From positions 352,001 through 416,000 of the forward strand of contig CAVVHS010000006.1 in NCBI GenBank assembly GCA_963748215.1: 64,000 nucleotides of DNA, given 5' to 3'. The position numbers and the translations under genes are program-made. Under the pieces are notes generated by a model. That model had not been told where the DNA came from. It ran no database searches and saw nothing but the letters and a program-made list of their open reading frames with translations. Numbering within the stretch: the stretch's first letter is position 1; the number at the start of each line of letters is the position of its first letter. Shown one piece after another: positions 1 through 64,000 of the stretch. This DNA comes from an uncultured Gammaproteobacteria bacterium. GTDB taxonomy: Bacteria; Pseudomonadota; Gammaproteobacteria; UBA9214.

Positions 1-1051
1 CAGGCTTGCACGGGCACCACGCCAGTTGTCGATGTGGTACTTGGTGAACGGCAGCCCGGTCTTCTCGAAGAAACGCGGCCAGCCGATACGCTCGATCCAG
101 TCGTTGATACGCTCCCAGTCCTTGGCGTCTTCCTTGTAGACCTTGAGGATCTTCTTGACGACGGCGGTGGCTTCCGGCCAGCGCGGCGGGTTGTTCGGGA
201 TGCCGGAGGCGACCAGCTTCTGGAAGGTCGGCTTGCCGCGGGCATTGGAGTGGTTGCCGCCCACCCAGATGGCCAGCTTGGAGTGCTCGGCGTCGTTGAT
301 CTGCATCGGCGGGCAGGGCGGGTAAGCAGGCACCGCAGCAGATGCACTTCTTCTCGTCGACTTCCAGCGACGGCTTGCCGTTGACCAGTGCCGGGCGAAT
401 GGCCGCGACCGGGCAGCGTGCCACGACCGACGGACGCTCGCAGACGTTGGACAACCAGGTCGTGGTTGATCTTCGGCGGCTTGGTGTGCTGCACGTTGAT
501 GGCGATGTCGCCCTGGCCGCCGCAGTTGATCTGGCAGCAGGAGGTGGTCATGTGCACGCGGTTCGGCATGTTCGCAGCCTTTGAACTCGTCGATCAGCTC
601 GTCCATCATCGACTTGACCACGCCGGAGGCGTCGGTGCCCGGGATGTCGCAGTGCAGCCAGCCCTGGGTGTGCGACATCATGGCGACGGAGTTGCTGGGT
701 ACCGCCGACGACGAAGCCGGCATCTGTCAGCGCCTTGATCAGCGGCTCGACCTTGGCCTCGTCGGACACCATGTATTCGATGTTGCTGCGAATGGTGAAG
801 CGCACATAACCCTCGCCGTAGGTGTCACCGATTTCGCACAGCTTGCGCAGGGTGAACAGGTCGAGGATACGCTGGGTGCCGGCGCGCACGGTCCAGATCT
901 TGTCGCCATTGTTGGCAACGTGCAGCAGGACGCCGGGCTGCGGATCTTCGTGATAGGCCCACTGCCCGTAGTTCTTGCGCATTACCGGGTGCATGTACTG
1001 GAATCCGTCAGGACATCCGGATTCGATCGGCGAACGCATTTCTTGTGCCAT
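1..1051 (-). CDS. dsrB: Dissimilatory sulfite reductase beta subunit (oxidative/reverse type); 3' end outside window; about four apparent +1 frameshifts
   Basis: N-terminus MAQEMRSPIESGCPDGFQYMHP. Reading across frames gives HTQGWLHCDIPGTDASG, TTSCCQINCGGQGD, KKCICCGAC and WIERIGWPRFFEKTGLPF. Extra bases near 695, 575, 452 and 324. Confidence 0.95.
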
Positions 1052-1090
1052 GTGATTCTCCTGAAAATCTCTTCAAGTTTTTGAACAAAT

Positions 1091-1110
1091 CCCGGCGTTT
1101 GTACGCCGGG
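1091..1110 (-). other. Intercistronic hairpin between dsrA and dsrB
   Basis: cccggcgt-ttgt-acgccggg: perfect 8-bp stem with 4-nt loop. Confidence 0.5.
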
Positions 1111-1138
1111 GTTGTCATATATGAACGGGTTGACCGGC

Positions 1139-2405
1139 TTACGCGGAGGCAGCCTGCTCCTCGGCCTTGCGCTCGAACCACTTCTCGGCTTCTTCGTCCC
1201 AGCCGTCCATGCGGACGTAGGAAGACTGGCGCGGGTTGCTGACCATGTTCGGGTCCACCTCGACGCCGATGCCTTCGAGGAAGTTGACCAGACCGATACG
1301 CTCGATCATTTCACCGCAGCGCTCGTGCTCCAGGCCGTTCTCGGCCCAGAAGTCGATGATCTCCTCGGCCATTTCACTGCAGGCTTTCGTAGTCTTCCTC
1401 GGTTTCCAGCTTCTTGAACGGGACCACCACGGTACCCATCAGGTCGCCGATCTTCAGCGTGCGCTTGCCGCCGATCAGGATGGTGACGCCCTTGTCGTCG
1501 CCCGGGTGCAGCGCCTTCGGCATGACGTTCAGGCAGTGCATGCAGCGCACGCAGTTCGTGGTTGTCGACGGTCGATGGTGTCGTCGTCGTTCAGGGTCAG
1601 GGCCTTGGTCGGGCAGCGGGTGATGACGTTGTCGATCACGTACTGACGGCCTTTCTTGCCGACGTAGTCCTTGACTTCTTCCTGGTCGACCTTCATGTCG
1701 TCGCGCCAGGTGCCGATGACGGCGAAGTCGGCGCGCTCGATGGCGTTCTGGCAGTCATTCGGGCAACCGGAGACCTTGAACTTGAACTTGTAGGGCAGGG
1801 CCGGACGGTGCACGTCGTCGGTGAAGTTGTTCACCAGCCAGCGCTGGATGCCGTGCTCGTTGGCAGCAGGACATTTCGCAGCGCGCCGCACCGACACAGG
1901 ACATGGCGGTACGCACGCACGGGCCGGCACCACCGAGATCCCAGCCGTACTCGTTGATTTCGTCGAAGAAGTGCTGGGTGTTTTCGGTGGTGGTACCGAT
2001 AAACATGATGTTGCCGGTCTGGCCGTGGAAGGTCACCAGGCCGGAACCCCATTTTTCCCAGCTGTCGCCGAGCTGGCGCAGCATGTCGGTGGTGTAGTAG
2101 TTGCCGGCCGGCGGCTGCACGCGCAGGGTGTGGAATTCCTTCGATTCCGGGAAGGCCTTGCCGACTTCGGAGAAGCGCGGGATGATGCCGCCGCCATAGC
2201 CGTAGACACAGACGGTGCCGCCTTTCCAGTAACCCTTGCGGGTTTCGTAGGAGTGCTCGAGCTGACCCAGCAAACCGTTGGTGACGTCGTTGATGCGTTC
2301 GTCCGGGTGCTCGTCACGCAGCCGCTTGATGCCGGTGATGAAGCTCGGCCAGGGGCCGTTCTCGAGTTCGTCCAGCATGGGAGTCGGGTAGGTGTTCTTG
2401 GCCAT
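1139..2405 (-). CDS. dsrA: Dissimilatory sulfite reductase alpha subunit (reverse type); about four apparent +1 frameshifts
   Basis: MAKNTYPTPMLDELENGPWPSF, CVGAARCEMSC, YKFKFKVSGCPNDC, CVRCMHC and ERCGEMIERIG spread over ORFs 1755-2405, 1529-1933 and 1139-1372. Extra bases near 1864, 1571, 1558 and 1378. Confidence 0.96.
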
Positions 2406-2600
2406 GGCAATAATCTCCTGGATTGTTTTCTACACCAATTGGTTTGCTACTGATGACAGCGCGCGCTGTCGCCCTGCCGGGCAACTGGAAATCAGCGAGT
2501 TATACGGAATTACAACAGCGTAACTCTCAGTTGAGCGCATTGTAGAAAGGCTCTGCGGGTATACATATCCTACCCTTGGGGTGGCGCCTATATGGGCCCG

Positions 2601-2616
2601 TATCCCGAACGGGGTA
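2601..2616. promoter_or_regulatory. Candidate palindromic regulator site (7-2-7, NarL-like) upstream of dsrA
   Basis: TATCCCG-AA-CGGGGTA. Putative dsrA -10 TACAAT on the minus strand at 2539-2544. Similar site at 4856-4871. Confidence 0.35.
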
Positions 2617-2764
2617 TTGGCAGAATATTGATTTAATTTCCGGTAGTTATCAGAGTTGCCCGGATTTACTAATGCGTACAGAACTTTTTCTTATATTAAC
2701 GCGCACTTAAGTAACCCTTTCTCAACCGGAGAAACGGGATTGCCGGTGTGATTTCAGCTATTTA

Positions 2765-2783
2765 GATGAGAATCACTCTCATT
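2765..2783. promoter_or_regulatory. Fur-box-like operator
   Basis: GATGAGAATCACTCTCATT, a near-perfect ATGAGAAT-n-ATTCTCAT Fur-type palindrome about 110 bp upstream of the TauD-like gene. Confidence 0.65.
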
Positions 2784-2890
2784 AGCAATTGGCCGCCGGC
2801 AGCGCAGGCAAGTCCCGGCCCCATGTATTAAACATTTAAGTGTGACCGTAAGATACAGGCTCCTGAAAAACCGGCCCGTCGCACAACTCC

Positions 2891-3835
2891 ATGATACACA
2901 GTCCAGACAGCTTTCGACCCTTTGACCTTGCCGGCGATGCCGACTACCGGGTCTGGCGCGCGTGGAAGCTGGATGGCTACCCCGTGGCCGCCGCCGACCT
3001 GATTGTGGACGTCGGCGATCCGGCGCACCTGTCAGCGGCCGAGCATGCGGCGATCCTGGCGCGCTGCCGCAAGGCCAATATGGCGATTTATGCCGTCCGG
3101 GGTGGTGGTAGCGCGGACAAGGAGGCGGTGCGCGCACTGGGCAGGCAGTTCGGGCTGGAACGTCTGGACATGAACCTGCGCGCCGACGAGGACAGCATCA
3201 CCGCGTTGCGGGTGGTACCGGAATCGGCGGGGACCCGTTACATCCCCTACACCAACCGGCCGCTGAACTGGCATACCGACGGTTACTACAACACGCTCGA
3301 CGAACAGGTGCGGGCCATCCTGATGCACTGCGTGTCCGCCGCGGCCAGCGGCGGCGAGAGTGTGCTGTTCGATCACGAACTCGCCTACCTGTTGCTGCGT
3401 GACGAGAATCCGGATTACATTCGCGCGCTCATGCAGCCGGACGCCATGACCATCCCGGCCAACATAGAGGACGGCCGGCAGATCCGCGGCGCGCAATCCG
3501 GTCCGGTCTTTACGGTTGAAAAGGGTAGCAACGCCCTCCATATGCGTTATACGGCACGCACCCGCAGTATCGAGTGGAAGGACGACCGGGACGTGCGCAA
3601 TGCCATCGAATTCCTGCGTGAATTGCTGGACAGCGACCTGCCCTGGATCTTCCGGCACCGGCTGCAGGCCGGACAGGGCATTATCTGCAATAATGTACTG
3701 CACAGGCGCGATGCCTTTGACGACGCGGCGGGTGACGGACAGGCCCGGCTGCTGTACCGGGCGCGTTATCACGACCGGATCCGCGCGACCGTCGCCGACA
3801 ATGATTTTTATGGAGACAGGCAATGCTGTGGTTGA
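2891..3835 (+). CDS. TauD/TfdA-family Fe(II)/2-oxoglutarate dioxygenase
   Basis: HxD motif (NWHTDGYY), distal H and R (NNVLHRRDAF), C-terminal RLLYRARY. Confidence 0.8.
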   Translation: MIHSPDSFRPFDLAGDADYRVWRAWKLDGYPVAAADLIVDVGDPAHLSAAEHAAILARCRKANMAIYAVRGGGSADKEAVRALGRQFGLERLDMNLRADEDSITALRVVPESAGTRYIPYTNRPLNWHTDGYYNTLDEQVRAILMHCVSAAASGGESVLFDHELAYLLLRDENPDYIRALMQPDAMTIPANIEDGRQIRGAQSGPVFTVEKGSNALHMRYTARTRSIEWKDDRDVRNAIEFLRELLDSDLPWIFRHRLQAGQGIICNNVLHRRDAFDDAAGDGQARLLYRARYHDRIRATVADNDFYGDRQCCG

Positions 3836-4014
3836 GCGAAGTGCTGATACAGCAGCATGACATCGAGTCCTTCGAGGCCCTGAAGCAGGCCATCAGCGCG
3901 CGTGCGCGCGGCGGCGAGATCCATTTCCGCATGGATGTGCGTCCGCCGTTTCCCGATACACCCGAAGACTGGGAAGACCGGCTGGAAGCGGCCTTCTACT
4001 CGACAGGCAATTAA
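3823..4014 (+). CDS. Small acidic conserved protein (63 aa) of dsr-associated regions
   Basis: Overlaps the upstream stop, has a GGAG RBS, motif MDVRPPFPDTPEDWEDRLEAAF; resembles small proteins recalled from sulfur oxidisers. Confidence 0.7.
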   Translation: MLWLSEVLIQQHDIESFEALKQAISARARGGEIHFRMDVRPPFPDTPEDWEDRLEAAFYSTGN

Positions 4015-4026
4015 CCCCGGCGGTCA

Positions 4027-4725
4027 ATGACAAGCATGTTCTGGAACGACGAAAAGCAGAAAGCACCGGACTTCGTGATCCCGGATGACGTCGTCGACCT
4101 GGCGTTCAGGATCGGCTGCCCGACACTGCCGCTGGATCACGCCCATGCCCTGTCGCGAGCCCTGCTCGAGGTCCTGCCCTGGCTGGATGACGAGCCGCAT
4201 GCCGGCGTCCACCTGATTCACGGTGCCGCCTCCGGTAACGGCTGGTATCGCCCCGAGGATGCCGCCAGCGAGCTGCTGCACCTGTCGCGGCGTACCCGCA
4301 TGCGCCTGCGTGTGCCCAGGCATCGCCTGGAGGATGCGCGCAAGCTGACCGGCCGGCGGCTCGATATCGGCGGCCATCCGCTCGAAGTCGGCGACTCGGA
4401 GGTTTTCCTGCTGAGCAGCCTGTCGACGCTGTTCTCGCGCTACGTCATGACCGGGGCCGACACCGATGAACAGGCCTTCCTGGAGGAGGCCACGCGTGGG
4501 CTGCAGGCCATCGATATCGATTGCCGCAAAATGCTGGGGGGCATCAGCCATGCTCTGCAGTTCCCGGACGGACCGGTACACACCCGCAGCCTGATGGTGG
4601 CGGATCTCGAGCCGGAGCAGTCGGTGCGACTGCAGCAGCTCGGACTGGGCGAGGGGCGCAGCATCGGCTGCGGCCTGTTCCTGCCGCACAAGGGCATCAA
4701 GCCGGTCAACGACGCAAAGGAATAG
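4027..4725 (+). CDS. cas6: Orphan Cas6-family (Cmx6/type I-MYXAN-like) RAMP endoribonuclease
   Basis: N-terminal VDLAFRI..TLPLDHAHAL, internal VHLIHG and RLRVP, C-terminal G-rich loop LQQLGLGEGRSIGCGLFLP (GhGxxxxxGhG). Confidence 0.85.
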   Translation: MTSMFWNDEKQKAPDFVIPDDVVDLAFRIGCPTLPLDHAHALSRALLEVLPWLDDEPHAGVHLIHGAASGNGWYRPEDAASELLHLSRRTRMRLRVPRHRLEDARKLTGRRLDIGGHPLEVGDSEVFLLSSLSTLFSRYVMTGADTDEQAFLEEATRGLQAIDIDCRKMLGGISHALQFPDGPVHTRSLMVADLEPEQSVRLQQLGLGEGRSIGCGLFLPHKGIKPVNDAKE

Positions 4726-4952
4726 CCTTGTCGGTCAGGCGCTGTCCCGGGCGAGGCCTGCCATTCCGGTGTTGCGCGATAAATACCTGCCCGCGCGGCT
4801 GAGACCCGCCAGGACAGCCGGCAAACCGTCGTATAAGGAAACGCACTTCGGCCGGCTTCCCATATGGGATATGTTCGGTGCTCGGGCAACTGGCTATAGT
4901 TGCGCTTATTCAATAATTTACAACGACTTGACTCGCATCCGGAGAGAAGATC

Positions 4953-5156
4953 ATGAGCAATAAACAGGAACTGATCGCCAAACTGCTGGAAATGCAGAAG
5001 AAATTCATCGATTACGAGCATGCCAATGGCGTGGAGATGAAGGACTACTTCGCCGCCGATGAAGGCCATCCACTGAAGGGCTTCCGCCAGGAATACACGG
5101 ACCTGGCTAACCAGCTGGTCGACATCGCGCACACCGAAAAGGGTTCGCATCGCTAG
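4953..5156 (+). CDS. Small hypothetical protein (67 aa)
   Basis: Clean ORF with GGAGAG RBS, followed by a terminator. Confidence 0.75.
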   Translation: MSNKQELIAKLLEMQKKFIDYEHANGVEMKDYFAADEGHPLKGFRQEYTDLANQLVDIAHTEKGSHR

Positions 5157-5173
5157 TCAGGCGTAATAGCAAT

Positions 5174-5209
5174 AAAAAGCCGCATTCCGAAAGGGTGCGG
5201 CTTTTTTTT
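5174..5209. terminator. Rho-independent terminator, probably bidirectional
   Basis: aaaaa-gccgcattcc-gaaa-gggtgcggc-tttttttt. Confidence 0.85.
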
Positions 5210-5234
5210 GGCGTGACCTCTAAGGCCAGTAGCG

Positions 5235-5410
5235 GCCACAGAGGGCACAGAGTACACAGAGAAAAATCAAATCAGAAAATGCCTGGCCGACACTCGGCAC
5301 CTTTGTCTGCAGGCGGCCGGGTTACCACCGGAATCCCGTGCCTTGCACCGCTGGTGACAGCTTACGCGGAAGATATGAAATAATTCTGTGAGCTCCGTGT
5401 TCTCTGTAGC
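5235..5410. repeat. MITE/REP-like element with 27-bp imperfect terminal inverted repeats built from (nnCACAGAG)x3
   Basis: gccacagagggcacagagtacacagag at 5235-5261 versus the reverse complement of 5384-5410 (gctacagagaacacggagctcacagaa): 20/27 identical. Confidence 0.6.
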
Positions 5411-5445
5411 GACTGTTTATTGAATGACGGCTTGCCCGTCCGGAG

Positions 5446-5790
5446 TCAGTACCCGCCCTTGCGCAGGATGAATGGCAGACCGGCGATCCGGTTACCCTGC
5501 TTGCTGGGGGCGAAGGGGAACAGTTCAAAGAGTTCCTTGCTGCTGACTTTCTTGTCCCAGATCTTGGCCATGCTCTTGTTGATCACCCGCTCCATGGGCT
5601 GTGAGCCGTTGTTATCGAAGTATTCCGAGCGCAGGTAATTCAGTACATCGAAATGCGCCTCGGTCAGCTCGATACCTTCCTTGGCGGCCAGTGCTTTCGC
5701 AACATCCTCATCCCAGGCGGTCGGGTCGGTGAGATTGCCGTTCTCATCCAGTTCGATGCTCTTGCCGTTTACGTCCAGTGCCATTTTCAT
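5446..5790 (-). CDS. DsrC/TusE-family protein lacking all cysteines (RspA-like)
   Basis: DENGNL.DP..WDEDVA..LA..EGIELTEAH, LFELFP..PSKQG.RIAGLP; ends RKGGY instead of the Cys-containing tail. Confidence 0.85.
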   Translation of the reverse strand: MKMALDVNGKSIELDENGNLTDPTAWDEDVAKALAAKEGIELTEAHFDVLNYLRSEYFDNNGSQPMERVINKSMAKIWDKKVSSKELFELFPFAPSKQGNRIAGLPFILRKGGY

Positions 5791-5998
5791 GCTCCTGATT
5801 CAACTTGAGAAAAGAATTTTGAGGCGGAATTGTATTGCAATACAGCCGTCATCGGAAGAGGTGCGAACACGACCCGGTATGCATTTTACAGGCATTCCAC
5901 AGGGTATTTTCCCGTGCCACAACGCCTGGACGATGTCTTCAGGGAAGCCGGATGTGCGGATAAAATACCCGTTCCGAAAATTGATCGATGGCTGACAC

Positions 5999-6508
5999 AT
6001 GCGTATTCGGGAATTCACCCTGCCAGACCCGGCGGCACTCAACGAGCGTCTGTATGCCCGGTTTCTGGAATTATCCGGCACCGACCGGATCAGGCAGACC
6101 CATCATTTTGCCGGCCGTTTCGAGAACACCTACATCGCCGCGGCTGACATACCGGAGATTGCCGCGGTTCTGGATGTGTTCCGGCAGCAGGCCGCGCAGT
6201 GGCTGGACGTTGCCGCGGATACGCTGAAGGCCGGGTTCTGGTTTAACGCCATGGGACCGGGGCACGTGACTTCACCGCATCACCACGACGAGAACGACGA
6301 GCTCCTTTCGGCGGTGTACTACATCCGCGTACCCGCAAACTCCGGCGAGTTGATCCTGTACGACGACGATACGCCGGTCACCGTGCGGCCGGAAGAAGGC
6401 AAGCTGGTGATGTTCGGTCCTGATGTGATGCACGAGGTGACGGTCAACAACAGCCCGGAGCTGCGCCTGTCTGTCGGCATGAACATCGGGCCGGCTGATG
6501 CGGAATAG
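5999..6508 (+). CDS. 2OG-Fe(II) oxygenase-like protein
   Basis: WFNAMGPG, HxH, LSAVYYIRVP, PEEGKLVMF..MHEV..N..RLSV.MNI. Confidence 0.75.
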   Translation: MRIREFTLPDPAALNERLYARFLELSGTDRIRQTHHFAGRFENTYIAAADIPEIAAVLDVFRQQAAQWLDVAADTLKAGFWFNAMGPGHVTSPHHHDENDELLSAVYYIRVPANSGELILYDDDTPVTVRPEEGKLVMFGPDVMHEVTVNNSPELRLSVGMNIGPADAE

Positions 6509-6595
6509 CCGGTTGGTCAAAATCTCTCACGGCGATTTCGTCACTAACGCCCAACCCAGGCAACGGGAAAATATTTCACCTGTTTGGTATGGGCG

Positions 6596-7315
6596 CTATT
6601 TCTTTCCTCCCTCCAGTCGCCCCCCCTGCTGAAGCCATTGGGCCACCAGCCAGCAGGCGGCGGCCCAGGCCGCTCCGGCCGCCCAGCCGGCCAATACATC
6701 GCTTGGCCAGTGAACCCCGAGATAGACGCGACTGACACCGACCAGCAACGTAGCCAGCACAGAGCAGCCGATCAGGTAGATCCGTACCCTGCGCGCGGCG
6801 TGTGCCACCGCCAGCAAGGCGCCGCCGGTGAGATAAACCACCGCCGACAGCATCGAATGGCCGCTGGGAAAACTGGATGTATAGATCATCGAACCGTGAG
6901 CCACCAGGTCCGGGCGTGGCCGGTCAAAACCGTTCTTGAGTGCCAGGCTCAGCAGCAGGCCACCCAGTATCGCCGACAGTACGAACAACGCGACCCGCGG
7001 CAGACCCTGTAGCCAGAGGTAGCCTATCGAAACCAGGGTGAGCAGGCCGAGCACCCCGATACCCCCCAGGGCCGTGAAGTCACGGAACATTTCCTCCACC
7101 CAGGCAGGGCCCAGCGGGTCGCCGGGGTCCCCTGGTACGCGCGTCGCCAGCAGCAGCCATCGGTCGAGCCGCGCGGTGTCGCCTTCCAGCATCTCATCGG
7201 CGATGCCGATAAAGGCGAATAATCCAAAGCCGAAAATCAATAGTGCCAGCGAGGCAAAATGATGCCGGGCGAATAGTCTGGGAGAGACAGAAGCCGTTTT
7301 TTGCTTAGCACTCAC
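6596..7315 (-). CDS. PAP2-family membrane phosphatase
   Basis: K..FDRPRP, SFPSGH and SRVYLGVHWPSDV motifs. Confidence 0.92.
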   Translation of the reverse strand: MSAKQKTASVSPRLFARHHFASLALLIFGFGLFAFIGIADEMLEGDTARLDRWLLLATRVPGDPGDPLGPAWVEEMFRDFTALGGIGVLGLLTLVSIGYLWLQGLPRVALFVLSAILGGLLLSLALKNGFDRPRPDLVAHGSMIYTSSFPSGHSMLSAVVYLTGGALLAVAHAARRVRIYLIGCSVLATLLVGVSRVYLGVHWPSDVLAGWAAGAAWAAACWLVAQWLQQGGRLEGGKK

Positions 7316-7374
7316 CTGGCATTACCCCTGAAATAAAAGGGCCAGAAACATTTTCTGAATTGGCATCAGTAAAA

Positions 7375-7437
7375 TTCTGTGTGCTCTGTGCACTCTGAGG
7401 CAGGTTATTTGTATTTTCCCTGCGCCTCCGCGCGAGA
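7375..7437. repeat. Second copy of the (CACAGAG)n-type intergenic repeat plus a related CGCAG-type unit
   Basis: ttctgtgtgctctgtgcactctgaggc (reverse complement gcctcagagtgcacagagcacacagaa) resembles 5235-5261. Confidence 0.5.
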
Positions 7438-7446
7438 CAGGGTTTC

Positions 7447-8118
7447 TCAGACATCCGACCACATGCGCACCAGGTTGATGTAGGACTGGTTGACCTGCAC
7501 GGTTTCCGCTGCGTCCGGTCTATCATGCAACAATACCTCGCGTGCCTGGTTCAGGTCGTGCAGCAGCGCGCGGCGGTCGGGTTCGCGCACCAGGCTCTGT
7601 ATCCAGCTCACGGCGACCAGGCGTTCGCCGCGGGTGACTTCGGCGACGCGGTGGATGCTGGAGGAGGGGTAGATCACGGCGTCGCCGGCCGACAGCTTGA
7701 CCTGCTGGTCGCCGAACGGGGTCTGGATGCATAGCTCGCCGCCATCGTAGTCCTGCGGTTCATTCAGGAAGATCGTTACCGACACATCGGACCGGTACAG
7801 GTCACCCTGGCCCATGATCGGGTCGTCGACATGATTACCGTAGGCCATGCCGGGCAGGTAGCGGGCGTAGTAGGGCGTGGCGGTCTTGCGTGGCATGGCT
7901 GCGCTGCGGAATACCGCATGCCGGACCAGGCTGCCCATCACCAGGTTGTTGAGTTCGCTCATGCGTGCCGGGTCCAGCGCCAGTTCCTCGTTCAGCTTGA
8001 CGCGCCGTGCCGCCGTACCGGCAGAGCCGCGGCCGTCACCGAAGCGTCCGCCGGCGATCAGCCGTTCGACGGTATTGAGTTGCGAGCGGTCGAGCACGCC
8101 CTCTATACGGGTGAGCAT
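7447..8118 (-). CDS. PKHD-type Fe(II)-dependent hydroxylase (PiuC/YbiX family)
   Basis: YGNHVDD, RSDVSVTIFLNEPQDYDGGEL, YPSSSIHRV, WIQSLVR, NLVRMW. Confidence 0.9.
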   Translation of the reverse strand: MLTRIEGVLDRSQLNTVERLIAGGRFGDGRGSAGTAARRVKLNEELALDPARMSELNNLVMGSLVRHAVFRSAAMPRKTATPYYARYLPGMAYGNHVDDPIMGQGDLYRSDVSVTIFLNEPQDYDGGELCIQTPFGDQQVKLSAGDAVIYPSSSIHRVAEVTRGERLVAVSWIQSLVREPDRRALLHDLNQAREVLLHDRPDAAETVQVNQSYINLVRMWSDV

Positions 8119-8199
8119 GAATCAGTCCTGCAGCCGGTGGCGGGTATGCGGTAACATAAACACGATACAGTCAGTGTAACCAAAATCAGGGCGCTAATC

Positions 8200-8523
8200 A
8201 TGATTCTGAACGTGGTGGTGGAGGAACAGGTCTATCCGGTCAAGGTGCCGGATATGCTGATCAACGAGGCAGGTGACTTCTTCGACAAGATGGATGCCGA
8301 CATGGATAAGGGCTGGCAGATGAGTCGCGACTGGGTGGATAACCCGACCCTGGAACAACGCTGCCAGATCGTCGGTGACAAGATGCTCACCGCCATGCAC
8401 CAGGACAACAAGAAGATGCTGCTGCTGCTGTCCGCCTACATCCTCGCGCGGGCGCCGGGCGTGACCGGCATCCGTATCGATAGCAATGGCGAGATGCTGG
8501 AAACCGAGCTGGTGACGGACTGA
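8200..8523 (+). CDS. Conserved hypothetical protein
   Basis: Well-formed 107-aa ORF (FFDKMDADMDKGWQMSRDWV). Confidence 0.7.
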   Translation: MILNVVVEEQVYPVKVPDMLINEAGDFFDKMDADMDKGWQMSRDWVDNPTLEQRCQIVGDKMLTAMHQDNKKMLLLLSAYILARAPGVTGIRIDSNGEMLETELVTD

Positions 8524-8550
8524 GTGCACTGACTGCCGCGTAGACTGCCC

Positions 8551-8934
8551 ATGGCCGACCTGTTTTCCGTTACCGCGCCCTTACTGATCCGTTATCCCGA
8601 TGGCCACCGGCACATCATGCTGGAACGCTTCGCGTATGGCCCGGGCCATGCCCGTAATAATGGCTCGGCTTCTCCGGCGGGACTGGTCTATTTCCGACCG
8701 TTCTGGGACCGGCTGGGTGAGGAGGGCATTTGCCTGGTGCAGGGCGAACTGCGCGGTGACGGGCCATGGAAGGTCGGTGCCGCGGTGATCACGGTGCTGG
8801 GCTGCCACGGCAGCGATCCCGTCGAGGCTGCCGAGTACGCCGACTGGCTGCTGCATCGCGAGCAGCTCGCCGACAACTACCCGGATCGTGAAACGCTACG
8901 GGACATGGCACGCAGTGCCGGTTACCTGCCCTGA
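8551..8934 (+). CDS. Hypothetical protein
   Basis: 127-aa ORF (LFSVTAPLLIRYPDG...GDGPWKVG) directly after the previous gene. Confidence 0.6.
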   Translation: MADLFSVTAPLLIRYPDGHRHIMLERFAYGPGHARNNGSASPAGLVYFRPFWDRLGEEGICLVQGELRGDGPWKVGAAVITVLGCHGSDPVEAAEYADWLLHREQLADNYPDRETLRDMARSAGYLP

Positions 8935-9377
8935 GCGGTGCTGCCGCCGAACCGCTTGCTCATTTTCACGTGGGCGATACGGTTGAACAGCGTGTGTCCG
9001 GCGCCATCCACCGCATAACCCTGCTTGCGATAGAAGCCAAGCGCGGTTTCCCGTGCATCCAGTACGATGCGTGCGGCGCCCAGTGCGCACGCCCTGTGCT
9101 CGAGCGCATGGAGCAGCCGGCTGCCGAGACCGCTGCGCTGCTGCGCTACCTCGACCGCCATGAAGCGGATCTGCGCCTCGCGGATGGTGTTGAAATGCAG
9201 GCGTCCCACGGCCAGCGGCTTGCCGCCGTCATCGACCAGCATGAGATGGGTGCTGCCGGCATCCTGCGCATCGCACTCGCTGCCGCGTGGCTGGTCCCAG
9301 GGCGCGCGCAGGATGCGCCAGCGCAGGTCGTAGTATCGCCGGTACTCGTCGGCGCTGGTCGGCTCGATGAGGCGCAT
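8922..9377 (-). CDS. GNAT-family N-acetyltransferase
   Basis: QIRFMAV...QRSGLGSRLL, LDARETALGFYRKQGY. Confidence 0.88.
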   Translation of the reverse strand: MRLIEPTSADEYRRYYDLRWRILRAPWDQPRGSECDAQDAGSTHLMLVDDGGKPLAVGRLHFNTIREAQIRFMAVEVAQQRSGLGSRLLHALEHRACALGAARIVLDARETALGFYRKQGYAVDGAGHTLFNRIAHVKMSKRFGGSTAQGR

Positions 9378-9397
9378 GCCGGGCCGGGTGCGGTTGC

Positions 9398-10009
9398 TCA
9401 GGCGAACACGACCCAGGTAGTGGCGATGTACTTGACGCCCTGCTCGAGTCTGGCGCCACGGTGTTCGTGGGTCCAGAACGGCGGAAACAGCAGCAGCTTG
9501 CCGGCCTCGGGCTGAATCTGGACGTCCTGGCAGGAAAACTCGGTGGCCCCGCCGGGGCCGGGCACATCGTTCAGGTACCAGACCGCCACCAGCTGGCGCT
9601 GGCTGAAATCGTGGCTGCCGCCGTCGATGTGCCAGTGATAGAACTCGCCGGGCAGGGTGCGCTGGATGGCATAGCCGCTGTCCTTGAATGGGCCGCCGAA
9701 AAAGGGATAGGCATTGCGGAATTCCTGGATGGCCCGTCCCAGCGACCGAAACAGCTCGCGATCGATGTCCTGCCAGTGTTCCTTGCCGCTGACCACCAGG
9801 TCGGTCGAGCGCTTGATGTCGCGTTCCTGCTGCACGGTCTGGCCGACGCGGCCGGGATACTGTTCATCCGTGCGTTCCTCGAAGCGGCGGATCATCTCGT
9901 TGCATATGTCGAGCGGCAATGCGCGTGGCTTCTCGAAGATGAAACTCAGCGGCTTTACCTCGCGGAGAGTGGTCAGTGGCGCGGTCGGTGCCGTAGCGGA
10001 TTGTTTCAT
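9398..10009 (-). CDS. 2OG-Fe(II) oxygenase (prolyl-4-hydroxylase-like)
   Basis: YHWHIDG, WYLNDV..GGATEF, LLFPPFWTHEHRG, KYIATTW; start taken at MKQSAT. Confidence 0.85.
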   Translation of the reverse strand: MKQSATAPTAPLTTLREVKPLSFIFEKPRALPLDICNEMIRRFEERTDEQYPGRVGQTVQQERDIKRSTDLVVSGKEHWQDIDRELFRSLGRAIQEFRNAYPFFGGPFKDSGYAIQRTLPGEFYHWHIDGGSHDFSQRQLVAVWYLNDVPGPGGATEFSCQDVQIQPEAGKLLLFPPFWTHEHRGARLEQGVKYIATTWVVFA

Positions 10010-10029
10010 GACAGTCGGTGTCTGCGTGG

Positions 10030-11115
10030 TCAGAGCTGGTTCGATTCGATGGTGGCGATGAGTTGCTGCCGGCACCCGGTGCCTTGCCGGTCGAACAGGT
10101 CAAGCAGCTCGCCGGCCAGTGTCGTCCAGTGCGCCGCCGAGCGGTCAGAGAGTTGCTCGAGTTCACGGGTATTCCCGGTAATCGTCCAGATCTCGTAGGC
10201 GGCGAGCAGTTGCGGAAACAGTTCCTTGCGCATGCTGGACAGGCTGCCGATGTAGCAATGCAGTGTCGCCGGGTTGTTCTCCGCCAGCAGGCCGGGCAGC
10301 GTCGAAAGCGCGTCCGCCAGGTGATCGCGCACGGCGCGCAGCATGATCTCCTCCCTGCTGTGGCCGAGTCTCACCAGCATGTCTTCCCAGCCGGGACCGA
10401 GCAGTTTGCCGGCCTGCACCTCGCCGATCTCGTGCAGCATCACCGTGTTCAGCTCGCTGTCGGTCATCGCCTCGAGCGATTCGTCCGGTGCGTTCTCGAA
10501 GTCATAGCACTCGAGGGCGTGCTGCATGGCATTGGCCGGGCGGTTCCAGCGCCATTCCTCGAGTCGTTCCCACAGCATCCTGCGCAGCGACTCGCGACGG
10601 ATGAAGATGGTGCCGTCCAGGCTCATGGCCGGCGGCGCAGCGAGGTCGCGCGCCAGCTCCCGGCCGGATACCAGCAACTGGTAATCATCACGTTGCCGGT
10701 GGACCTCGAGCGTGCCCATGAAGAACACCGGCTTCATGCCGGGACCGTAGCCGCTGCTGTAGACATACCCGAGCGGATTCAGCACGGCATTGATCGCGGC
10801 GCTATCGAAAGGACTGAAGCGTTCATTGCCGACCGGTATATTCTCGAAGCGGCTGTGCTCGAGGCTGTCCCAGTGCGTCTCGCGCCGGGTCAGCCAGTCG
10901 GTCAGCTGGTCGTGCGGCAAGGCGGCCCCGAACGGCAGGCCGTGTTCCCAGCGAAAGTACTCGCGCATCTTGAGCAGGTAGACGCACAGGGTGTAGTTGG
11001 TGGCGAATTGCGCATCGGAGATATGGCAGTTGGTGCGCACAGCACCGAGCGTCGGCATCAGTGCGCTGATGTCGGCTGCTGCTGCGAATGGACTGGGTCT
11101 GCCGTTGGTCTTCAC
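10030..11115 (-). CDS. Conserved protein (Sfum_1244-like)
   Basis: NCHISDA..YTLCVYLLKMREYFRWE, LARDLAAPPAM, LHEIGE, RAVRDHLAD; start uncertain. Confidence 0.7.
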   Translation of the reverse strand: MKTNGRPSPFAAAADISALMPTLGAVRTNCHISDAQFATNYTLCVYLLKMREYFRWEHGLPFGAALPHDQLTDWLTRRETHWDSLEHSRFENIPVGNERFSPFDSAAINAVLNPLGYVYSSGYGPGMKPVFFMGTLEVHRQRDDYQLLVSGRELARDLAAPPAMSLDGTIFIRRESLRRMLWERLEEWRWNRPANAMQHALECYDFENAPDESLEAMTDSELNTVMLHEIGEVQAGKLLGPGWEDMLVRLGHSREEIMLRAVRDHLADALSTLPGLLAENNPATLHCYIGSLSSMRKELFPQLLAAYEIWTITGNTRELEQLSDRSAAHWTTLAGELLDLFDRQGTGCRQQLIATIESNQL

Positions 11116-11221
11116 ACTCGTTACCCTGATAATTCCGCTGTTTTTTCTATGCTAGCATGTGACATTATGCCTCGCCATTATCATCGTCTGGCAGCCAGGA
11201 CGGGGCGGCAGGAGAGCCGGT

Positions 11222-11779
11222 GTGAGAGTCAAGAGCAAGTGGAATATCAAGGAACGGGAACGCAGTCTGGCCGAGATCGGCGGCGCGGCAGCGTTTATCC
11301 TGTGGCGCATTGCGCAGCAGGGTACGCTCAACCTCGAGAACGAGGGCTTCCAGACCGACACCAACGCCCAGCGCCTGGATATCATCGCGGAGTTTGTGGC
11401 TTTTCTGGTGCACATGGCCGACCGGCTGAAGGCCACGGAGCTGGACCAGACGCAACGCCAGGAATTCATCACTTCGCTGGCGCGTCACCTGGCGGACCAG
11501 GTGCAGGACAACCGTACCGATGCGCAGGGCAAGGGAGAATACCGGCAGGCGTTTATCGAACTGCTCAACTCACGTACCGCGGACTACGCCGAATTTACCA
11601 TGGTGGATGGCGAGCCCGGCTACGCCCTGAAACGCTACTTCGGGGAGAACGTGCGCGCCGTGATGGGCGAGAAGGACAACAAGTGGATCACCGACCAGGT
11701 GATGGAAATCGAGTTGCCCGAGGCGATGACACCGCTGCGCAAGGCGCTGCGCGAGCTGTTTGCGCGCCCGGAGACATAA
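11222..11779 (+). CDS. Conserved hypothetical protein
   Basis: GTG start after AGGAG; VRVKSKWN...WRIA...NLENEGF...KWITDQVMEIE. Confidence 0.7.
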   Translation: MRVKSKWNIKERERSLAEIGGAAAFILWRIAQQGTLNLENEGFQTDTNAQRLDIIAEFVAFLVHMADRLKATELDQTQRQEFITSLARHLADQVQDNRTDAQGKGEYRQAFIELLNSRTADYAEFTMVDGEPGYALKRYFGENVRAVMGEKDNKWITDQVMEIELPEAMTPLRKALRELFARPET

Positions 11780-11806
11780 AAAAAGGCGGGGCAGGCCCGC
11801 CTTTTT
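11778..11806. terminator. Bidirectional rho-independent terminator
   Basis: aaaaaa-ggcgggg-cagg-cccgcc-ttttt between convergent genes. Confidence 0.75.
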
Positions 11807-11825
11807 CAGTTCGACCCCGCGGGGT

Positions 11826-12020
11826 CTATTTTTTCCACTCGCCGAAGTTGTCGGCGTTGTGCGCCTTGCCGTCTTCGTAGCCGGCGGAGTAGGCGTCGGT
11901 GACACGCTGCTCTTCACGCTCCGGGTTCAGCAGGTAACCGCCCTGCCAGCCCTGGATGTAATCCGGGTCGACGCCATTTTCTTCCATCTTGGTGACTGCG
12001 TTGTAGTATTCCTGGTTCAT
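11826..12020 (-). CDS. Alvin_2107-like small sulfur-oxidation-associated protein
   Basis: YY..VTKME..GVDPDYIQGW.GGYL.NP.REEQRVTDAY.AGYEDG, recognised from memory. Confidence 0.7.
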   Translation of the reverse strand: MNQEYYNAVTKMEENGVDPDYIQGWQGGYLLNPEREEQRVTDAYSAGYEDGKAHNADNFGEWKK

Positions 12021-12078
12021 CGTTGCTTCCTCGTCTCGGTCTATGTTTGGGTTGAAAGGGTTGCCGCCGCGCGCCTGT

Positions 12079-13209
12079 TCAGCCGCGTGCCGCCGTAAAG
12101 TGTGACAGTGCTGCCCCCGAATCGATTGCCGCTGCTACCGCTGCCGCCGCGTCCTCGAGGGTGGCGTGGCGGCGCAGGTGATGCAGCATGATGGCGGCGC
12201 CGTAGACCAGGCTGTCACGTGCCGCGCCCGGTATTCCCTGCAGTGCGGACAGGCCGGCCGCTGCCGCAGCCTGCGCCGCTGCCGCGCTGTCGAATGCTGC
12301 TGTGTCACTGCCTTCGATGGTGTCCGGTGCATTGTCCTGCGGGAGCGGGACAGTGCGGGTCTGCTGCACGATACCGATCATTTCGGGGTGTACTTCCTGC
12401 GGGTATTCCGCGCCGCCGTCATGATAGCAGAATACCAATGCCGGTTGTTTCAGCGAGGGAATGACGCCGCCCTCGACGCCGCGAATGATGGCCGCCGAGG
12501 CGAAGCCGGCGTGGCGCGCCAGCTGCGCATAGACCGGCGGATAGGCCTTGTGCACATAGCCGGTCATCAGATGGGTACGTGCGGCACCGCGCACCGGTCC
12601 GGTCAGCGTTTCGACCGTGGTCAGGACCGGTCGCTTCACGATGCGGGTGCGCAGCGGGATCAGGTCATGCAGGCGGGGCGCGGAGTGCTTCTGGTCCACG
12701 TAGCCCCAGCCGATGGCGGGGTCGGCGATCCGGGCGGCAGCCTGTTGCGGGGAGAGGTCGACCTCGACGCCGGCGGCACGCAGTACCTTGCGGTGCGTGA
12801 CGCCATACTTCGGGCCGACGGCTTCCAGGCCGTGCGTGACGGCCGGTACACCGCAGGCGGCAAATACAGCCGGCAGGAAGGGCGACATCGGCAGTCCACG
12901 CGTGTAACCGTCATAGGGATCGGCCACGTCGATGAGTTCGTCGACGGCGGCGGTGACCGGGTTCATGGTGTCGAGAATGGCCTGCAGTACGCCGGCGTTC
13001 TCCGCGTCGGTCTCGCGCTTCATGCGCAGGGCGATCAGCAGCACGGCCGCCTGAACCGGATCCGATTTTCCTTCCAGGATGTGACGCATGGCGGCATAGG
13101 CCTCATCGAAGGGCAGGTCCTTGCTGAACTCCGGGCCGGTCGCCACCTTCTGGATGCAGCTACGCATCAACAGGTCGGTGTCGCTCCCGCTTATCATCCG
13201 TGCCGCCAT
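12079..13209 (-). CDS. Anthranilate phosphoribosyltransferase-like (glycosyltransferase family 3) protein
   Basis: QKVATGPEFSKDL, LIALRMKRET, DPYDGY, GPKYG, GYVHKAY, RGVEGG. Confidence 0.8.
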   Translation of the reverse strand: MAARMISGSDTDLLMRSCIQKVATGPEFSKDLPFDEAYAAMRHILEGKSDPVQAAVLLIALRMKRETDAENAGVLQAILDTMNPVTAAVDELIDVADPYDGYTRGLPMSPFLPAVFAACGVPAVTHGLEAVGPKYGVTHRKVLRAAGVEVDLSPQQAAARIADPAIGWGYVDQKHSAPRLHDLIPLRTRIVKRPVLTTVETLTGPVRGAARTHLMTGYVHKAYPPVYAQLARHAGFASAAIIRGVEGGVIPSLKQPALVFCYHDGGAEYPQEVHPEMIGIVQQTRTVPLPQDNAPDTIEGSDTAAFDSAAAAQAAAAAGLSALQGIPGAARDSLVYGAAIMLHHLRRHATLEDAAAAVAAAIDSGAALSHFTAARG

Positions 13210-13451
13210 AATACTTCGCTAGCTTGTTGTTTCAATTGGATTTACAGTCGAGTCGAGGAGTATACAGGAGGGTAAATTGACCCCGTATATCCCGATGGAG
13301 AGAGTAATGGCAGTCCTGAGTTGCGTTGTATCCATATGAAAATCGTAGACATTCTCTCTTTAGAGGTATTCGATACCGAGCTGCGAATGACTAGCATAGA
13401 CACTCTCTCATCCCGGTGCGTCCGGGAAATCCACGACCCAAGAGGCAGTGC

Positions 13452-13886
13452 ATGGCAGACGAGCTGAACAGTTCCGACTATAGCAGTGGAGTGGCCGCAT
13501 TCGAGGCCAAGAATTTTTCCCAGGCGATGCGGCTGCTGTCGCCGCTGGCGGATGCCGGCGATGCCGATGCGCAGCACCGCGTGGCGATCATGTGCCAGAA
13601 CGGTCTCGGCATGGTGCGTAACGAACTCCGCGCCTACAAGATGATGAAGGCCGCTGCCGAGCAGGGTTACGCGATCGCCCAGCACGGTCTCGGCTTCATG
13701 TACCTGGAGGGCGAGTGCGTCGAGCAGGACAGTGCCAGGGCGGCCGAGTGGTTTCGCAAGGCGGCCGACCAGGGGCTGGCGGGTTCGCTCACGACCCTGG
13801 CCCTGATGTACGAACAGGGTAACGGTGTCGAGAAAGACCCGGATGAGGCGAAGCGGCTCTATGCCAGGGCCGGGTTTGACCTCTGA
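13452..13886 (+). CDS. Sel1-repeat protein
   Basis: AAEQGYAIAQHGLGFMYLEGECVEQD..AAEWFRKAADQG repeats. Confidence 0.88.
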   Translation: MADELNSSDYSSGVAAFEAKNFSQAMRLLSPLADAGDADAQHRVAIMCQNGLGMVRNELRAYKMMKAAAEQGYAIAQHGLGFMYLEGECVEQDSARAAEWFRKAADQGLAGSLTTLALMYEQGNGVEKDPDEAKRLYARAGFDL

Positions 13887-13916
13887 CGCGGCCGCTTGCT
13901 GAGCGGAGCGGCCTAC

Positions 13917-15050
13917 ATGGACCTGACGGCGGAAGACGACCTGCGGGTGAACGTACTGCTGGCCGGCACGCTCAAGGCCGTGCGCATCGACGAATCCAAG
14001 ATGACGCTGCATGCGCTGTCCGACAAGGGTGAAGCGAAGATCCAGCTGAATCCGAACTGTCGCGACGAATCCTACCTGCGGCGCGTGCGTGAGACCCTGT
14101 CCAGCCACGTGCTGGGTTCGCCGGGCGGATACCCGGTTTACCTGAAGCGCTGGACGCGCATGGGCCAGGCGCGTGACAGCATCCTCGAATCGCTGTTGCT
14201 GCTGGGCGAGCCCGAGGCGGTGGTGGCCGTGGTCAATGCACCGGGTATTACCGATGAAATCGCCAGTCGCGCCTGGTGGGCGTCGCAGAATTCCGAGAAC
14301 GCGCGCTGCATGCTGCGCCAGGAGGCGGTGATGGAGGGGCGCATGGGGCCGGTACTGGCGCAGTTTCTGCTCGAATTCCTGCCGTTCGAGGAAGAGGCGC
14401 GGGATCAGATCCGCTCGGTGCAGCTGGTGCTGCAGGGGGAGCTGATCGATGCCGCGGAACGGCAGTGCCTGTGGGAAAAGGGCAAACACCGCAACGCGTT
14501 CCACGTCGGCTTCCTGCAGGCCCTGCCTGATGATCTGCCGGACGAACAGGCGCCCGGCCCGGCCTGGGAGCAGGTGGGACGGGCAGTAGCGGCTCTCATG
14601 CCGGTGGGCAATCCGTTCGCCATGCAGTTGTGCCGCCTGCTTGGCCCGGCGGGTCAGGCGTTTCTTGCCACTGTCGAGAGTGTGCTGAAGAAACCGTCCA
14701 ATCAGGACGTCGTGGTCGAGTTGATGCACGCACTGGCAGCCCATGCGCGCGACCTGCCTGTCCCGCGAACGCGATTCACCCGTGTCGATGAAATCAGCGC
14801 GGTCGTGGATCAACTGCTCGCCGCTGCCGGGCAGGGCGATCCCGCATGGCGGGATCTCGCGGACGTATTGCAGGAATTGCCAGGCAATGTGCATCATATC
14901 CGTGCGATGCTGTTTCTTGGACTGCTGGATGAGCCGCTGCTCGATCCGGTGTTCGCGGGGACCGACGCGATCGGTTCGGTCATGCGCAAGAAGCTCGAAC
15001 CGGTCACCGGGCCCATGCTGCAGCAGATCGCAGTTCTCAGGGGTTTGTAA
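13917..15050 (+). CDS. dsrS: DsrS protein
   Basis: ED.LR.NVLL..AVRIDES, LNPNCRDE.YL..VRE.LS.HVLGSPGGYPVYL.RWTRMGQ, TDAIGS.MR.KL.P. Confidence 0.85.
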   Translation: MDLTAEDDLRVNVLLAGTLKAVRIDESKMTLHALSDKGEAKIQLNPNCRDESYLRRVRETLSSHVLGSPGGYPVYLKRWTRMGQARDSILESLLLLGEPEAVVAVVNAPGITDEIASRAWWASQNSENARCMLRQEAVMEGRMGPVLAQFLLEFLPFEEEARDQIRSVQLVLQGELIDAAERQCLWEKGKHRNAFHVGFLQALPDDLPDEQAPGPAWEQVGRAVAALMPVGNPFAMQLCRLLGPAGQAFLATVESVLKKPSNQDVVVELMHALAAHARDLPVPRTRFTRVDEISAVVDQLLAAAGQGDPAWRDLADVLQELPGNVHHIRAMLFLGLLDEPLLDPVFAGTDAIGSVMRKKLEPVTGPMLQQIAVLRGL

Positions 15051-15068
15051 TCAACAAGGGAATGCCAG

Positions 15069-15329
15069 ATGGTAGATATACGTATGTACTGCACCGCCTT
15101 TTGTCCCTATTGCGTGCGTGCGGAGATGTTGCTCAAGTCAAAGGGCGTGATGGATATCGACAAGATCTTCATCGACAACATGCCGGACGGGTTCCAGGAA
15201 CTGTCCAGGCTGACCGGGCGCAGGACGGTGCCGCAGATCTACATCGGCGAGCAGCATATCGGTGGCTATGATGATCTCGCCGCGCTGGACAAGCGTGGCG
15301 GGCTGGATCCGCTGCTGGCGACGGACTGA
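15069..15329 (+). CDS. grxC: Glutaredoxin 3
   Basis: CPYC active site, RTVPQIYIG..HIGGYDDL. Confidence 0.9.
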   Translation: MVDIRMYCTAFCPYCVRAEMLLKSKGVMDIDKIFIDNMPDGFQELSRLTGRRTVPQIYIGEQHIGGYDDLAALDKRGGLDPLLATD

Positions 15330-15353
15330 TTCACCGCGCGGACGCAGAACAAC

Positions 15354-16754
15354 ATGGATTACCTGCCGATTTTCCTGAAAGTCAGAGAGCGTCCCTGCCT
15401 GGTGGTGGGGGGAGGCAAGGTGGCCGCGCGCAAGGTGGCCCTGTTGCTCAGGGCCGGCGCCCGTGTCACGGTCGTGTCGCCGGAATCCTGCGCCGAGGTC
15501 GCCTCGCAGACGGCCGGGAGCAACGTGACCTGCGTGGAACGCACGTTCCAGCCGGCTGATATCAGCGGCATGGTGCTGGCGATCGCGGCTACCAACGACG
15601 TGGCGGTCAACCGCCACGTGTATGAGCTGGCCACGCAGCAGGGGATTCCGGTCAACGTGGTCGACAATCCCGCCTTGTGCAGTTTCATCGTGCCCTCGAT
15701 CATCGATCGCTCGCCGGTCCAGGTGGCGGTATCCACCGGCGGGGCGTCGCCGGTGCTGGCGCGCCTGTTGCGGGCCCGCCTGGAGAGTTTCATCCCGTCC
15801 GCCTATGGCAGGCTGGCGCGCCTGGTCGATGAATACCGCCAGCGTGTCAAGCTGCGCTTTCCAGGTGCCGGTCAAAGGCGCTACTTCTGGGAAAGCATCC
15901 TGCAGGGGCGTGTTGCCGAGCTGCTGTTTGCCGGCCAGGAGGACAAGGCGCGCGCGGCCTTGCAGGAGGCCATCGACGACACCAGTGAAAACTACGACAG
16001 CGGCGGCGAGGTCTACCTGGTCGGTGCCGGTCCGGGTGATCCCGACCTGATCACCTTTCGCGCGCTGCGGCTGATGCAACAGGCCGACGTGGTGGTGTAC
16101 GACCGGCTGGTCGCACAGCCGATCCTGGACATGGTGCGACGCGATGCCGACCTGATCTATGCAGGCAAGGAACGTGACAAGCATACGCTTAGCCAGGAAA
16201 GCATCAACGAGCTGCTGGTGCGGCTGGCCAGGGAAGGCAAGCGGGTGCTGCGGCTGAAAGGGGGTGACCCCTTCATCTTCGGGCGCGGCGGCGAGGAGAT
16301 CGAGACCCTGGCGCAGGAGGGGATACCCTTCCAGGTGGTGCCAGGGATTACCGCCGCTTCCGGCTGTGCGTCATATGCCGGTATCCCGCTGACGCACCGC
16401 GACCATGCGCAATCCTGCATCTTCGTGACCGGGCACCTGAAAGATGGCAGTGTCAATCTCGACTGGGAGCGATTGGCGAAACCGTCACAGACCATCGTGT
16501 TCTACATGGGCATGTACAGCATAGCCGCGATCAGCAGGGAGTTGATTGCCCACGGCTTGCCGCCGGATACGCCGGTGGCCCTCGTGCAGCAGGGTACCAC
16601 CCCGCAGCAGCGCGTCTATATCGAGACGCTGGCGTCCCTGCCGAGCCTCGGCGAACGTCACGAGGTCAAGCCACCGACCATCATTATCGTGGGTTCGGTT
16701 GTCAGCCTGCACAGCAAGCTCGAGTGGTTCCGCAGCGCCTCGACGGGGCAATAA
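15354..16754 (+). CDS. cysG: Siroheme synthase (multifunctional)
   Basis: [47 protein letters not shown]. Confidence 0.96.
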
Positions 16755-16897
16755 CCTACCAATACTGCATGGTATGGATTCTGCTTTCTGTAGGAATTTT
16801 CCTATTTTCCGTAAATTTCCCGATCGCTAGCCTCACTCGTGTAAAAGTGGTATTAGGGAAAAACAAATAACTTATGGATGATAGAGGAGGGGGGAAG

Positions 16898-17545
16898 ATG
16901 ATCAATGTCATGCTGGTTGATGATCACGGGCTGGTAAGAAACGGTATCAAGCGTATCCTCGACGATGTCGACGGCATTGCCGTCGTTGCCGAGGCGGAAA
17001 ATGGCGAGCAGGCTATCAGGCAGGTGAGAAAGCAACCGCCTGATGTCATCCTCATGGACATCAGTATGCCGGGTATCGGTGGCCTGGAGGCTACCCGAAA
17101 AATCGCGCAGTCCCTGCCGGGTGTCAAGATCATTGCCGTGACGATTCACGATGATGACCCGTTCCCGGCACGCTTGCTGGAAGCCGGGGCGGTCGGTTAT
17201 CTGACCAAGGGTTGCGATGTGCGGGAAATCATCAGCGCGATTCGTTCCGTGCATACCGGCAAGCAGTACATTACACCGGCGGTTGCCCAGAAGCTCGCGC
17301 TGTCCTTTATCAACAATGGTGAGAAATCGCCCATCGACAGGCTGACCCAGCGCGAGACACAGGTCATGCTCATGATTGTGAAAGGCAACACGAACAAGGA
17401 AATCTCGGAAAAGCTCTGCCTGAGCCCCAAGACCACCAGCACCTACCGTTACCGGCTGTTTGACAAGCTGGGCGTGTTCAACGAGGTTGAACTGACACGC
17501 TTCGCCATTCGCTACGGGCTCATCAAGGAAAATATCTCGCATTGA
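16898..17545 (+). CDS. uvrY: UvrY/GacA response regulator
   Basis: LVDDHGLVR.GI, MDISMPGIGGLEATRK, LSPKT.STYRYRLF.KL; upstream of uvrC. Confidence 0.9.
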   Translation: MINVMLVDDHGLVRNGIKRILDDVDGIAVVAEAENGEQAIRQVRKQPPDVILMDISMPGIGGLEATRKIAQSLPGVKIIAVTIHDDDPFPARLLEAGAVGYLTKGCDVREIISAIRSVHTGKQYITPAVAQKLALSFINNGEKSPIDRLTQRETQVMLMIVKGNTNKEISEKLCLSPKTTSTYRYRLFDKLGVFNEVELTRFAIRYGLIKENISH

Positions 17546-17716
17546 TCGACACATGCCGTGCCGGCAGCCTGACCGGGCTGCCGGCCGACCGATGTGCCTG
17601 TGCACGGATTTGAGACGTTCATCAGAGTCTTGCCGGCTCTCCCTGCTAGGCTGTTCCAGGTTGAGCTTCCCAGTCGTCCTTCGGGAAGCTGAAATTATCC
17701 AGGGCAGGAGTGCGAG

Positions 17717-19165
17717 ATGTCTGCGGTACATAGCCGTGCACCGGCGTTTCCCGGTGGACTCGAGTGGTTCAATATTGACGGAACGGTCAAGATGTCGGAA
17801 CAGCGCGGCAAGATCGTGCTGATTGATTTTGGCAGCTATTGTTCGGTCCATTGCCGGCATGCCCTGGCGGATCTCCGTAGACTGCAAGGCAAGTACCGGG
17901 ACGACCTTGTCATTATCGGTGTCCATGCGCCCAGATTTCGCAGTGAATTGCGGCGCACGCACGTGCAGAAGTCAATCAATCGGCATAACGTCGAATTTCC
18001 GGTCATCCACGATGCCGACCAAAAGCTGAGGAAGCTGTATGGCATCAGGATCCTGCCGACCCGGGTGCTGATCGATCATGAAGGCTACATCGTGGGCTCG
18101 CTGTCGGGCGATGGCAAGGCCGTGCGGCTGGATCAGGTCATCGCCAGTCTGCTCGGCAAACGCACGGGAGCTGTCGCAAACCCGGCCAGTTCTTTCAGGC
18201 TCAAGTCCTGTCCGGAGCCGAAGGGTGTGCTGAATTTCCCGGGACACATCGTTGCCGCCAGAGACCGTGTATACATTGTTGACAGCGGGAATCACCGTAT
18301 CCTGGTGACATCGGCAAGCGGTCATGTATTGCGTCAGTATGGCGGCGAGGGGCCGGGATTCCTGGATGGCACAGGCGCGTCGGCCGCATTCAACAATCCG
18401 CAGGGGATTGCGGTGAACGATGATTTCCTGTTTGTGGCCGACGAGGGAAATCATGCGATACGGCGCATCAATCTGCGCACGGACGAGGTAGTGACGATAG
18501 CCGGCACCGGCAGGCAGGGTGGTCTGCAGGCCGGGCCAGGTGACGTGCCGCGGAAAACGGCGCTGAATTCGCCGACGGATATCGTGTTTCATAACGGCGA
18601 TCTGTTTATTGCGATGGCGGGCGCGCACCAGGTCTGGCGCCTGTCCCTGTTGCAGAACACGCTGGAGGTGCTTTCAGGCAGTGGCTGCGAAGGGCTGACG
18701 GATGGTCCGCCAGGCACGGCGTCGTTTGCCCAGCCGACCGGCCTGACGGTATGCGGTGGCAAGTTGTACACCGTCGACGCGATGGCATCCGCGGTACGCT
18801 GCGTGGATCCGGAAACGGGATACGTCACAACCCTGGTCGGCGAGGGGCTGTTCGCATTTGGCGAAGAGGACGGCATCGGGCTGGCCGCGCGGCTGCAGTA
18901 CCCGCTCGATATCAAGGCTGACCAGAGCCAGAACATGCTCTGGGTGGCTGACACGTACAATAACAAGATCAGGAGAATCGGCGTGAAAACCCGGCATGTG
19001 TCCAGCGTGCTGCTTGACCGGCGGCTGGATGAGCCGGGCGGACTGGCGTTTAGCAACAATACCCTTTACATTGCCAATACCAATGCGCACGAAGTGCTGC
19101 GCCTGAACACGAACAATGGCCAGACCGAAGCCCTGAATGTCACCGAAGAGTACATCGAAATTTAA
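17717..19165 (+). CDS. Thioredoxin-like domain plus NHL-repeat protein (NHLRC2/SOQ1-like)
   Basis: RGKIVLIDF.SYCSVHC, IIGVHAPRF, NHL repeats (DSGNHRI, ADEGNHAIR, ADTYNNKIR). Confidence 0.85.
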   Translation: MSAVHSRAPAFPGGLEWFNIDGTVKMSEQRGKIVLIDFGSYCSVHCRHALADLRRLQGKYRDDLVIIGVHAPRFRSELRRTHVQKSINRHNVEFPVIHDADQKLRKLYGIRILPTRVLIDHEGYIVGSLSGDGKAVRLDQVIASLLGKRTGAVANPASSFRLKSCPEPKGVLNFPGHIVAARDRVYIVDSGNHRILVTSASGHVLRQYGGEGPGFLDGTGASAAFNNPQGIAVNDDFLFVADEGNHAIRRINLRTDEVVTIAGTGRQGGLQAGPGDVPRKTALNSPTDIVFHNGDLFIAMAGAHQVWRLSLLQNTLEVLSGSGCEGLTDGPPGTASFAQPTGLTVCGGKLYTVDAMASAVRCVDPETGYVTTLVGEGLFAFGEEDGIGLAARLQYPLDIKADQSQNMLWVADTYNNKIRRIGVKTRHVSSVLLDRRLDEPGGLAFSNNTLYIANTNAHEVLRLNTNNGQTEALNVTEEYIEI

Positions 19166-19805
19166 CCCTGACTGCAGACTCTGTCCCCGGCTGGCCGGCT
19201 TTCTCGACCAGGTTTCCGTAAAACACCCCGATTATCACGCCCGACCGGTAGCGGCCTTCGGAGATTCGCAGGCACGCTTGCTGATCGTAGGCCTGGCGCC
19301 CGGCATGCATGGCGCCAATGCCACGGGACGTCCCTTCACCGGCGACTATGCCGGTATCCTGCTGTACGAGACACTGTACAAGTTCGGCTACAGCAACAAG
19401 CCCGTGTCGGTGGCGCGCAACGACGGCCTGGAACTGAGCGGCTGCAGGATAACCAACGCGGTCAAGTGCCTGCCGCCGCAGAACAAGCCGCTGCTCGAGG
19501 AAGTCAGGAACTGCAACCGCTTTCTGCATAAGGAGCTGCACAGCTTGCCGGATGACGCGGTCGTCATCGCGCTGGGCAGACTGGCGCACGATGCCGTACT
19601 GCGCGCGCTGGGGCTGCGGCTTTCCGGGTACGCGTTCGGACATGCCGCGATCCACGGGTTGGCGGATGGACTGCGCATGGTGGATTCCTACCACTGCAGC
19701 CGCTACAACACGCAAACCCGCCGCCTCACGCCCGAGATGTTCCACAAGGCGTTCCGGCTTGCAGGAAATATGCTCTCCGGCAGGCCACGCCGGGTGTCGG
19801 CCTGA
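19137..19805 (+). CDS. Uracil-DNA glycosylase, family 4/5 (UdgB-like)
   Basis: CRLCPRL, GLAPGMHGANATGRPFTGD, NAVKCLPP.NKP, YHCSRYN. Confidence 0.9.
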   Translation: MSPKSTSKFNPDCRLCPRLAGFLDQVSVKHPDYHARPVAAFGDSQARLLIVGLAPGMHGANATGRPFTGDYAGILLYETLYKFGYSNKPVSVARNDGLELSGCRITNAVKCLPPQNKPLLEEVRNCNRFLHKELHSLPDDAVVIALGRLAHDAVLRALGLRLSGYAFGHAAIHGLADGLRMVDSYHCSRYNTQTRRLTPEMFHKAFRLAGNMLSGRPRRVSA

Positions 19806-19815
19806 CCTGCCAGGC

Positions 19816-21645
19816 ATGAATAAAACCGGCACAGCATTCGATTCGCGCGGATTCCTGAAAACACTGGCGGTACGGCCGGGTGTCTACCGCATGCTCGATG
19901 CCGGCGGCAATGTGCTCTATGTCGGCAAGGCCGGCAACCTCAGGAAGCGGGTCGCCAGCTATTTCAGGAAATCAGGCCTGTCAGCCAGGACAGCCGCACT
20001 GGTGGAACAGATCGCTGCCATCGAGGTGACGGTTACGCATACGGAAGGCGAGGCCCTGCTGCTGGAAAGCAATCTCATCAAGCAACTGCAGCCGCGCTAT
20101 AACGTGCTGCTGCGTGATGACAAGAGCTATCCCTATATCTACCTGTCGGACACGCAGGAATACCCGCGGCTGGCATTGCATCGTGGTGCGCGTCGTGCCT
20201 CCGGCCGCTATTTCGGTCCGTATCCGAATGCCGGTTCAGTGCGCGAAAGCCTGCATCTCCTGCAGAAACTGTTCAGGGTCAGGCAGTGCGAGGACAGCTT
20301 TTTCAGCAACCGCAGCCGGCCCTGCCTGCAATACCAGATCAAGCGTTGCACGGCGCCATGTGTCGAGCTGGTCAGCGCGCAGGATTATGCACGCGATGTG
20401 GAAAACACGGTGCTGTTCCTGGAGGGTAAAAGCAGCCAGGTGATCGATGGCCTGGTTAAACGCATGGAAGAGGCAGCGACGCTGCAGGATTACGAGCAGG
20501 CCGCGATATTCCGCGACCAGATAATCAGCTTGCGCCATGTGCAGGAAAAGCAGTACATCAGCACCGAACACGGCGACCTGGACATCATCGCGTGTGTGAC
20601 GGAAAAGGGCAGTGCCTGCGTGCAGGTGTTTTTCGTGCGCGGTGGCAGGAATCTCGGCAATGCGGTGTTTTACCCGAAGGTGCCGATGGAGCAGGGGCCG
20701 GACGAGGTACTGTCCGCGTTTATACCCCAGTATTACCTCGGCAAGGATATCCCGCCCGAATTGCTGCTCAGCCACGAGCTGCAGGACGGCGAGGTCATCG
20801 GACAGGCCTTGAGCCAGCACGCTGCCCACGGGGTCGAGCTGCGTTCCAGGGTGCGCGGCAACCGGGCACGCTGGGTGAAAATGGCCCGCGAAAATGCCGG
20901 TCATGCGCTCCATGCGCAACTCAACACGCGCCGGGGATTTGCCGTGCGCCTGCAGGCCCTGGCCGATGCACTGCAGCTGCCCGACGTGCCGGAGCGGCTC
21001 GAGTGCTTCGATATCAGCCATACAGCTGGCGAGTCGACAGTTGCCTCCTGTGTTGTGTTCGGGCTTGAGGGCCCTTTAAAATCGGATTACCGGCGCTTCA
21101 ATATCCGTGACATCGAGCCCGGCGACGATTATGCGGCAATGGATCAGGCCATCAGCCGGCGCTACACACGGCTGAAGAAGGGTGAGGGACGTATGCCCGA
21201 CCTGCTGCTGATCGATGGCGGAAAGGGCCAGGTGGCCGCGGTCTGCAGGGCGCTCGAGGAACTGCAGGTGACCGACCTGCGGGTGCTCGGCGTGGCCAAG
21301 GGGCCGGGACGGAAGCCGGGGCTTGAAGTGCTGCACCTGCCGGATCGCAAGGCCGCGCTGGTATTGCCGCCGGATTCACCCGCATTGCACCTGATCCAGC
21401 AGATCAGGGACGAGGCGCACCGTTTCGCCATCACCGGCCACCGTCAGCGGCGTGCGCGGCAGCGGAATGTGTCACCGCTGGAGAGCATCCCGGGGGTTGG
21501 TGCCAAGCGGCGCCAGCAACTGCTGCAACAGTTCGGTGGACTGAGGGAAGTGACGCGTGCCGGCGTGGAGGATCTTTCCCGCGTCAAGGGGATCAACCGA
21601 ACGCTGGCTCAGCAGATATATGACGCATTGCACGGGGACGTGTAA
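19816..21645 (+). CDS. uvrC: Excinuclease ABC subunit C
   Basis: GIY-YIG (PGVYRM..LYVGKA), RLECFDISH, IRDEAHRFAI, C-terminal HhH. Confidence 0.97.
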   Translation: MNKTGTAFDSRGFLKTLAVRPGVYRMLDAGGNVLYVGKAGNLRKRVASYFRKSGLSARTAALVEQIAAIEVTVTHTEGEALLLESNLIKQLQPRYNVLLRDDKSYPYIYLSDTQEYPRLALHRGARRASGRYFGPYPNAGSVRESLHLLQKLFRVRQCEDSFFSNRSRPCLQYQIKRCTAPCVELVSAQDYARDVENTVLFLEGKSSQVIDGLVKRMEEAATLQDYEQAAIFRDQIISLRHVQEKQYISTEHGDLDIIACVTEKGSACVQVFFVRGGRNLGNAVFYPKVPMEQGPDEVLSAFIPQYYLGKDIPPELLLSHELQDGEVIGQALSQHAAHGVELRSRVRGNRARWVKMARENAGHALHAQLNTRRGFAVRLQALADALQLPDVPERLECFDISHTAGESTVASCVVFGLEGPLKSDYRRFNIRDIEPGDDYAAMDQAISRRYTRLKKGEGRMPDLLLIDGGKGQVAAVCRALEELQVTDLRVLGVAKGPGRKPGLEVLHLPDRKAALVLPPDSPALHLIQQIRDEAHRFAITGHRQRRARQRNVSPLESIPGVGAKRRQQLLQQFGGLREVTRAGVEDLSRVKGINRTLAQQIYDALHGDV

Positions 21646-21660
21646 AAGAGGCTTTCCACC

Positions 21661-22245
21661 ATGAAATGGACATGGCCAAATATCCTGACCCTGCTGCGTA
21701 TCAGCATGATACCGGTGCTGGTGGTCGTCTTCTACCTGCCCGGAAAATTGATGCCGCTGCTGTGTGCCGCGATTTTCGGACTGGCTGCCGTGACTGACTG
21801 GCTGGACGGCTATCTTGCGCGGCGCCTGAAGCAGCAATCGGTATTCGGCGCCTTTCTGGACCCGGTCGCAGACAAGCTGATGGTGGCGGTCGCGCTCGTC
21901 CTGCTGGTCGAGTCCAACGGCGACCTGTTCTTCACCATACCCGTTGCGGTCATCATCGGCAGGGAAATCGCCATTTCGGCATTGCGTGAATGGATGTCGG
22001 AGATCGGTGAGCGCGCCACCGTGGCTGTCTCGATCATTGGCAAGGTCAAGACTACGGCACAGATGGTCGCGATCCTGCTGCTGCTCTATGACACACCTGT
22101 CGGGCTGTTCCCTACGCACGAGGTGGGACTGGTGCTGCTCTACGTGGCTGCCGTCCTGACGCTCTGGTCGATGCTGATCTACATGCGGGCGGCCTGGCCG
22201 GTCATCTTCGGCAGGACCGGGGCGCCGGGAGAGGGGGATGCTTGA
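21661..22245 (+). CDS. pgsA: CDP-diacylglycerol--glycerol-3-phosphate 3-phosphatidyltransferase
   Basis: PNILTLLR, TDWLDGYLAR..FGAFLDPVADK; uvrC-pgsA-tRNA synteny. Confidence 0.96.
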   Translation: MKWTWPNILTLLRISMIPVLVVVFYLPGKLMPLLCAAIFGLAAVTDWLDGYLARRLKQQSVFGAFLDPVADKLMVAVALVLLVESNGDLFFTIPVAVIIGREIAISALREWMSEIGERATVAVSIIGKVKTTAQMVAILLLLYDTPVGLFPTHEVGLVLLYVAAVLTLWSMLIYMRAAWPVIFGRTGAPGEGDA

Positions 22246-22269
22246 CAGTATCCCGCCAGTCTATAAAAT
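22242..22269 (+). promoter_or_regulatory. Sigma70 promoter of the tRNA operon
   Basis: TTGACA-16 nt-TAAAAT followed by a GC-rich discriminator. Confidence 0.75.
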
Positions 22270-22284
22270 GGCGGTTTGCTGTGT

Positions 22285-22360
22285 GCGGGAATAGCTCAGT
22301 TGGTAGAGCACAACCTTGCCAAGGTTGGGGTCGCGAGTTCGAATCTCGTTTCCCGCTCCA
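22285..22360 (+). tRNA. tRNA-Gly(GCC)
   Basis: GCGGGAATAGCTCAG...TTGCCAA...TTCGAATC...CCCGCTCCA. Confidence 0.97.
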
Positions 22361-22420
22361 TCTTTTTTCAGCCCTGGTCTCCGGGGTTTTTCCTGTCAGG
22401 GTGCCGGTTACCCGATCCAT

Positions 22421-22494
22421 GGCTGGGTGGCAGAGTGGTTATGCAGCGGCCTGCAAAGCCGTGTACGCCGGTTCGATTCCGGCCTCAGCCTCCA
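22421..22494 (+). tRNA. tRNA-Cys(GCA)
   Basis: GGCTGGGTGGCAGAGTGG...CTGCAAA...GGTTCGATTCC...CTCCA. Confidence 0.96.
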
Positions 22495-22548
22495 ACTAAT
22501 CCTCTACATCCCCGGTATGTCTCTGTAAAATCGCCCGGGCGCCTGTTG

Positions 22549-22635
22549 GCCCGGGTGGCGAAATTGGTAGACGCAAGGGACTTAAAATCCCTCGGTGGCA
22601 ACACCGTGCCGGTTCGATTCCGGCCCCGGGCACCA
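22549..22635 (+). tRNA. tRNA-Leu(TAA)
   Basis: GCCCGGGTGGCGAAATTGGTAGACGC...CTTAAAA, long variable arm, CCA end. Confidence 0.96.
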
Positions 22636-22877
22636 TCTGACGCGCCTGTTGCACCAGTCGGTCACGGGCCTGCAGGTACTCCGCTGAAAACAATCGCGCC
22701 AACAACGATCCGAAATTTCAAGAGAACTTCGTATATGCAGCCTGCGGCCTGTCCGGGCCCTGCCCGGTGCGGACCTGGACTTGCGATATACAGGGACGTA
22801 CGAGTGTCATGGCGGCAGGGATGCCGTGAGCGACCGGTATGCCGGCTACGGGTGCAATTGACGGGTTAAGCCCTTCA

Positions 22878-23288
22878 TCAGCCGCTCATGATGCGCGGCC
22901 AGCGGGCATGGATCGCTTCCGCGAGTTCCGGCTCGATGGTGACCACGTAGATGCGCCGTTCATGCCGGTCGCGTGCCACCAGCCCCTGGATCCATTGACC
23001 CCGGGTCAGGTCGTACCAGCGGCTGTGACCTTCAAGGTCTTTTTCCATGAAGCTTCTGACCGGTATCTTGACCGGTACCGGGAACCAGCGATCCCAGCGA
23101 CCGGCATAGATGCCGTCCAGCCGTGCCCAGCCGCCCAGCGGCAGGCTGCCGGCCTGTTCATGTCGGCGTCCCCATGCCAGACGGCGGGTGCCGCCGCCCC
23201 GGGCCATGACCGGCAATTGCGCCTTCGGGTTGGGGAAGTACACCCGGATATCCTGACCGTTTGCCGTGTAGTAGACGCCGTCGCACAT
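22878..23288 (-). CDS. Minimal SRAP/YedK-like (SOS response-associated peptidase fold) protein
   Basis: N-terminal Met-Cys, WG, AR, FME and C-terminal IHARWP (compare SRAP IHxRMP); 6 bp downstream of dinB. Confidence 0.6.
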   Translation of the reverse strand: MCDGVYYTANGQDIRVYFPNPKAQLPVMARGGGTRRLAWGRRHEQAGSLPLGGWARLDGIYAGRWDRWFPVPVKIPVRSFMEKDLEGHSRWYDLTRGQWIQGLVARDRHERRIYVVTIEPELAEAIHARWPRIMSG

Positions 23289-23294
23289 GGGAGT

Positions 23295-24540
23295 TCAGAT
23301 TGTCTGGCGGTGTCCGAACGGCTTCCAGGACGGCGCAATGACGTTTGGCATGCTGGAGCGGTTGAGCAGCCGGGCAGGGGCCAGCACCAGCTCGCCGTAG
23401 CGCCGGTTGACGGCGTCCATGACCTCGTTGGCCTCGCGCCGCGCCGCGTCTTCACTGTCAAACAGCTCGAGCTGGCCGCCGGCGGGAACGGGAGTCCAGG
23501 GCGGTGACCTGCACCTGGTGTACACCCTCGTCGTGCCAGGCCTCGTCGATAACGCGGCGGCACAGTACCATGATGTCCCTGCCATCACTGGTGGGCAGCA
23601 TACTGCGCAGCTTGCCGCCCACCCAGCCGTCGCCGGTGCGCAGGCCGATGAAAAAGGTCTGTGCCTGCAACCGGTGGCGTCGTAGCCGTGCACCGACCTT
23701 GGTGCTCATGTGCAGCAGCCAGGTCAGCAGCAGTTCCCGGTCGCGCGTGCCGGGTGGGACGACCTTGCCGTGACCGATGGATCCGGGTGCCGGGACATCC
23801 AGCTGCAGGCCTGCCGGGTCCTGGCCCTGGCACATGTACCAGATGCGACGTCCCGGGTTGCCGAAGCGCCGCGCCAGTACGCTGATCGGCAGGCGTCCGA
23901 CCTCGCCGCAGGTGTGTACGCCATGTTCGGCCAGGAACCCGCCGATGCCTGCGGCGATGCCGCACAGCGCGGTTACCGGGACATCGTGCAGGTGCTGCGC
24001 CGCTTCCCAGGGCAGGATCACGGTCAGGCCATCCGGCTTGTCCAGCTTGGCGGCGAACTTGGCAGTGGTCTTGTCGCCGCTGACGCCGATCGAGCACAGG
24101 ATGCCCGAGGCCTCGAATACCTTGCGCTTGACCAGCCGGGCGATACGTGCCGGCGTGCCGAGCAGCCGCTGGCAACGGGTGATGTCCAGAAAGGCCTCGT
24201 CGACTGAAAATATCTCGATATCCGGAGTGATGTCCTGTAGCGCCGCCATGATGGCGGCAGAGGTGGTTGCATAGCGTTCCGGGTGTGCCGGGCACTGGAT
24301 CAGCTCCGGGCACAGTTGGTGTGCGCGTTTCAGGCGCATGCCGGTCCTGATGCCATAGGCGCGTGCCTCGTAGGAGCAGGTGATGATGCAGGTACCCTTG
24401 AGGCCGTTGGTGATTGCCACCGGGCGCCCGCGCCACTCGGGGCGGTCCCGTTGCTCGATCGAGGCGAAGAAGGCATTCATATCAACCAGCGCTATGGCGC
24501 GTGGCCAGACGATGTCGACAGTTCCTGTAGGACAATTCAT
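23295..24540 (-). CDS. dinB: Y-family DNA polymerase IV; one apparent +1 frameshift near 23493
   Basis: LVDMNAFFASIE, SYEARAYG, SVDEAFLD, AKFAAKLDKPDG; C-terminal clamp motif QLELF in the shifted frame. Confidence 0.92.
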
Positions 24541-24543
24541 ATA

Positions 24544-24559
24544 CTGTAATTATATACAG
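24544..24559. promoter_or_regulatory. LexA (SOS) box overlapping the dinB -10 element
   Basis: CTGT-aattatat-ACAG inside the palindrome atactgtaattatatacagtat, 3 bp from the dinB ATG; contains TATAAT on the minus strand. Confidence 0.88.
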
Positions 24560-24666
24560 TATGTGGCCGGAATGGCTGAATTGTGGTTTGTAACGCAATG
24601 GTGTATACGAATCTGCCGATTGACCGTGCGGGATATTCGAGGACTGTAAAGGCCGGGGGTGTTGTG

Positions 24667-26391
24667 ATGAGGCTTAAGAGGCTATTTTCTTTAAAGAAAG
24701 ACAGGAATCTGGAGCTTGAACAGGCGTTTATGCGTCTAATTCTTGTTGTAGTTGCAGTTGCCTATGGTGTAACGATTTCGACGATGGATGTTTTTGAGAA
24801 AGGTGTTCTGGATAAGATCGTAGTGCTTGGATATTTTTACATAGCCGTGTCATGTGTGAGTGTGCTGCAAGTTTATTTATGGCCTGACGGTAGCAAACGG
24901 CGGCATAGCATATATATGTTCTTTGATGTGTTGGTGACTAGTATTGTTATGCATAATTTTGGTAAATATGGAATTCCTTACTTTGTGCTCTATATGTGGT
25001 TAACAGTAGGAAACGGATTCAGGTATGGTTATCGTGAGCTAATATTTTGCTCCGGACTATCCCTGTTAGGTTTTATTGCTGTTTGCTTAACAACACAGTT
25101 CTGGATAGATGAATATCTTATATCTCTTACGTGTGTGATGTTGTTATCCATAATACCAACATATGTCGCAGTAATGTTAAAAAGACTCCAAGACGCAAAA
25201 GAACGTGCTGAAACCGCGAGCATTGAGAAATCAAGGTTTATCGCGAATATCAGTCATGAAATCAGAACTCCGCTAAACGCTATCGTCGGATTCAGCGGCA
25301 TGATGAGCAAGGTTGATGATGTGACCCAGCAGCGTCAGATGACAGTACGCATCAAGGAAGCATCGGACAGCCTCATGGACCTGATCGAGGGTGTGCTTGA
25401 TTTCGCCAGGATTGAATCCGGGCACGTTAAACTGAAGCCGGTTTTGACCGATCTGCGTGTCTTGCTGGAGTCGATCGAGGGCATGTTTTCCCTGCAGGCA
25501 CAGAGCAAGGGCATAAAATATTCGACATCTGTGGAGCACCACATACCGCAACAGTTTATATGCGACAAGCAACGATTGCGTCAGGTGCTCGTCAACCTGA
25601 TCGGTAATGCGCTCAAGTTTACAGACAAGGGTCGAATCGACGTGTCTGTCAGTCTTGTAAGTCCAACGGCCGATACTCGCCAACTCAGGTTTGATGTGAT
25701 CGATACTGGAAAAGGGATAAAGAAGGAATTTCATGATCATATCTTCGATCGGTTCAGGCAGGCCGATGATTCCGCACAACGCCAGCATGGTGGTACAGGG
25801 CTGGGAACGGCGATCGCCAGGAATCTGGTGGAACTGATGGGTGGGCAAATCGGCATGGAAAGTCACTATGGATTCGGTAGCCGGTTCTGGTTCATCGTTC
25901 CACTTGTCGTGCCAACAGAAGCACAGCTGGGGCGGCAATCTTCTATCAAGAAAAGTCGCTCCTTGCTGGAGGCCGCGAGTACTTCAGATGGCGAATCCAG
26001 CATACTTATCGCTGAAGACAGTGATATCAACCGGTATGTCTATTCGACCATGTTCAACTATCTGGGCGTGAGAATCGAGTTTGCCGAAACCGGTGAGATT
26101 GCGCTCGACAGGCTGAAGCACTCGAATTACGACCTGCTGATTGTGGATATGCAGATGCCCGGCATGTCGGGTATCGATATCATCAACAAATATTATGAAT
26201 TCACGCCGCCATCGCAAAGGCTGCCTATTGCAATGATCACCGGTGATGCAACCGCTGACATCGAGCAGAATTGCGAGCAGCTGGGTGTGAAGGTATTCCT
26301 GGCCAAGCCTGTCACGCTGGAGAAATTGCACGATCTGGCCAGCGCATACGTGTCGGCGCCCCTGGCCGGTGTCGTGGGACTGGAAGGGTGA
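24667..26391 (+). CDS. Hybrid sensor histidine kinase, RpfC-like (TM input, HisKA, HATPase, REC; no HPt)
   Basis: ELEQAFMR and WLTVGNGFRYG in the TM input, ISHEIRTPLN, NLIGNALKFT, GGTGLG, receiver AEDS..DMQMP. Confidence 0.85.
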   Translation: MRLKRLFSLKKDRNLELEQAFMRLILVVVAVAYGVTISTMDVFEKGVLDKIVVLGYFYIAVSCVSVLQVYLWPDGSKRRHSIYMFFDVLVTSIVMHNFGKYGIPYFVLYMWLTVGNGFRYGYRELIFCSGLSLLGFIAVCLTTQFWIDEYLISLTCVMLLSIIPTYVAVMLKRLQDAKERAETASIEKSRFIANISHEIRTPLNAIVGFSGMMSKVDDVTQQRQMTVRIKEASDSLMDLIEGVLDFARIESGHVKLKPVLTDLRVLLESIEGMFSLQAQSKGIKYSTSVEHHIPQQFICDKQRLRQVLVNLIGNALKFTDKGRIDVSVSLVSPTADTRQLRFDVIDTGKGIKKEFHDHIFDRFRQADDSAQRQHGGTGLGTAIARNLVELMGGQIGMESHYGFGSRFWFIVPLVVPTEAQLGRQSSIKKSRSLLEAASTSDGESSILIAEDSDINRYVYSTMFNYLGVRIEFAETGEIALDRLKHSNYDLLIVDMQMPGMSGIDIINKYYEFTPPSQRLPIAMITGDATADIEQNCEQLGVKVFLAKPVTLEKLHDLASAYVSAPLAGVVGLEG

Positions 26392-26486
26392 TCCGTTCAC
26401 CTGCAAACAGCTGTGTCGCAGGAGCTATATATCAGGAGGGGTCGCGGTATATAATCCCGGGCTCGATTTCCGGATGTGATTGAACA

Positions 26487-27896
26487 ATGAGTGTAAAAAC
26501 ACGATTTGCACCCAGCCCGACAGGCTACCTGCATGTCGGCGGTGCAAGAACTGCGTTGTTTTCATGGCTGTATGCCCGCAAGCACGGCGGCAAGTTCGTA
26601 TTGCGCATCGAGGATACCGACCTTGAGCGGTCTACCCAGGAATCCATCAATGCCATTCTGGAGGGGATGACCTGGCTTGGGCTGGAGTATGACGACGGGC
26701 CGTTTTATCAGACGCACCGGTTTGACCGGTATAACAAGATAATCGACGATCTGATCGGCGGGGGGCTGGCCTATCGATGTAATTGTTCCAGAGATCGTCT
26801 CGATGCGTTGCGCGAGTCCCAGATGCAGCACAAGCTCAAGCCCCGATACGATGGACACTGCCGGAAGCATTCCGTCTCGCCCGATGAGCCTCATGTGGTT
26901 CGGTTCTGTAATCCGGCGGATGGCAGCGTAGTCGTCGACGACCAGATCCGCGGCAAGGTCATTTTCAGCAATGACGAGCTCGATGATCTGATCATACGCA
27001 GGACTGATGGCTCGCCCACCTACAACCTGACCGTGGTGGTGGATGACATGGATATGGAGATTACACATGTCATTCGTGGCGACGACCATCTCAACAACAC
27101 GCCGCGGCAGATCAATATTCTACGGGCACTCGGTGCCCAGCAGCCCGTGTATGCGCATGTGCCTATGATTCTTGGCGATGACGGCATGCGCCTGTCCAAG
27201 CGTCACGGCGCAGTGAGCGTGATGGAATACCGGAATCAGGGGATACTCCCCGAGGCCTTGCTTAACTACCTGGTTCGACTGGGCTGGTCGCATGGCGACA
27301 GGGAAATATTCACGCTCGAGGAGATGGTCGAGTTGTTCGACATCAAGGATGTCAACAAGGCAGCTTCCGCATTCAACAGCGAGAAACTGCTGTGGCTGAA
27401 CCAGTGCTACATTAAGGGGTCGGAGCCGGCCAGGATTGCCCGGCTCCTGAGCCCGCACATCGGGCAATTGGGTATCGATCCTGCCTGTGGTCCGGATCTG
27501 GTGGCAGTTGCCGAGGTGCAGCGGGAAAGGGCAAAGACACTGGTGGAAATGGCGGAAATCAGTGCATTCTTTTATCGTGATTTCGAAGACTTCGATGCAG
27601 ATGCGGCTGGCAAGTTTCTCAAGCTCGCAGCCCGCGAACCACTGCAGAAACTGCGTGATGCCCTGGCAACAGTGCCAGAATGGGAGCCGGATGCCCTGCA
27701 TCAGGTTGTCAAGGACGTCGCGGAGCTTCTGGATCTGAAGCTTGGCAAGGTTGCCCAGCCACTGCGGGTCGCCGTCGTGGGGCGGGCGGCCTCGCCCGGT
27801 ATCGATGTGACCCTGCATCTGGTCGGGCGTGAGGCCTGTCTGCGCAGGATCGACAAGGCGCTTGATTATATCTTGCAACGGAGCAGTGAGGCCTGA
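26487..27896 (+). CDS. gltX: Glutamate--tRNA ligase
   Basis: [29 protein letters not shown]. Confidence 0.97.
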
Positions 27897-27899
27897 TTA

Positions 27900-29594
27900 A
27901 TGAATGATCTTGATATTGTGGCAGGCGGAAACTTCATACGCCAGACCATTGATGCAGATATCGCCGCCGGAAAAAATGACGGGCGGGTCGTTACGCGGTT
28001 TCCGCCCGAGCCGAACGGTTACCTGCACATCGGGCATGCAAAATCCATTTGCCTGAACTTTGGTATCGCGGAAGACTACAAGGGCAGCTGCAACCTGCGT
28101 TTCGATGACACCAATCCGCACAAGGAAAACGTCGAGTATATCGAGGCGATCAAGGCCGATGTGCGCTGGCTGGGTTTCGAGTGGGACAGCCTGTACTTTG
28201 CGTCAGACTATTTCGAGCATTTGTACGAATTTGCCGTCGGGCTTATCAAGGCGGGCAAGGCCTACGTGTGTGACCTGTCTGCGGAACAGATACGTGAATA
28301 TCGCGGTACGCTGACAGAGCCGGGTCGGCAGAGTCCCTATCGAAACCGCAGTGTGGGTGAAAATCTGGACCTGTTCGGGCGTATGCGTGCGGGCGAGTTC
28401 GAGGATGGCAAGCGCGTCCTGCGCGCGAAAATCGACATGGCATCGCCAAATATCAACATGCGTGATCCCGCCCTGTACCGGATTCGTCACGGCGTGATCC
28501 ATCATCAGACCGGTGCGGAGTGGTGTATTTACCCGATGTATGATTACACCCATCCCATATCGGATGCTCTAGAGGGGATTACACACTCGATCTGTACTCT
28601 GGAGTTTGCCGACCATCGTCCATTGTACAACTGGATACTGGATAACATACCGGCACCCTGTCACCCGCAGCAGATCGAGTTTTCCAGGCTCAATCTCGAG
28701 TATACCGTCATGAGCAAGCGCAAGCTGACCGAACTGGTCGGCGAGGGTTATATGGAAGGCTGGGACGACCCGCGCATGCCGACGATAGCGGGTCTGCGAC
28801 GCCGGGGATACACGCCGGCATCGATCCGTGATTTCTGCGCGCGAATCGGCGTCAGCAAATCGGAGAACACGGTCGAAATGGGCGTGCTGGAGAATTGCAT
28901 TCGCGAAGACCTCAATATGAATGCGCCACGCCGGATGGCCGTTTTACATCCACTGAAGGTGATAATTACCGATTATCATTCGGCTCGAATCGAGCATATC
29001 GAGGTGGCAAATCATCCGCAGAACGACACCATGGGTACCCGCGCGCTTGCCTTCACCAGTGAACTCTATATCGACAGGAGTGATTTCCTGGAAGATCCGC
29101 CGAAGGGCTTCAAACGGCTGATTCCCGGTGGCGAGGTGCGATTGCGTAATGCCTACGTTATCCGCTGCAACGAAATCATCCGGGACACGCACGGGGAGAT
29201 CATTGAATTGCACTGCAGTCACGATCCCGCCACGCTTGGCGCCAACCCGGAAGGTCGCAAGGTGAAAGGAGTGATTCACTGGGTATCGGCCCGTTCAGGC
29301 GTGACGGCGGAGATCCGCCTGTATGACCGCCTGTTCAGTCATCCCGTGCCGGATGCAGCCAGGGAAGGAGGGGACTACAAGGACTGCCTCAATCCGGATT
29401 CGTTGCGGACGCTTACTGGGTGTATTGTTGAGGCGTCGCTCGCGACTGCTGCCTGCGGCGAGAGCTTTCAGTTCGAGCGGGAAGGCTATTTTTGTGTCGA
29501 GTCAAGGCATTCAACAACACATGCACTGGTATTCAACCGGACCGTAACGCTGCGGGATTCCTGGGCGAAAATCGAACGGGCGCAGAATGGCTGA
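27900..29594 (+). CDS. glnS: Glutamine--tRNA ligase
   Basis: [30 protein letters not shown]. Confidence 0.97.
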
Positions 29595-29661
29595 CAAGCC
29601 GGATTTTCCCCTACGTCAACTGCTTAGGCTGCTCGTGAGTAACTAAATCTTTTTTGTGATC

Positions 29662-29690
29662 TTGACATGCAAGGGCGTCTAACGTAAATT
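29662..29690 (+). promoter_or_regulatory. Sigma70 promoter of tRNA-Ala/Glu
   Basis: TTGACA-17 nt-TAAATT followed by GCGCGC discriminator. Confidence 0.8.
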
Positions 29691-29705
29691 GCGCGCTTCG
29701 TTTTC

Positions 29706-29781
<76 letters not shown>

Positions 29782-29823
29782 AAATTGTCCCGGGCGCCCG
29801 TGTTGCCCTGGTCAGCGTCACAG

Positions 29824-29900
29824 GTCCCCATCGTCTAGTCGGCCTAGGACACCGCCCTTTCACGGCGGTAACAGGGGTTCGAATCCCCTTGGGGACGCCA
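29824..29900 (+). tRNA. tRNA-Glu(TTC)
   Basis: GTCCCCATCGTCTAG...CTTTCAC...GGTTCGAATCCCCTTGGGGACGCCA. Confidence 0.96.
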
Positions 29901-30367
29901 TAAACCAAAAGGCCCGCTATTGCGGGTCTTTTGGTTTATCACCTCGGGAGGGGATGAGAACCCCGGGTTCGAGCCGAGCCACGCCAGGCGTGGCGAGACA
30001 ACAACGCCGCAGGCGTTGGCCCCGCAGGGGTGAGGCGCGCAGCGACGAATAATCCCCTTGGGGACGCCATAAACCAAAAGGCCCGCTATTGCGGGTCTTT
30101 TGGTTTATCACCTCGGGAGGGGATGAGAACCCCGGGTTCGAGCCGAGCCACGCCAGGCGTGGCGAGACAACAACGCCGCAGGCGTTGGCCCCGCAGGGGT
30201 GAGGCGCGCAGCGACGAATAATCCCCTTGGGGACGCCATAAACCAAAAGGCCCGCTCTTGCGGGTCTTTTGTTTATCACCTCGCGAGGGGATGAGAACCC
30301 CGGGTTCGAGCCGAGCCATGCCAGGTGTGACAGGACAGCAACGCTTCAGGCGTGGCCCGGCAGGGAT
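29882..30367 (+). repeat. tRNA-Glu-derived tandem repeat, 169-bp unit, about 2.9 copies
   Basis: aatccccttggggacgcca at 29882, 30051 and 30220, each followed by a terminator hairpin; third copy degenerate. Confidence 0.92.
29902..29937 (+). terminator. Rho-independent terminator, repeated in each 169-bp unit
   Basis: aaaccaaaaggcccgc-tatt-gcgggtcttttggttt. Confidence 0.8.
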
Positions 30368-30385
30368 GAACTCTGGCTCGAAACA

Positions 30386-31675
30386 CTACTTCTGCCTGAA
30401 TATCCAGACGTCCTTGATGCCGAGCTCCTGCTTGACGGTTCCGGCATGCTTCTTGGCGGCGGCGTAACTTTCAAAACCGGCTATCTGCAGTCGCCAGTAT
30501 TGCCTGCCATTCACCGTCGCGCTGTTCAGTTCGGCATTCTGTTTTGCGGCGCCGCTGTTTCTGCTGAAACGTTCAACGTAGGCCTTGTCAGGAGAGGAAA
30601 GCAGATTGATGACCCATGGGCCAGTGCTCGACGCAGGTTTGTCTGCCGTCATCAAAGCTTGAGAAGCTTCGGGGGCAGCTTTGCTTCCCGTGTCTTCGCG
30701 GACGGGCGTCGGCGGAGCAGTCCTGGTGATCGCGGCAACCGCATCTCCGGCAACCGGGGGTTTCGATGGCCTGGTTGCCGGTTGTGTGACCGTGCCTGCC
30801 ATACCGGGACTGCTGCGCCCCGGCAGGTCAGGCTGGGCAGGTTCCTGATCGATGGCGTCGTCAGCAGCGGCTGTTGCAGGTCTGCTGGCCGCTGCAGGTA
30901 TTTCCGGCTCCCTGGCAGGGCTGTCTGGTTTCCGCGCCTCTCGCGCTGGTGTGCTCGCGGAAGGCGGGATAACCTGGCCCAGTCTGCTAGCGAGATTGGC
31001 GAATGCCTCGTTCAGCGCAGTCATCCGGGCGTTGAGCGACGCATACCTGCCTTCCTGCAAGCTGGCGCTGAATACACGACTCTGTATGTCAGCGAGTTCT
31101 GTCGATTGCCGCTTGCTTAGCGTTTCGAGGGTACTGATGCGGCTGTCGATACTGGCGGTATAGACATAACCCCCGGTAATCACGCAGACGGCAAATACCG
31201 TGGCAAGAATAACTGAATAGAATGGCCGGTTATTCTGTTTCTGTGCGTGCTTTGTTGCCTGCCCGGAGAGCTTTTCATTAATGAGATTTGCGGTTGCCCT
31301 GCTGCTTGTGCCTCTCCTGTCCAGGCGGCCAAGCGAGGCTTCGAGTTTATGCTGTTCGCTGACCCGATAGGATTCAATCAGGTCCACCAGTACGGGGTCG
31401 GGCTTGTGAAATTCAACGTCGATGCTGTCCGCTTCGACATGTCGAACCCAGGAAGGGATGGCAATTTTCCTTGTCTTGCCCTCATGCTTTATGGTCAGGT
31501 GAACATCGACGCTGTCGCCGTCCTTGAAGGTCAGCAGGCGTCCATCGGCATCACATTGCAGCTGCATGCCGTTCTGGCTGACATTCATGACGCGGCAGCC
31601 TTTTGGAACGGTTTTTTCGCCGATAAGGAGGGCGTTGATATTGACCGGCGTTCGCGCTTGACTTCTACGTTCCAT
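30386..31675 (-). CDS. PilZ - TM - coiled coil - low complexity - SPOR domain protein
   Basis: RSQAR (RxxxR) and NVSQNG, TM segment FYSVILATVFAVCVITGGYVY, C-terminal SPOR-like WVINLLS...YWRLQIAGF...LGIKDVWI. Confidence 0.75.
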   Translation of the reverse strand: MERRSQARTPVNINALLIGEKTVPKGCRVMNVSQNGMQLQCDADGRLLTFKDGDSVDVHLTIKHEGKTRKIAIPSWVRHVEADSIDVEFHKPDPVLVDLIESYRVSEQHKLEASLGRLDRRGTSSRATANLINEKLSGQATKHAQKQNNRPFYSVILATVFAVCVITGGYVYTASIDSRISTLETLSKRQSTELADIQSRVFSASLQEGRYASLNARMTALNEAFANLASRLGQVIPPSASTPAREARKPDSPAREPEIPAAASRPATAAADDAIDQEPAQPDLPGRSSPGMAGTVTQPATRPSKPPVAGDAVAAITRTAPPTPVREDTGSKAAPEASQALMTADKPASSTGPWVINLLSSPDKAYVERFSRNSGAAKQNAELNSATVNGRQYWRLQIAGFESYAAAKKHAGTVKQELGIKDVWIFRQK

Positions 31676-31854
31676 AGCTCTGCTTGATAAGCTCCGCAAG
31701 CTGGCAGCTGATCCGTTGATTCGTTCTGGGTTGCCCGGCGTGTGTCGGGTTGACGTGAACTATACGATCATTAATGCAGAACGTCCATGCCTGTGTCAGG
31801 CAGGATTCTCCCGTGGTCGCCGACCGACCGGTGCCCGATGGAATATGTCGATAC

Positions 31855-33024
31855 TCAGTCTCTTCGGAGCTTGGCGTTGACGGTGATCGGGGTGGGGTAA
31901 TTGAGCATGATCAGGTACGAGGAGGCTACAAAGGTGAGCAGTGTGGTCGCCTGGATGAGGTACGAGGCCCGGGAACTGATCGCGCCGGCATTCAGGGCCA
32001 GGACGGCTATCATAAGGGAAAATTCACTGACCTGGCCGAGCCGGACTCCCGCCTCGAGCGAGAGCTTGTGCTGTTCGCCGGAGTAACGGAGTAATCTCGA
32101 AAACACCAACGGTTTGGCGGCGAGCATGACGGTTGCGATGACTGCGGCAGGAATGAAGACATCCGCCAGAACCGTGATATTGAAACCGGCGCCGAGCGAA
32201 AAGAAAAACATAATCAGGAAGAAATCGCGCAGCGGTTTGAAACTCTCGGCGATGAACAGTGATATCGGGTTCGTGGCCAGCGCCACGCCGGCAATGAAGG
32301 CGCCTGTCTCGTAGGAAAGGCCTGCCGTTTCCGCCAGCTGGGCCATGCCCAGGCACCAGCCGATCGCGGTAAGGAAAACATACTCCTGGATGGTATCAAA
32401 GCGCAGGATCAGTGGCTGCAGGACATAGCGTTCGAACAGAAAGGCGACTGTTATCAGGACTGGAATCGCCAGCGCCAGTATTCCTATGCGCTGCCACTCG
32501 ATGGCTGACTGCGAGAATGCGTCCAGAAAGACGAGAATAAATATCGCGAGGATATCCTGCAGCAGCAGGATGCTGACCATGACCTGGCCCATATGGCGGT
32601 GGTGCAGTGCCGTCGTGGGCAGCAGTTTCAGTCCGATGATGGTGCTCGAGAACATCATGACAGCACCGATTATCAGGCTGTCGAAGGAACTGAACCCGAA
32701 AGCCCTGCCGATCAGGTAACCGGCCGCGCAAAAGGCGAGCGAGCTGACGGCAGTAACGACCAGGGCCTCCCTGAACATCCGTGCAAGTTGCGAGGGCTGC
32801 AGGTTGAGTCCCAGCAGGAACAGCAGGAAGATGATGCCGATGTGGCCGATCTGCTGGATTACCGAGGCGTCGGTTACCAGCTGCAGGCCCCATGGTCCGA
32901 CAAGTCCGCCGAGCAGGATATATGCAACCAGCAATGATTGTCTGGCAAACAGCGCCAGGGCGGCGAGTACAGCAGCGCCGGTGAATATCAGGAATATGGA
33001 AAAGATGATCGAATGGTCAGGCAT
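31855..33024 (-). CDS. Cation:proton antiporter (CPA2 family)
   Basis: Multi-TM protein; SSTIIGLKLL, LLLQD, PLRDFF, LGQVSEFS. Confidence 0.9.
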   Translation of the reverse strand: MPDHSIIFSIFLIFTGAAVLAALALFARQSLLVAYILLGGLVGPWGLQLVTDASVIQQIGHIGIIFLLFLLGLNLQPSQLARMFREALVVTAVSSLAFCAAGYLIGRAFGFSSFDSLIIGAVMMFSSTIIGLKLLPTTALHHRHMGQVMVSILLLQDILAIFILVFLDAFSQSAIEWQRIGILALAIPVLITVAFLFERYVLQPLILRFDTIQEYVFLTAIGWCLGMAQLAETAGLSYETGAFIAGVALATNPISLFIAESFKPLRDFFLIMFFFSLGAGFNITVLADVFIPAAVIATVMLAAKPLVFSRLLRYSGEQHKLSLEAGVRLGQVSEFSLMIAVLALNAGAISSRASYLIQATTLLTFVASSYLIMLNYPTPITVNAKLRRD

Positions 33025-33149
33025 GACTTATCGTATAGCCGGCGTCCTGCAAAATAAAGGCGCTCCGTACTGGTCACCTGGCGGGGCCATGCCAGTATGA
33101 GGGCGCCAGGGCGCGATTGCCTGTTGCCTGGCGGTGTGGCTGTGTGCTG

Positions 33150-33560
33150 TTACAGAATGGTGTTGGCCTGCCCGGGTAGCGAAAGCTCGAGTGCCCGGAC
33201 CCGCTTGCCGGCCCCGTCGAGGGCCCTGCCGGCGGCGAACATGACATCATGACTGCCGGCTATGTGCTTCTGTTCGCCTGTAACATCTGTCGTTTGGCTG
33301 GTCGACAGGGTTGTGCAGGGTATGCTGGCCGATGCTGAATTGTTTGCGGCAGGGCTGCTATCCGTGGCTGCTGGCATCAAGCTGACCCCTGACGGAATCG
33401 GCCATGAGGTTGATGCGATCCAGTGCCGCTTGCCGGTGTCGCCGCATTCCCGGGTTTGCCAGTGGCTCGAGGTTGTCGGTTGCCAGCGGGGACGGTTTAT
33501 CCGACATCAGGACATCGAGGTGGGCTTCGCCGACCCTGAGGCGAAGCATATCCGTCGTAC
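33150..33560 (-). pseudogene. Decayed TolC/LapE-type outer-membrane protein remnant
   Basis: Fragments LRVGEAHLDVL...LATDNLE, KQFSIGQHTL and HDVMFAAGRALDGAGK..ALELSLP resemble LapE/AggA motifs; stop at 33358-33360, frameshift and large internal deletion. Confidence 0.65.
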
Positions 33561-33660
33561 TGTATTTGTCGCAGGCGTGGGATTACACCCGGACGCGATG
33601 TCGCCGGAACGGGTCACCCCGTGCTAGTCGGCAACAGTCTCCTGTCATTATGATGATGTT

Positions 33661-34329
33661 TCAGGATATTTCGCTGAAGAAGAGCGCAAGGTTGAGCCGA
33701 TTCTCTATTTCCAGTTTTCTGAAAATAGCGCTCAGGTGTGCCTTGACAGTGCGCTCCGAGATGTCGAGTTCGCGTGCAATCATTTTATTGTTGCCGCCGA
33801 GATGAACCATGCGTGCGACTTGCAGCTCTCTCGGCGTCAGGGTTCTGACCAGTGAATTGTCGAAATTGCTGTGCTGTAAGGGCACATTGCCCTCGCTGGC
33901 CAGTTCGCTGATCATCTCGGTGATCAGTTTTCTCTGTATCCAGTATTCTCCCTCGAGTACCAGATTTACGGCGCGCGCAAGCAGTGCGGGCGTGATGTCA
34001 TCCTTGCAGAAACCGCGTGCGCCGGCCTTGAACAGGCTGCGCTGGTCAACCAGCCTGTCAGATTGATTGTCGATGATGACCACGAAAATACCCGACAGTT
34101 TTCTTATCAGGCTGGTCAGGAATTCCGTCGTGTTATCCGCACAGACATGTGGATCGATAAAGAGCAGGGTAGGTCTTTCGCTTGCGACGCAGGAATGCAT
34201 GGCGGGCAGGGAAGTTATCCGCCGGGTTTCGTATTTTTTCCCCAGAACGCCGGTATAACGGCCCGTGACAATATCGTCGCGACTGACAATCAGGATATAG
34301 TCATTTGCCGGTGATGCACTTGCTGCCAT
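33661..34329 (-). CDS. LuxR/NarL-family regulator with atypical receiver domain
   Basis: LTPRELQVA..GGNNKMIARELDISERTVKAHLSAIFRKL. Confidence 0.9.
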   Translation of the reverse strand: MAASASPANDYILIVSRDDIVTGRYTGVLGKKYETRRITSLPAMHSCVASERPTLLFIDPHVCADNTTEFLTSLIRKLSGIFVVIIDNQSDRLVDQRSLFKAGARGFCKDDITPALLARAVNLVLEGEYWIQRKLITEMISELASEGNVPLQHSNFDNSLVRTLTPRELQVARMVHLGGNNKMIARELDISERTVKAHLSAIFRKLEIENRLNLALFFSEIS

Positions 34330-34345
34330 TGGCCCATTCCGCTGT

Positions 34346-34812
34346 CTGCCGTTCTGTGAGTGCTCATTCCCCTGCGCAGGACCGGTTTCAGCAGATAGTC
34401 AAGGACTGTTATTACGCCCATGAGGATATCAACCAACGTGTCTTGCCAGGATCGATTTCCGGTGGGTCCGCTTCAGTGTCCAGATAGCCGTGTTCAATCC
34501 TGAACCGGATCAGCAACAAGCCCTCACCGTTCCCATGTGTGATGGTATCGGCACTGATGCGTTCTAGTTTAGCCGGCGATATACCGTAAATAGCGAGATC
34601 ATATGCAGTTAATTTGACCAGGGCGGACTATTCCGGGCGCAGTAAGGCAATATCGGCGGGTCTGGTATGGGCCGTTGAAGGGATACGGCCTTCCAGGGGT
34701 ACGATTTGATGCGGGAGCATTACCGGTCTGGATGATGCCACCTGTGTGTCGATCTTGACCTGATCGATTCTTTGCGGACCGGCGTCCGGCTCACCCTGTA
34801 GCGTCGCCTGTC
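34346..34812 (-). pseudogene. Decayed HlyD/LapC-type T1SS periplasmic adaptor
   Basis: Translated fragments GGIIQTG, QIVPLEG...RPADIALLRPE*..VKLTAYDLAIYG..LERISADTI, VDILMG..TVLDYLLKPVLR, ALTER; in-frame stop at 34628-34630 and frameshifts. Confidence 0.82.
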
Positions 34813-35017
34813 AGTCAGACGATCCTGGCTATCGAGGATCTGGCCGATCTGTTGATCGGGTCGCAGGTTGTCCCGCTTGGTGACCTCCCGGAAACGTCAC
34901 AGCGAAATCTGACCGTGCGGCAAGGTATGCGTGACGAGGTCAACACGACGGCGAATCTCATAGCCGGAGTAGAGGACACATTCTCGATCCGGGCGCCTTG
35001 CACTCGGCCTCACGTTA

Positions 35018-37006
35018 TTATCGCGTCAGGCTGGCACTGGCCGATTCCTGAGCCAATTCCGGCCTGCCGGTCAGATACCCTTGCAAACCATCGATATTCA
35101 GGCCTGTCAGTGTGTCGCGCTCGGCAGCGGTTTCCACGGACTGTGCGATTACCTGGATATCGAGACTGTGCAGGGTATCCGTGAGCGCCTGTACGAAGAA
35201 CCGGTTGTCGCTGTTGCTGTCGATACCGCGTATGTAACTGCTGTCGATCTTTACAAAACTGATATCCATGCTGCGCAGGTAGCCGAACGATGCGAACCCC
35301 TTGCCAAAATGATCAATGCCGCTCCTGCAACCCAGTGTATTCAGGCGTTCGACGAGGTTGCGGGCATTCTGGATGTTTGCAAGGACCGCGTACTCTGGGA
35401 ATTCAACCAGTATATGTTTCGCTAGCGTGGGGGCATTGCCAAGTGTGCTGGATAACCACTGGATGAAGACTGCGTCATGCAGGGATGTCGATGAAAGGTT
35501 GACGGCAAAAAGGGTTGACGGATCGGGGTTCTGTGCGAGGTATTCGAGCAGTCGTGTGACAGCCAGCTTGTCAAGCTGGCTGGCGAGACCGAAACGTTCA
35601 GCCAGTGGTACGAATATGCCGGCATTGACACCGTTGTTGCTTTTGTCATCGATGCGTGCGAGTACTTCTTTGTGCAGCATGCCGCTACCCTGCGCTTTGG
35701 TTTGGTATACCGCTTGCATGTACAGCCTGATGGCGCCTTTGTCGATGACCTCGCGTAATCGCTTGCGCCAGTTTTGCATGCTGTGTATCTCGGGCTGGTT
35801 GGCTGCCGGAGCCTGATAGCGCTGCCAGATGTTCTGGCCGCTTGCCTGGGCAGAACGCAGTGCCATGTCGGCCTCGGACAGCAATTCCGGCAGCGTATTG
35901 CCATGCCGCCACATTGCAATGCCGATATGACCGATGTCATTTGAATCGGCAAGGCCGTCAGCGCGGAGCTGCAGGAGATCCCTGCAAAGTGTCGCAGCGA
36001 GTGCGTCGGCGCTGCTGACCGGAAGACCGGTGACGACAATGCCGAAGCCGGCGCCCGATATGCGGGCGGCAAAGCTGTTCTCAAGATAGGAAAGTTGCGA
36101 CTTTATCAGCTCGCCCGTTCTTTTCAGCAGCATGTCTCCTGCCGTGTAACCGCTACGTTCGTTGACCCTCGATAAGTCGCGCAACTCGAGCAACAGCAGC
36201 GCACCCTGCGAGACTTCGTCCCTGCTATCCAGCATTGCACCGAACTGACAGTCGAAATAGCGCCGGTTGCCAAGGCCGGTGACGGTATCCTGGTAGGCCT
36301 GCTCGCGCAGGCGCTCCGTCAGTGCAGACTGTTCGGTAAAGATTTCACCGACCTTCTCGGAAAGCCTGTTCATTGCCAGAACGACGCTGCGCAGTTCGGC
36401 GGTACGCGGCAGGCGTCTCTGGATCATGTACGAACGGTTACGTATGGCATCCGCCTGTAACTTAACCCTCGCCAGTGGACGCAGCAGGAACCTGACAGCG
36501 ACAGTTGCGAGTACCAGGGTGACGACCGCGGCGACCAGGTACAGCATCAATGTATCCATTGTCGTGGCCCATAGCTGATTGTAGGCGCGCCCGGTATTGC
36601 TGGTAACATGAATCCGGCCGGCCTGGCTCCAGCCGGACATGACCAGTGCCTCCATGGCAGGCGCTTGCAGGGTAATCGCTTTCACGAACCACTCCGGCGC
36701 GGCACCGGTGTCTGGCGGTACGCTCTTTTCGACCAGCGTGTCTCCATCAGCCGAGATCAGCGCAATACGCTGGTATTCGCCACGGTCAAATACGGCGCCG
36801 ATCATGGTCGAAATCACCGGTATGTCCGGCGGTTGCACATACGGAGACAGCGACAGACCCAGTGATGTTGCGGTATCCCGCGCATGTGTCTCGAGCTGCG
36901 CGGTCATGAACGTGCGCAGGTTTTGTGTGCTGATAGCGACTGTTGCGATGAAGCCGGCAATCAGTATCAGCACAATCCCCGTCGAGATCTGTCTGTAAAG
37001 TGTCAT
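35018..37006 (-). CDS. lapD: LapD-type c-di-GMP receptor (periplasmic, HAMP, degenerate GGDEF, EAL)
   Basis: MTLYRQ, HARDTATSLGLS, APEWF, GWSQ LapG-binding loop, TGLGNRRYF, degenerate SGAGF, KEVL. Confidence 0.9.
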   Translation of the reverse strand: MTLYRQISTGIVLILIAGFIATVAISTQNLRTFMTAQLETHARDTATSLGLSLSPYVQPPDIPVISTMIGAVFDRGEYQRIALISADGDTLVEKSVPPDTGAAPEWFVKAITLQAPAMEALVMSGWSQAGRIHVTSNTGRAYNQLWATTMDTLMLYLVAAVVTLVLATVAVRFLLRPLARVKLQADAIRNRSYMIQRRLPRTAELRSVVLAMNRLSEKVGEIFTEQSALTERLREQAYQDTVTGLGNRRYFDCQFGAMLDSRDEVSQGALLLLELRDLSRVNERSGYTAGDMLLKRTGELIKSQLSYLENSFAARISGAGFGIVVTGLPVSSADALAATLCRDLLQLRADGLADSNDIGHIGIAMWRHGNTLPELLSEADMALRSAQASGQNIWQRYQAPAANQPEIHSMQNWRKRLREVIDKGAIRLYMQAVYQTKAQGSGMLHKEVLARIDDKSNNGVNAGIFVPLAERFGLASQLDKLAVTRLLEYLAQNPDPSTLFAVNLSSTSLHDAVFIQWLSSTLGNAPTLAKHILVEFPEYAVLANIQNARNLVERLNTLGCRSGIDHFGKGFASFGYLRSMDISFVKIDSSYIRGIDSNSDNRFFVQALTDTLHSLDIQVIAQSVETAAERDTLTGLNIDGLQGYLTGRPELAQESASASLTR

Positions 37007-37066
37007 ATATCGTTCCGTGCCGTTACTGCAGCAGAATTCACCCTGTATACGATGGTGTGTGGTTGC

Positions 37067-37765
37067 TCAGCGCGGCAGGGCAAGCTGTTCGTCGCTGATC
37101 CGGGCGATAACTTCCTTCCAGCGGCTCAGTCGTTCCGGATCCCCAACGTGCTGGTCCATGCCGCGTGCCTTTACCAGCCACAACCCGTTACCGTTGAAAC
37201 TATACACCGGTAACAGGTCGGTCCTGCTGGACGATGTGCGAATTTCCATAACCAGGTTATCGAGTACCAGGGGGTCCGCATCGGATGTACTGTAATACGT
37301 TAACACCATATGCGCCTGCTCGAGCTCAAGTGCCTTGACATAGGTAAGCCGCATACGCTCGGCGGGTATGCCCATCTGGCGGAGCGTGAAATATTTCGCG
37401 ATGGAGAAATCCTCGCAGTCACCGCCGTTCGATGCCAGCATCTGCAGGGGGGTCGCCCAGTAGTCCTCCTTGCCCCAGTGATCGATATCGCTGATGAAGG
37501 TAACCTTGTTGAAAAAATCGTTGGTCCTTTGCAATTTCTGCATGTCATCCAGCCCGTTGCTGGCCCGGATCATATCCTGCCAGTCGCTGATCCGCTGCAG
37601 TGCATGTTCGCCATACGTCTCCCTGATTCCTGCCAGTGATTCGACTGCCAGCGTAAATTCCTCGCCATTGCACGGTGCAATGCCGGCAAGGCTCAGTATG
37701 CCCGCCAGCAGGATGCACAGCAGGGGAGAGGCGGTCGCGAGCGGACGTGCTGCGGACGCTGACAT
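37067..37765 (-). CDS. lapG: LapG transglutaminase-like cysteine protease
   Basis: DYWATP, GDCEDFSIAKY, QAHMVL, LVLDNL (Cys-His-Asp triad intact). Confidence 0.92.
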   Translation of the reverse strand: MSASAARPLATASPLLCILLAGILSLAGIAPCNGEEFTLAVESLAGIRETYGEHALQRISDWQDMIRASNGLDDMQKLQRTNDFFNKVTFISDIDHWGKEDYWATPLQMLASNGGDCEDFSIAKYFTLRQMGIPAERMRLTYVKALELEQAHMVLTYYSTSDADPLVLDNLVMEIRTSSSRTDLLPVYSFNGNGLWLVKARGMDQHVGDPERLSRWKEVIARISDEQLALPR

Positions 37766-37965
37766 CAGGCAGTCGTTGCGGATGTTTGTGGCATACGAAT
37801 GCCTATCGGCACCGGTCGCAACCGACTTGTGAAATCAGGCTATAAATGAATGACCTGTCGTTGCATCACTACGGCCGGCGGGTGGCCCGGTGCGTGGTAC
37901 CTAGGTCCAATTGCGCCGCCGACGGCCCGCCTCTAGACTCTTTAAAACCATAAAAACAAAGGCTT

Positions 37966-38454
37966 ATGAAAAAAATAAAAGTCACTATTGTCGCGACGGC
38001 CGCGGAGGAATATCCGGGATGCGCAGACATCCTGGGCGCCTGTCCTGAATTCGAAATCGTTGTCCGCTCCGGCGGGCTGTGCGAGACGGGTGGCTGGTCG
38101 GCCATTTCCACTTCCGACGTGCTGGTGTTTGACGAGGCAGCACTGGTGCAGGAAGGCCCAACCGGGCTGCGCGATATTCAGTACTACCACCCCTTGCTCA
38201 AGCTCTTGCTTGTTCTCGAAAATCACAATGAAAACAAAATAATGGAGGCTCTTGCCCTGGGATTTTCCGGAATTATCGAACGTGCCTCGCTGCGTTCCAT
38301 GCTGCGCCGGTCCATCCCGGCGTTGTACTCGGGCGATGCCTGGGTGTCGCGCCAGCTTGTTCAGTCGCTGCGCACCCGGCTGTTGCACCTGGACGGCGAC
38401 AACGTGCCAGGGATGTCGGTACGCACCGGCAAAAACCATGGAAAACTCAATTGA
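37966..38454 (+). CDS. NarL-type receiver-like protein without HTH
   Basis: DVLVFD, EALALGFSGII, YSGDAWVSRQL; ends before any HTH. Confidence 0.6.
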   Translation: MKKIKVTIVATAAEEYPGCADILGACPEFEIVVRSGGLCETGGWSAISTSDVLVFDEAALVQEGPTGLRDIQYYHPLLKLLLVLENHNENKIMEALALGFSGIIERASLRSMLRRSIPALYSGDAWVSRQLVQSLRTRLLHLDGDNVPGMSVRTGKNHGKLN

Positions 38455-38749
38455 TTGATGTGCTTAAGTCGCATCGACGGGTGATTGCTGGCGTGTGACA
38501 GGCAAGTTGTCCGTGATCACTGTCTGTCTGCGTTACCGCGGGCAGGCAGGGTGACTGCCGTTGCCAGAAACCTGAATCCGCTGGCAGGCAGGAAATCATC
38601 ATGCCCGATCAGCTGATCGGCACTACCGGGACAAGCGACAGGAGTGCAACCGTCGTTCATCCGAGCGGAGCGACCGGGTCGCTTGCCGATGCTGCTGCTG
38701 TGGTCGTTGCGTCCATCAGTACAGCCGTCCGGATCGAGGGCGAGTAACG

Positions 38750-38997
38750 CGGGTCCGGGATGGACAGACCGTCAGTCTGGCGGCAGCGGGGCGGACATCC
38801 ATATCCGGTCGCAGGGCAAGTCCGGGTTCGGCCGGGAGATCGATTTCAATAGCACGGAAGCGGACGCGCTTGACCTTGCCGATCTGCTGGCGGGCGAGAG
38901 CAACCCGACGGCCCTGGAACCGGACAATGGCAACCCGGGCATTGCCTCGGGCACCGATACCACCATCACCATCTTCGACGTCGCGGCAAATCGATAG
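38750..38997 (+). pseudogene. Remnant of an RTX adhesin (LapA-like) C-terminal T1SS target domain
   Basis: GGSGADIHI....DFNSTEADALDLADLLAGE...GTDTTITIFDV resembles an RTX nonapeptide plus T1SS C-terminal signal. Confidence 0.7.
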
Positions 38998-39072
38998 CCA
39001 TGTGAAACTTGCGCTCCGGCTGTGTAATAATCCCCCCCTCCTGATTGCCCCGGAGGGGGAACTGCCGCACCC

Positions 39073-40320
39073 ATGTTTAGACCACTTGAGCTGTTTGTCG
39101 GTCTGCGCTACACGCGCACCAAGCGGCGTACCCACTTCATCTCGTTCATCACACTGACCTCCATGCTCGGCATTGCGCTGGGTGTGACGGCACTGATTAC
39201 CGTGTTGTCGGTAATGAACGGCTTCGAGACCGAGTTGCGCACGCGCATCCTGGGCATGGCGTCACACGCCACCATCTCCCGCTATGACGGCCGGCTCGAT
39301 GACTGGCAGTCGCTGGCGTCGCTTGTCGAAAACCAGCCGCACGTGCTGGCCTCGGCCCCCTATGTCAGCGGCGAATCCATGCTCAGCAACGGCCAGCAGG
39401 TGAGTGGCGCCATCCTGCGCGGCGTGGATCCGGCGCTGGAAGGCCGTGTGTCCGACGTGGTCGATCACATTCGCGGCGGTGACATCGCGCAACTCAGTCC
39501 CGGCGGCTACGGCATTATCCTGGGCAGCGAGCTGGCCGCGGCACTCGGTGTGGGTGCCGGCGATGCAATCACCGTGGTTTCCCCCCAGATTACGATTGCA
39601 CCGACCGGTGTACTGCCGCGACTGCGACGCTTTACCGTGCTGGCGACCTTCGAGGTCGGCATGTACGAGTACGACCGGGGTGTCGCGCTGGTGCACCTGC
39701 AGGATGCCGCCAAACTGTTCCGGCTCGATGGTGCCGTCAGCGGGCTGCGCCTGAAAATCGACGATGTGTTCGATGCGCCCATGGTGGTGCGCCAGCTGGC
39801 TGCGGAGTTGCCGGGTGATTACCGGCTCGAGGACTGGTCGCGCAAACACGCCAACTTCTTCCGCGCGGTGAAGACCGAGAAGCGCGTCATGTTCATTATT
39901 CTTACGCTGATTGTCGCCGTTGCCGCATTCAATATCGTGTCCACCCTGATTATGGTGGTAACCGACAAGCGTTCGGATATCGCGATCCTCAGGACGCTGG
40001 GCGTCACGCCGCGCTCGATCATGATGATCTTCATCATCCAGGGCGTCGTGATCGGCGTGCTGGGCACGGCGCTGGGCGTGGCCGGCGGGGTGGGGCTGGC
40101 CCTGAACATCGAGTCCATCGTGCCGGCTATCGAGCGGCTGTTCAACGTGCAGTTCCTGGCGGCGGATGTGTACTACATCAGCGAGGTACCCTCCGAGCTG
40201 CACTGGAACGACGTGTGGATCATGGCCTCGGTGGCATTGCTGCTGAGCCTGCTGGCGACGCTGTACCCGGCCTGGCGCGCGGCGCGCACACACCCGGCCG
40301 AGGCATTGCGCTATGAGTGA
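39073..40320 (+). CDS. lolE: Lipoprotein-releasing ABC transporter permease (LolC/E)
   Basis: [40 protein letters not shown]. Confidence 0.93.
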
Positions 40321-40984
40321 GGTACTGCGTTGCGAGGGTCTGGGCAAGACTTTCAGGGAAGGCAGTGAGGCCCTGAAAATCCTGCATGACATCGATTTTA
40401 CGGTCGCGACCGGCGAGCGCATCGCGATCACGGGTGCCTCGGGCAGTGGCAAGAGCACCCTGCTGCACCTGCTCGGCGGGCTGGACCAGCCCACGACAGG
40501 TCGGGTCATCCTGGCGGGCAAACCACTCGCCAGCCTGACGGCGGCGCAGCTCGGACGATTGCGCAACCACGAACTGGGCTTCGTTTACCAGTTTCACCAC
40601 CTGTTGCCCGAGTTCACGGCGCTGGAGAACGTGGCCATGCCGCTGCTGGTGCGCGGCCTGGCGCCGGCGCAGGCGCGGCAGCAGGCCGCCGCCATGCTGG
40701 AGCGGGTCGGCCTGTCCGCGCGCCTGGGACACAAGCCCGGCGAGTTGTCGGGCGGTGAACGACAGCGGGCGGCCGTGGCGCGCGCCCTGGTGACGCAACC
40801 GCATTGCGTGCTGGCCGACGAGCCGACCGGCAACCTGGATCGCCGGAATGCCGACCAGGTCTATGCGCTGATGCTGGAGCTCAACCGGGAACTGGGTACC
40901 AGCCTGCTGGTGGCGACCCACGATGCCGCGATTGCCGAACGCATGGAACGGGTTGTGCAACTGGAGGATGGTCGCCTGGTCTAG
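40313..40984 (+). CDS. lolD: Lipoprotein-releasing ABC transporter ATPase
   Basis: [35 protein letters not shown]. Confidence 0.95.
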
Positions 40985-41058
40985 CCGCACCGCAAAACAT
41001 GGGTCCTCCATGATCGACGCGCCGGCTCACCCGGTTTCTTCGAAGATCATGGAAGACA

Positions 41059-43350
41059 ATGTATTTAATAACAATATCGTTTGTCATCGGGGTCTGCAGC
41101 CTGTTCTGGCTCAGCGCGCTGCCGGTCACGGCGGCCGCGCTGCTGCTGCCCGCGGCGCTGGCTGCGCTGCGCTGGCCAGGGCTGCGCCCGCCGGCACTGC
41201 TGGCACTGGGTTTTGCCTGGGCGGTATTGCATGCGGCCCAGGCCCAGTCGCCGGCGCTGGACCGGTCCGTCGAGGGGCGTACCGTCCTGGTCGAGGGCAC
41301 GGTCGCCAGTCTGCCGGATCGGCGCAGCGGTCGGTTGCAGCGCTTTATCTTCCACGTCGAACGCCTGGACGACGGGTCGGGCTGGAGCGACTTCGACGGC
41401 AAGGTCAGGCTGGGCTGGTACGGTGATGGCGGCGATCCCGATGCCGGTGAGCGCTGGCAACTTGCCGTGCGACTGAAGCGTCCGTACGGCATGGCCAACC
41501 CGGGCGCTTTCGATTATGAACGCTGGTTGTTCCAGCAGCGTATTCATGCCACGGGCTACGTGCGCGAGGATCCGCGTAACCGGCGCCTGTCGAAGGGGAG
41601 GCTGTCACCGATTGCCACCTACCGCATCCGCCTGCTGCGCGCCTTCGCCGTCGAGGGTGAGACGCCCGGTACGGCGTTCGTCCAGGCGCTGACCGTCGGC
41701 GAGCGCGGTGCGATCGGCGCCGCGCAGTGGCAGGTGCTCAACGCGACCGGCACCAGCCACCTGATGGCGATTTCCGGCCTGCATATCAGCCTGGTGGCCG
41801 GTCTGGGATTCTGGCTGGTACGGCGCGGCTGGCCGCATTTCGGTCCTGTGGCCAGCCGCCTGCCGGCGCCGCGTGCGGCGGCCATCGCTGCCATAACCGT
41901 CGCCGTGCTGTATGCCATGCTGGCCGGCTTCGGCATCCCGGCGCGGCGTGCCCTGGTGATGGTCTGTGTGCTGATGCTGGCCATTCTTTCCGATCGATAT
42001 TCATCCTTTGCACAGGTCATATGCCTGGCCGCGATGTGCACGCTGCTGCTGGATCCGCTGTCAGTACTGTCGGCCGGCTGGTGGCTGTCGTTCCAGGCGG
42101 TCATTATCATCGCCTGGCTGGCCACCGGACGCCACGGGATGCCGGGGCGGGGGCGCCGCATGCTCATGCACGTGGCGCTGGCGTTCTGTATGGTACCGAT
42201 GCTGTTGTTGTTTTTTCAGCAGGCCTCGCTGCTGGCCCCGATCGCGAACGTGATCGCCGTACCGTTCGTCGGCCTGCTGATCGTGCCGCTGGCCTTGCTG
42301 GGTTGTGTGCTGTTCGCCGTCAACGAGACGCTGGGTATGCAGCTGCTCGGGATGGCCGCGGATTTGCTGGAACTGGCCTGGCCCATGCTGGAATGGCTGG
42401 CCGGCACCGGCATGGCTGCCTGGACCCGACATCAACCGCCGGCGTGGACGGTGCTGCCTGCGCTGGCCGGACTGGCACTGCTGTTCATGCCGCGCGGCAT
42501 GCCCGGCCGCTGGGCCGGTGGTGTGTTGTTGCTGCCGATGCTGCTTGTGCACCCGCCAGCCCCGCCGCCGGGTGCGGCCTGGATTACTCTGCTGGATGTC
42601 GGGCAGGGTCTGTCGGCCGTGGTGCGGACGGCACGGCATACCCTCGTCTACGATACCGGTCCACGCTACAGCCCCGATTTCGACACCGGCCAGGCGGTGG
42701 TGATCCCGTTCCTGCGCCGGCAGGGTATAACCCGGCTCGATACCCTGGTGGTCAGTCACGGCGATAACGACCATATCGGTGGTGCCGATTCGCTGCTGGC
42801 CGCCTTTCCGGCGGATGCCGTCTACAGCAGCGTACCGGACCGGTTGCCGGGCGGTGGTGCGCTGCGCTGTCGAAAAGGCCAGCACTGGCAATGGGACGGC
42901 GTCTCGTTCACGCTGCTGCATCCGGAGCCGGCAGGCGGACTGAGCGGTAACAATAACTCCTGTGTGCTGCTCGTCGAGACGACGAACGGCCAGCGCCTGC
43001 TGTTGCCTGGCGATATCGAGCGCCCCGCGGAACGACGCCTGGTCGAAACACAGCGCGGCCGGCTGCCTGCACAGGTACTGGTGGCCCCACACCACGGCAG
43101 CGCCACGTCCTCGTCGCCGGCCTTTATCGAGGCTGTCGATCCGGATGTGGTGATAATCCCGGCAGCCTGGATGAATCGCTACCGCTTCCCGAAGCGTGAC
43201 GTGGTCGAACGCTACCGCGCCGCCGGTGCGCGGATACTGGACACCGGCCGCAGCGGCGCGCTCAGCGTCAAGCTTTCATCCTCGACAGCACAACCGGAGA
43301 TCGCCGTCTGGCGGGACCGGTACCGGCATGTCTGGAGCTGGCAGGAATAA
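41059..43350 (+). CDS. comEC: Competence protein ComEC/Rec2
   Basis: NPGAFDYE, GTSHLMAISGLH, LDVGQG, SHGDNDH, PHHGS. Confidence 0.95.
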   Translation: MYLITISFVIGVCSLFWLSALPVTAAALLLPAALAALRWPGLRPPALLALGFAWAVLHAAQAQSPALDRSVEGRTVLVEGTVASLPDRRSGRLQRFIFHVERLDDGSGWSDFDGKVRLGWYGDGGDPDAGERWQLAVRLKRPYGMANPGAFDYERWLFQQRIHATGYVREDPRNRRLSKGRLSPIATYRIRLLRAFAVEGETPGTAFVQALTVGERGAIGAAQWQVLNATGTSHLMAISGLHISLVAGLGFWLVRRGWPHFGPVASRLPAPRAAAIAAITVAVLYAMLAGFGIPARRALVMVCVLMLAILSDRYSSFAQVICLAAMCTLLLDPLSVLSAGWWLSFQAVIIIAWLATGRHGMPGRGRRMLMHVALAFCMVPMLLLFFQQASLLAPIANVIAVPFVGLLIVPLALLGCVLFAVNETLGMQLLGMAADLLELAWPMLEWLAGTGMAAWTRHQPPAWTVLPALAGLALLFMPRGMPGRWAGGVLLLPMLLVHPPAPPPGAAWITLLDVGQGLSAVVRTARHTLVYDTGPRYSPDFDTGQAVVIPFLRRQGITRLDTLVVSHGDNDHIGGADSLLAAFPADAVYSSVPDRLPGGGALRCRKGQHWQWDGVSFTLLHPEPAGGLSGNNNSCVLLVETTNGQRLLLPGDIERPAERRLVETQRGRLPAQVLVAPHHGSATSSSPAFIEAVDPDVVIIPAAWMNRYRFPKRDVVERYRAAGARILDTGRSGALSVKLSSSTAQPEIAVWRDRYRHVWSWQE

Positions 43351-43437
43351 CCTGCAGTATTGTTTGGCTGTGGTTGCAAATACAGTATGATTCGCTGCGG
43401 CTGGTGATTACACAACTGTACAAAGGATGGTGATGGT

Positions 43438-44058
43438 GTGCTGGAACTGGTAGAAGCTGGCGGCTGGCTGATGCTGCCCATTATCGCGTGTTCGGTGATT
43501 GCGATGGCAATCATAGCCGAACGCCTCTGGTCATTGCGGGTAGGCCGGGTCCTGCCCAAGCACCTGGTCGCGCAGGTATGGCGCTGGGAGAAGATCAACC
43601 AGCTTGATGACCAGCACATGAAAGAACTGCAGGCCAGTTCGCCGCTGGGCGCCATCCTTGCGGCCGGTATCATCAATCGCGACAAGAGTCGCGATTATAT
43701 GAATGAGAGCATCGAGGATACCGGGCGGCACGTAGTACACGAACTCGAGCGCTTCCTGAACTCCCTGGGTACGATCGCTGCCATCACGCCGCTGCTGGGA
43801 CTGCTCGGCACCGTGATCGGCATGATCAAGGTGTTCGCCACCATCACCACGCAGGGCGTGGGCGATCCCGGTGCGCTGGCAGGAGGCATCTCCGAGGCAC
43901 TCATCACCACGGCGGCCGGTTTGTCGGTCGCCATTCCGACACTGATGTTCTACCGCTATTTTCGCGGGCGTGTCAGGATGCTGGTGCTGCGCATGGAAAA
44001 GGAAGCCATGCTGATGGTCGAGATCATGCACGGCACCCACAAACGGCGCGACGACTAG
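43438..44058 (+). CDS. exbB: MotA/TolQ/ExbB proton channel
   Basis: PLLGLLGTVIGMI, GISEALITTAAGL. Confidence 0.88.
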   Translation: MLELVEAGGWLMLPIIACSVIAMAIIAERLWSLRVGRVLPKHLVAQVWRWEKINQLDDQHMKELQASSPLGAILAAGIINRDKSRDYMNESIEDTGRHVVHELERFLNSLGTIAAITPLLGLLGTVIGMIKVFATITTQGVGDPGALAGGISEALITTAAGLSVAIPTLMFYRYFRGRVRMLVLRMEKEAMLMVEIMHGTHKRRDD

Positions 44059-44070
44059 GAGGGTGTACGC

Positions 44071-44490
44071 ATGAACCTGCAGCCAGGCAGCGAGGACGAA
44101 CCCGATGTCAACCTGACACCGCTGATCGACGTGGTGTTCCTGTTGCTGATTTTCTTCATGGTGTCGACCACCTTCGAACAGCAGTCCCGCATCCAGATCG
44201 AACTGCCCGAGGCAACGGCCGATGCGACAGCGCAGGAGGACGACACGCTGGAAATCCTGGTCGACGCGCAGGGGCGCTACTTCATTGGCGACCAGCAGGT
44301 CATCAACTCGGAACTCAAGACACTGAAGACCGCGATTCGCAAGGCGGCAGGCAACCGAGGCGAACTGCCCGTGACCATACGCGCTGACGCGAACACCCCG
44401 CACCAGGCCGTGATCCGGGTGCTGGATGCGACCAGCCAGCTGGGCCTGACGCATATTTCGCTGGCGACATCGAAAATCGAGGAACAGTAA
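44071..44490 (+). CDS. exbD: ExbD/TolR protein
   Basis: NLTPLIDVVFLLLIFFMV, IRAD. Confidence 0.9.
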   Translation: MNLQPGSEDEPDVNLTPLIDVVFLLLIFFMVSTTFEQQSRIQIELPEATADATAQEDDTLEILVDAQGRYFIGDQQVINSELKTLKTAIRKAAGNRGELPVTIRADANTPHQAVIRVLDATSQLGLTHISLATSKIEEQ

Positions 44491-44502
44491 GCGCATCACC
44501 AG

Positions 44503-45537
44503 ATGAAGGGCCTTAACTATTACTGGTATTCGCGTAGCCCCTGGCTCGTCCTGCTGACACCCCTGTCACTGCTGTTTCGTATCCTCGTCCGGCTGCGGCG
44601 GTCAGCCTATCGCACGGGCCTGCTGCGCAGTCACCGCATCGAGGCACCGGTCATTGTGGTCGGCAATATTACCGTTGGCGGCACCGGCAAGACCCCGCTG
44701 GTGGCCTGGCTTGCCGGTTATCTCGGGGAGCAGGGTTTCAAGCCCGGCATTGTCGCGCGCGGGTACGGGGGCAGGGCGGCATCGTGGCCGCAACAGGTGC
44801 GTGCTGACAGCGATCCTGCCGTGGTCGGCGACGAGGCCGTGCTGCTGGCCAACCTGACAGGCTGTCCGCTGGCAGTCGGTCCCGATCGCGTGGCCACGGC
44901 CGAGGCACTGATCAAGTACAATGACTGTAACCTGGTCATCAGCGACGACGGACTGCAGCATTATGCCCTGCGGCGCGATATCGAAATCATCGTGATCGAC
45001 GGGGTGCGCCGCTTCGGTGTCGGTTTCATGCTGCCGGCCGGGCCGCTGCGTGAACCGGTCAGCCGCTTGCGCGAGGCGGACCTGCTGGTGGTCAACGGTA
45101 TCGGTGGCGCGGGTGAATACCCCATGAAGCTGAAATCGGGTGACGTGCATAACCTGCGCGATGACAGCGTGATGAAAAAACTGTCGGATTTCAGGGGCGG
45201 CAAAGTGCACGCCGTGGCCGGGATCGGCAACCCGGAGCGGTTTTTCCAGTCCCTGCGTCAGGTCGTCCGCCACGTCGATGAGCATGCATTTCCGGACCAT
45301 CATCGCTACCGGGCCGGTGATCTGCGTTTTGATGATGATGCGCCGGTACTCATGACAGCGAAGGATGCGGTCAAGTGTCGCCGATTTGCCAGCGGCAACG
45401 AATGGTATATTCCGGTCAGGGCCGAAATGTCGAGGGATTTTCAGGCGCGGCTGAATGCGTTGCTGGAGTCTCGCGGTTGTCGTGCGGAGATATGTGCTGC
45501 AGGCGCAGATTTGCCACCAGGAGTACAATGTGGATAA
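44503..45537 (+). CDS. lpxK: Tetraacyldisaccharide 4'-kinase
   Basis: [33 protein letters not shown]. Confidence 0.96.
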
Positions 45538-45709
45538 AAAATTGCTGGATATTCTTGCCTGCCCTGTATGCAAGGGGGCGCTGCTTTATCGCAAGGATGA
45601 AGAGGAACTGGTTTGCAAGGTCGACCGGCTGGCGTACCCGATCAGGAACGATATACCCGTCATGCTGGTCGACGAGGCCAGGCAACTCGCCGCTGACGAG
45701 GAAGTCTGA
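45530..45709 (+). CDS. ycaR: Trm112-like protein YcaR
   Basis: (V)[15 protein letters not shown]...[11 protein letters not shown]; GTG start. Confidence 0.9.
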
Positions 45710-45717
45710 ATTTTCGC

Positions 45718-46473
45718 ATGGCCGGTACCGGGTTCAGGGTCATCATACCCGCACGCTATGCCTCGACCCGGCTGCCCGGCAAGCCACTGCTGCCGATCGC
45801 CGGGCGTCCCATGCTGCAGCACGTGTATGAGCGGGCGCTGGCGTGCGGTGCAAGTGATGTTGTGATCGCCACGGATGATGAACGCATTGCGCAGGTCGCA
45901 GCCGGGTTCGGCGCACCCGTGTGCATGACCGCGATCGACCATGCATCAGGCACCGAGCGTCTCGCCGAGGTGGTGGAACTGCACGGCTGGTCCGCGGACA
46001 GCATCGTGGTGAACGTCCAGGGTGACGAGCCACTGATCGAGCCGGCGCTGATACGGCAGGTCGCGGACGATCTTGCCGCTTACCCGGAGGCCGCCATGGC
46101 AACGCTGGCCTATCCGCTTGCATCGCCTGCCATGCTGAACGACCCGAATGTGGTGAAGGTTGTGCTCGACAGGGAAGGTTATGCCCTGTATTTCAGTCGT
46201 GCACCGATTCCATTCGTTCGTGATGCGGCTGCGGGCGATGGCGCCGAAGGCTTGCGTCACATCGGCCTGTACGGCTACCGGGCCGGCTTCCTTGGCCGTT
46301 ACCGTCAGCTCGAGACCGCCCCCTGCGAACAACTGGAGAAGCTTGAGCAGTTGCGCGTGCTGTGGCACGGCATGAAGATCCACGTCAGTATCGCTGCGCG
46401 CATGCCCGGTCCCGGCGTCGATACCCATGAAGACCTGCAGCGGGTCGAGGGCCTGATGGCTGACGCCGGGTGA
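45718..46473 (+). CDS. kdsB: 3-deoxy-manno-octulosonate cytidylyltransferase
   Basis: [30 protein letters not shown]. Confidence 0.96.
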
Positions 46474-46490
46474 GCGCCGCAGGTGTGTCG

Positions 46491-46907
46491 CTACAGCCGC
46501 CCGGTCTGCGAGGCGACCTGTTGCATGTAGTTTTCGATGCCGCGGATATCGGTATCGCGCAAGGCAATGAACTGGGCGCCGACTGTGAAGCTGTCCTGGG
46601 ACAGACGTTCGGTATAGATGAGCCGGGCCTGTGCCCGGACCGACAGGGGTTTCTTTCTGCCCGCAGCGTGCAACTGGAAATATATCTCGATTTCGACACC
46701 GCTGACCTGTCCGGGGATTCTCTGGTCTTCCGGCAGCAGCAGGTTGAATACCGCGCGATTGCAGGTGAATTTCAGGCCACCCGCCGACAGGTTGATAATG
46801 ATGACGTTTTTTCTGTTCCCACCGACCGGGCGCACCTGGCAGGGTATCTCGGTGGTGATCCGTTCATGTTCGCGGTCAATCCAGAAATGCTGTTTATTTG
46901 TCGCCAT
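46491..46907 (-). CDS. PilZ-domain protein
   Basis: REHER (RxxxR) and NLSAGG motifs. Confidence 0.8.
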   Translation of the reverse strand: MATNKQHFWIDREHERITTEIPCQVRPVGGNRKNVIIINLSAGGLKFTCNRAVFNLLLPEDQRIPGQVSGVEIEIYFQLHAAGRKKPLSVRAQARLIYTERLSQDSFTVGAQFIALRDTDIRGIENYMQQVASQTGRL

Positions 46908-47158
46908 TGTTATCCTGGAGCCGGCTCTGGCTGTCACTGTAACGCGCATCTCATGGCGCGTGCATCATAGTATGTTAAGCGTACGGTGTCATAATATAGA
47001 GCGTCCGAAGCCGGGCCATAAGCGGCGCGCAACACCGCCGGAGGGTGGTTTGCGGGAGCGACGGAGTGCCTGTCAGGTGTAACAAGGTCGTGGGTGTTGA
47101 TTATTTGACGCACATTTAAACAATAACTTGGTAATATTTCAATGACTCTGGATTATCC

Positions 47159-47923
47159 ATGAAAAGCTACATAAAGGAATTGCTGTACCTGGTGCTGTGG
47201 ATTTTAGCCGGCTGTTTGCTGATGCCGCCGGTTTTCTGGTGGCTGGGCAGCCAGGGAATCCTGACTGTACCCGATATGGAGTTCGGGACGCTGCGGGCAA
47301 CCTACCTGGATGTCGTCGCCAGACTGCGCGAGCCGCTGTGGCTGATTGCCATGAGCTTTCCTTATCTGATCTTCAGCGCGGTGCGGATGTTGCGCGGGAG
47401 TCTGGGCCCGTCAGGGTCGACCGAGCTGGGCCTCGCCGTGACCCGGGGCGAACCGGCCCTGGTGCAGCAACTCATCGAGCAGGGACAGGACCTGAACCAG
47501 GGCAATGCCGCCGGTGAAACGCCCTTGCACCTTGCAGTCATGCGCGGTGACATGAGCATGACCTGGATGTTGCTGGAGGGCGGGGCCGATTTCAACGCAA
47601 CCGATCAGGCGGTCGGTTACAGTCCGCTGCAAATCGCCGCGTTGCAGGGACACAGTGAAATCTGTGAAGCGTTGATTCGCTACGGCGCCGGTGTGGATGC
47701 ACTGACCTCAAGGCATGAAACGGCCCTGCATCTGGCAGCACGGGCCGGGCATGGCGCGGTCGTAGCGGTATTGCTTAAGTACCGGACCAATACCGGTATC
47801 AGAAACAACGCGGGACAGACGGCACGGCAGATCGCGGAACAGCAAGGGCATGTCGAACTGGTCAGCCTGATGGATCAGCACGCCAGCAGTGAGTGGCCCT
47901 ATCTCAGATTGTCGAATGGCTGA
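47159..47923 (+). CDS. Membrane-anchored ankyrin-repeat protein
   Basis: Two N-terminal hydrophobic segments; GETPLHLA, YSPLQIAA, ETALHLAA repeats. Confidence 0.85.
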   Translation: MKSYIKELLYLVLWILAGCLLMPPVFWWLGSQGILTVPDMEFGTLRATYLDVVARLREPLWLIAMSFPYLIFSAVRMLRGSLGPSGSTELGLAVTRGEPALVQQLIEQGQDLNQGNAAGETPLHLAVMRGDMSMTWMLLEGGADFNATDQAVGYSPLQIAALQGHSEICEALIRYGAGVDALTSRHETALHLAARAGHGAVVAVLLKYRTNTGIRNNAGQTARQIAEQQGHVELVSLMDQHASSEWPYLRLSNG

Positions 47924-47973
47924 CGGTCGTTCATCGCTCAAACAGTTTTTCAAACTCCTGTATATTACGTGCC

Positions 47974-48456
47974 ATGGAAACTGTAAAAGTCCTGTTTGTC
48001 TGCATGGGCAATATCTGTCGTTCTCCGACAGCGCAGGGTGTGTTCACCCGGCATGTCGAGGAGACGAACCTGTCCGATGTCATACTGATCGATTCGGCCG
48101 GCACCCATGCCTATCATGTCGGTGAGCCGCCGGACAGCCGGGCGAGCGCCGCCGCGCTGCGCCGCGGCATCGACCTGTCCAGTCAGAAGGCACGCCGGGT
48201 GCAGGAGGCGGATTTCGAAGTATTCGATTATGTGCTGGCAATGGACCAGAGCAATTACGAGGCTCTCGCGAGCCTCTGCCTGCCTGAACAGCGTTCCAGG
48301 CTGCACCTGTTCCTGGACTTCGCCCCCGAACTGGGTACCCGTGATGTCCCCGATCCCTACTATGGCGGCACGACCGGCTTCGAACGGGTACTGGACCTGA
48401 TCGATGCGGCGTCAATCGGCTTGCTGGCGAACATCCGCAAGCAGCACGGAATCTGA
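47974..48456 (+). CDS. Low-molecular-weight protein-tyrosine phosphatase
   Basis: VCMGNICRSP, DSAGT, DVPDPYYG. Confidence 0.95.
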   Translation: METVKVLFVCMGNICRSPTAQGVFTRHVEETNLSDVILIDSAGTHAYHVGEPPDSRASAAALRRGIDLSSQKARRVQEADFEVFDYVLAMDQSNYEALASLCLPEQRSRLHLFLDFAPELGTRDVPDPYYGGTTGFERVLDLIDAASIGLLANIRKQHGI

Positions 48457-48466
48457 CACCCGGCCG

Positions 48467-50863
48467 TTATTCGGCGGCCACCTTTGCCTTGGGTTGTTCG
48501 GGAGGCGTACCGGAATCGCCGCCGCTGTTGTCGTGTGCGGCCGGTGGTTTCGGCTGCGACGGTTCCCTGGTTGCGGGTGCGTCGCCGGCCGGTTTCTTCG
48601 CGGCCTCGGTTGTCGGTGACGTGGCATTAGCAGCAGCGGTGCGGGCCCCGGATGTCTCGCGCGTGTTGCCACTGCCTGTGGCGGCCGCTGCAGCACCCGA
48701 TGTGCGCTTGCCATCCTCGGTGCCGGTTGAAGTCTTTTCCTTCGAATCACTCGCCGCAGGCGCGTTGCCGGATGCGGCCTGGTTACCTGCAGTGCCCGCT
48801 GCGTTATCCTGGGTGCGGGTTTGTGTGCTGCGCCGGCGCCCGCCGCGGCGCCCGCGCCGGGAACTGCGTCGCGGTGTCGTCTGGCTGTCGTCCTGCGCGG
48901 GAGTGCCTGACTCTGCGGCTTGTGCATCGGGCTTGACTGCAGGCTGCGCGGTTTTCCGGGTGTCGCCCTGGCGTGCCTGGGCGGTCTTGCCCTGGCGGCT
49001 GGTGCGGCTGCCCTGGCGTTCATCCGGCCGCCGGCCGGTGCTGCGCCGGCTGCTGCTGCCGCTGCGGGTGCCATCGCGGCCGCTCTCACGCTGACGTGTG
49101 ACCGGGCGGCTGCGTTCCGTTTCGCGCTGGCCACCTTGCTTCGGCTGTTCCGTATCACCGCTGCTGCCGAACAGGCTGCCGAATACCCGTTTCAGCAGGC
49201 CGGGTTTCGCTTCTGCCCCGGGTGCTGCCGGTACCGGAGCGGGAGCCGGTGCGGGTGTTGGCGGCGCCACGGACTGCACGGCAGGTACTTCCGCTTCCGC
49301 CCGTACCTCCTCAAACGGCGCCTGAGTCTCGACGTCCTCACGTGTCAGCGCCAGGTCGTAGCTGGCCTGCTGCCGTACGGTGCCGACCTCGTCGGCGCGG
49401 ATACGCTGGATATCGAAATTCGGTGTTTCGAGTGCCGGTGTCGGGATCAGCATGACAGCAATCTTGTGACGTGCTTCCAGCATCGCCAGCAGGTCGCGCT
49501 TTTCGTTGAGCAGGAAGGTGCCGACATCGACCGGTACGTGTGCGATCACGCGTGCCGTGTTCTCCTTCATGACTTCTTCCTCGATCACGCGCAGTACGGA
49601 CAGCGACAGTGATTCGACACCGCGAATGGTGCCCTGGCCGGTGCAGCGCGGGCAGACGATCTGGCTGGATTCGCCGAGCGACGGTCGCAGGCGCTGACGT
49701 GACATCTCCAGCAGGCCGAAGCGCGAGATGCGGCCGATCTGAACCCGCGCGCGGTCCAGCTTGAGGGCGTCGCGCAGGCGGTTCTCCACTTCGCGCAAGT
49801 TGCGCGCCGGCTGCATGTCGATGAAATCGATCACTACCAGGCCACCAAGATCACGGATGCGCAGCTGGCGGGCGACTTCGTCGGCCGCCTCCAGGTTGGT
49901 GTTCAGGGCAGTTTCCTCGATATCGCCACCCTTGGTGGCGCGCGCCGAGTTCACGTCGATCGCGATCAGTGCCTCGGTGTGGTCGATGACCACCGCGCCG
50001 CCGGATGGCAGGCGCACCTCGCGCTTGAAGGCGGACTCGATCTGGGACTCGATCTGGAAGCGGTTGAACAGGGGGATGGTTTCCTGGTAAAGCTTCAGCT
50101 TGCTCAGGTTGTGCGGCATTACCCGTTCCATGAATTCCTTGGCCGTCTCGATGACTTCATTGCTGTCGATGAGGATTTCGGCAACGTCGTTGCGCAGGTA
50201 GTCGCGCAGGGCGCGGATGATGACGTTGCTTTCCTGGTACACCAGAAACGGGGCGGGGCGTTCGGTGGCTGCGCTCTCGATGACACTCCACAGGTGGGTC
50301 AGGTAGTCGAGATCCCACTGCAGTTCCTCGCTGCTGCGCCCGATGCCGGCGGTTCGCACGATCACGCCCATGCCCTCCGGGATGTTCATGGCGGCCATGG
50401 CCTCACGCACCAGGTCGCGATCCTCGCCCTGGATGCGCCGTGACACGCCACCGGCGCGCGGGTTGTTTGGCATCAGCACCATGTAGCGGCCGGCCAGGCT
50501 GATGAAAGTGGTCAGTGCGGCACCCTTGTTACCGCGCTCTTCCTTTTCGACCTGCACCACCAGTTCCTGGCCTTCGTGGAGGGCATCCTTGATGCTGAGC
50601 CGGCCGCCCGCCTCGCGTGCGGATTCACTGAAATAGCTGCGTGCGATTTCCTTCAGCGGCAGGAAACCGTGCCGGTTGCCGCCGTAATCGATGAAGGCCG
50701 CCTCGAGACTGGGCTCGATGCGGGTTATCTTTCCCTTGTAGACATTGGACTTTTTCTGCCCGCGGGCGGGGACTTCTATATCAAGGTCGTAGAGTTTCTG
50801 GCCATCGACCATGGCAACACGCAATTCTTCGGGCTGCGTGGTGTTGATAAGCATTCTTTTCAT
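48467..50863 (-). CDS. rne: Ribonuclease E
   Basis: [28 protein letters not shown], membrane-targeting helix and Arg-rich disordered C-terminal domain. Confidence 0.96.
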
Positions 50864-51278
50864 GTTTTTTGTCTCTGTTGCGCTCGACCCGGTCACGCCG
50901 CAACCTTACCGGCCGGCTGGCCGGTACCGCGACACGCAGCCAGCCGGTACGGGGTATCGTGATACCCGCCAGCAGTGCCAGACTGTACGTGACGAACAGT
51001 AGTTCTACGTATTCCATGGGAGCGATTGTCATTAATCAGGATTTCTACAGCATCATGCTGAACAACTATGGAGATGCCTGGCCGGTATTGCGCCCACCAT
51101 CACCATAAATAAACAGGTAACTTCGGCAATCGCCGGGCAGGCGTGCTGCCGGCCCGTAGCCTTCGCCGAGGCTGAACTATAGCAATGTTACCGAGCGCCC
51201 GCAAACAACTTCAACTGATACAAACAGGTGATTCCCTGTACAATTTCCGGTTGGAACCACAGACCCATGCGACATGAC

Positions 51279-52235
51279 ATGACACAATCCGACAGCGGCA
51301 ACCGCCCGCGCGCCCGCCTGGTCAGCGTCAGTGCCGACGAGGCCGGGCAGCGCATTGACAACTTTCTGGCGCGTCATCTCAAGGGCGTGCCGAAGAGCCA
51401 TATCTACCGCATTCTGCGCCGTGGCGAGGTGCGCGTGAACAGCGGTCGCATCCAGGCGCGTTACAAGGTCTGCGCGGGCGATAACGTGCGCATCCCGCCG
51501 GTACGGGTGGCGGAGCCGGCCGAAAATGCGCCAGCCGGCCGCCACGCGCCGCCCCTGGCGCCGTATATCCTGTTCGAAAATGCGCGCTGCCTGGTCATCA
51601 ACAAGCCGGCCGGCATGGCGGTGCACGGCGGCAGCGGTCTCAGCTTCGGCGTGATCGAGGCGCTGCGCGCCGAACGTCCCGATGCACCCTTCCTGGAACT
51701 TGCTCACCGCCTCGATCGCGAGACCTCGGGCTGCCTGCTGCTGGCCAGGCGACGCAGTTTCCTGCGCGCCTTCCACGAGCAGCTGCGTGCGGGAACGGTC
51801 CGCAAGGTCTATGTGGCGTTGCTGGCCGGTCACTGGGAGGGCGGTGCGCGCCGCGTGGATGTGCCGCTGCGCAAGAACCAGCTGCGCGGTGGCGAACGCA
51901 TGGTGCAGGTCGATACCCAGGGCAAGCAGGCGCTGTCGGTGTTCACGCCGCGGGTCCGCTATCCGGATGCGACCCTGGTGGAGGTCGAGCTGCTGACCGG
52001 GCGCACCCACCAGATCCGCGTGCATGCCGCCCATATCGGCCACCCGCTGGCCGGTGACGAGAAATACGGCGACCGGGCGTTCAACCAGGTGATGCGTGAA
52101 CGCGGCCTGCGCCGCATGTTCCTGCATGCAAGCCGCCTGACGTTCACCGACCCCGCAAACGATGAGGAAATCGTCATCGAGGCACCACTCGACCACACGC
52201 TGCAGACTGTTCTCGACCGCCTTGAGACGTCATAA
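51279..52235 (+). CDS. rluC: 23S rRNA pseudouridine synthase C
   Basis: GQRIDNFL S4 domain, HRLDRETSG, TGRTHQIRVH; divergent from rne. Confidence 0.93.
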   Translation: MTQSDSGNRPRARLVSVSADEAGQRIDNFLARHLKGVPKSHIYRILRRGEVRVNSGRIQARYKVCAGDNVRIPPVRVAEPAENAPAGRHAPPLAPYILFENARCLVINKPAGMAVHGGSGLSFGVIEALRAERPDAPFLELAHRLDRETSGCLLLARRRSFLRAFHEQLRAGTVRKVYVALLAGHWEGGARRVDVPLRKNQLRGGERMVQVDTQGKQALSVFTPRVRYPDATLVEVELLTGRTHQIRVHAAHIGHPLAGDEKYGDRAFNQVMRERGLRRMFLHASRLTFTDPANDEEIVIEAPLDHTLQTVLDRLETS

Positions 52236-52280
52236 TCCTCACTCGTATTTTTCACACGTCGTAACCACGGCCCGACCCGC

Positions 52281-52964
52281 ATGACCGGCACCATACAATT
52301 GATCGTCTTCGACTGGGACGGCACCCTGATGGACTCCGAGGCGCAGATCGTATCCTGCCTGCATGGCGCGATCGCCGATCTCGATCTGCCGCCCATGAGC
52401 GACAACACCGTCAAGAACGTGATCGGTCTCGGTCTGCGCGAGGCCGTCGATGCCCTGGTGCCCGGGCGTGACGACCGTTTCCGCCAGGCCTTCGTGGAGG
52501 CCTACCGCAGGCACTGGTTTGCCTCGGACGGATCCAGCCTGTTTGCGGGCGCGTACGAAATGCTCGACAGGCTGCGCGAGCAGGAGTTCATGCTCGGTGT
52601 CGCGACCGGCAAGGCGCGACGCGGATTGATAAGGGTGCTGGAACAGACCGGGCTGACGGAGTATTTCGATGCGACGCGTTGCGCGGATGAAACGGCCTCC
52701 AAGCCGCATCCACGCATGTTGCTGGAATTGATGGACGAACTGGGCATGGCAGCGCGGCAGACGCTGATGGTGGGCGATACCGAGTATGATATGGAGATGG
52801 CGACCAATGCCGGGGCCGGCAAGGTGGCGGTGCGCTCCGGCGTGCATTCGGAGGAACGCCTGTGCCGGCACGGGCCGCTGGTGTGCCTTGACAGTGTGAC
52901 CGATCTGCCGGCGTGGATGTCCACGGCGGGATTTGTAAAACGATGCTTTCAACCGAGCGGGTGA
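52281..52964 (+). CDS. HAD-superfamily hydrolase
   Basis: FDWDGTLMDS, SKPHP, MVGDT.YD. Confidence 0.9.
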   Translation: MTGTIQLIVFDWDGTLMDSEAQIVSCLHGAIADLDLPPMSDNTVKNVIGLGLREAVDALVPGRDDRFRQAFVEAYRRHWFASDGSSLFAGAYEMLDRLREQEFMLGVATGKARRGLIRVLEQTGLTEYFDATRCADETASKPHPRMLLELMDELGMAARQTLMVGDTEYDMEMATNAGAGKVAVRSGVHSEERLCRHGPLVCLDSVTDLPAWMSTAGFVKRCFQPSG

Positions 52965-52968
52965 GTGT

Positions 52969-53988
52969 ATGTCAGACAAGGGACTATTCGGCAGCAAACG
53001 CAAGGGCAATGTGAACTTCGAGTCTCTGGAGAAGGGGCTCGGGGGTGACGACAGCTGGCACCGGGACGTCGTCAACCGGCTGGCATTCTCGGCCCTGGAA
53101 GAGCAGCGCCGGGCGCGACGCTGGAATATCTTTTTCAAGTGCCTGCTGGCCCTGTACCTGCTGGCGCTGCTGATTCTGTACCTGCCGACGGACTGGGCCG
53201 AGCTGCTCGAGGGCACGACCAAGCATACCGCCCTGGTGGAGCTGTCGGGACCGATCTCGGATACCGCCGAGGCCAGCGCGGACACGGTAATCGGCGGCCT
53301 GCGCGATGCTTTCGACAGTGAAAACACCAAGGGCGTGATCCTGCGGGCAAACTCTCCGGGAGGCAGCCCGGTGCAGTCATCCTACATCTATCACGAAATC
53401 AAGCGCCTGCGCGAATTGCATCCGGACATCCCGCTGTACGCGGTGGTGACCGATATCTGTGCCTCCGGTTGTTACTACGTGGTGTCGGCGGCGGATGAAA
53501 TCTACGTCGACAACGCCAGTATCGTCGGCTCCATCGGTGTGCGCATGGACAGCTTCGGCTTCGTCGATGGCATGCAAAAACTCGGCATCGAACGCCGCCT
53601 GTACACGGCCGGCGAGAACAAGGGCTTTCTCGATCCCTTCCTGCCCAGCAAGGAATCGGATGTCGAACATGTCAGGCTGCTGCTGGGCAGTATCCACGAG
53701 CAGTTCAAGAACGACGTCCGGGACGGGCGCGGCGAACGCCTGAAGGATGATGCACAACTGTTCAGCGGCCTGGTGTGGACGGGCGCGGAAAGCGTGGACA
53801 TGGGCCTGGCCGATCATATCGGCAGCGCCGGCAAGGTCGCACGCGACGTGATCGGTGCCGAGGATATCGTCGACTACACGCAAACGCCGGACCTGCTCAA
53901 GCGCATCAGCGACCGCATCGGCGTGGCCATGGTGCGCGCCATGAGCGAGACTTTTTCGAGCAACGCAGGCGGGCCGGTCAAATACTGA
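52969..53988 (+). CDS. sppA: S49 family signal peptide peptidase
   Basis: NSPGGSPVQS, CASG.YY, SIVGSIGV. Confidence 0.88.
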   Translation: MSDKGLFGSKRKGNVNFESLEKGLGGDDSWHRDVVNRLAFSALEEQRRARRWNIFFKCLLALYLLALLILYLPTDWAELLEGTTKHTALVELSGPISDTAEASADTVIGGLRDAFDSENTKGVILRANSPGGSPVQSSYIYHEIKRLRELHPDIPLYAVVTDICASGCYYVVSAADEIYVDNASIVGSIGVRMDSFGFVDGMQKLGIERRLYTAGENKGFLDPFLPSKESDVEHVRLLLGSIHEQFKNDVRDGRGERLKDDAQLFSGLVWTGAESVDMGLADHIGSAGKVARDVIGAEDIVDYTQTPDLLKRISDRIGVAMVRAMSETFSSNAGGPVKY

Positions 53989-54142
53989 CAGGCACCGCGC
54001 GCCGGACAGCAGCCTTTAGCTGCCGATGCGCGTTACCGTGCGCCGATCGATATTATGCCGTCATCAATCGCACGCCTGGCCCGTGAAGGCCGTACAGCGG
54101 GTCGGATTTACACGAACTGCGCTGAAGGCGCCATGAACCTCG

Positions 54143-55426
54143 TTATCCCGGTGGACGGTAGTCCCTGAGCCAGTTCCCGAACTGCCGGGCGGGCATGGGT
54201 TTGGCGATGAGGTATCCCTGCACCTTGTCGCAATGCAACTGCTGCACTGCTGCCAGTGTCTGCTGATCTTCTACACCTTCCGCGACCACGGTCAGTCCGA
54301 ACTTGTGTGCCAGGTCGATTATCAGCGCAACGATATTGGCGTTGGCCTTGTCTTCCAGCAGGCCGGAAACAAATGAACGGTCGATCTTGAGTTCATCCGC
54401 CGGTATATCCCGAAAATAGGAAAGGCTCGAGTATCCGGTGCCGAAATCATCAATCGAGATGGTGATGCCCTCGCTGCGCAGCTCTTTCAGTTTCGCGAAA
54501 CAGTTTTCAGCATCGGTCACGAAATACTGTTCCAGCACTTCCAGGCACAGGGTGATATTTCCGTTTCTCCACAGCCCCTCGGAACTCAGCACCAGATCGA
54601 CGAAGTCGACATGCTCCAGCAACTTGGTCGGGATGTTCACCGAGACTTCCTGCTTGCCCCATTGGCCGGTCCACTCGTTGCTCAGGCGCAATGCACTGTT
54701 CAGCATCCAGATGGTGATCGTTTTCATCAGGCCCAGCTCTTCGGCCACAGGCAGAAAGATGTCGGGCGCCAGCAGGCCGCGGGACGGACAGTTCCAGCGA
54801 ATCAGCGCTTCCGCGCCAGTCGGTTTACCGGTGGCCAGTGATATCTTGGGCTGGAAATAAACACAGAGTTCCGAATTTTCGATTGCGCTGGCAAGTTCGA
54901 TTTCTATATCCCAGTTATCCGGGATGCTCAATTCTTCCGGGCGGTCCGCGACATGGAAAAACTGGTCGGCCTGCATTGATTGCTCCAGGGCTGTCTGGGC
55001 CTCCTTGAGCAGGTCACCGGCCTCGGATCCATGCGCGGGGCACAGAGCGATGCCAATATGTGCGCTGCACACCAGCTTTTCGTTGTCGAGTTCGATCGGG
55101 ATATCGAGCAGGCGCTGGATTTTGAAGGCTGCGAGCGTCGCGTGTCCTTCGTTGGCGATATTGGACAGCAGCAGGGCGAATTCTGTATCTCCCAGCCTGG
55201 CGACACGATCCCCCTGCCGGCATACCTGTTGCAGGAGCCGGGCAATCGAGTGCAGAACCTGGTCGCCGGCGCCATGGCCGTAGAGGTGGTTGATCCGGCG
55301 GAGGCGGCCGATTTTGATCACCAGCAGGGCAATATTGATTTTATGCTCATTCGCCTCGTTGACCCCATCGCGCAGAATATCCATGAACTGGTGGCGGTCG
55401 GGCAGTCCGGTGATGGTATCGGTCAT
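54143..55426 (-). CDS. Degenerate-GGDEF plus EAL phosphodiesterase
   Basis: GDTEF in place of GGDEF; QPK, EAL, DDFGTGYSS, KID and EGVE intact. Confidence 0.9.
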   Translation of the reverse strand: MTDTITGLPDRHQFMDILRDGVNEANEHKINIALLVIKIGRLRRINHLYGHGAGDQVLHSIARLLQQVCRQGDRVARLGDTEFALLLSNIANEGHATLAAFKIQRLLDIPIELDNEKLVCSAHIGIALCPAHGSEAGDLLKEAQTALEQSMQADQFFHVADRPEELSIPDNWDIEIELASAIENSELCVYFQPKISLATGKPTGAEALIRWNCPSRGLLAPDIFLPVAEELGLMKTITIWMLNSALRLSNEWTGQWGKQEVSVNIPTKLLEHVDFVDLVLSSEGLWRNGNITLCLEVLEQYFVTDAENCFAKLKELRSEGITISIDDFGTGYSSLSYFRDIPADELKIDRSFVSGLLEDKANANIVALIIDLAHKFGLTVVAEGVEDQQTLAAVQQLHCDKVQGYLIAKPMPARQFGNWLRDYRPPG

Positions 55427-55459
55427 GGGTTCGGGGTTAGGGGTGCGGCGGTCTGCTGG

Positions 55460-56776
55460 TTACAGGAACAGTTCATTCATGTCCACACCGTAGGCGCCGA
55501 CCGGCAGCCCGCGCGAGACGGTAATGTCTTCACCTGCCTGGGAGAGATCCATCATGACGAACTGGGGCAGCGGCTCCTTGTCTTTATCAAGCAGCAGGAT
55601 GACCGATGGCCGCAGGCGCCTGAGTCCGTTGATCGCGACCACCGCCCCCACTTCGCCGGTACTCAGTTCTACCAGTGATCCCGTGGGGTACAGACCGACG
55701 GCCTGGATAAATTGTTCGATCAGCTCGGCCTGGAATTTTCCGCCGCGTAGCGCGTAGAGTTCGGCGATGGCCTCGTGCGGGGGTTTCGCGTCTGCATCAA
55801 GATGCGGACGCCTGCTGTTCATGGCGTCGTAACTGTCTACAATGCCGGCGATACGACCGAACAGCGGGATCTCGCTGTTGGCGAGACTCTGCGGGTAACC
55901 GCTGCCGTCCGCCCGTTCATGGTGGGTGGCGACCATCTGCAAGGCCTCCATGGCTATGCCGCCATCGGCACTGCCTGGCCGGGTATTCGCGAGAATTTTC
56001 ACGCCCAGGTCAACGTGCGTCTGGATATGCCTGTATTCTTCCGGTGTCAACGGGGCCTTTTTGTGCAGCAGTTCCTGTGGCAAGCCGGTCTTGCCTATGT
56101 CCAACAACAATCCGCCGAGGGCGAGTATCTCGATTGATGATTTTTCCAGCCCGAGATGCCGGCCAAAGGTGGCACACCATACGGATGTACTGAGGGCGCG
56201 TGAATAGGAATAGTCGTCCATCGACCTGAGACTGATGATCCACATCATGGCGGAAGGATTTCTGATGATGCTCGAGGTCATATCGGAAATTCCTTTCCGG
56301 ACAGCCGCGATGTCCAGCTCGCCACCGCGCTCCAGTTCGGATAGCATCTGCTTGAGATCGTTGTTGATTTCCTGGACGATATCTTTTGCTGTTTCCAGTT
56401 CGCTGGTGAACTGCGTGGTTGTCGTGTAGTGCTGTTTCCGTAATTTGCTGAACTCGTCGCGGCTGCGTCCGTTTACCGGTGATTTGGCATGACGCCGCAC
56501 AGTTGCCGGCTGGTGGTGATTTCCTGTGTCTTCCTTGAGAACCCAGAAACGCGGATCGGGTGTACTGCCTTTTTCTACATCGACATAGACGTAATTGCAG
56601 TATTTGCGCAATTTCTCGATATCGTCACAGGTTTTTATCTGGACGCCCTGCAACGTGAAGGGTGTTTTCAGCCAGGGACGATCGAGGCGGGAAACGAACA
56701 TCCCGATTTCGAGACCTTCGATGCTGGTTTTTACTTCTGTGAGCACGCAACAATCCCTGTCTGTCGTGGTGAACAA
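55460..56776 (-). CDS. DUF3391 plus HD-GYP domain protein
   Basis: IGMFVSRLDRPW, HHERADGSGYP, LYPTGSLVELSTGE; LLDIGK in place of HDIGK; start uncertain. Confidence 0.88.
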   Translation of the reverse strand: MFTTTDRDCCVLTEVKTSIEGLEIGMFVSRLDRPWLKTPFTLQGVQIKTCDDIEKLRKYCNYVYVDVEKGSTPDPRFWVLKEDTGNHHQPATVRRHAKSPVNGRSRDEFSKLRKQHYTTTTQFTSELETAKDIVQEINNDLKQMLSELERGGELDIAAVRKGISDMTSSIIRNPSAMMWIISLRSMDDYSYSRALSTSVWCATFGRHLGLEKSSIEILALGGLLLDIGKTGLPQELLHKKAPLTPEEYRHIQTHVDLGVKILANTRPGSADGGIAMEALQMVATHHERADGSGYPQSLANSEIPLFGRIAGIVDSYDAMNSRRPHLDADAKPPHEAIAELYALRGGKFQAELIEQFIQAVGLYPTGSLVELSTGEVGAVVAINGLRRLRPSVILLLDKDKEPLPQFVMMDLSQAGEDITVSRGLPVGAYGVDMNELFL

Positions 56777-57172
56777 TCGATCTGAAGCACAGCCCTGACA
56801 TTATCCGTGGCAACCCGGTGGGTGTGGCTGTCGCTGCTGAGGCGGGGTGCTGGCACCGACCGCTGTCAACCTTCAATCAGTCGGCTAATCATGTGGTTAC
56901 TTGAACGAGCGAAAGCCGTGCAGGACGCCGGCAGGGACGGTTCGCGGAAGCCTGGCCGCGGGGTTGTGTCACGCGTGCGGCGGGAATCGGTTGCGGTCCG
57001 CGTACACGCGGCCGGATGGGCGCGGTAACTGGTTGATCAAACAGGTACAGCAGCGAGAAAGCCGGGTTGTCCTGGATCGGTCAAGCTGCCGGGGCAGTCC
57101 GGGCGGGAGGGCCGTGTGGTGAATCCGCCAGTCGTGCGCGGTTTGCCGGAATCGGCACTCAGGCGCGTCGGG

Positions 57173-57760
57173 TTATGGCAGATCGATCCCGGCCAGCGCC
57201 AGCATGCGCGTCAGCCGGATCAGCGGCAGCCCGATCAGCGCGGTCGGGTCGTCGCCTTCCATGCGCTCGAACAGGGTGATACCCAGCCCTTCCGACTTGA
57301 AGCTGCCGGCGCAGTTGTAGGGCTGCTCCGCACGCAGGTAGCGCTCGATCTGCTTCGCGGCGAGGGTGCGAAACACGACATGGTAGGGGACCTCGTCTGC
57401 CTGCAGGTCGCCGTTTGCGCTGTTCAGCAGGCACAGGCCGGTATGGAAGGTTACGCGTCTGCCGGAGAGGTATGCCAGTTGCGCGGCCGCACGCTCGTGG
57501 TTGCCAGGCTTGCCCAGGATGTCGCTGCCGGTGGTGGCGACCTGGTCGGAGCCGATGATCAGGCCCTGCCGGATGTTGCCGACGGCGCGGGCCTTGGCCA
57601 CGGCCAGGCGTATGACCAGATCCACGGGCGTCTCGCCGGGCAGGGCGGTTTCGTCGACGTCGGGCGCAAGGGTCTGGAAACCGATGCCCAGCCGCGCCAG
57701 CAACTGCTTGCGGAACGGCGACGTCGAGGCCAGTACCAGGGGCGGGGAAGTGGCCGTCAT
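57173..57760 (-). CDS. maf: Maf-family nucleoside triphosphate pyrophosphatase (YceF-like)
   Basis: LVLASTSPFR, IGSDQ, CAGSFKSEGLG. Confidence 0.92.
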   Translation of the reverse strand: MTATSPPLVLASTSPFRKQLLARLGIGFQTLAPDVDETALPGETPVDLVIRLAVAKARAVGNIRQGLIIGSDQVATTGSDILGKPGNHERAAAQLAYLSGRRVTFHTGLCLLNSANGDLQADEVPYHVVFRTLAAKQIERYLRAEQPYNCAGSFKSEGLGITLFERMEGDDPTALIGLPLIRLTRMLALAGIDLP

Positions 57761-57777
57761 GGCATGCGCGACGGCAG

Positions 57778-59609
57778 CTAGTCGTCCGCCCTGATTTCCA
57801 CGAGCGTCTCGTCGGGATTGACGGCATCGCCCTTGGTGACGTTGATGACGGTGACCGTCCCGGCAATCGGTGCCTGGATCTCGGTTTCCATCTTCATGGC
57901 CTCGGTGATGAGTACCGGCGTTCCGGCCTGGACCTGGTCGCCGACCTTTACCAGTACGTCGATGATGGTGCCTGGCATGGAGGTGGTGACATGCCCGGGT
58001 TGCGTCGGGCGCGGGCGCTGGCTGCCGGAGGCGTGCGGTTCACGTTTGCGAGCGCCGCCTTCCGCCGGAATCTCGTCCAGCGTCTCCACCAGCACTTCTT
58101 CGGGGATACCGTCGACCGTCATGTAGAACGGACGGTTGTCAAGCGTGCGGTGCCCGGTGCCGGTTATCTTGATGTGATAGGGCTCGCCGTGCAGGATCAC
58201 CTTGAACTCGGTCGGACAGGAGCGTCGCTCGCCGCTCCCGTTCGCTCACGGTGGCCAGTGGCTCAGGGGTCAGCGTGCCCGCCTTGCGGCTGGTGAGGAA
58301 GTCCTTGCCGAGCTCCGGGAACATGGCATAGGTCAGTATGTCTTCCTCGCAGTCGGCCAGTTCGCCGACGGCCGCGCGCAGCTTGTCCATCTCGTCATCC
58401 AGCAGGTCCGCGGGGCGCACGTCGATGGTGCTTTCCTTGCCGATCGCCTGCTGGCGCACGGCGGGGTCGATCGCTGCCGGCGGACGGCCGTAGCGGCCCT
58501 GCAGGTACAGCTTTACCTCGTTGGTGATGGTCTGGTAGCGCTTGCCGGTCAGGACGTTGAGCACTGCCTGGGTGCCGATGATCTGCGAGGTCGGCGTTAC
58601 CAGCGGCGGATAACCCAGGTCCTTGCGCACGCGCGGTATCTCGGCGAACACCTCTTCGACGCGTGCCAGTGCACCCTGTTCGCGCAGCTGCGTATACAGG
58701 TTGGAGATCATGCCGCCCGGCACCTGGAACACCTGGACGCGCGTGTCCGGGTCGTGGTTGTCGCTTTCGAATTGCCGGTATTTCCTGCGTACCTCGCGGA
58801 AATAGAGCGCGATTGCCTGCAGTGCCTCCAGATCCAGCCCGGTGTCGAAGTCCGTGTCACGCAGGGCGGCGACCAGGCTCTCCGTCGCGGCATGGCTGGT
58901 GCTGCCGGAGAATGACGAGATCGCGGTGTCGATATGCGTGCAGCCGTTTTCCACTGCCTTGAGCAGGCACATTTCGGCGGTGCCCGCCGTGGCATGGCAG
59001 TGCAGGTGCAGCGGCAGGGTGGTGGCCTGGCGCAGCTTGTATGACGAGGTCGGCGGTAACCATCGGCGTGAGCAGGCCGGCCATGTCCTTGATGGCGATG
59101 CTGTGACAGCCCATGTCCTCGAGCTTCCGCGCCATGTCGACGAAGGTCTGCGTGTTGTGCACCGGGCTGGTGGTGTAGCAGATCGTGCCCTGGGCGTGCT
59201 TGCCGGTCTGCAATACGGCCTTGATCGCAGTTTGCAGGTTGCGCGTGTCGTTGAGGGCATCGAAGATGCGGAACACGTCGATGCCGTTGTCCGCGGCGCG
59301 CGCCACGAAGGCGCGCACCACGTCATCCGAGTAGTGCCGGTAGCCGAGCAGGTTCTGACCGCGCAACAGCATTTGCAGGCGCGTGTTGGGCAGGGCCGCG
59401 CGCAGCAGTTTCAGGCGTTCCCACGGGTCTTCCTTGAGGTAGCGCAGGCAGGCGTCGAAAGTGGCGCCACCCCAGACCTCCAGGGACCAGTAGCCGATCC
59501 GGTCCAGCTGTTCACAGACCGGCAACATGTCCGCAGTGCGCATGCGCGTGGCGATCAGCGACTGGTGTGCGTCGCGCAGGATGACATCGGTGATTTGTAC
59601 GCTGGGCAT
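57778..59609 (-). CDS. pycB: Pyruvate carboxylase subunit B / oxaloacetate decarboxylase alpha-like; apparent +1 frameshifts near 59040 and 58215-58250
   Basis: [34 protein letters not shown], biotinyl motif EAMKM. Confidence 0.85.
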
Positions 59610-59636
59610 GGTTGACGGGTATCCTGATAGATTGCG

Positions 59637-61055
59637 TTACAGACCCAGGTGCGCGGACAGTGCGGCGGTAATGGCGGCGCTCAGTTCGCGATTCGGGCGA
59701 CTGGTCGTGTAGCCTACCAGTTCGGGATGAGCCTCAACAAATCCGGTGTCGAACCTACCTTCGCGAAATTCAGGCACCTTGAGTATCTCCATGTAGTAGG
59801 GGATGGTGGTCTTGACGCCGTATACGCCCGTGTCGAGCAGGGCGCGGTTGGCGCGCCTGAGCAACTCTTCCCAGGTCAGCGCCCATACGGTCAGTTTCGC
59901 GCACATGGAGTCGTAGTGGGGTGGAATCTGGTAACCGGTATAGATCGCCGCGTCGGTGCGCACCCCCGGGCCGCCCGGGGCGAAGTAGCGCGTGATGCGG
60001 CCGAAGCTGGGCAGGAAATCGTTCTTCGGATCCTCGGCGTTAATGCGCAGTTCCATGGCGTAGCCGCGGCGCCCGATCTGCTTCTGCGAGTAGGTCATTG
60101 GCAGTCCGTTGGCGATGCGGAACTGCTCCTGCACGATATCGATGCCGGTGATGGTCTCGGTGACGGTGTGCTCGACCTGCAGGCGGGTGTTCATCTCCAT
60201 GAAATAGAATTGCCCGTCGCTGTCGAGGAGGAACTCCACCGTGCCGGCATTTTCATAGTTGACAGCGCGCGCGGCGCGTACCGCCGTCTCGCCGAGCCAG
60301 TGCCGTTGCGTCTCGTCCAGCTGCGGTGAAGGGGCGATCTCGATCAGTTTCTGGTGGCGGCGCTGGATCGAGCAGTCGCGTTCGAACAGGTGCACCACAT
60401 TGCCATGCGCATCGGCCAGTATCTGCACCTCGATATGGCGAGGACGGTCAATGCATTTTTCCATGAAAATATCTGCCGAACCGAACGCCTTGCTGGCCTC
60501 CGACAGCACGCGCTCGTAATTGCGGCGCAACTGCATTTCGTTGTCGCAGCGCCGGATGCCGCGGCCGCCGCCGCCCGAGGTGGCCTTGAGCATGACCGGG
60601 TAGCCGATTCGCGCGGCCAGGATCACTGCCTCGTCCAGGCTGGCGAGATTACCGTCGCTGCCCGGCACCACCGGAATGCCGGCTGCCTGCATGGCTCGGC
60701 GTGCGGCGACCTTGTCGCCCATCTGGCGGATCACCGCGGCATCCGGCCCGATGAAGCGGACGTTGCGCTGCTGGCAGATCTCCGCCAGCAACGGATTTTC
60801 CGACAGGAAGCCGTAACCGGGATGCACCGCGTCGCAGCCGGTGGCGATGGCCAGGTTGACGATGCGATGGGCGTTCAGATAACCGGCGATGGATTCCGGC
60901 CCGATGTTGTAGGCCTCGTCAGCCTTCTTGACGTGCAGGGCATGGCTGTCGGCGTCCGCGTAGATCGCGGCGGAGGTGATGCCGGCCTCCGCGCAGGCGC
61001 GAATGATACGGACGGCGATTTCGCCGCGGTTGGCAATCAGGATTTTCTTGATCAA
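59637..61055 (-). CDS. pycA: Biotin carboxylase (pyruvate carboxylase subunit A)
   Basis: KILIANRGEIA, HPGYGFLSEN, GGGGRG, RDCSIQRRHQK, EMNTRLQVEH; TTG start. Confidence 0.88.
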   Translation of the reverse strand: MIKKILIANRGEIAVRIIRACAEAGITSAAIYADADSHALHVKKADEAYNIGPESIAGYLNAHRIVNLAIATGCDAVHPGYGFLSENPLLAEICQQRNVRFIGPDAAVIRQMGDKVAARRAMQAAGIPVVPGSDGNLASLDEAVILAARIGYPVMLKATSGGGGRGIRRCDNEMQLRRNYERVLSEASKAFGSADIFMEKCIDRPRHIEVQILADAHGNVVHLFERDCSIQRRHQKLIEIAPSPQLDETQRHWLGETAVRAARAVNYENAGTVEFLLDSDGQFYFMEMNTRLQVEHTVTETITGIDIVQEQFRIANGLPMTYSQKQIGRRGYAMELRINAEDPKNDFLPSFGRITRYFAPGGPGVRTDAAIYTGYQIPPHYDSMCAKLTVWALTWEELLRRANRALLDTGVYGVKTTIPYYMEILKVPEFREGRFDTGFVEAHPELVGYTTSRPNRELSAAITAALSAHLGL

Positions 61056-61195
61056 GCGCTGATCCGGGTCATGTGGGTGGCGGCGGTTCCGTCTGTCGCC
61101 GGTGACCCGATTAAGTACGTAATTTCATGACATCTGTCAATAGCATGGCTCCGCCGGAGGGGGCAGGAAATTGCCGTTTTCTCACGGTTTATCTT

Positions 61196-61224
61196 TTGAC
61201 AGTGCCGGGGTGTCCGGGTAGTAT
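61196..61224 (+). promoter_or_regulatory. Sigma70 promoter of yceD-rpmF-plsX-fabH
   Basis: TTGACA-17 nt-TAGTAT. Confidence 0.7.
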
Positions 61225-61233
61225 TTGCGGGTT

Positions 61234-61749
61234 ATGATTGACCACTTGCCCGAGCGCCTTGATCTGCTGGCGACTGCCGATGCGGGACGGGTGCTGCAAG
61301 GCCGTATGCAGCTGGCCAGCCTGGAGCGGGTCCTGCCGGTGCTGAATTCAGACGCCGGTGAACTGCAGGTGTATATCTATCTGGGCAAGGATCCCGACGG
61401 CACGCATTACCTGTCCGGCACCATCCAGGGCGCTGTCGAGTTGCAGTGCCAGCGTTGCCTGAGGCCGCTGAGCATGCCGCTGGACATCGCCTTTCGCCTT
61501 GGCATCGTGCGCAGCAACGAGGCGGCCAGCAAGCTGCACGAACGGTACGAACCGCTGCTTGTCGGTAGCGAGCCTACCCGGATTGCGGAGATTGTCGCGG
61601 ATGAGGTGTTACTGGCCTTGCCGCTGGTGCCCATGCACGGAGAGGATGCGCTGTGCAAGGCACTTGTAACAGCCTATCGGCCGCCGGAAAGCGAGACGCG
61701 GGAAAACCCGTTTGCCGTGCTGGCGGGATTGAAACAGAAACAGCAGTAA
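61234..61749 (+). CDS. yceD: YceD/DUF177 protein
   Basis: [29 protein letters not shown]; upstream of rpmF. Confidence 0.9.
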
Positions 61750-61762
61750 GGGAGTAACGACT

Positions 61763-61942
61763 ATGGCCGTACAGCAAAATCGCAAGACGCCGTCGAAGCG
61801 TGGGATGCGCCGCGCGCACGACAAGCTGACAGCAAAAACGTTGTCGATCGAGCCGACCACGGGTGAGACGCATCTGCGTCATCACATCAGTGCCGACGGT
61901 TTCTACCGCGGTCGCAAGGTTATCGCCAAAGACCAGGACTGA
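61763..61942 (+). CDS. rpmF: 50S ribosomal protein L32 (missing from the ORF track)
   Basis: [20 protein letters not shown]...[17 protein letters not shown]. Confidence 0.97.
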
Positions 61943-62056
61943 TCGTCCTGTCCATGCACAGGAACGGCGCTGTCTGTCCCGGGTATTACCGTATCCGCAA
62001 AGGCGCCGCATCCGGTGTCCTGTACGTATGGAAGCCGTCCGCTTGCCACTCATGCC

Positions 62057-63088
62057 ATGAATAGCCGGGTCACTATCGCGCTGGATGCCATGGGCGGTGA
62101 CGTCGGCTGTGACGTCGTGGTGCCGGCCGCCAGGCTGGCACTGGACAAGCATCCCGATGCCGATTTTATCCTGGTCGGCGACAGCGATACCCTGCTAGCC
62201 GCCCTGCAAAAGGCCGGCTGTGCGGACAATCCGCGGCTGAAAGTCCGGCATGCCAGCCAGTGCGTCGACATGGACGAACCGCCGTCCCACGCGCTGCGCA
62301 ACAAGAAAGATTCCTCAATGCGCGTCGCCATCAACCTGGTCAAGGAAGGTGAGGCGCATGCCTGCGTCAGCGCCGGCAATACCGGCGCACTCATGGCCAC
62401 GGCGCGTTTCGTGCTGAAAATGCTGCCCGGCATCGACCGCCCGGCGATCTGCACGGCCCTTCCCACGCAACGCCAGCACACCTGGATGCTCGATCTCGGC
62501 GCCAATGTCGAGTGCGACGCGGAGCACCTGTTCCAGTTTGCCGTCATGGGATCGGTGCTGGCGCAATCGCTGGATGGCAATGAGCGGCCCGCCATCGGCG
62601 TGCTCAACATCGGTGAAGAGGAGATGAAGGGTAACGAGCAGGTCAAGCACGCCGCGAAACTGATCGCCGGCAGCCAGCTCAACTATGCCGGCTTTGCCGA
62701 GGGCGACGATATCTACAAGGGCAACTTCGATGTCATCGTGTGCGACGGTTTCGTCGGCAACATCGCGCTCAAGACCAGTGAAGGTGTCGCGCAGATGATC
62801 GCCAGCTTCATCAGGCAGGAATTCACCCGCAACATCCTGACCAAAATGGCTGCGCTGGTCGCCATGCCGGTGCTCAGGGCATTTCGTCGCAGGATCGATC
62901 CGCGCCGCTATAACGGTGCCAGCCTGCTGGGACTCAACGGCATCGTGATCAAGAGCCACGGCGGCGCGGATGTGCTGGCCTACGCCAATGCCATCAAGGT
63001 GGCCGTGCTGGCGGCGCGCGAGCGTGTGCCGCAGCGGATCAGGCTGCAGCTTGATGCCTGGCAGGAAGGCAGACAGGAAGCGATATGA
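62057..63088 (+). CDS. plsX: Phosphate acyltransferase
   Basis: [32 protein letters not shown]. Confidence 0.96.
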
Positions 63089-64000
63089 AATATTCACGCA
63101 TTACCGGCACCGGCAGTTACCTGCCGGAGAAGACCCTGACCAACCATGACCTGGAAAAGATCATGGACACCTCGGACAGCTGGATACGCGAGCGCACCGG
63201 CATTTACAAGCGCCACATCGCGGCCGGTGACGAGACCACCTGCGACCTGGCCGAGATCGCTGCCACGCGCGCCATGGAGGCAGCGGGCAAGACGCCGCGC
63301 CAGATCGACCTGATCGTATTCGCCACCACCACGCCCGACCGCGTGTTTCCCAGTACCGCCTGTCTTCTGCAGCAGCGGCTCGATATTCACGGCACCGCGG
63401 CCTTCGACATTCAGGCCGTCTGCACGGGGTTTGTCTATGCGCTGGGCGTGGCGGACAAGTTCATCAAGACCGGTGACGCGAAATGCGCGCTGGTGGTGGG
63501 GGCCGAGACACTGTCGCGCATCGTCAACTGGAATGATCGCGGCACCGCCATCCTGTTCGGTGACGGTGCCGGGGCCGTGGTGCTGGAGGCCAGCGATGAA
63601 CCCGGCATCCTGTCGACGCACCTGCACGCCGACGGCAGCTACGAACACCTGCTGACCGTGCCGAGCGGCATCTCCCAGGGCTACGAACACGTGCAGGCCG
63701 GCGAGGCCTACATACAGATGCAGGGCAACGAGGTGTTCAAGATGGCCGTGAACACACTGGGTCGTATCGTCGACGAGACGTTGGCGGCCAATAATATGGA
63801 AAAGTCCGATGTCGACTGGCTGATCCCGCACCAGGCCAACATCCGCATCATCCAGGCGACGGCCAAGAAACTGAAGATGTCGATGGACCGCGTGGTGGTC
63901 ACGGTCGACGAGCATGGCAACACCTCCGCGGCCTCGGTACCACTGGCCCTGGATACCGCCATCCGCGACGGTCGAATCAAGCGTGGCGAGGTGCTCCTGA
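63085..64000 (+). CDS. fabH: 3-oxoacyl-ACP synthase III (truncated by window end)
   Basis: [44 protein letters not shown]. Confidence 0.96.

What the first reader, a model, noticed from the sequence alone, without database searches (positions are those of the whole stretch)
2765..5156. CRISPR-independent Cas6 in a Fur-boxed operon divergent from dsrAB: candidate repurposed RNA-processing system for sulfur oxidation
Seen: a full-length Cas6-like RAMP (DH motif, GLGEGRSIGCG loop) lies 12 bp after a 63-aa ORF that overlaps a TauD-like dioxygenase. The unit sits back-to-back with dsrAB, and the 64 kb contain no CRISPR array, cas1/2/3/5/7/8 or transposon. Known: Cas6 enzymes bind and cleave short RNA hairpins. 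Inference: this Cas6 has been co-opted as a housekeeping factor, perhaps processing or stabilising dsr transcripts, together with the dioxygenase and the small proteins. Candidate hairpins are 2455-2470 in the dsrA leader and 1091-1110 between dsrA and dsrB.
Basis: partly seen in the sequence, partly recalled or inferred. Interest (0 to 1): 0.9.

Follow-up and report, generated by a model that had tools for sequence, protein, structure and literature searches.

The report
CRISPR-less Cas6 tied to sulfur oxidation
A protein of the Cas6 family, normally the RNA-cutting enzyme of CRISPR immunity, sits here without any CRISPR system inside a small gene set that travels with the sulfur-oxidising dsrAB genes in many bacteria, which suggests that it has taken on an unknown housekeeping job.

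Summary
Window 4027/4036-4725 (+) encodes a Cas6/Cmx6 protein: PF09559 E 1.8e-64, TIGR02807 above its cut-off, and an AlphaFold model that matches a solved type I-B Cas6 at TM 0.77/0.81. The 95%-complete genome has no Cas1, Cas2, Cas5 or Cas7, no Cas3 above cut-off, and no CRISPR array that I could find.

The gene belongs to a conserved module: TauD-like oxygenase, a 63-aa protein, Cas6, a cysteine-less DsrC-like protein and a 67-aa protein, transcribed divergently from dsrAB.
- In 80 species loci, all 70 that reach far enough upstream have dsrA upstream on the opposite strand.
- In an even sample of 401 genomes of the class, Cas6 and DsrA co-occur in 121; each occurs alone in 5; 270 have neither.
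- Two 1.1-Mb genomes keep the whole module.
- Cas1 is in 1 of 24 genus genomes, Cas6 in 22 of 24.
- The putative catalytic His and the glycine-rich loop are invariant, and dN/dS is about 0.18.

The proposed mechanism, processing of dsr RNA, is not shown. The 2455-2470 hairpin is not better than chance. The 1091-1110 hairpin is real but conserved in structure only. The conserved palindromes look like DNA operators. The Fur-like box is found only in this genus. Ten paper searches (two of them on side questions, not on this link) found no paper on the link.

The parts
1..1051 (-). dsrB (runs off the window start). In this assembly it is broken by single extra bases at about 323, 453, 574 and 696.
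1091..1110 (-). GC-rich stem-loop (8 bp, 4-nt loop) in the dsrA-dsrB spacer.
   Evidence: -17.3 kcal/mol, z -4.54; a comparable stem with other sequences in most relatives, none in low-GC lineages
1139..2405 (-). dsrA, read in three frames here because of single extra bases at about 1376, 1555, 1573 and 1861.
   Evidence: two pieces, 4 TGA inside; table 4
2539..2544 (-). Inferred -10 box (TAnAAT) of the dsrA promoter. Its flanking triplets are invariant in the 20 genus sequences aligned.
   Evidence: alignment; inference only, since the promoter scan found no sigma-70 site at its thresholds
2569..2584 (.). Conserved motif M1, an imperfect palindrome around CCC-TT-GGGG. It lies about 45 nt upstream of the inferred dsrA start.
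   Evidence: its core occurs once in the genome
2601..2616 (.). Conserved palindrome M2 (TATCCC-N4-GGGrTA), probably a DNA operator.
   Evidence: + strand fold z -2.63, - strand z -0.83; a like site 117 nt upstream of dsrA in a genome where cas6 lies elsewhere
2768..2786 (.). Fur-like box (14 of 19), 123 nt upstream of the tauD start.
2891..3835 (+). TauD/TfdA-family Fe(II)/2-oxoglutarate oxygenase. Its substrate is unknown.
   Evidence: PF02668, E 5.7e-24; far below every equivalog cut-off; upstream of cas6 in 77 of 80 loci
3823..4014 (+). 63-aa conserved protein of no known family, with invariant D38, P41, D45-T46-P47, W50, E55 and F58.
   Evidence: present in 77 of 80 loci
4027..4725 (+). 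Cas6/Cmx6-family RAMP protein, not linked to CRISPR. The probable true start is 4036.
4856..4871 (.). Half-palindrome related to M2 (TCCC-N4-GGGATA). It lies 23 nt upstream of a TATAGT box (4895-4900) ahead of the 67-aa ORF, and is conserved in the genus.
   Evidence: (1 match in the window; 0.07 expected)
4953..5156 (+). 67-aa conserved protein of no known family.
   Evidence: downstream in 65 of 80 loci
5446..5790 (-). DsrC/TusE-family protein without the C-terminal cysteines. The family ends in an invariant RKGGY. In most other genera the gene lies directly after cas6 on the same strand.
   Evidence: same strand in 62 and opposite strand in 14 of 80 loci
5999..6508 (+). Small 2OG-Fe(II) oxygenase, a neighbour in this genus.
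7447..8118 (-). PKHD/YbiX-type Fe(II)-dependent dioxygenase, a frequent neighbour.
   Evidence: within 9 kb in 61 of 80 loci

Best explanation
The ORF at 4027/4036-4725 encodes a genuine Cas6-family RAMP protein of the Cmx6 branch. It has left CRISPR immunity and become a fixed part of an accessory module of the oxidative (reverse) Dsr sulfur-oxidation pathway of Gammaproteobacteria. The module is a TauD-like oxygenase, a 63-aa protein, Cas6, a cysteine-less DsrC/TusE-like protein ending in RKGGY, and a 67-aa protein. It is transcribed divergently from dsrAB.

Shown here: family and fold; no CRISPR array found and no cas partner genes above cut-off; conservation of the module; its co-occurrence with dsrA; purifying selection.

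Inferred: every member keeps the His just before helix 1 and the glycine-rich loop that Cas6 enzymes use to hold and cut RNA hairpins. So it most likely still binds, and perhaps cuts once, a specific structured RNA. In that way it would act after transcription on sulfur-oxidation messages, either the dsr operon mRNA or its own operon. The RNA target is not identified. The conserved palindromes in the dsrA-tauD spacer and ahead of the 67-aa gene are more likely operators of a DNA-binding regulator of the same module, possibly the DsrC-like protein.
For: Family and fold:
- PF09559 E 1.8e-64; TIGR02807 143 bits against a cut-off of 98.85.
- A profile of the family hits PDB 8fcj_B, a type I-B CAST Cas6, at E 1.2e-21.
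- The AF2 model has pLDDT 88.3 and pTM 0.84. Foldseek gives 8fcj_B at TM 0.77/0.81, E 2e-17, followed by other Cas6 and Cse3 structures.
- D34-H35, R92, P94, R135 and G203/G205/G211-C212-G213 are invariant across 5 dsr-linked and 3 CRISPR-linked members. H35 and the loop are invariant in 76 dsr-linked proteins and are kept in 6 further, deeper or reduced members.

CRISPR independence:
- The own genome has one PF09559 hit; no Cas1, Cas2, Cas7 or Cas5; no Cas3 above cut-off; no array found.
- In the genus, Cas6 is in 22 of 24 genomes and Cas1 in 1 of 24.
- True CRISPR-linked relatives, 26-31% identical, sit in full cas6-cas3-cmx8/cas8a1-cas7-cas5-cas4/cas1 (or cas1) operons in 3 of 3 plasmids inspected; cas2 was seen in 2, and the third stretch was cut inside cas4/cas1.

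Link to Dsr:
- 16 of 16 fetched relatives' loci carry module genes beside cas6 (one, G026's 4.8-kb contig, only in part), and 14 of the 16 show dsrA or dsrB; the other two contigs end first.
- Of 80 species loci, 70 have dsrA upstream on the opposite strand. The other 10 contigs end 2.4 kb or less upstream.
- In 401 genomes of the class, 121 have both, 5 have Cas6 only, 5 have DsrA only, and 270 have neither.
- Two 1.1-Mb, 34%-GC genomes keep all five genes next to dsrAB.
- Three deep-branching genomes have dsrBA facing cas6, then the DsrC-like gene, a gap and tauD.
- Cas6 and DsrA distances correlate: r 0.77, Mantel 0 of 999.
- dN/dS has a median of 0.18 over 120 pairs.

Short, low-depth contigs from RNA libraries lie on tauD/orf63, orf67 and the DsrC-like gene. 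This is weak evidence, because DNA carry-over is not excluded.
Against: - No RNA target was found.
- M1 and M2 show almost no covariation: 89.8% of cells pair against 89.1% in shuffles, with 29 of 500 shuffles as high.
- By my promoter reading, M1 and M2 lie upstream of both divergent transcripts. An M2-like site stays with dsrA where cas6 has moved away.
- The dsrA-dsrB hairpin differs in sequence between genera, is missing in low-GC lineages that keep Cas6, and is not repeated in the dsr operon.
- The clade has its own invariant residues (H59, S66, G69, W70, P73, H218, K219). These could mark a new function that is not on RNA.
- In some lineages Cas6 stands alone or away from dsrAB.
- No strand-specific or end-resolved RNA data were available.
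Confidence: 0.45

Rival explanations
1. The RAMP fold has been reused for a job that does not involve RNA. The protein would be a partner, chaperone or adaptor in the Dsr sulfur relay, working on or with the cysteine-less DsrC-like protein, the TauD-like oxygenase and the two small proteins. One example would be oxygen- or iron-dependent modification or delivery of the RKGGY tail to DsrAB.
For: - The Cas6/DsrC-like adjacency is the most persistent one: 76 of 80 loci (62 on the same strand, 14 on the opposite strand), 3 of 3 deep-branching genomes, and 2 of 2 reduced genomes.
- The clade has its own invariant His, Ser and Trp residues, an inserted loop and a C-terminal HK.
- Several Fe(II)/2OG oxygenases are constant neighbours.
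- No RNA target was found.
Against: - The His before helix 1 and the glycine-rich loop, which are hallmarks of RNA binding and cleavage, are invariant under strong purifying selection.
- I know of no Cas6-family protein with a role outside RNA (recalled, not searched).
Confidence: 0.3
2. Cas6 itself is the factor that reads the conserved palindromes (M2 at 2601-2616 and the related site at 4856-4871). It would read them as DNA or as nascent or antisense RNA hairpins, and so control transcription of dsrA and of the module.
For: - Two related TCCC-N4-GGGrTA sites lie within 2.3 kb in the cluster; only 23 sites with 2 or fewer mismatches exist in 3.5 Mb.
- Both are conserved in the genus. The site M1 and the orf67-upstream site each sit about 44 nt upstream of an inferred transcript start, and M2 sits about 76 nt upstream of the inferred dsrA start (inference).
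- The module has no classical transcription factor.
- M2 folds better as + strand RNA: z -2.63.
Against: - Cas6 proteins are not known to bind double-stranded DNA (recalled).
- In most of the genus the 4856-4871 site cannot form a hairpin, because its left half is CTGCCC.
- DsrC of Allochromatium vinosum has been reported to bind DNA upstream of dsrA (Grimm et al. 2010; recalled, not read here). That makes the DsrC-like protein the likelier reader.
- M1/M2 were detected in only 20 of 55 spacers outside the genus, whereas Cas6 is near-universal.
Confidence: 0.1
3. It is an ordinary CRISPR Cas6: either it serves an array and effector genes elsewhere that the assembly missed, or it is a decaying remnant of a lost type I system that happens to lie next to dsrAB.
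For: - Annotation pipelines name it type I-MYXAN Cas6/Cmx6, and it passes the equivalog cut-off.
- The genome is 95% complete, and CRISPR arrays often assemble poorly.
- 10 three-copy repeat places were not inspected.
Against: - No Cas1, Cas2, Cas5 or Cas7, and no Cas3 above cut-off, in the genome.
- Cas1 is in 1 of 24 genus genomes against Cas6 in 22 of 24.
- The gene is kept, with its neighbours, in 1.1-Mb genomes.
- It co-occurs with DsrA in 121 of 126 genomes with it, over 95 genera with a Cas6 match.
- dN/dS is 0.18.
- It is only 26-31% identical to CRISPR-linked members.
Confidence: 0.03

Closest known systems
Type I-MYXAN / I-B Cas6 (Cmx6; PF09559, TIGR02807), for example PDB 8fcj chain B of a type I-B CAST Cascade, and the cas6 genes of cyanobacterial plasmids
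   Same: Same Pfam and NCBIfam family above the cut-offs. Same two-domain RAMP fold (TM 0.77/0.81). The same DH motif before helix 1 is in the 3 cyanobacterial plasmid proteins (8fcj_B reads DN there). The same G-x-G...GCG glycine-rich loop is in all 4.
   Different: Only 24-31% identical. There is no cas3, cas8, cas7, cas5, cas4/1 or cas2 next to it or anywhere in the genome, and no array was found. The clade has its own inserted loop (SGNGWxRPE) and a C-terminal HK, and it lacks the insertion of the cyanobacterial proteins. Its fixed neighbours are dsrAB, a TauD-like oxygenase and a DsrC-like protein.
Cas6 genes that serve type III effectors in trans from another locus
   Same: A Cas6 gene that is not next to the effector genes it serves. 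The 2025 classification paper PMC12669027 says most type III systems use a Cas6 provided in trans (passage read).
   Different: Those genomes still hold arrays and effectors. Here none was found in the genome, and Cas1 is nearly absent from the genus.
Cas components recruited for work outside defence (Tn7-like CAST, type IV, 'Cascade-only' systems)
   Same: Cas proteins reused outside adaptive immunity. Makarova et al. [quoted passage not shown]
   Different: Those keep a multi-subunit crRNA-guided complex. Here a single Cas6 sits in a metabolic gene cluster, with no Cas7 or Cas5 and no guide array.
DsrC/TusE/RspA family; reported post-transcriptional and DsrC-dependent control of the dsr operon in Allochromatium vinosum
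   Same: The module's DsrC-like gene belongs to this family. The family name and the cysteine criteria are from PMC8477390 (passages read). Reports of DNA binding by DsrC, and of post-transcriptional effects of DsrR and DsrS, are recalled from Grimm et al. 2010 and were not read here.
   Different: The protein here has no C-terminal cysteine and ends in an invariant RKGGY. PMC8477390 does not contain the words Cas6 or CRISPR at all.

Membership tests
Cas6 (Cmx6 branch; PF09559 / TIGR02807) | Sequence match above the curated cut-offs | tested here: met
   PF09559 217.7 bits against 26.7; TIGR02807 143.3 bits against 98.85
Cas6 (Cmx6 branch; PF09559 / TIGR02807) | Double ferredoxin-like (RAMP) fold like that of solved Cas6 proteins | tested here: met
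   AF2 pLDDT 88.3; Foldseek 8fcj_B TM 0.77/0.81, then 5yi6, 3pkm, 3i4h and Cse3
Cas6 (Cmx6 branch; PF09559 / TIGR02807) | Glycine-rich loop and a conserved His at the start of helix 1 | tested here: met
   H35 and G203/G211-C212-G213 are invariant in 76 sequences and shared with the 3 CRISPR-linked members aligned. That this His is catalytic is inferred from other Cas6 enzymes (recalled).
Cas6 (Cmx6 branch; PF09559 / TIGR02807) | Endoribonuclease activity on a repeat hairpin | not testable with these tools
   No biochemical data; no target hairpin identified
Type I-MYXAN / I-B CRISPR-Cas system | A CRISPR array in the genome | tested here: not met
   TRF and Rfam on the window; own k-mer scan of the genome: the 7 places with 4 or more copies are plain tandem repeats, and 10 three-copy places were not inspected
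Type I-MYXAN / I-B CRISPR-Cas system | Companion genes cas3, cas8/cmx8, cas7/DevR, cas5, cas4/cas1 and cas2 | tested here: not met
   The own genome has no Cas1, Cas2, DevR or Cas5 and no Cas3 above cut-off; cas8/cmx8 and cas4 were not searched on their own. All these genes but cas2 are present in the 3 cyanobacterial plasmid loci used as positive examples; cas2 was seen in 2, and the third stretch was cut before it.
Oxidative (reverse) Dsr gene set of Gammaproteobacteria | Co-occurrence with dsrA across genomes | tested here: met
   121 genomes with both, 5 and 5 discordant, 270 with neither, of 401. One of the five Cas6-only genomes, G295, is flagged unpublished.
Oxidative (reverse) Dsr gene set of Gammaproteobacteria | Conserved position next to dsrAB | tested here: met
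   70 of the 70 loci that can be judged. Exceptions where the genes are unlinked: G074, G378, G151 and G304; G424, a Cas6-only genome, has cas6 alone.
Oxidative (reverse) Dsr gene set of Gammaproteobacteria | Required for sulfur oxidation | not testable with these tools
   Needs genetics
Fur regulon | A Fur box overlapping the promoter | tested here: inconclusive
   14 of 19 at 2768-2786. In 18 of 21 genus spacers the best match (12-15 of 19) lies 91-144 nt upstream of tauD. Outside the genus the mean best match is 11.3, against 11.2 in shuffles. The position relative to the promoter is unknown.
DsrC proper (for the neighbouring gene 5446-5790) | Conserved C-terminal cysteine(s) | tested here: not met
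   PF04358 E 9.3e-32, but the C-terminus is an invariant RKGGY in 75 sequences

The most novel reading that the evidence does not exclude
A whole clade of Cas6 has been taken over as a dedicated, CRISPR-free RNA-binding or RNA-cutting factor of the oxidative Dsr pathway. It is inherited together with dsrAB across Gammaproteobacteria and is kept even in 1.1-Mb genomes. If true, this would be, as far as I know (recalled), the first housekeeping, metabolic role for a Cas6 enzyme. It would also add a hidden post-transcriptional control layer, acting together with a cysteine-less DsrC-like protein and a TauD-like oxygenase, to a major route of biological sulfur oxidation.
Probability: 0.4. Interest if true: 0.9.

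Novelty: new variant of a known kind. Interest (0 to 1): 0.8.

Why it matters
The oxidative Dsr pathway is a main route of sulfur oxidation in sediments, oxygen-minimum zones and chemosynthetic symbioses. Its gene set is usually listed as dsrABEFHCMKLJOPNRS (recalled).

These data add a five-gene companion module that is almost as faithful to dsrAB as the known dsr genes. Its most recognisable member is a Cas6. For CRISPR biology, this is a clean natural case of a Cas6 working with no array, no Cas1 or Cas2 and no effector. For sulfur microbiology, it points to untested regulators or accessory factors, and it gives clear genes to knock out.

It also has a practical side. Annotation pipelines call these genes 'type I-MYXAN CRISPR-associated', so sulfur oxidisers will be wrongly counted as carrying CRISPR-Cas components.

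Tried and rejected
- Covariation test of M1/M2 as RNA hairpins. Nearly all pairs are invariant: paired cells 89.8% against 89.1% in shuffles (29 of 500 as high), and cells changed on both sides 6 against 2.8 (11 of 500). This cannot separate an RNA hairpin from a DNA operator.
- M1/M2 as a regulon-wide motif. The M1 core occurs once in the genome. M2 occurs once more, and that site lies inside a CopG antitoxin gene on contig 9, so it is a chance match.
- A repeated, CRISPR-like hairpin across the dsr operon. There are 14 matches genome-wide, and only the one at window 1091 is in the dsr region.
- orf63 as a DsrC fragment. The Atlas names its clusters 'putative sulfur relay protein DsrC', but BLASTP finds nothing and hhalign gives a probability of 0.5%. 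Rejected.
- Pfam at E up to 10 for orf63, orf67 and the 238-aa inserted gene gave no family. The Atlas gave only unnamed clusters for orf67.
- Complex prediction with Cas6 as partner against orf63 and the DsrC-like protein: no verdict (0.26 against a mark of 0.32). This is no evidence either way.
- RNA runs. Only small shares (0.12 or less) and only Logan contigs, so no strand, no ends and no levels. Parts without cover mean nothing.
- Phylum-level sample. It gave 5 of 401 matches, all in the same class. The draw differs from the class draw, so it says little about rDsr outside the class. The 3 new hits were all dsr-linked.
- The promoter scan found no sigma-70 site in 900-6000. My promoter placements are therefore inference from conservation only.
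- The Reimann et al. paper (PMC5741207) was searched for catalytic residues of cyanobacterial Cas6. Nothing useful was found in the passages.
- Literature. The searches were Cas6+dsrAB (8 papers), Cmx6, Alvin_1247-1250, Cas6+sulfur oxidation+DsrC, solo/orphan Cas6 phrases (39 papers, 15 listed), Cas6+Allochromatium and Cas6+dissimilatory sulfite reductase. I saw the listings and abstract starts of these, and read passages of PMC10952691, PMC5728499, PMC3150331, PMC12669027 and PMC8477390. None describes a dsr-linked Cas6. Subscription papers and supplements were not visible, so the link may be noted somewhere I could not see.
- Not done: a broad Cas6 tree including many CRISPR-linked members; a survey of Chlorobia and Alphaproteobacteria with rDsr; inspection of the 10 three-copy repeat places; a check of the five-plus-five discordant genomes.

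Full report
WHAT IS THERE. On the + strand the window holds a TauD-like ORF (2891-3835), a 63-aa ORF that overlaps its end (3823-4014), and a 232-aa ORF (4027-4725) that starts 12 nt after the 63-aa ORF. A 67-aa ORF follows at 4953-5156. On the - strand lie dsrB (<1-1051), dsrA (1139-2405) and a DsrC-like gene (5446-5790).

The 232-aa protein matches Pfam Cas6 PF09559 at E 1.8e-64. It also matches NCBIfam TIGR02807 'type I-MYXAN Cas6/Cmx6' at 143.3 bits, above the 98.85-bit cut-off. Homologues are 228-232 aa long and begin at its fourth residue, so 4036 is the likelier start.

A profile of six family members hits one solved structure, the Cas6 of a type I-B CAST Cascade (8fcj_B), at E 1.2e-21. 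An AlphaFold2 model built on 76 homologues has pLDDT 88.3 and pTM 0.84. It superposes on 8fcj_B at TM 0.77/0.81 and then on Cas6 and Cse3 structures from archaea and bacteria. So this is a real Cas6 by sequence and by fold.

NO CRISPR SYSTEM. The window is part of a 3.52-Mb assembly in 9 contigs, 95.3% complete, with a single PF09559 gene. Whole-genome six-frame searches found no Cas1, Cas2, Cas7/DevR or Cas5. For Cas3 they found only three helicase matches below the cut-off. TRF and Rfam show nothing array-like in the window.

My own scan for spaced exact 20-mers gave 17 places in the genome. The 7 places with four or more copies are plain tandem repeats that are conserved over the whole period. 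I did not inspect the 10 places with three copies.

In the genus, 22 of 24 other genomes have the Cas6 gene, but only 1 of 24 has any Cas1 match, and that one is partial.

True CRISPR-linked relatives do exist. Seven cyanobacterial plasmids carry proteins 26-31% identical to this one. In the three I inspected, the gene opens a cas6-cas3-cmx8 (or cas8a1)-cas7-cas5-cas4/cas1 (or cas1) operon; cas2 follows in two, and the third stretch was cut inside cas4/cas1.

A CONSERVED MODULE TIED TO dsrAB. I fetched 16 loci from relatives. Genes of the module (tauD, orf63, orf67, the DsrC-like gene) lie beside cas6 in all 16, only in part on G026's 4.8-kb contig. dsrA or dsrB is seen in 14 of the 16, and the other two contigs end first. 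This includes three genomes of other families.

A scan of one genome per species found 557 stretches that encode a relative. I examined the best 80 loci (46-94% identity), whose record titles include Thiohalobacter thiocyanaticus, Thiogranum, Sulfuricaulis and Acidiferrobacterales. The counts are:
- 70 have dsrA upstream on the opposite strand. The other 10 contigs end 2.4 kb or less upstream of cas6 and cannot be judged.
- 77 have the TauD-like gene.
- 77 have the 63-aa gene.
- 62 have the DsrC-like gene directly downstream on the same strand, and 14 have it on the opposite strand.
- 65 have the 67-aa gene.
- 14 have an extra gene of about 235 aa, of no known family, between orf63 and cas6.

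The window's genus is the variant in which the DsrC-like gene is inverted.

I also searched an evenly drawn sample of 401 genomes of the class, with at least 90% completeness requested. Cas6 matched in 126 and DsrA (TIGR02064, E 1e-20 or better) in 126. They overlap in 121; five genomes have only one, five have only the other, and 270 have neither. Because the draw is even over families, 31% is a share of the sampled lineages, not of species. Kin are not independent, but the matches span 95 genera. One Cas6-only genome (G295) is flagged unpublished.

Two genomes of about 1.1 Mb and 34% GC keep all five genes next to dsrAB. Three deep-branching genomes (DsrA 57-60% and Cas6 35-38% identical) show dsrBA facing cas6, then the DsrC-like gene, a gap and tauD.

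There are exceptions. In G074 and G378, tauD-orf63-cas6 lies far from dsrAB. In G151 and G304, cas6 stands alone and far from dsrAB. G424, one of the five Cas6-only genomes, also has cas6 alone.

Pairwise distances of Cas6 and DsrA from 63 loci correlate (r 0.77; 0 of 999 permutations as high), and Cas6 evolves about 2.6 times faster. Within the genus, dN/dS has a median of 0.18 and a range of 0.08-0.31 over 120 pairs.

WHAT THE PROTEIN KEEPS AND WHAT IS NEW. Across 5 dsr-linked and 3 CRISPR-linked proteins, D34-H35 (just before helix 1), R92, P94, R135 and the glycine-rich loop G203/G205/G211-C212-G213 are invariant. H35 and the loop are invariant in all 76 dsr-linked proteins. They are also kept in the deep-branching, reduced-genome and stand-alone members. 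By analogy with other Cas6 enzymes (recalled), this His and this loop are the elements that cut and hold the RNA.

The main dsr-linked clade adds an inserted loop, which the model predicts with low confidence. Around it lie the invariant residues H59, S66, G69, W70 and P73, and there is a C-terminal H218-K219. The deep-branching members lack the insertion.

THE SEARCH FOR A TARGET. Its fold is not better than shuffles (z -1.15), and it is conserved only in the closest relatives.

The hairpin at 1091-1110 is strong (z -4.54). A GC-rich stem sits in the dsrA-dsrB spacer of most relatives, but with different sequences. It is absent in low-GC lineages that still have Cas6, for example L077, L082, L098 and L119. 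It is not repeated elsewhere in the dsr operon.

The dsrA-tauD spacer holds a block that is conserved in the genus (about 2560-2715). Inside it are two motifs that are also found in 20 of 55 spacers outside the genus: M1 (2569-2584) and the palindrome M2 (2601-2616). Covariation is almost nil.

Reading the alignment, a TAnAAT box on the dsrA strand (2544-2539) has invariant flanks in 20 of 20 genus sequences. That reading would put M1 and M2 about 45 and 77 nt upstream of the dsrA start. A related site (4856-4871) lies 23 nt upstream of a TATAGT box ahead of orf67. An M2-like site stays upstream of dsrA in a genome where cas6 has moved away.

I therefore read these palindromes as operators of a DNA-binding regulator. 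This is inference: the promoter scan found nothing at its thresholds. The DsrC-like protein is a candidate reader, because DNA binding by DsrC upstream of dsrA has been reported in Allochromatium vinosum (recalled, not read here).

The Fur-like box (2768-2786; 14 of 19) is conserved in place in 18 of 21 genus spacers. Outside the genus it is no better than shuffles.

EXPRESSION. Only metatranscriptome contigs with small shares were available. When laid on the window, they cover dsrA heavily, though this cover sums many organisms. They also give a few short, low-depth pieces with 2-6 differences on tauD/orf63 (3675-3869), orf67 (4969-5162) and the DsrC-like gene (5534-5783). One piece reaches 97 nt upstream of the dsrA start codon. 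Strand, ends and levels cannot be read from contigs, and DNA carry-over is possible.

HOW IT MOST LIKELY WORKS. The following are shown: a Cas6-fold protein under purifying selection, free of CRISPR, and co-inherited with dsrAB and with four other small genes.

The following is inferred. It still recognises a specific structured RNA through the conserved His and glycine-rich loop, and it acts after transcription on sulfur-oxidation messages. I put this at about 0.45.

The main rival, at 0.3, is that the fold now serves a role outside RNA, with the RKGGY DsrC-like protein and the oxygenases. A reading in which Cas6 itself reads the palindromes gets 0.1. An ordinary or decaying CRISPR Cas6 gets 0.03. 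The remaining 0.12 or so I leave unassigned.

COMPARISON AND NOVELTY. The protein is a member of the Cas6/Cmx6 family by sequence, fold and motifs. It fails the features that make a protein 'CRISPR-associated': an array and companion cas genes. It is therefore a new variant of a known kind, a Cas6 clade taken over into a metabolic gene cluster.

Ten paper searches in all were made (and the listing in 103); two of them were on side questions and not on this link. Together with passages of six papers, they turned up no description of the link. A dedicated Dsr classification paper, PMC8477390, does not contain the words Cas6 or CRISPR. Subscription journals and supplements were not visible.

CAVEATS. 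The window's own dsrAB carries eight single extra bases relative to four relatives, while tauD through the PKHD-type dioxygenase gene carry no frameshifts. RNA-library contigs also lack four of these bases (table 4). This looks like an assembly or polishing error in a highly conserved gene, but a decaying dsr operon in this one organism is not excluded. The comparative case does not depend on it.

Noticed in passing
window 1-2405 (dsrB, dsrA) and upstream of the window on the same contig: Single extra bases at about 323, 453, 574, 696, 1376, 1555, 1573 and 1861, relative to four relatives, break dsrB and dsrA into several frames. More single-base indels lie in the dsr genes just outside the window. 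The tauD-cas6-PKHD side has no frameshifts. Contigs from RNA libraries lack the bases at 1376, 1556, 1574 and 1863. This is probably an assembly or polishing artefact, but a pseudogene is not excluded.
   Followed up: partly
window 2539-2616 and 4856-4900: Palindromic sites lie about 44 nt (M1, and the site ahead of orf67) and about 76 nt (M2) upstream of the inferred transcript starts of dsrA and orf67. This suggests an activator-type operator shared by the two promoters; M2 and the orf67 site share TCCC-N4-GGGrTA. The factor that reads them is unknown.
   Followed up: partly
window 5446-5790 and its homologues (alignment A6): The DsrC/TusE-like proteins of the module have no cysteine in the C-terminal arm. 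All 75 aligned sequences end in RKGGY, a strikingly fixed tail where DsrC has its redox-active cysteines.
   Followed up: partly
L029:8034-8750, L030:9295-9981, L034:1562-2290 and 14 of the 80 loci: A gene of about 230-240 aa, with no Pfam family, is inserted between orf63 and cas6 in some lineages. It was not found by tblastn in the window's genus loci.
   Followed up: partly
window 29706-30369: Two tRNA genes are followed by a 169-bp tandem repeat (2.9 copies, 95% match) that Rfam scores as two RtT RNA copies.
   Followed up: no
own genome C6:196676-197077, C6:841445-841798, C9:63833-64219 and C9:65387-65636: Arrays of 63-78-bp whole-unit tandem repeats (4-7 copies, 87-97% match), some with internal inverted repeats. 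They are not CRISPR arrays, and their nature is unknown.
   Followed up: no
window 1052-1138 and the same spacer in relatives: The dsrA-dsrB spacer carries a strong GC-rich stem-loop in most genera, with quite different stem sequences. This pattern suggests a conserved structural role such as transcript stabilisation or differential expression of dsrA and dsrB.
   Followed up: partly
record titles of L051 and L053: Two of the closest relatives' assemblies are titled 'Halobacteria archaeon' in their public records, although their loci are 72-73% identical in Cas6 to this gammaproteobacterial genus. The records are probably mislabelled.
   Followed up: no
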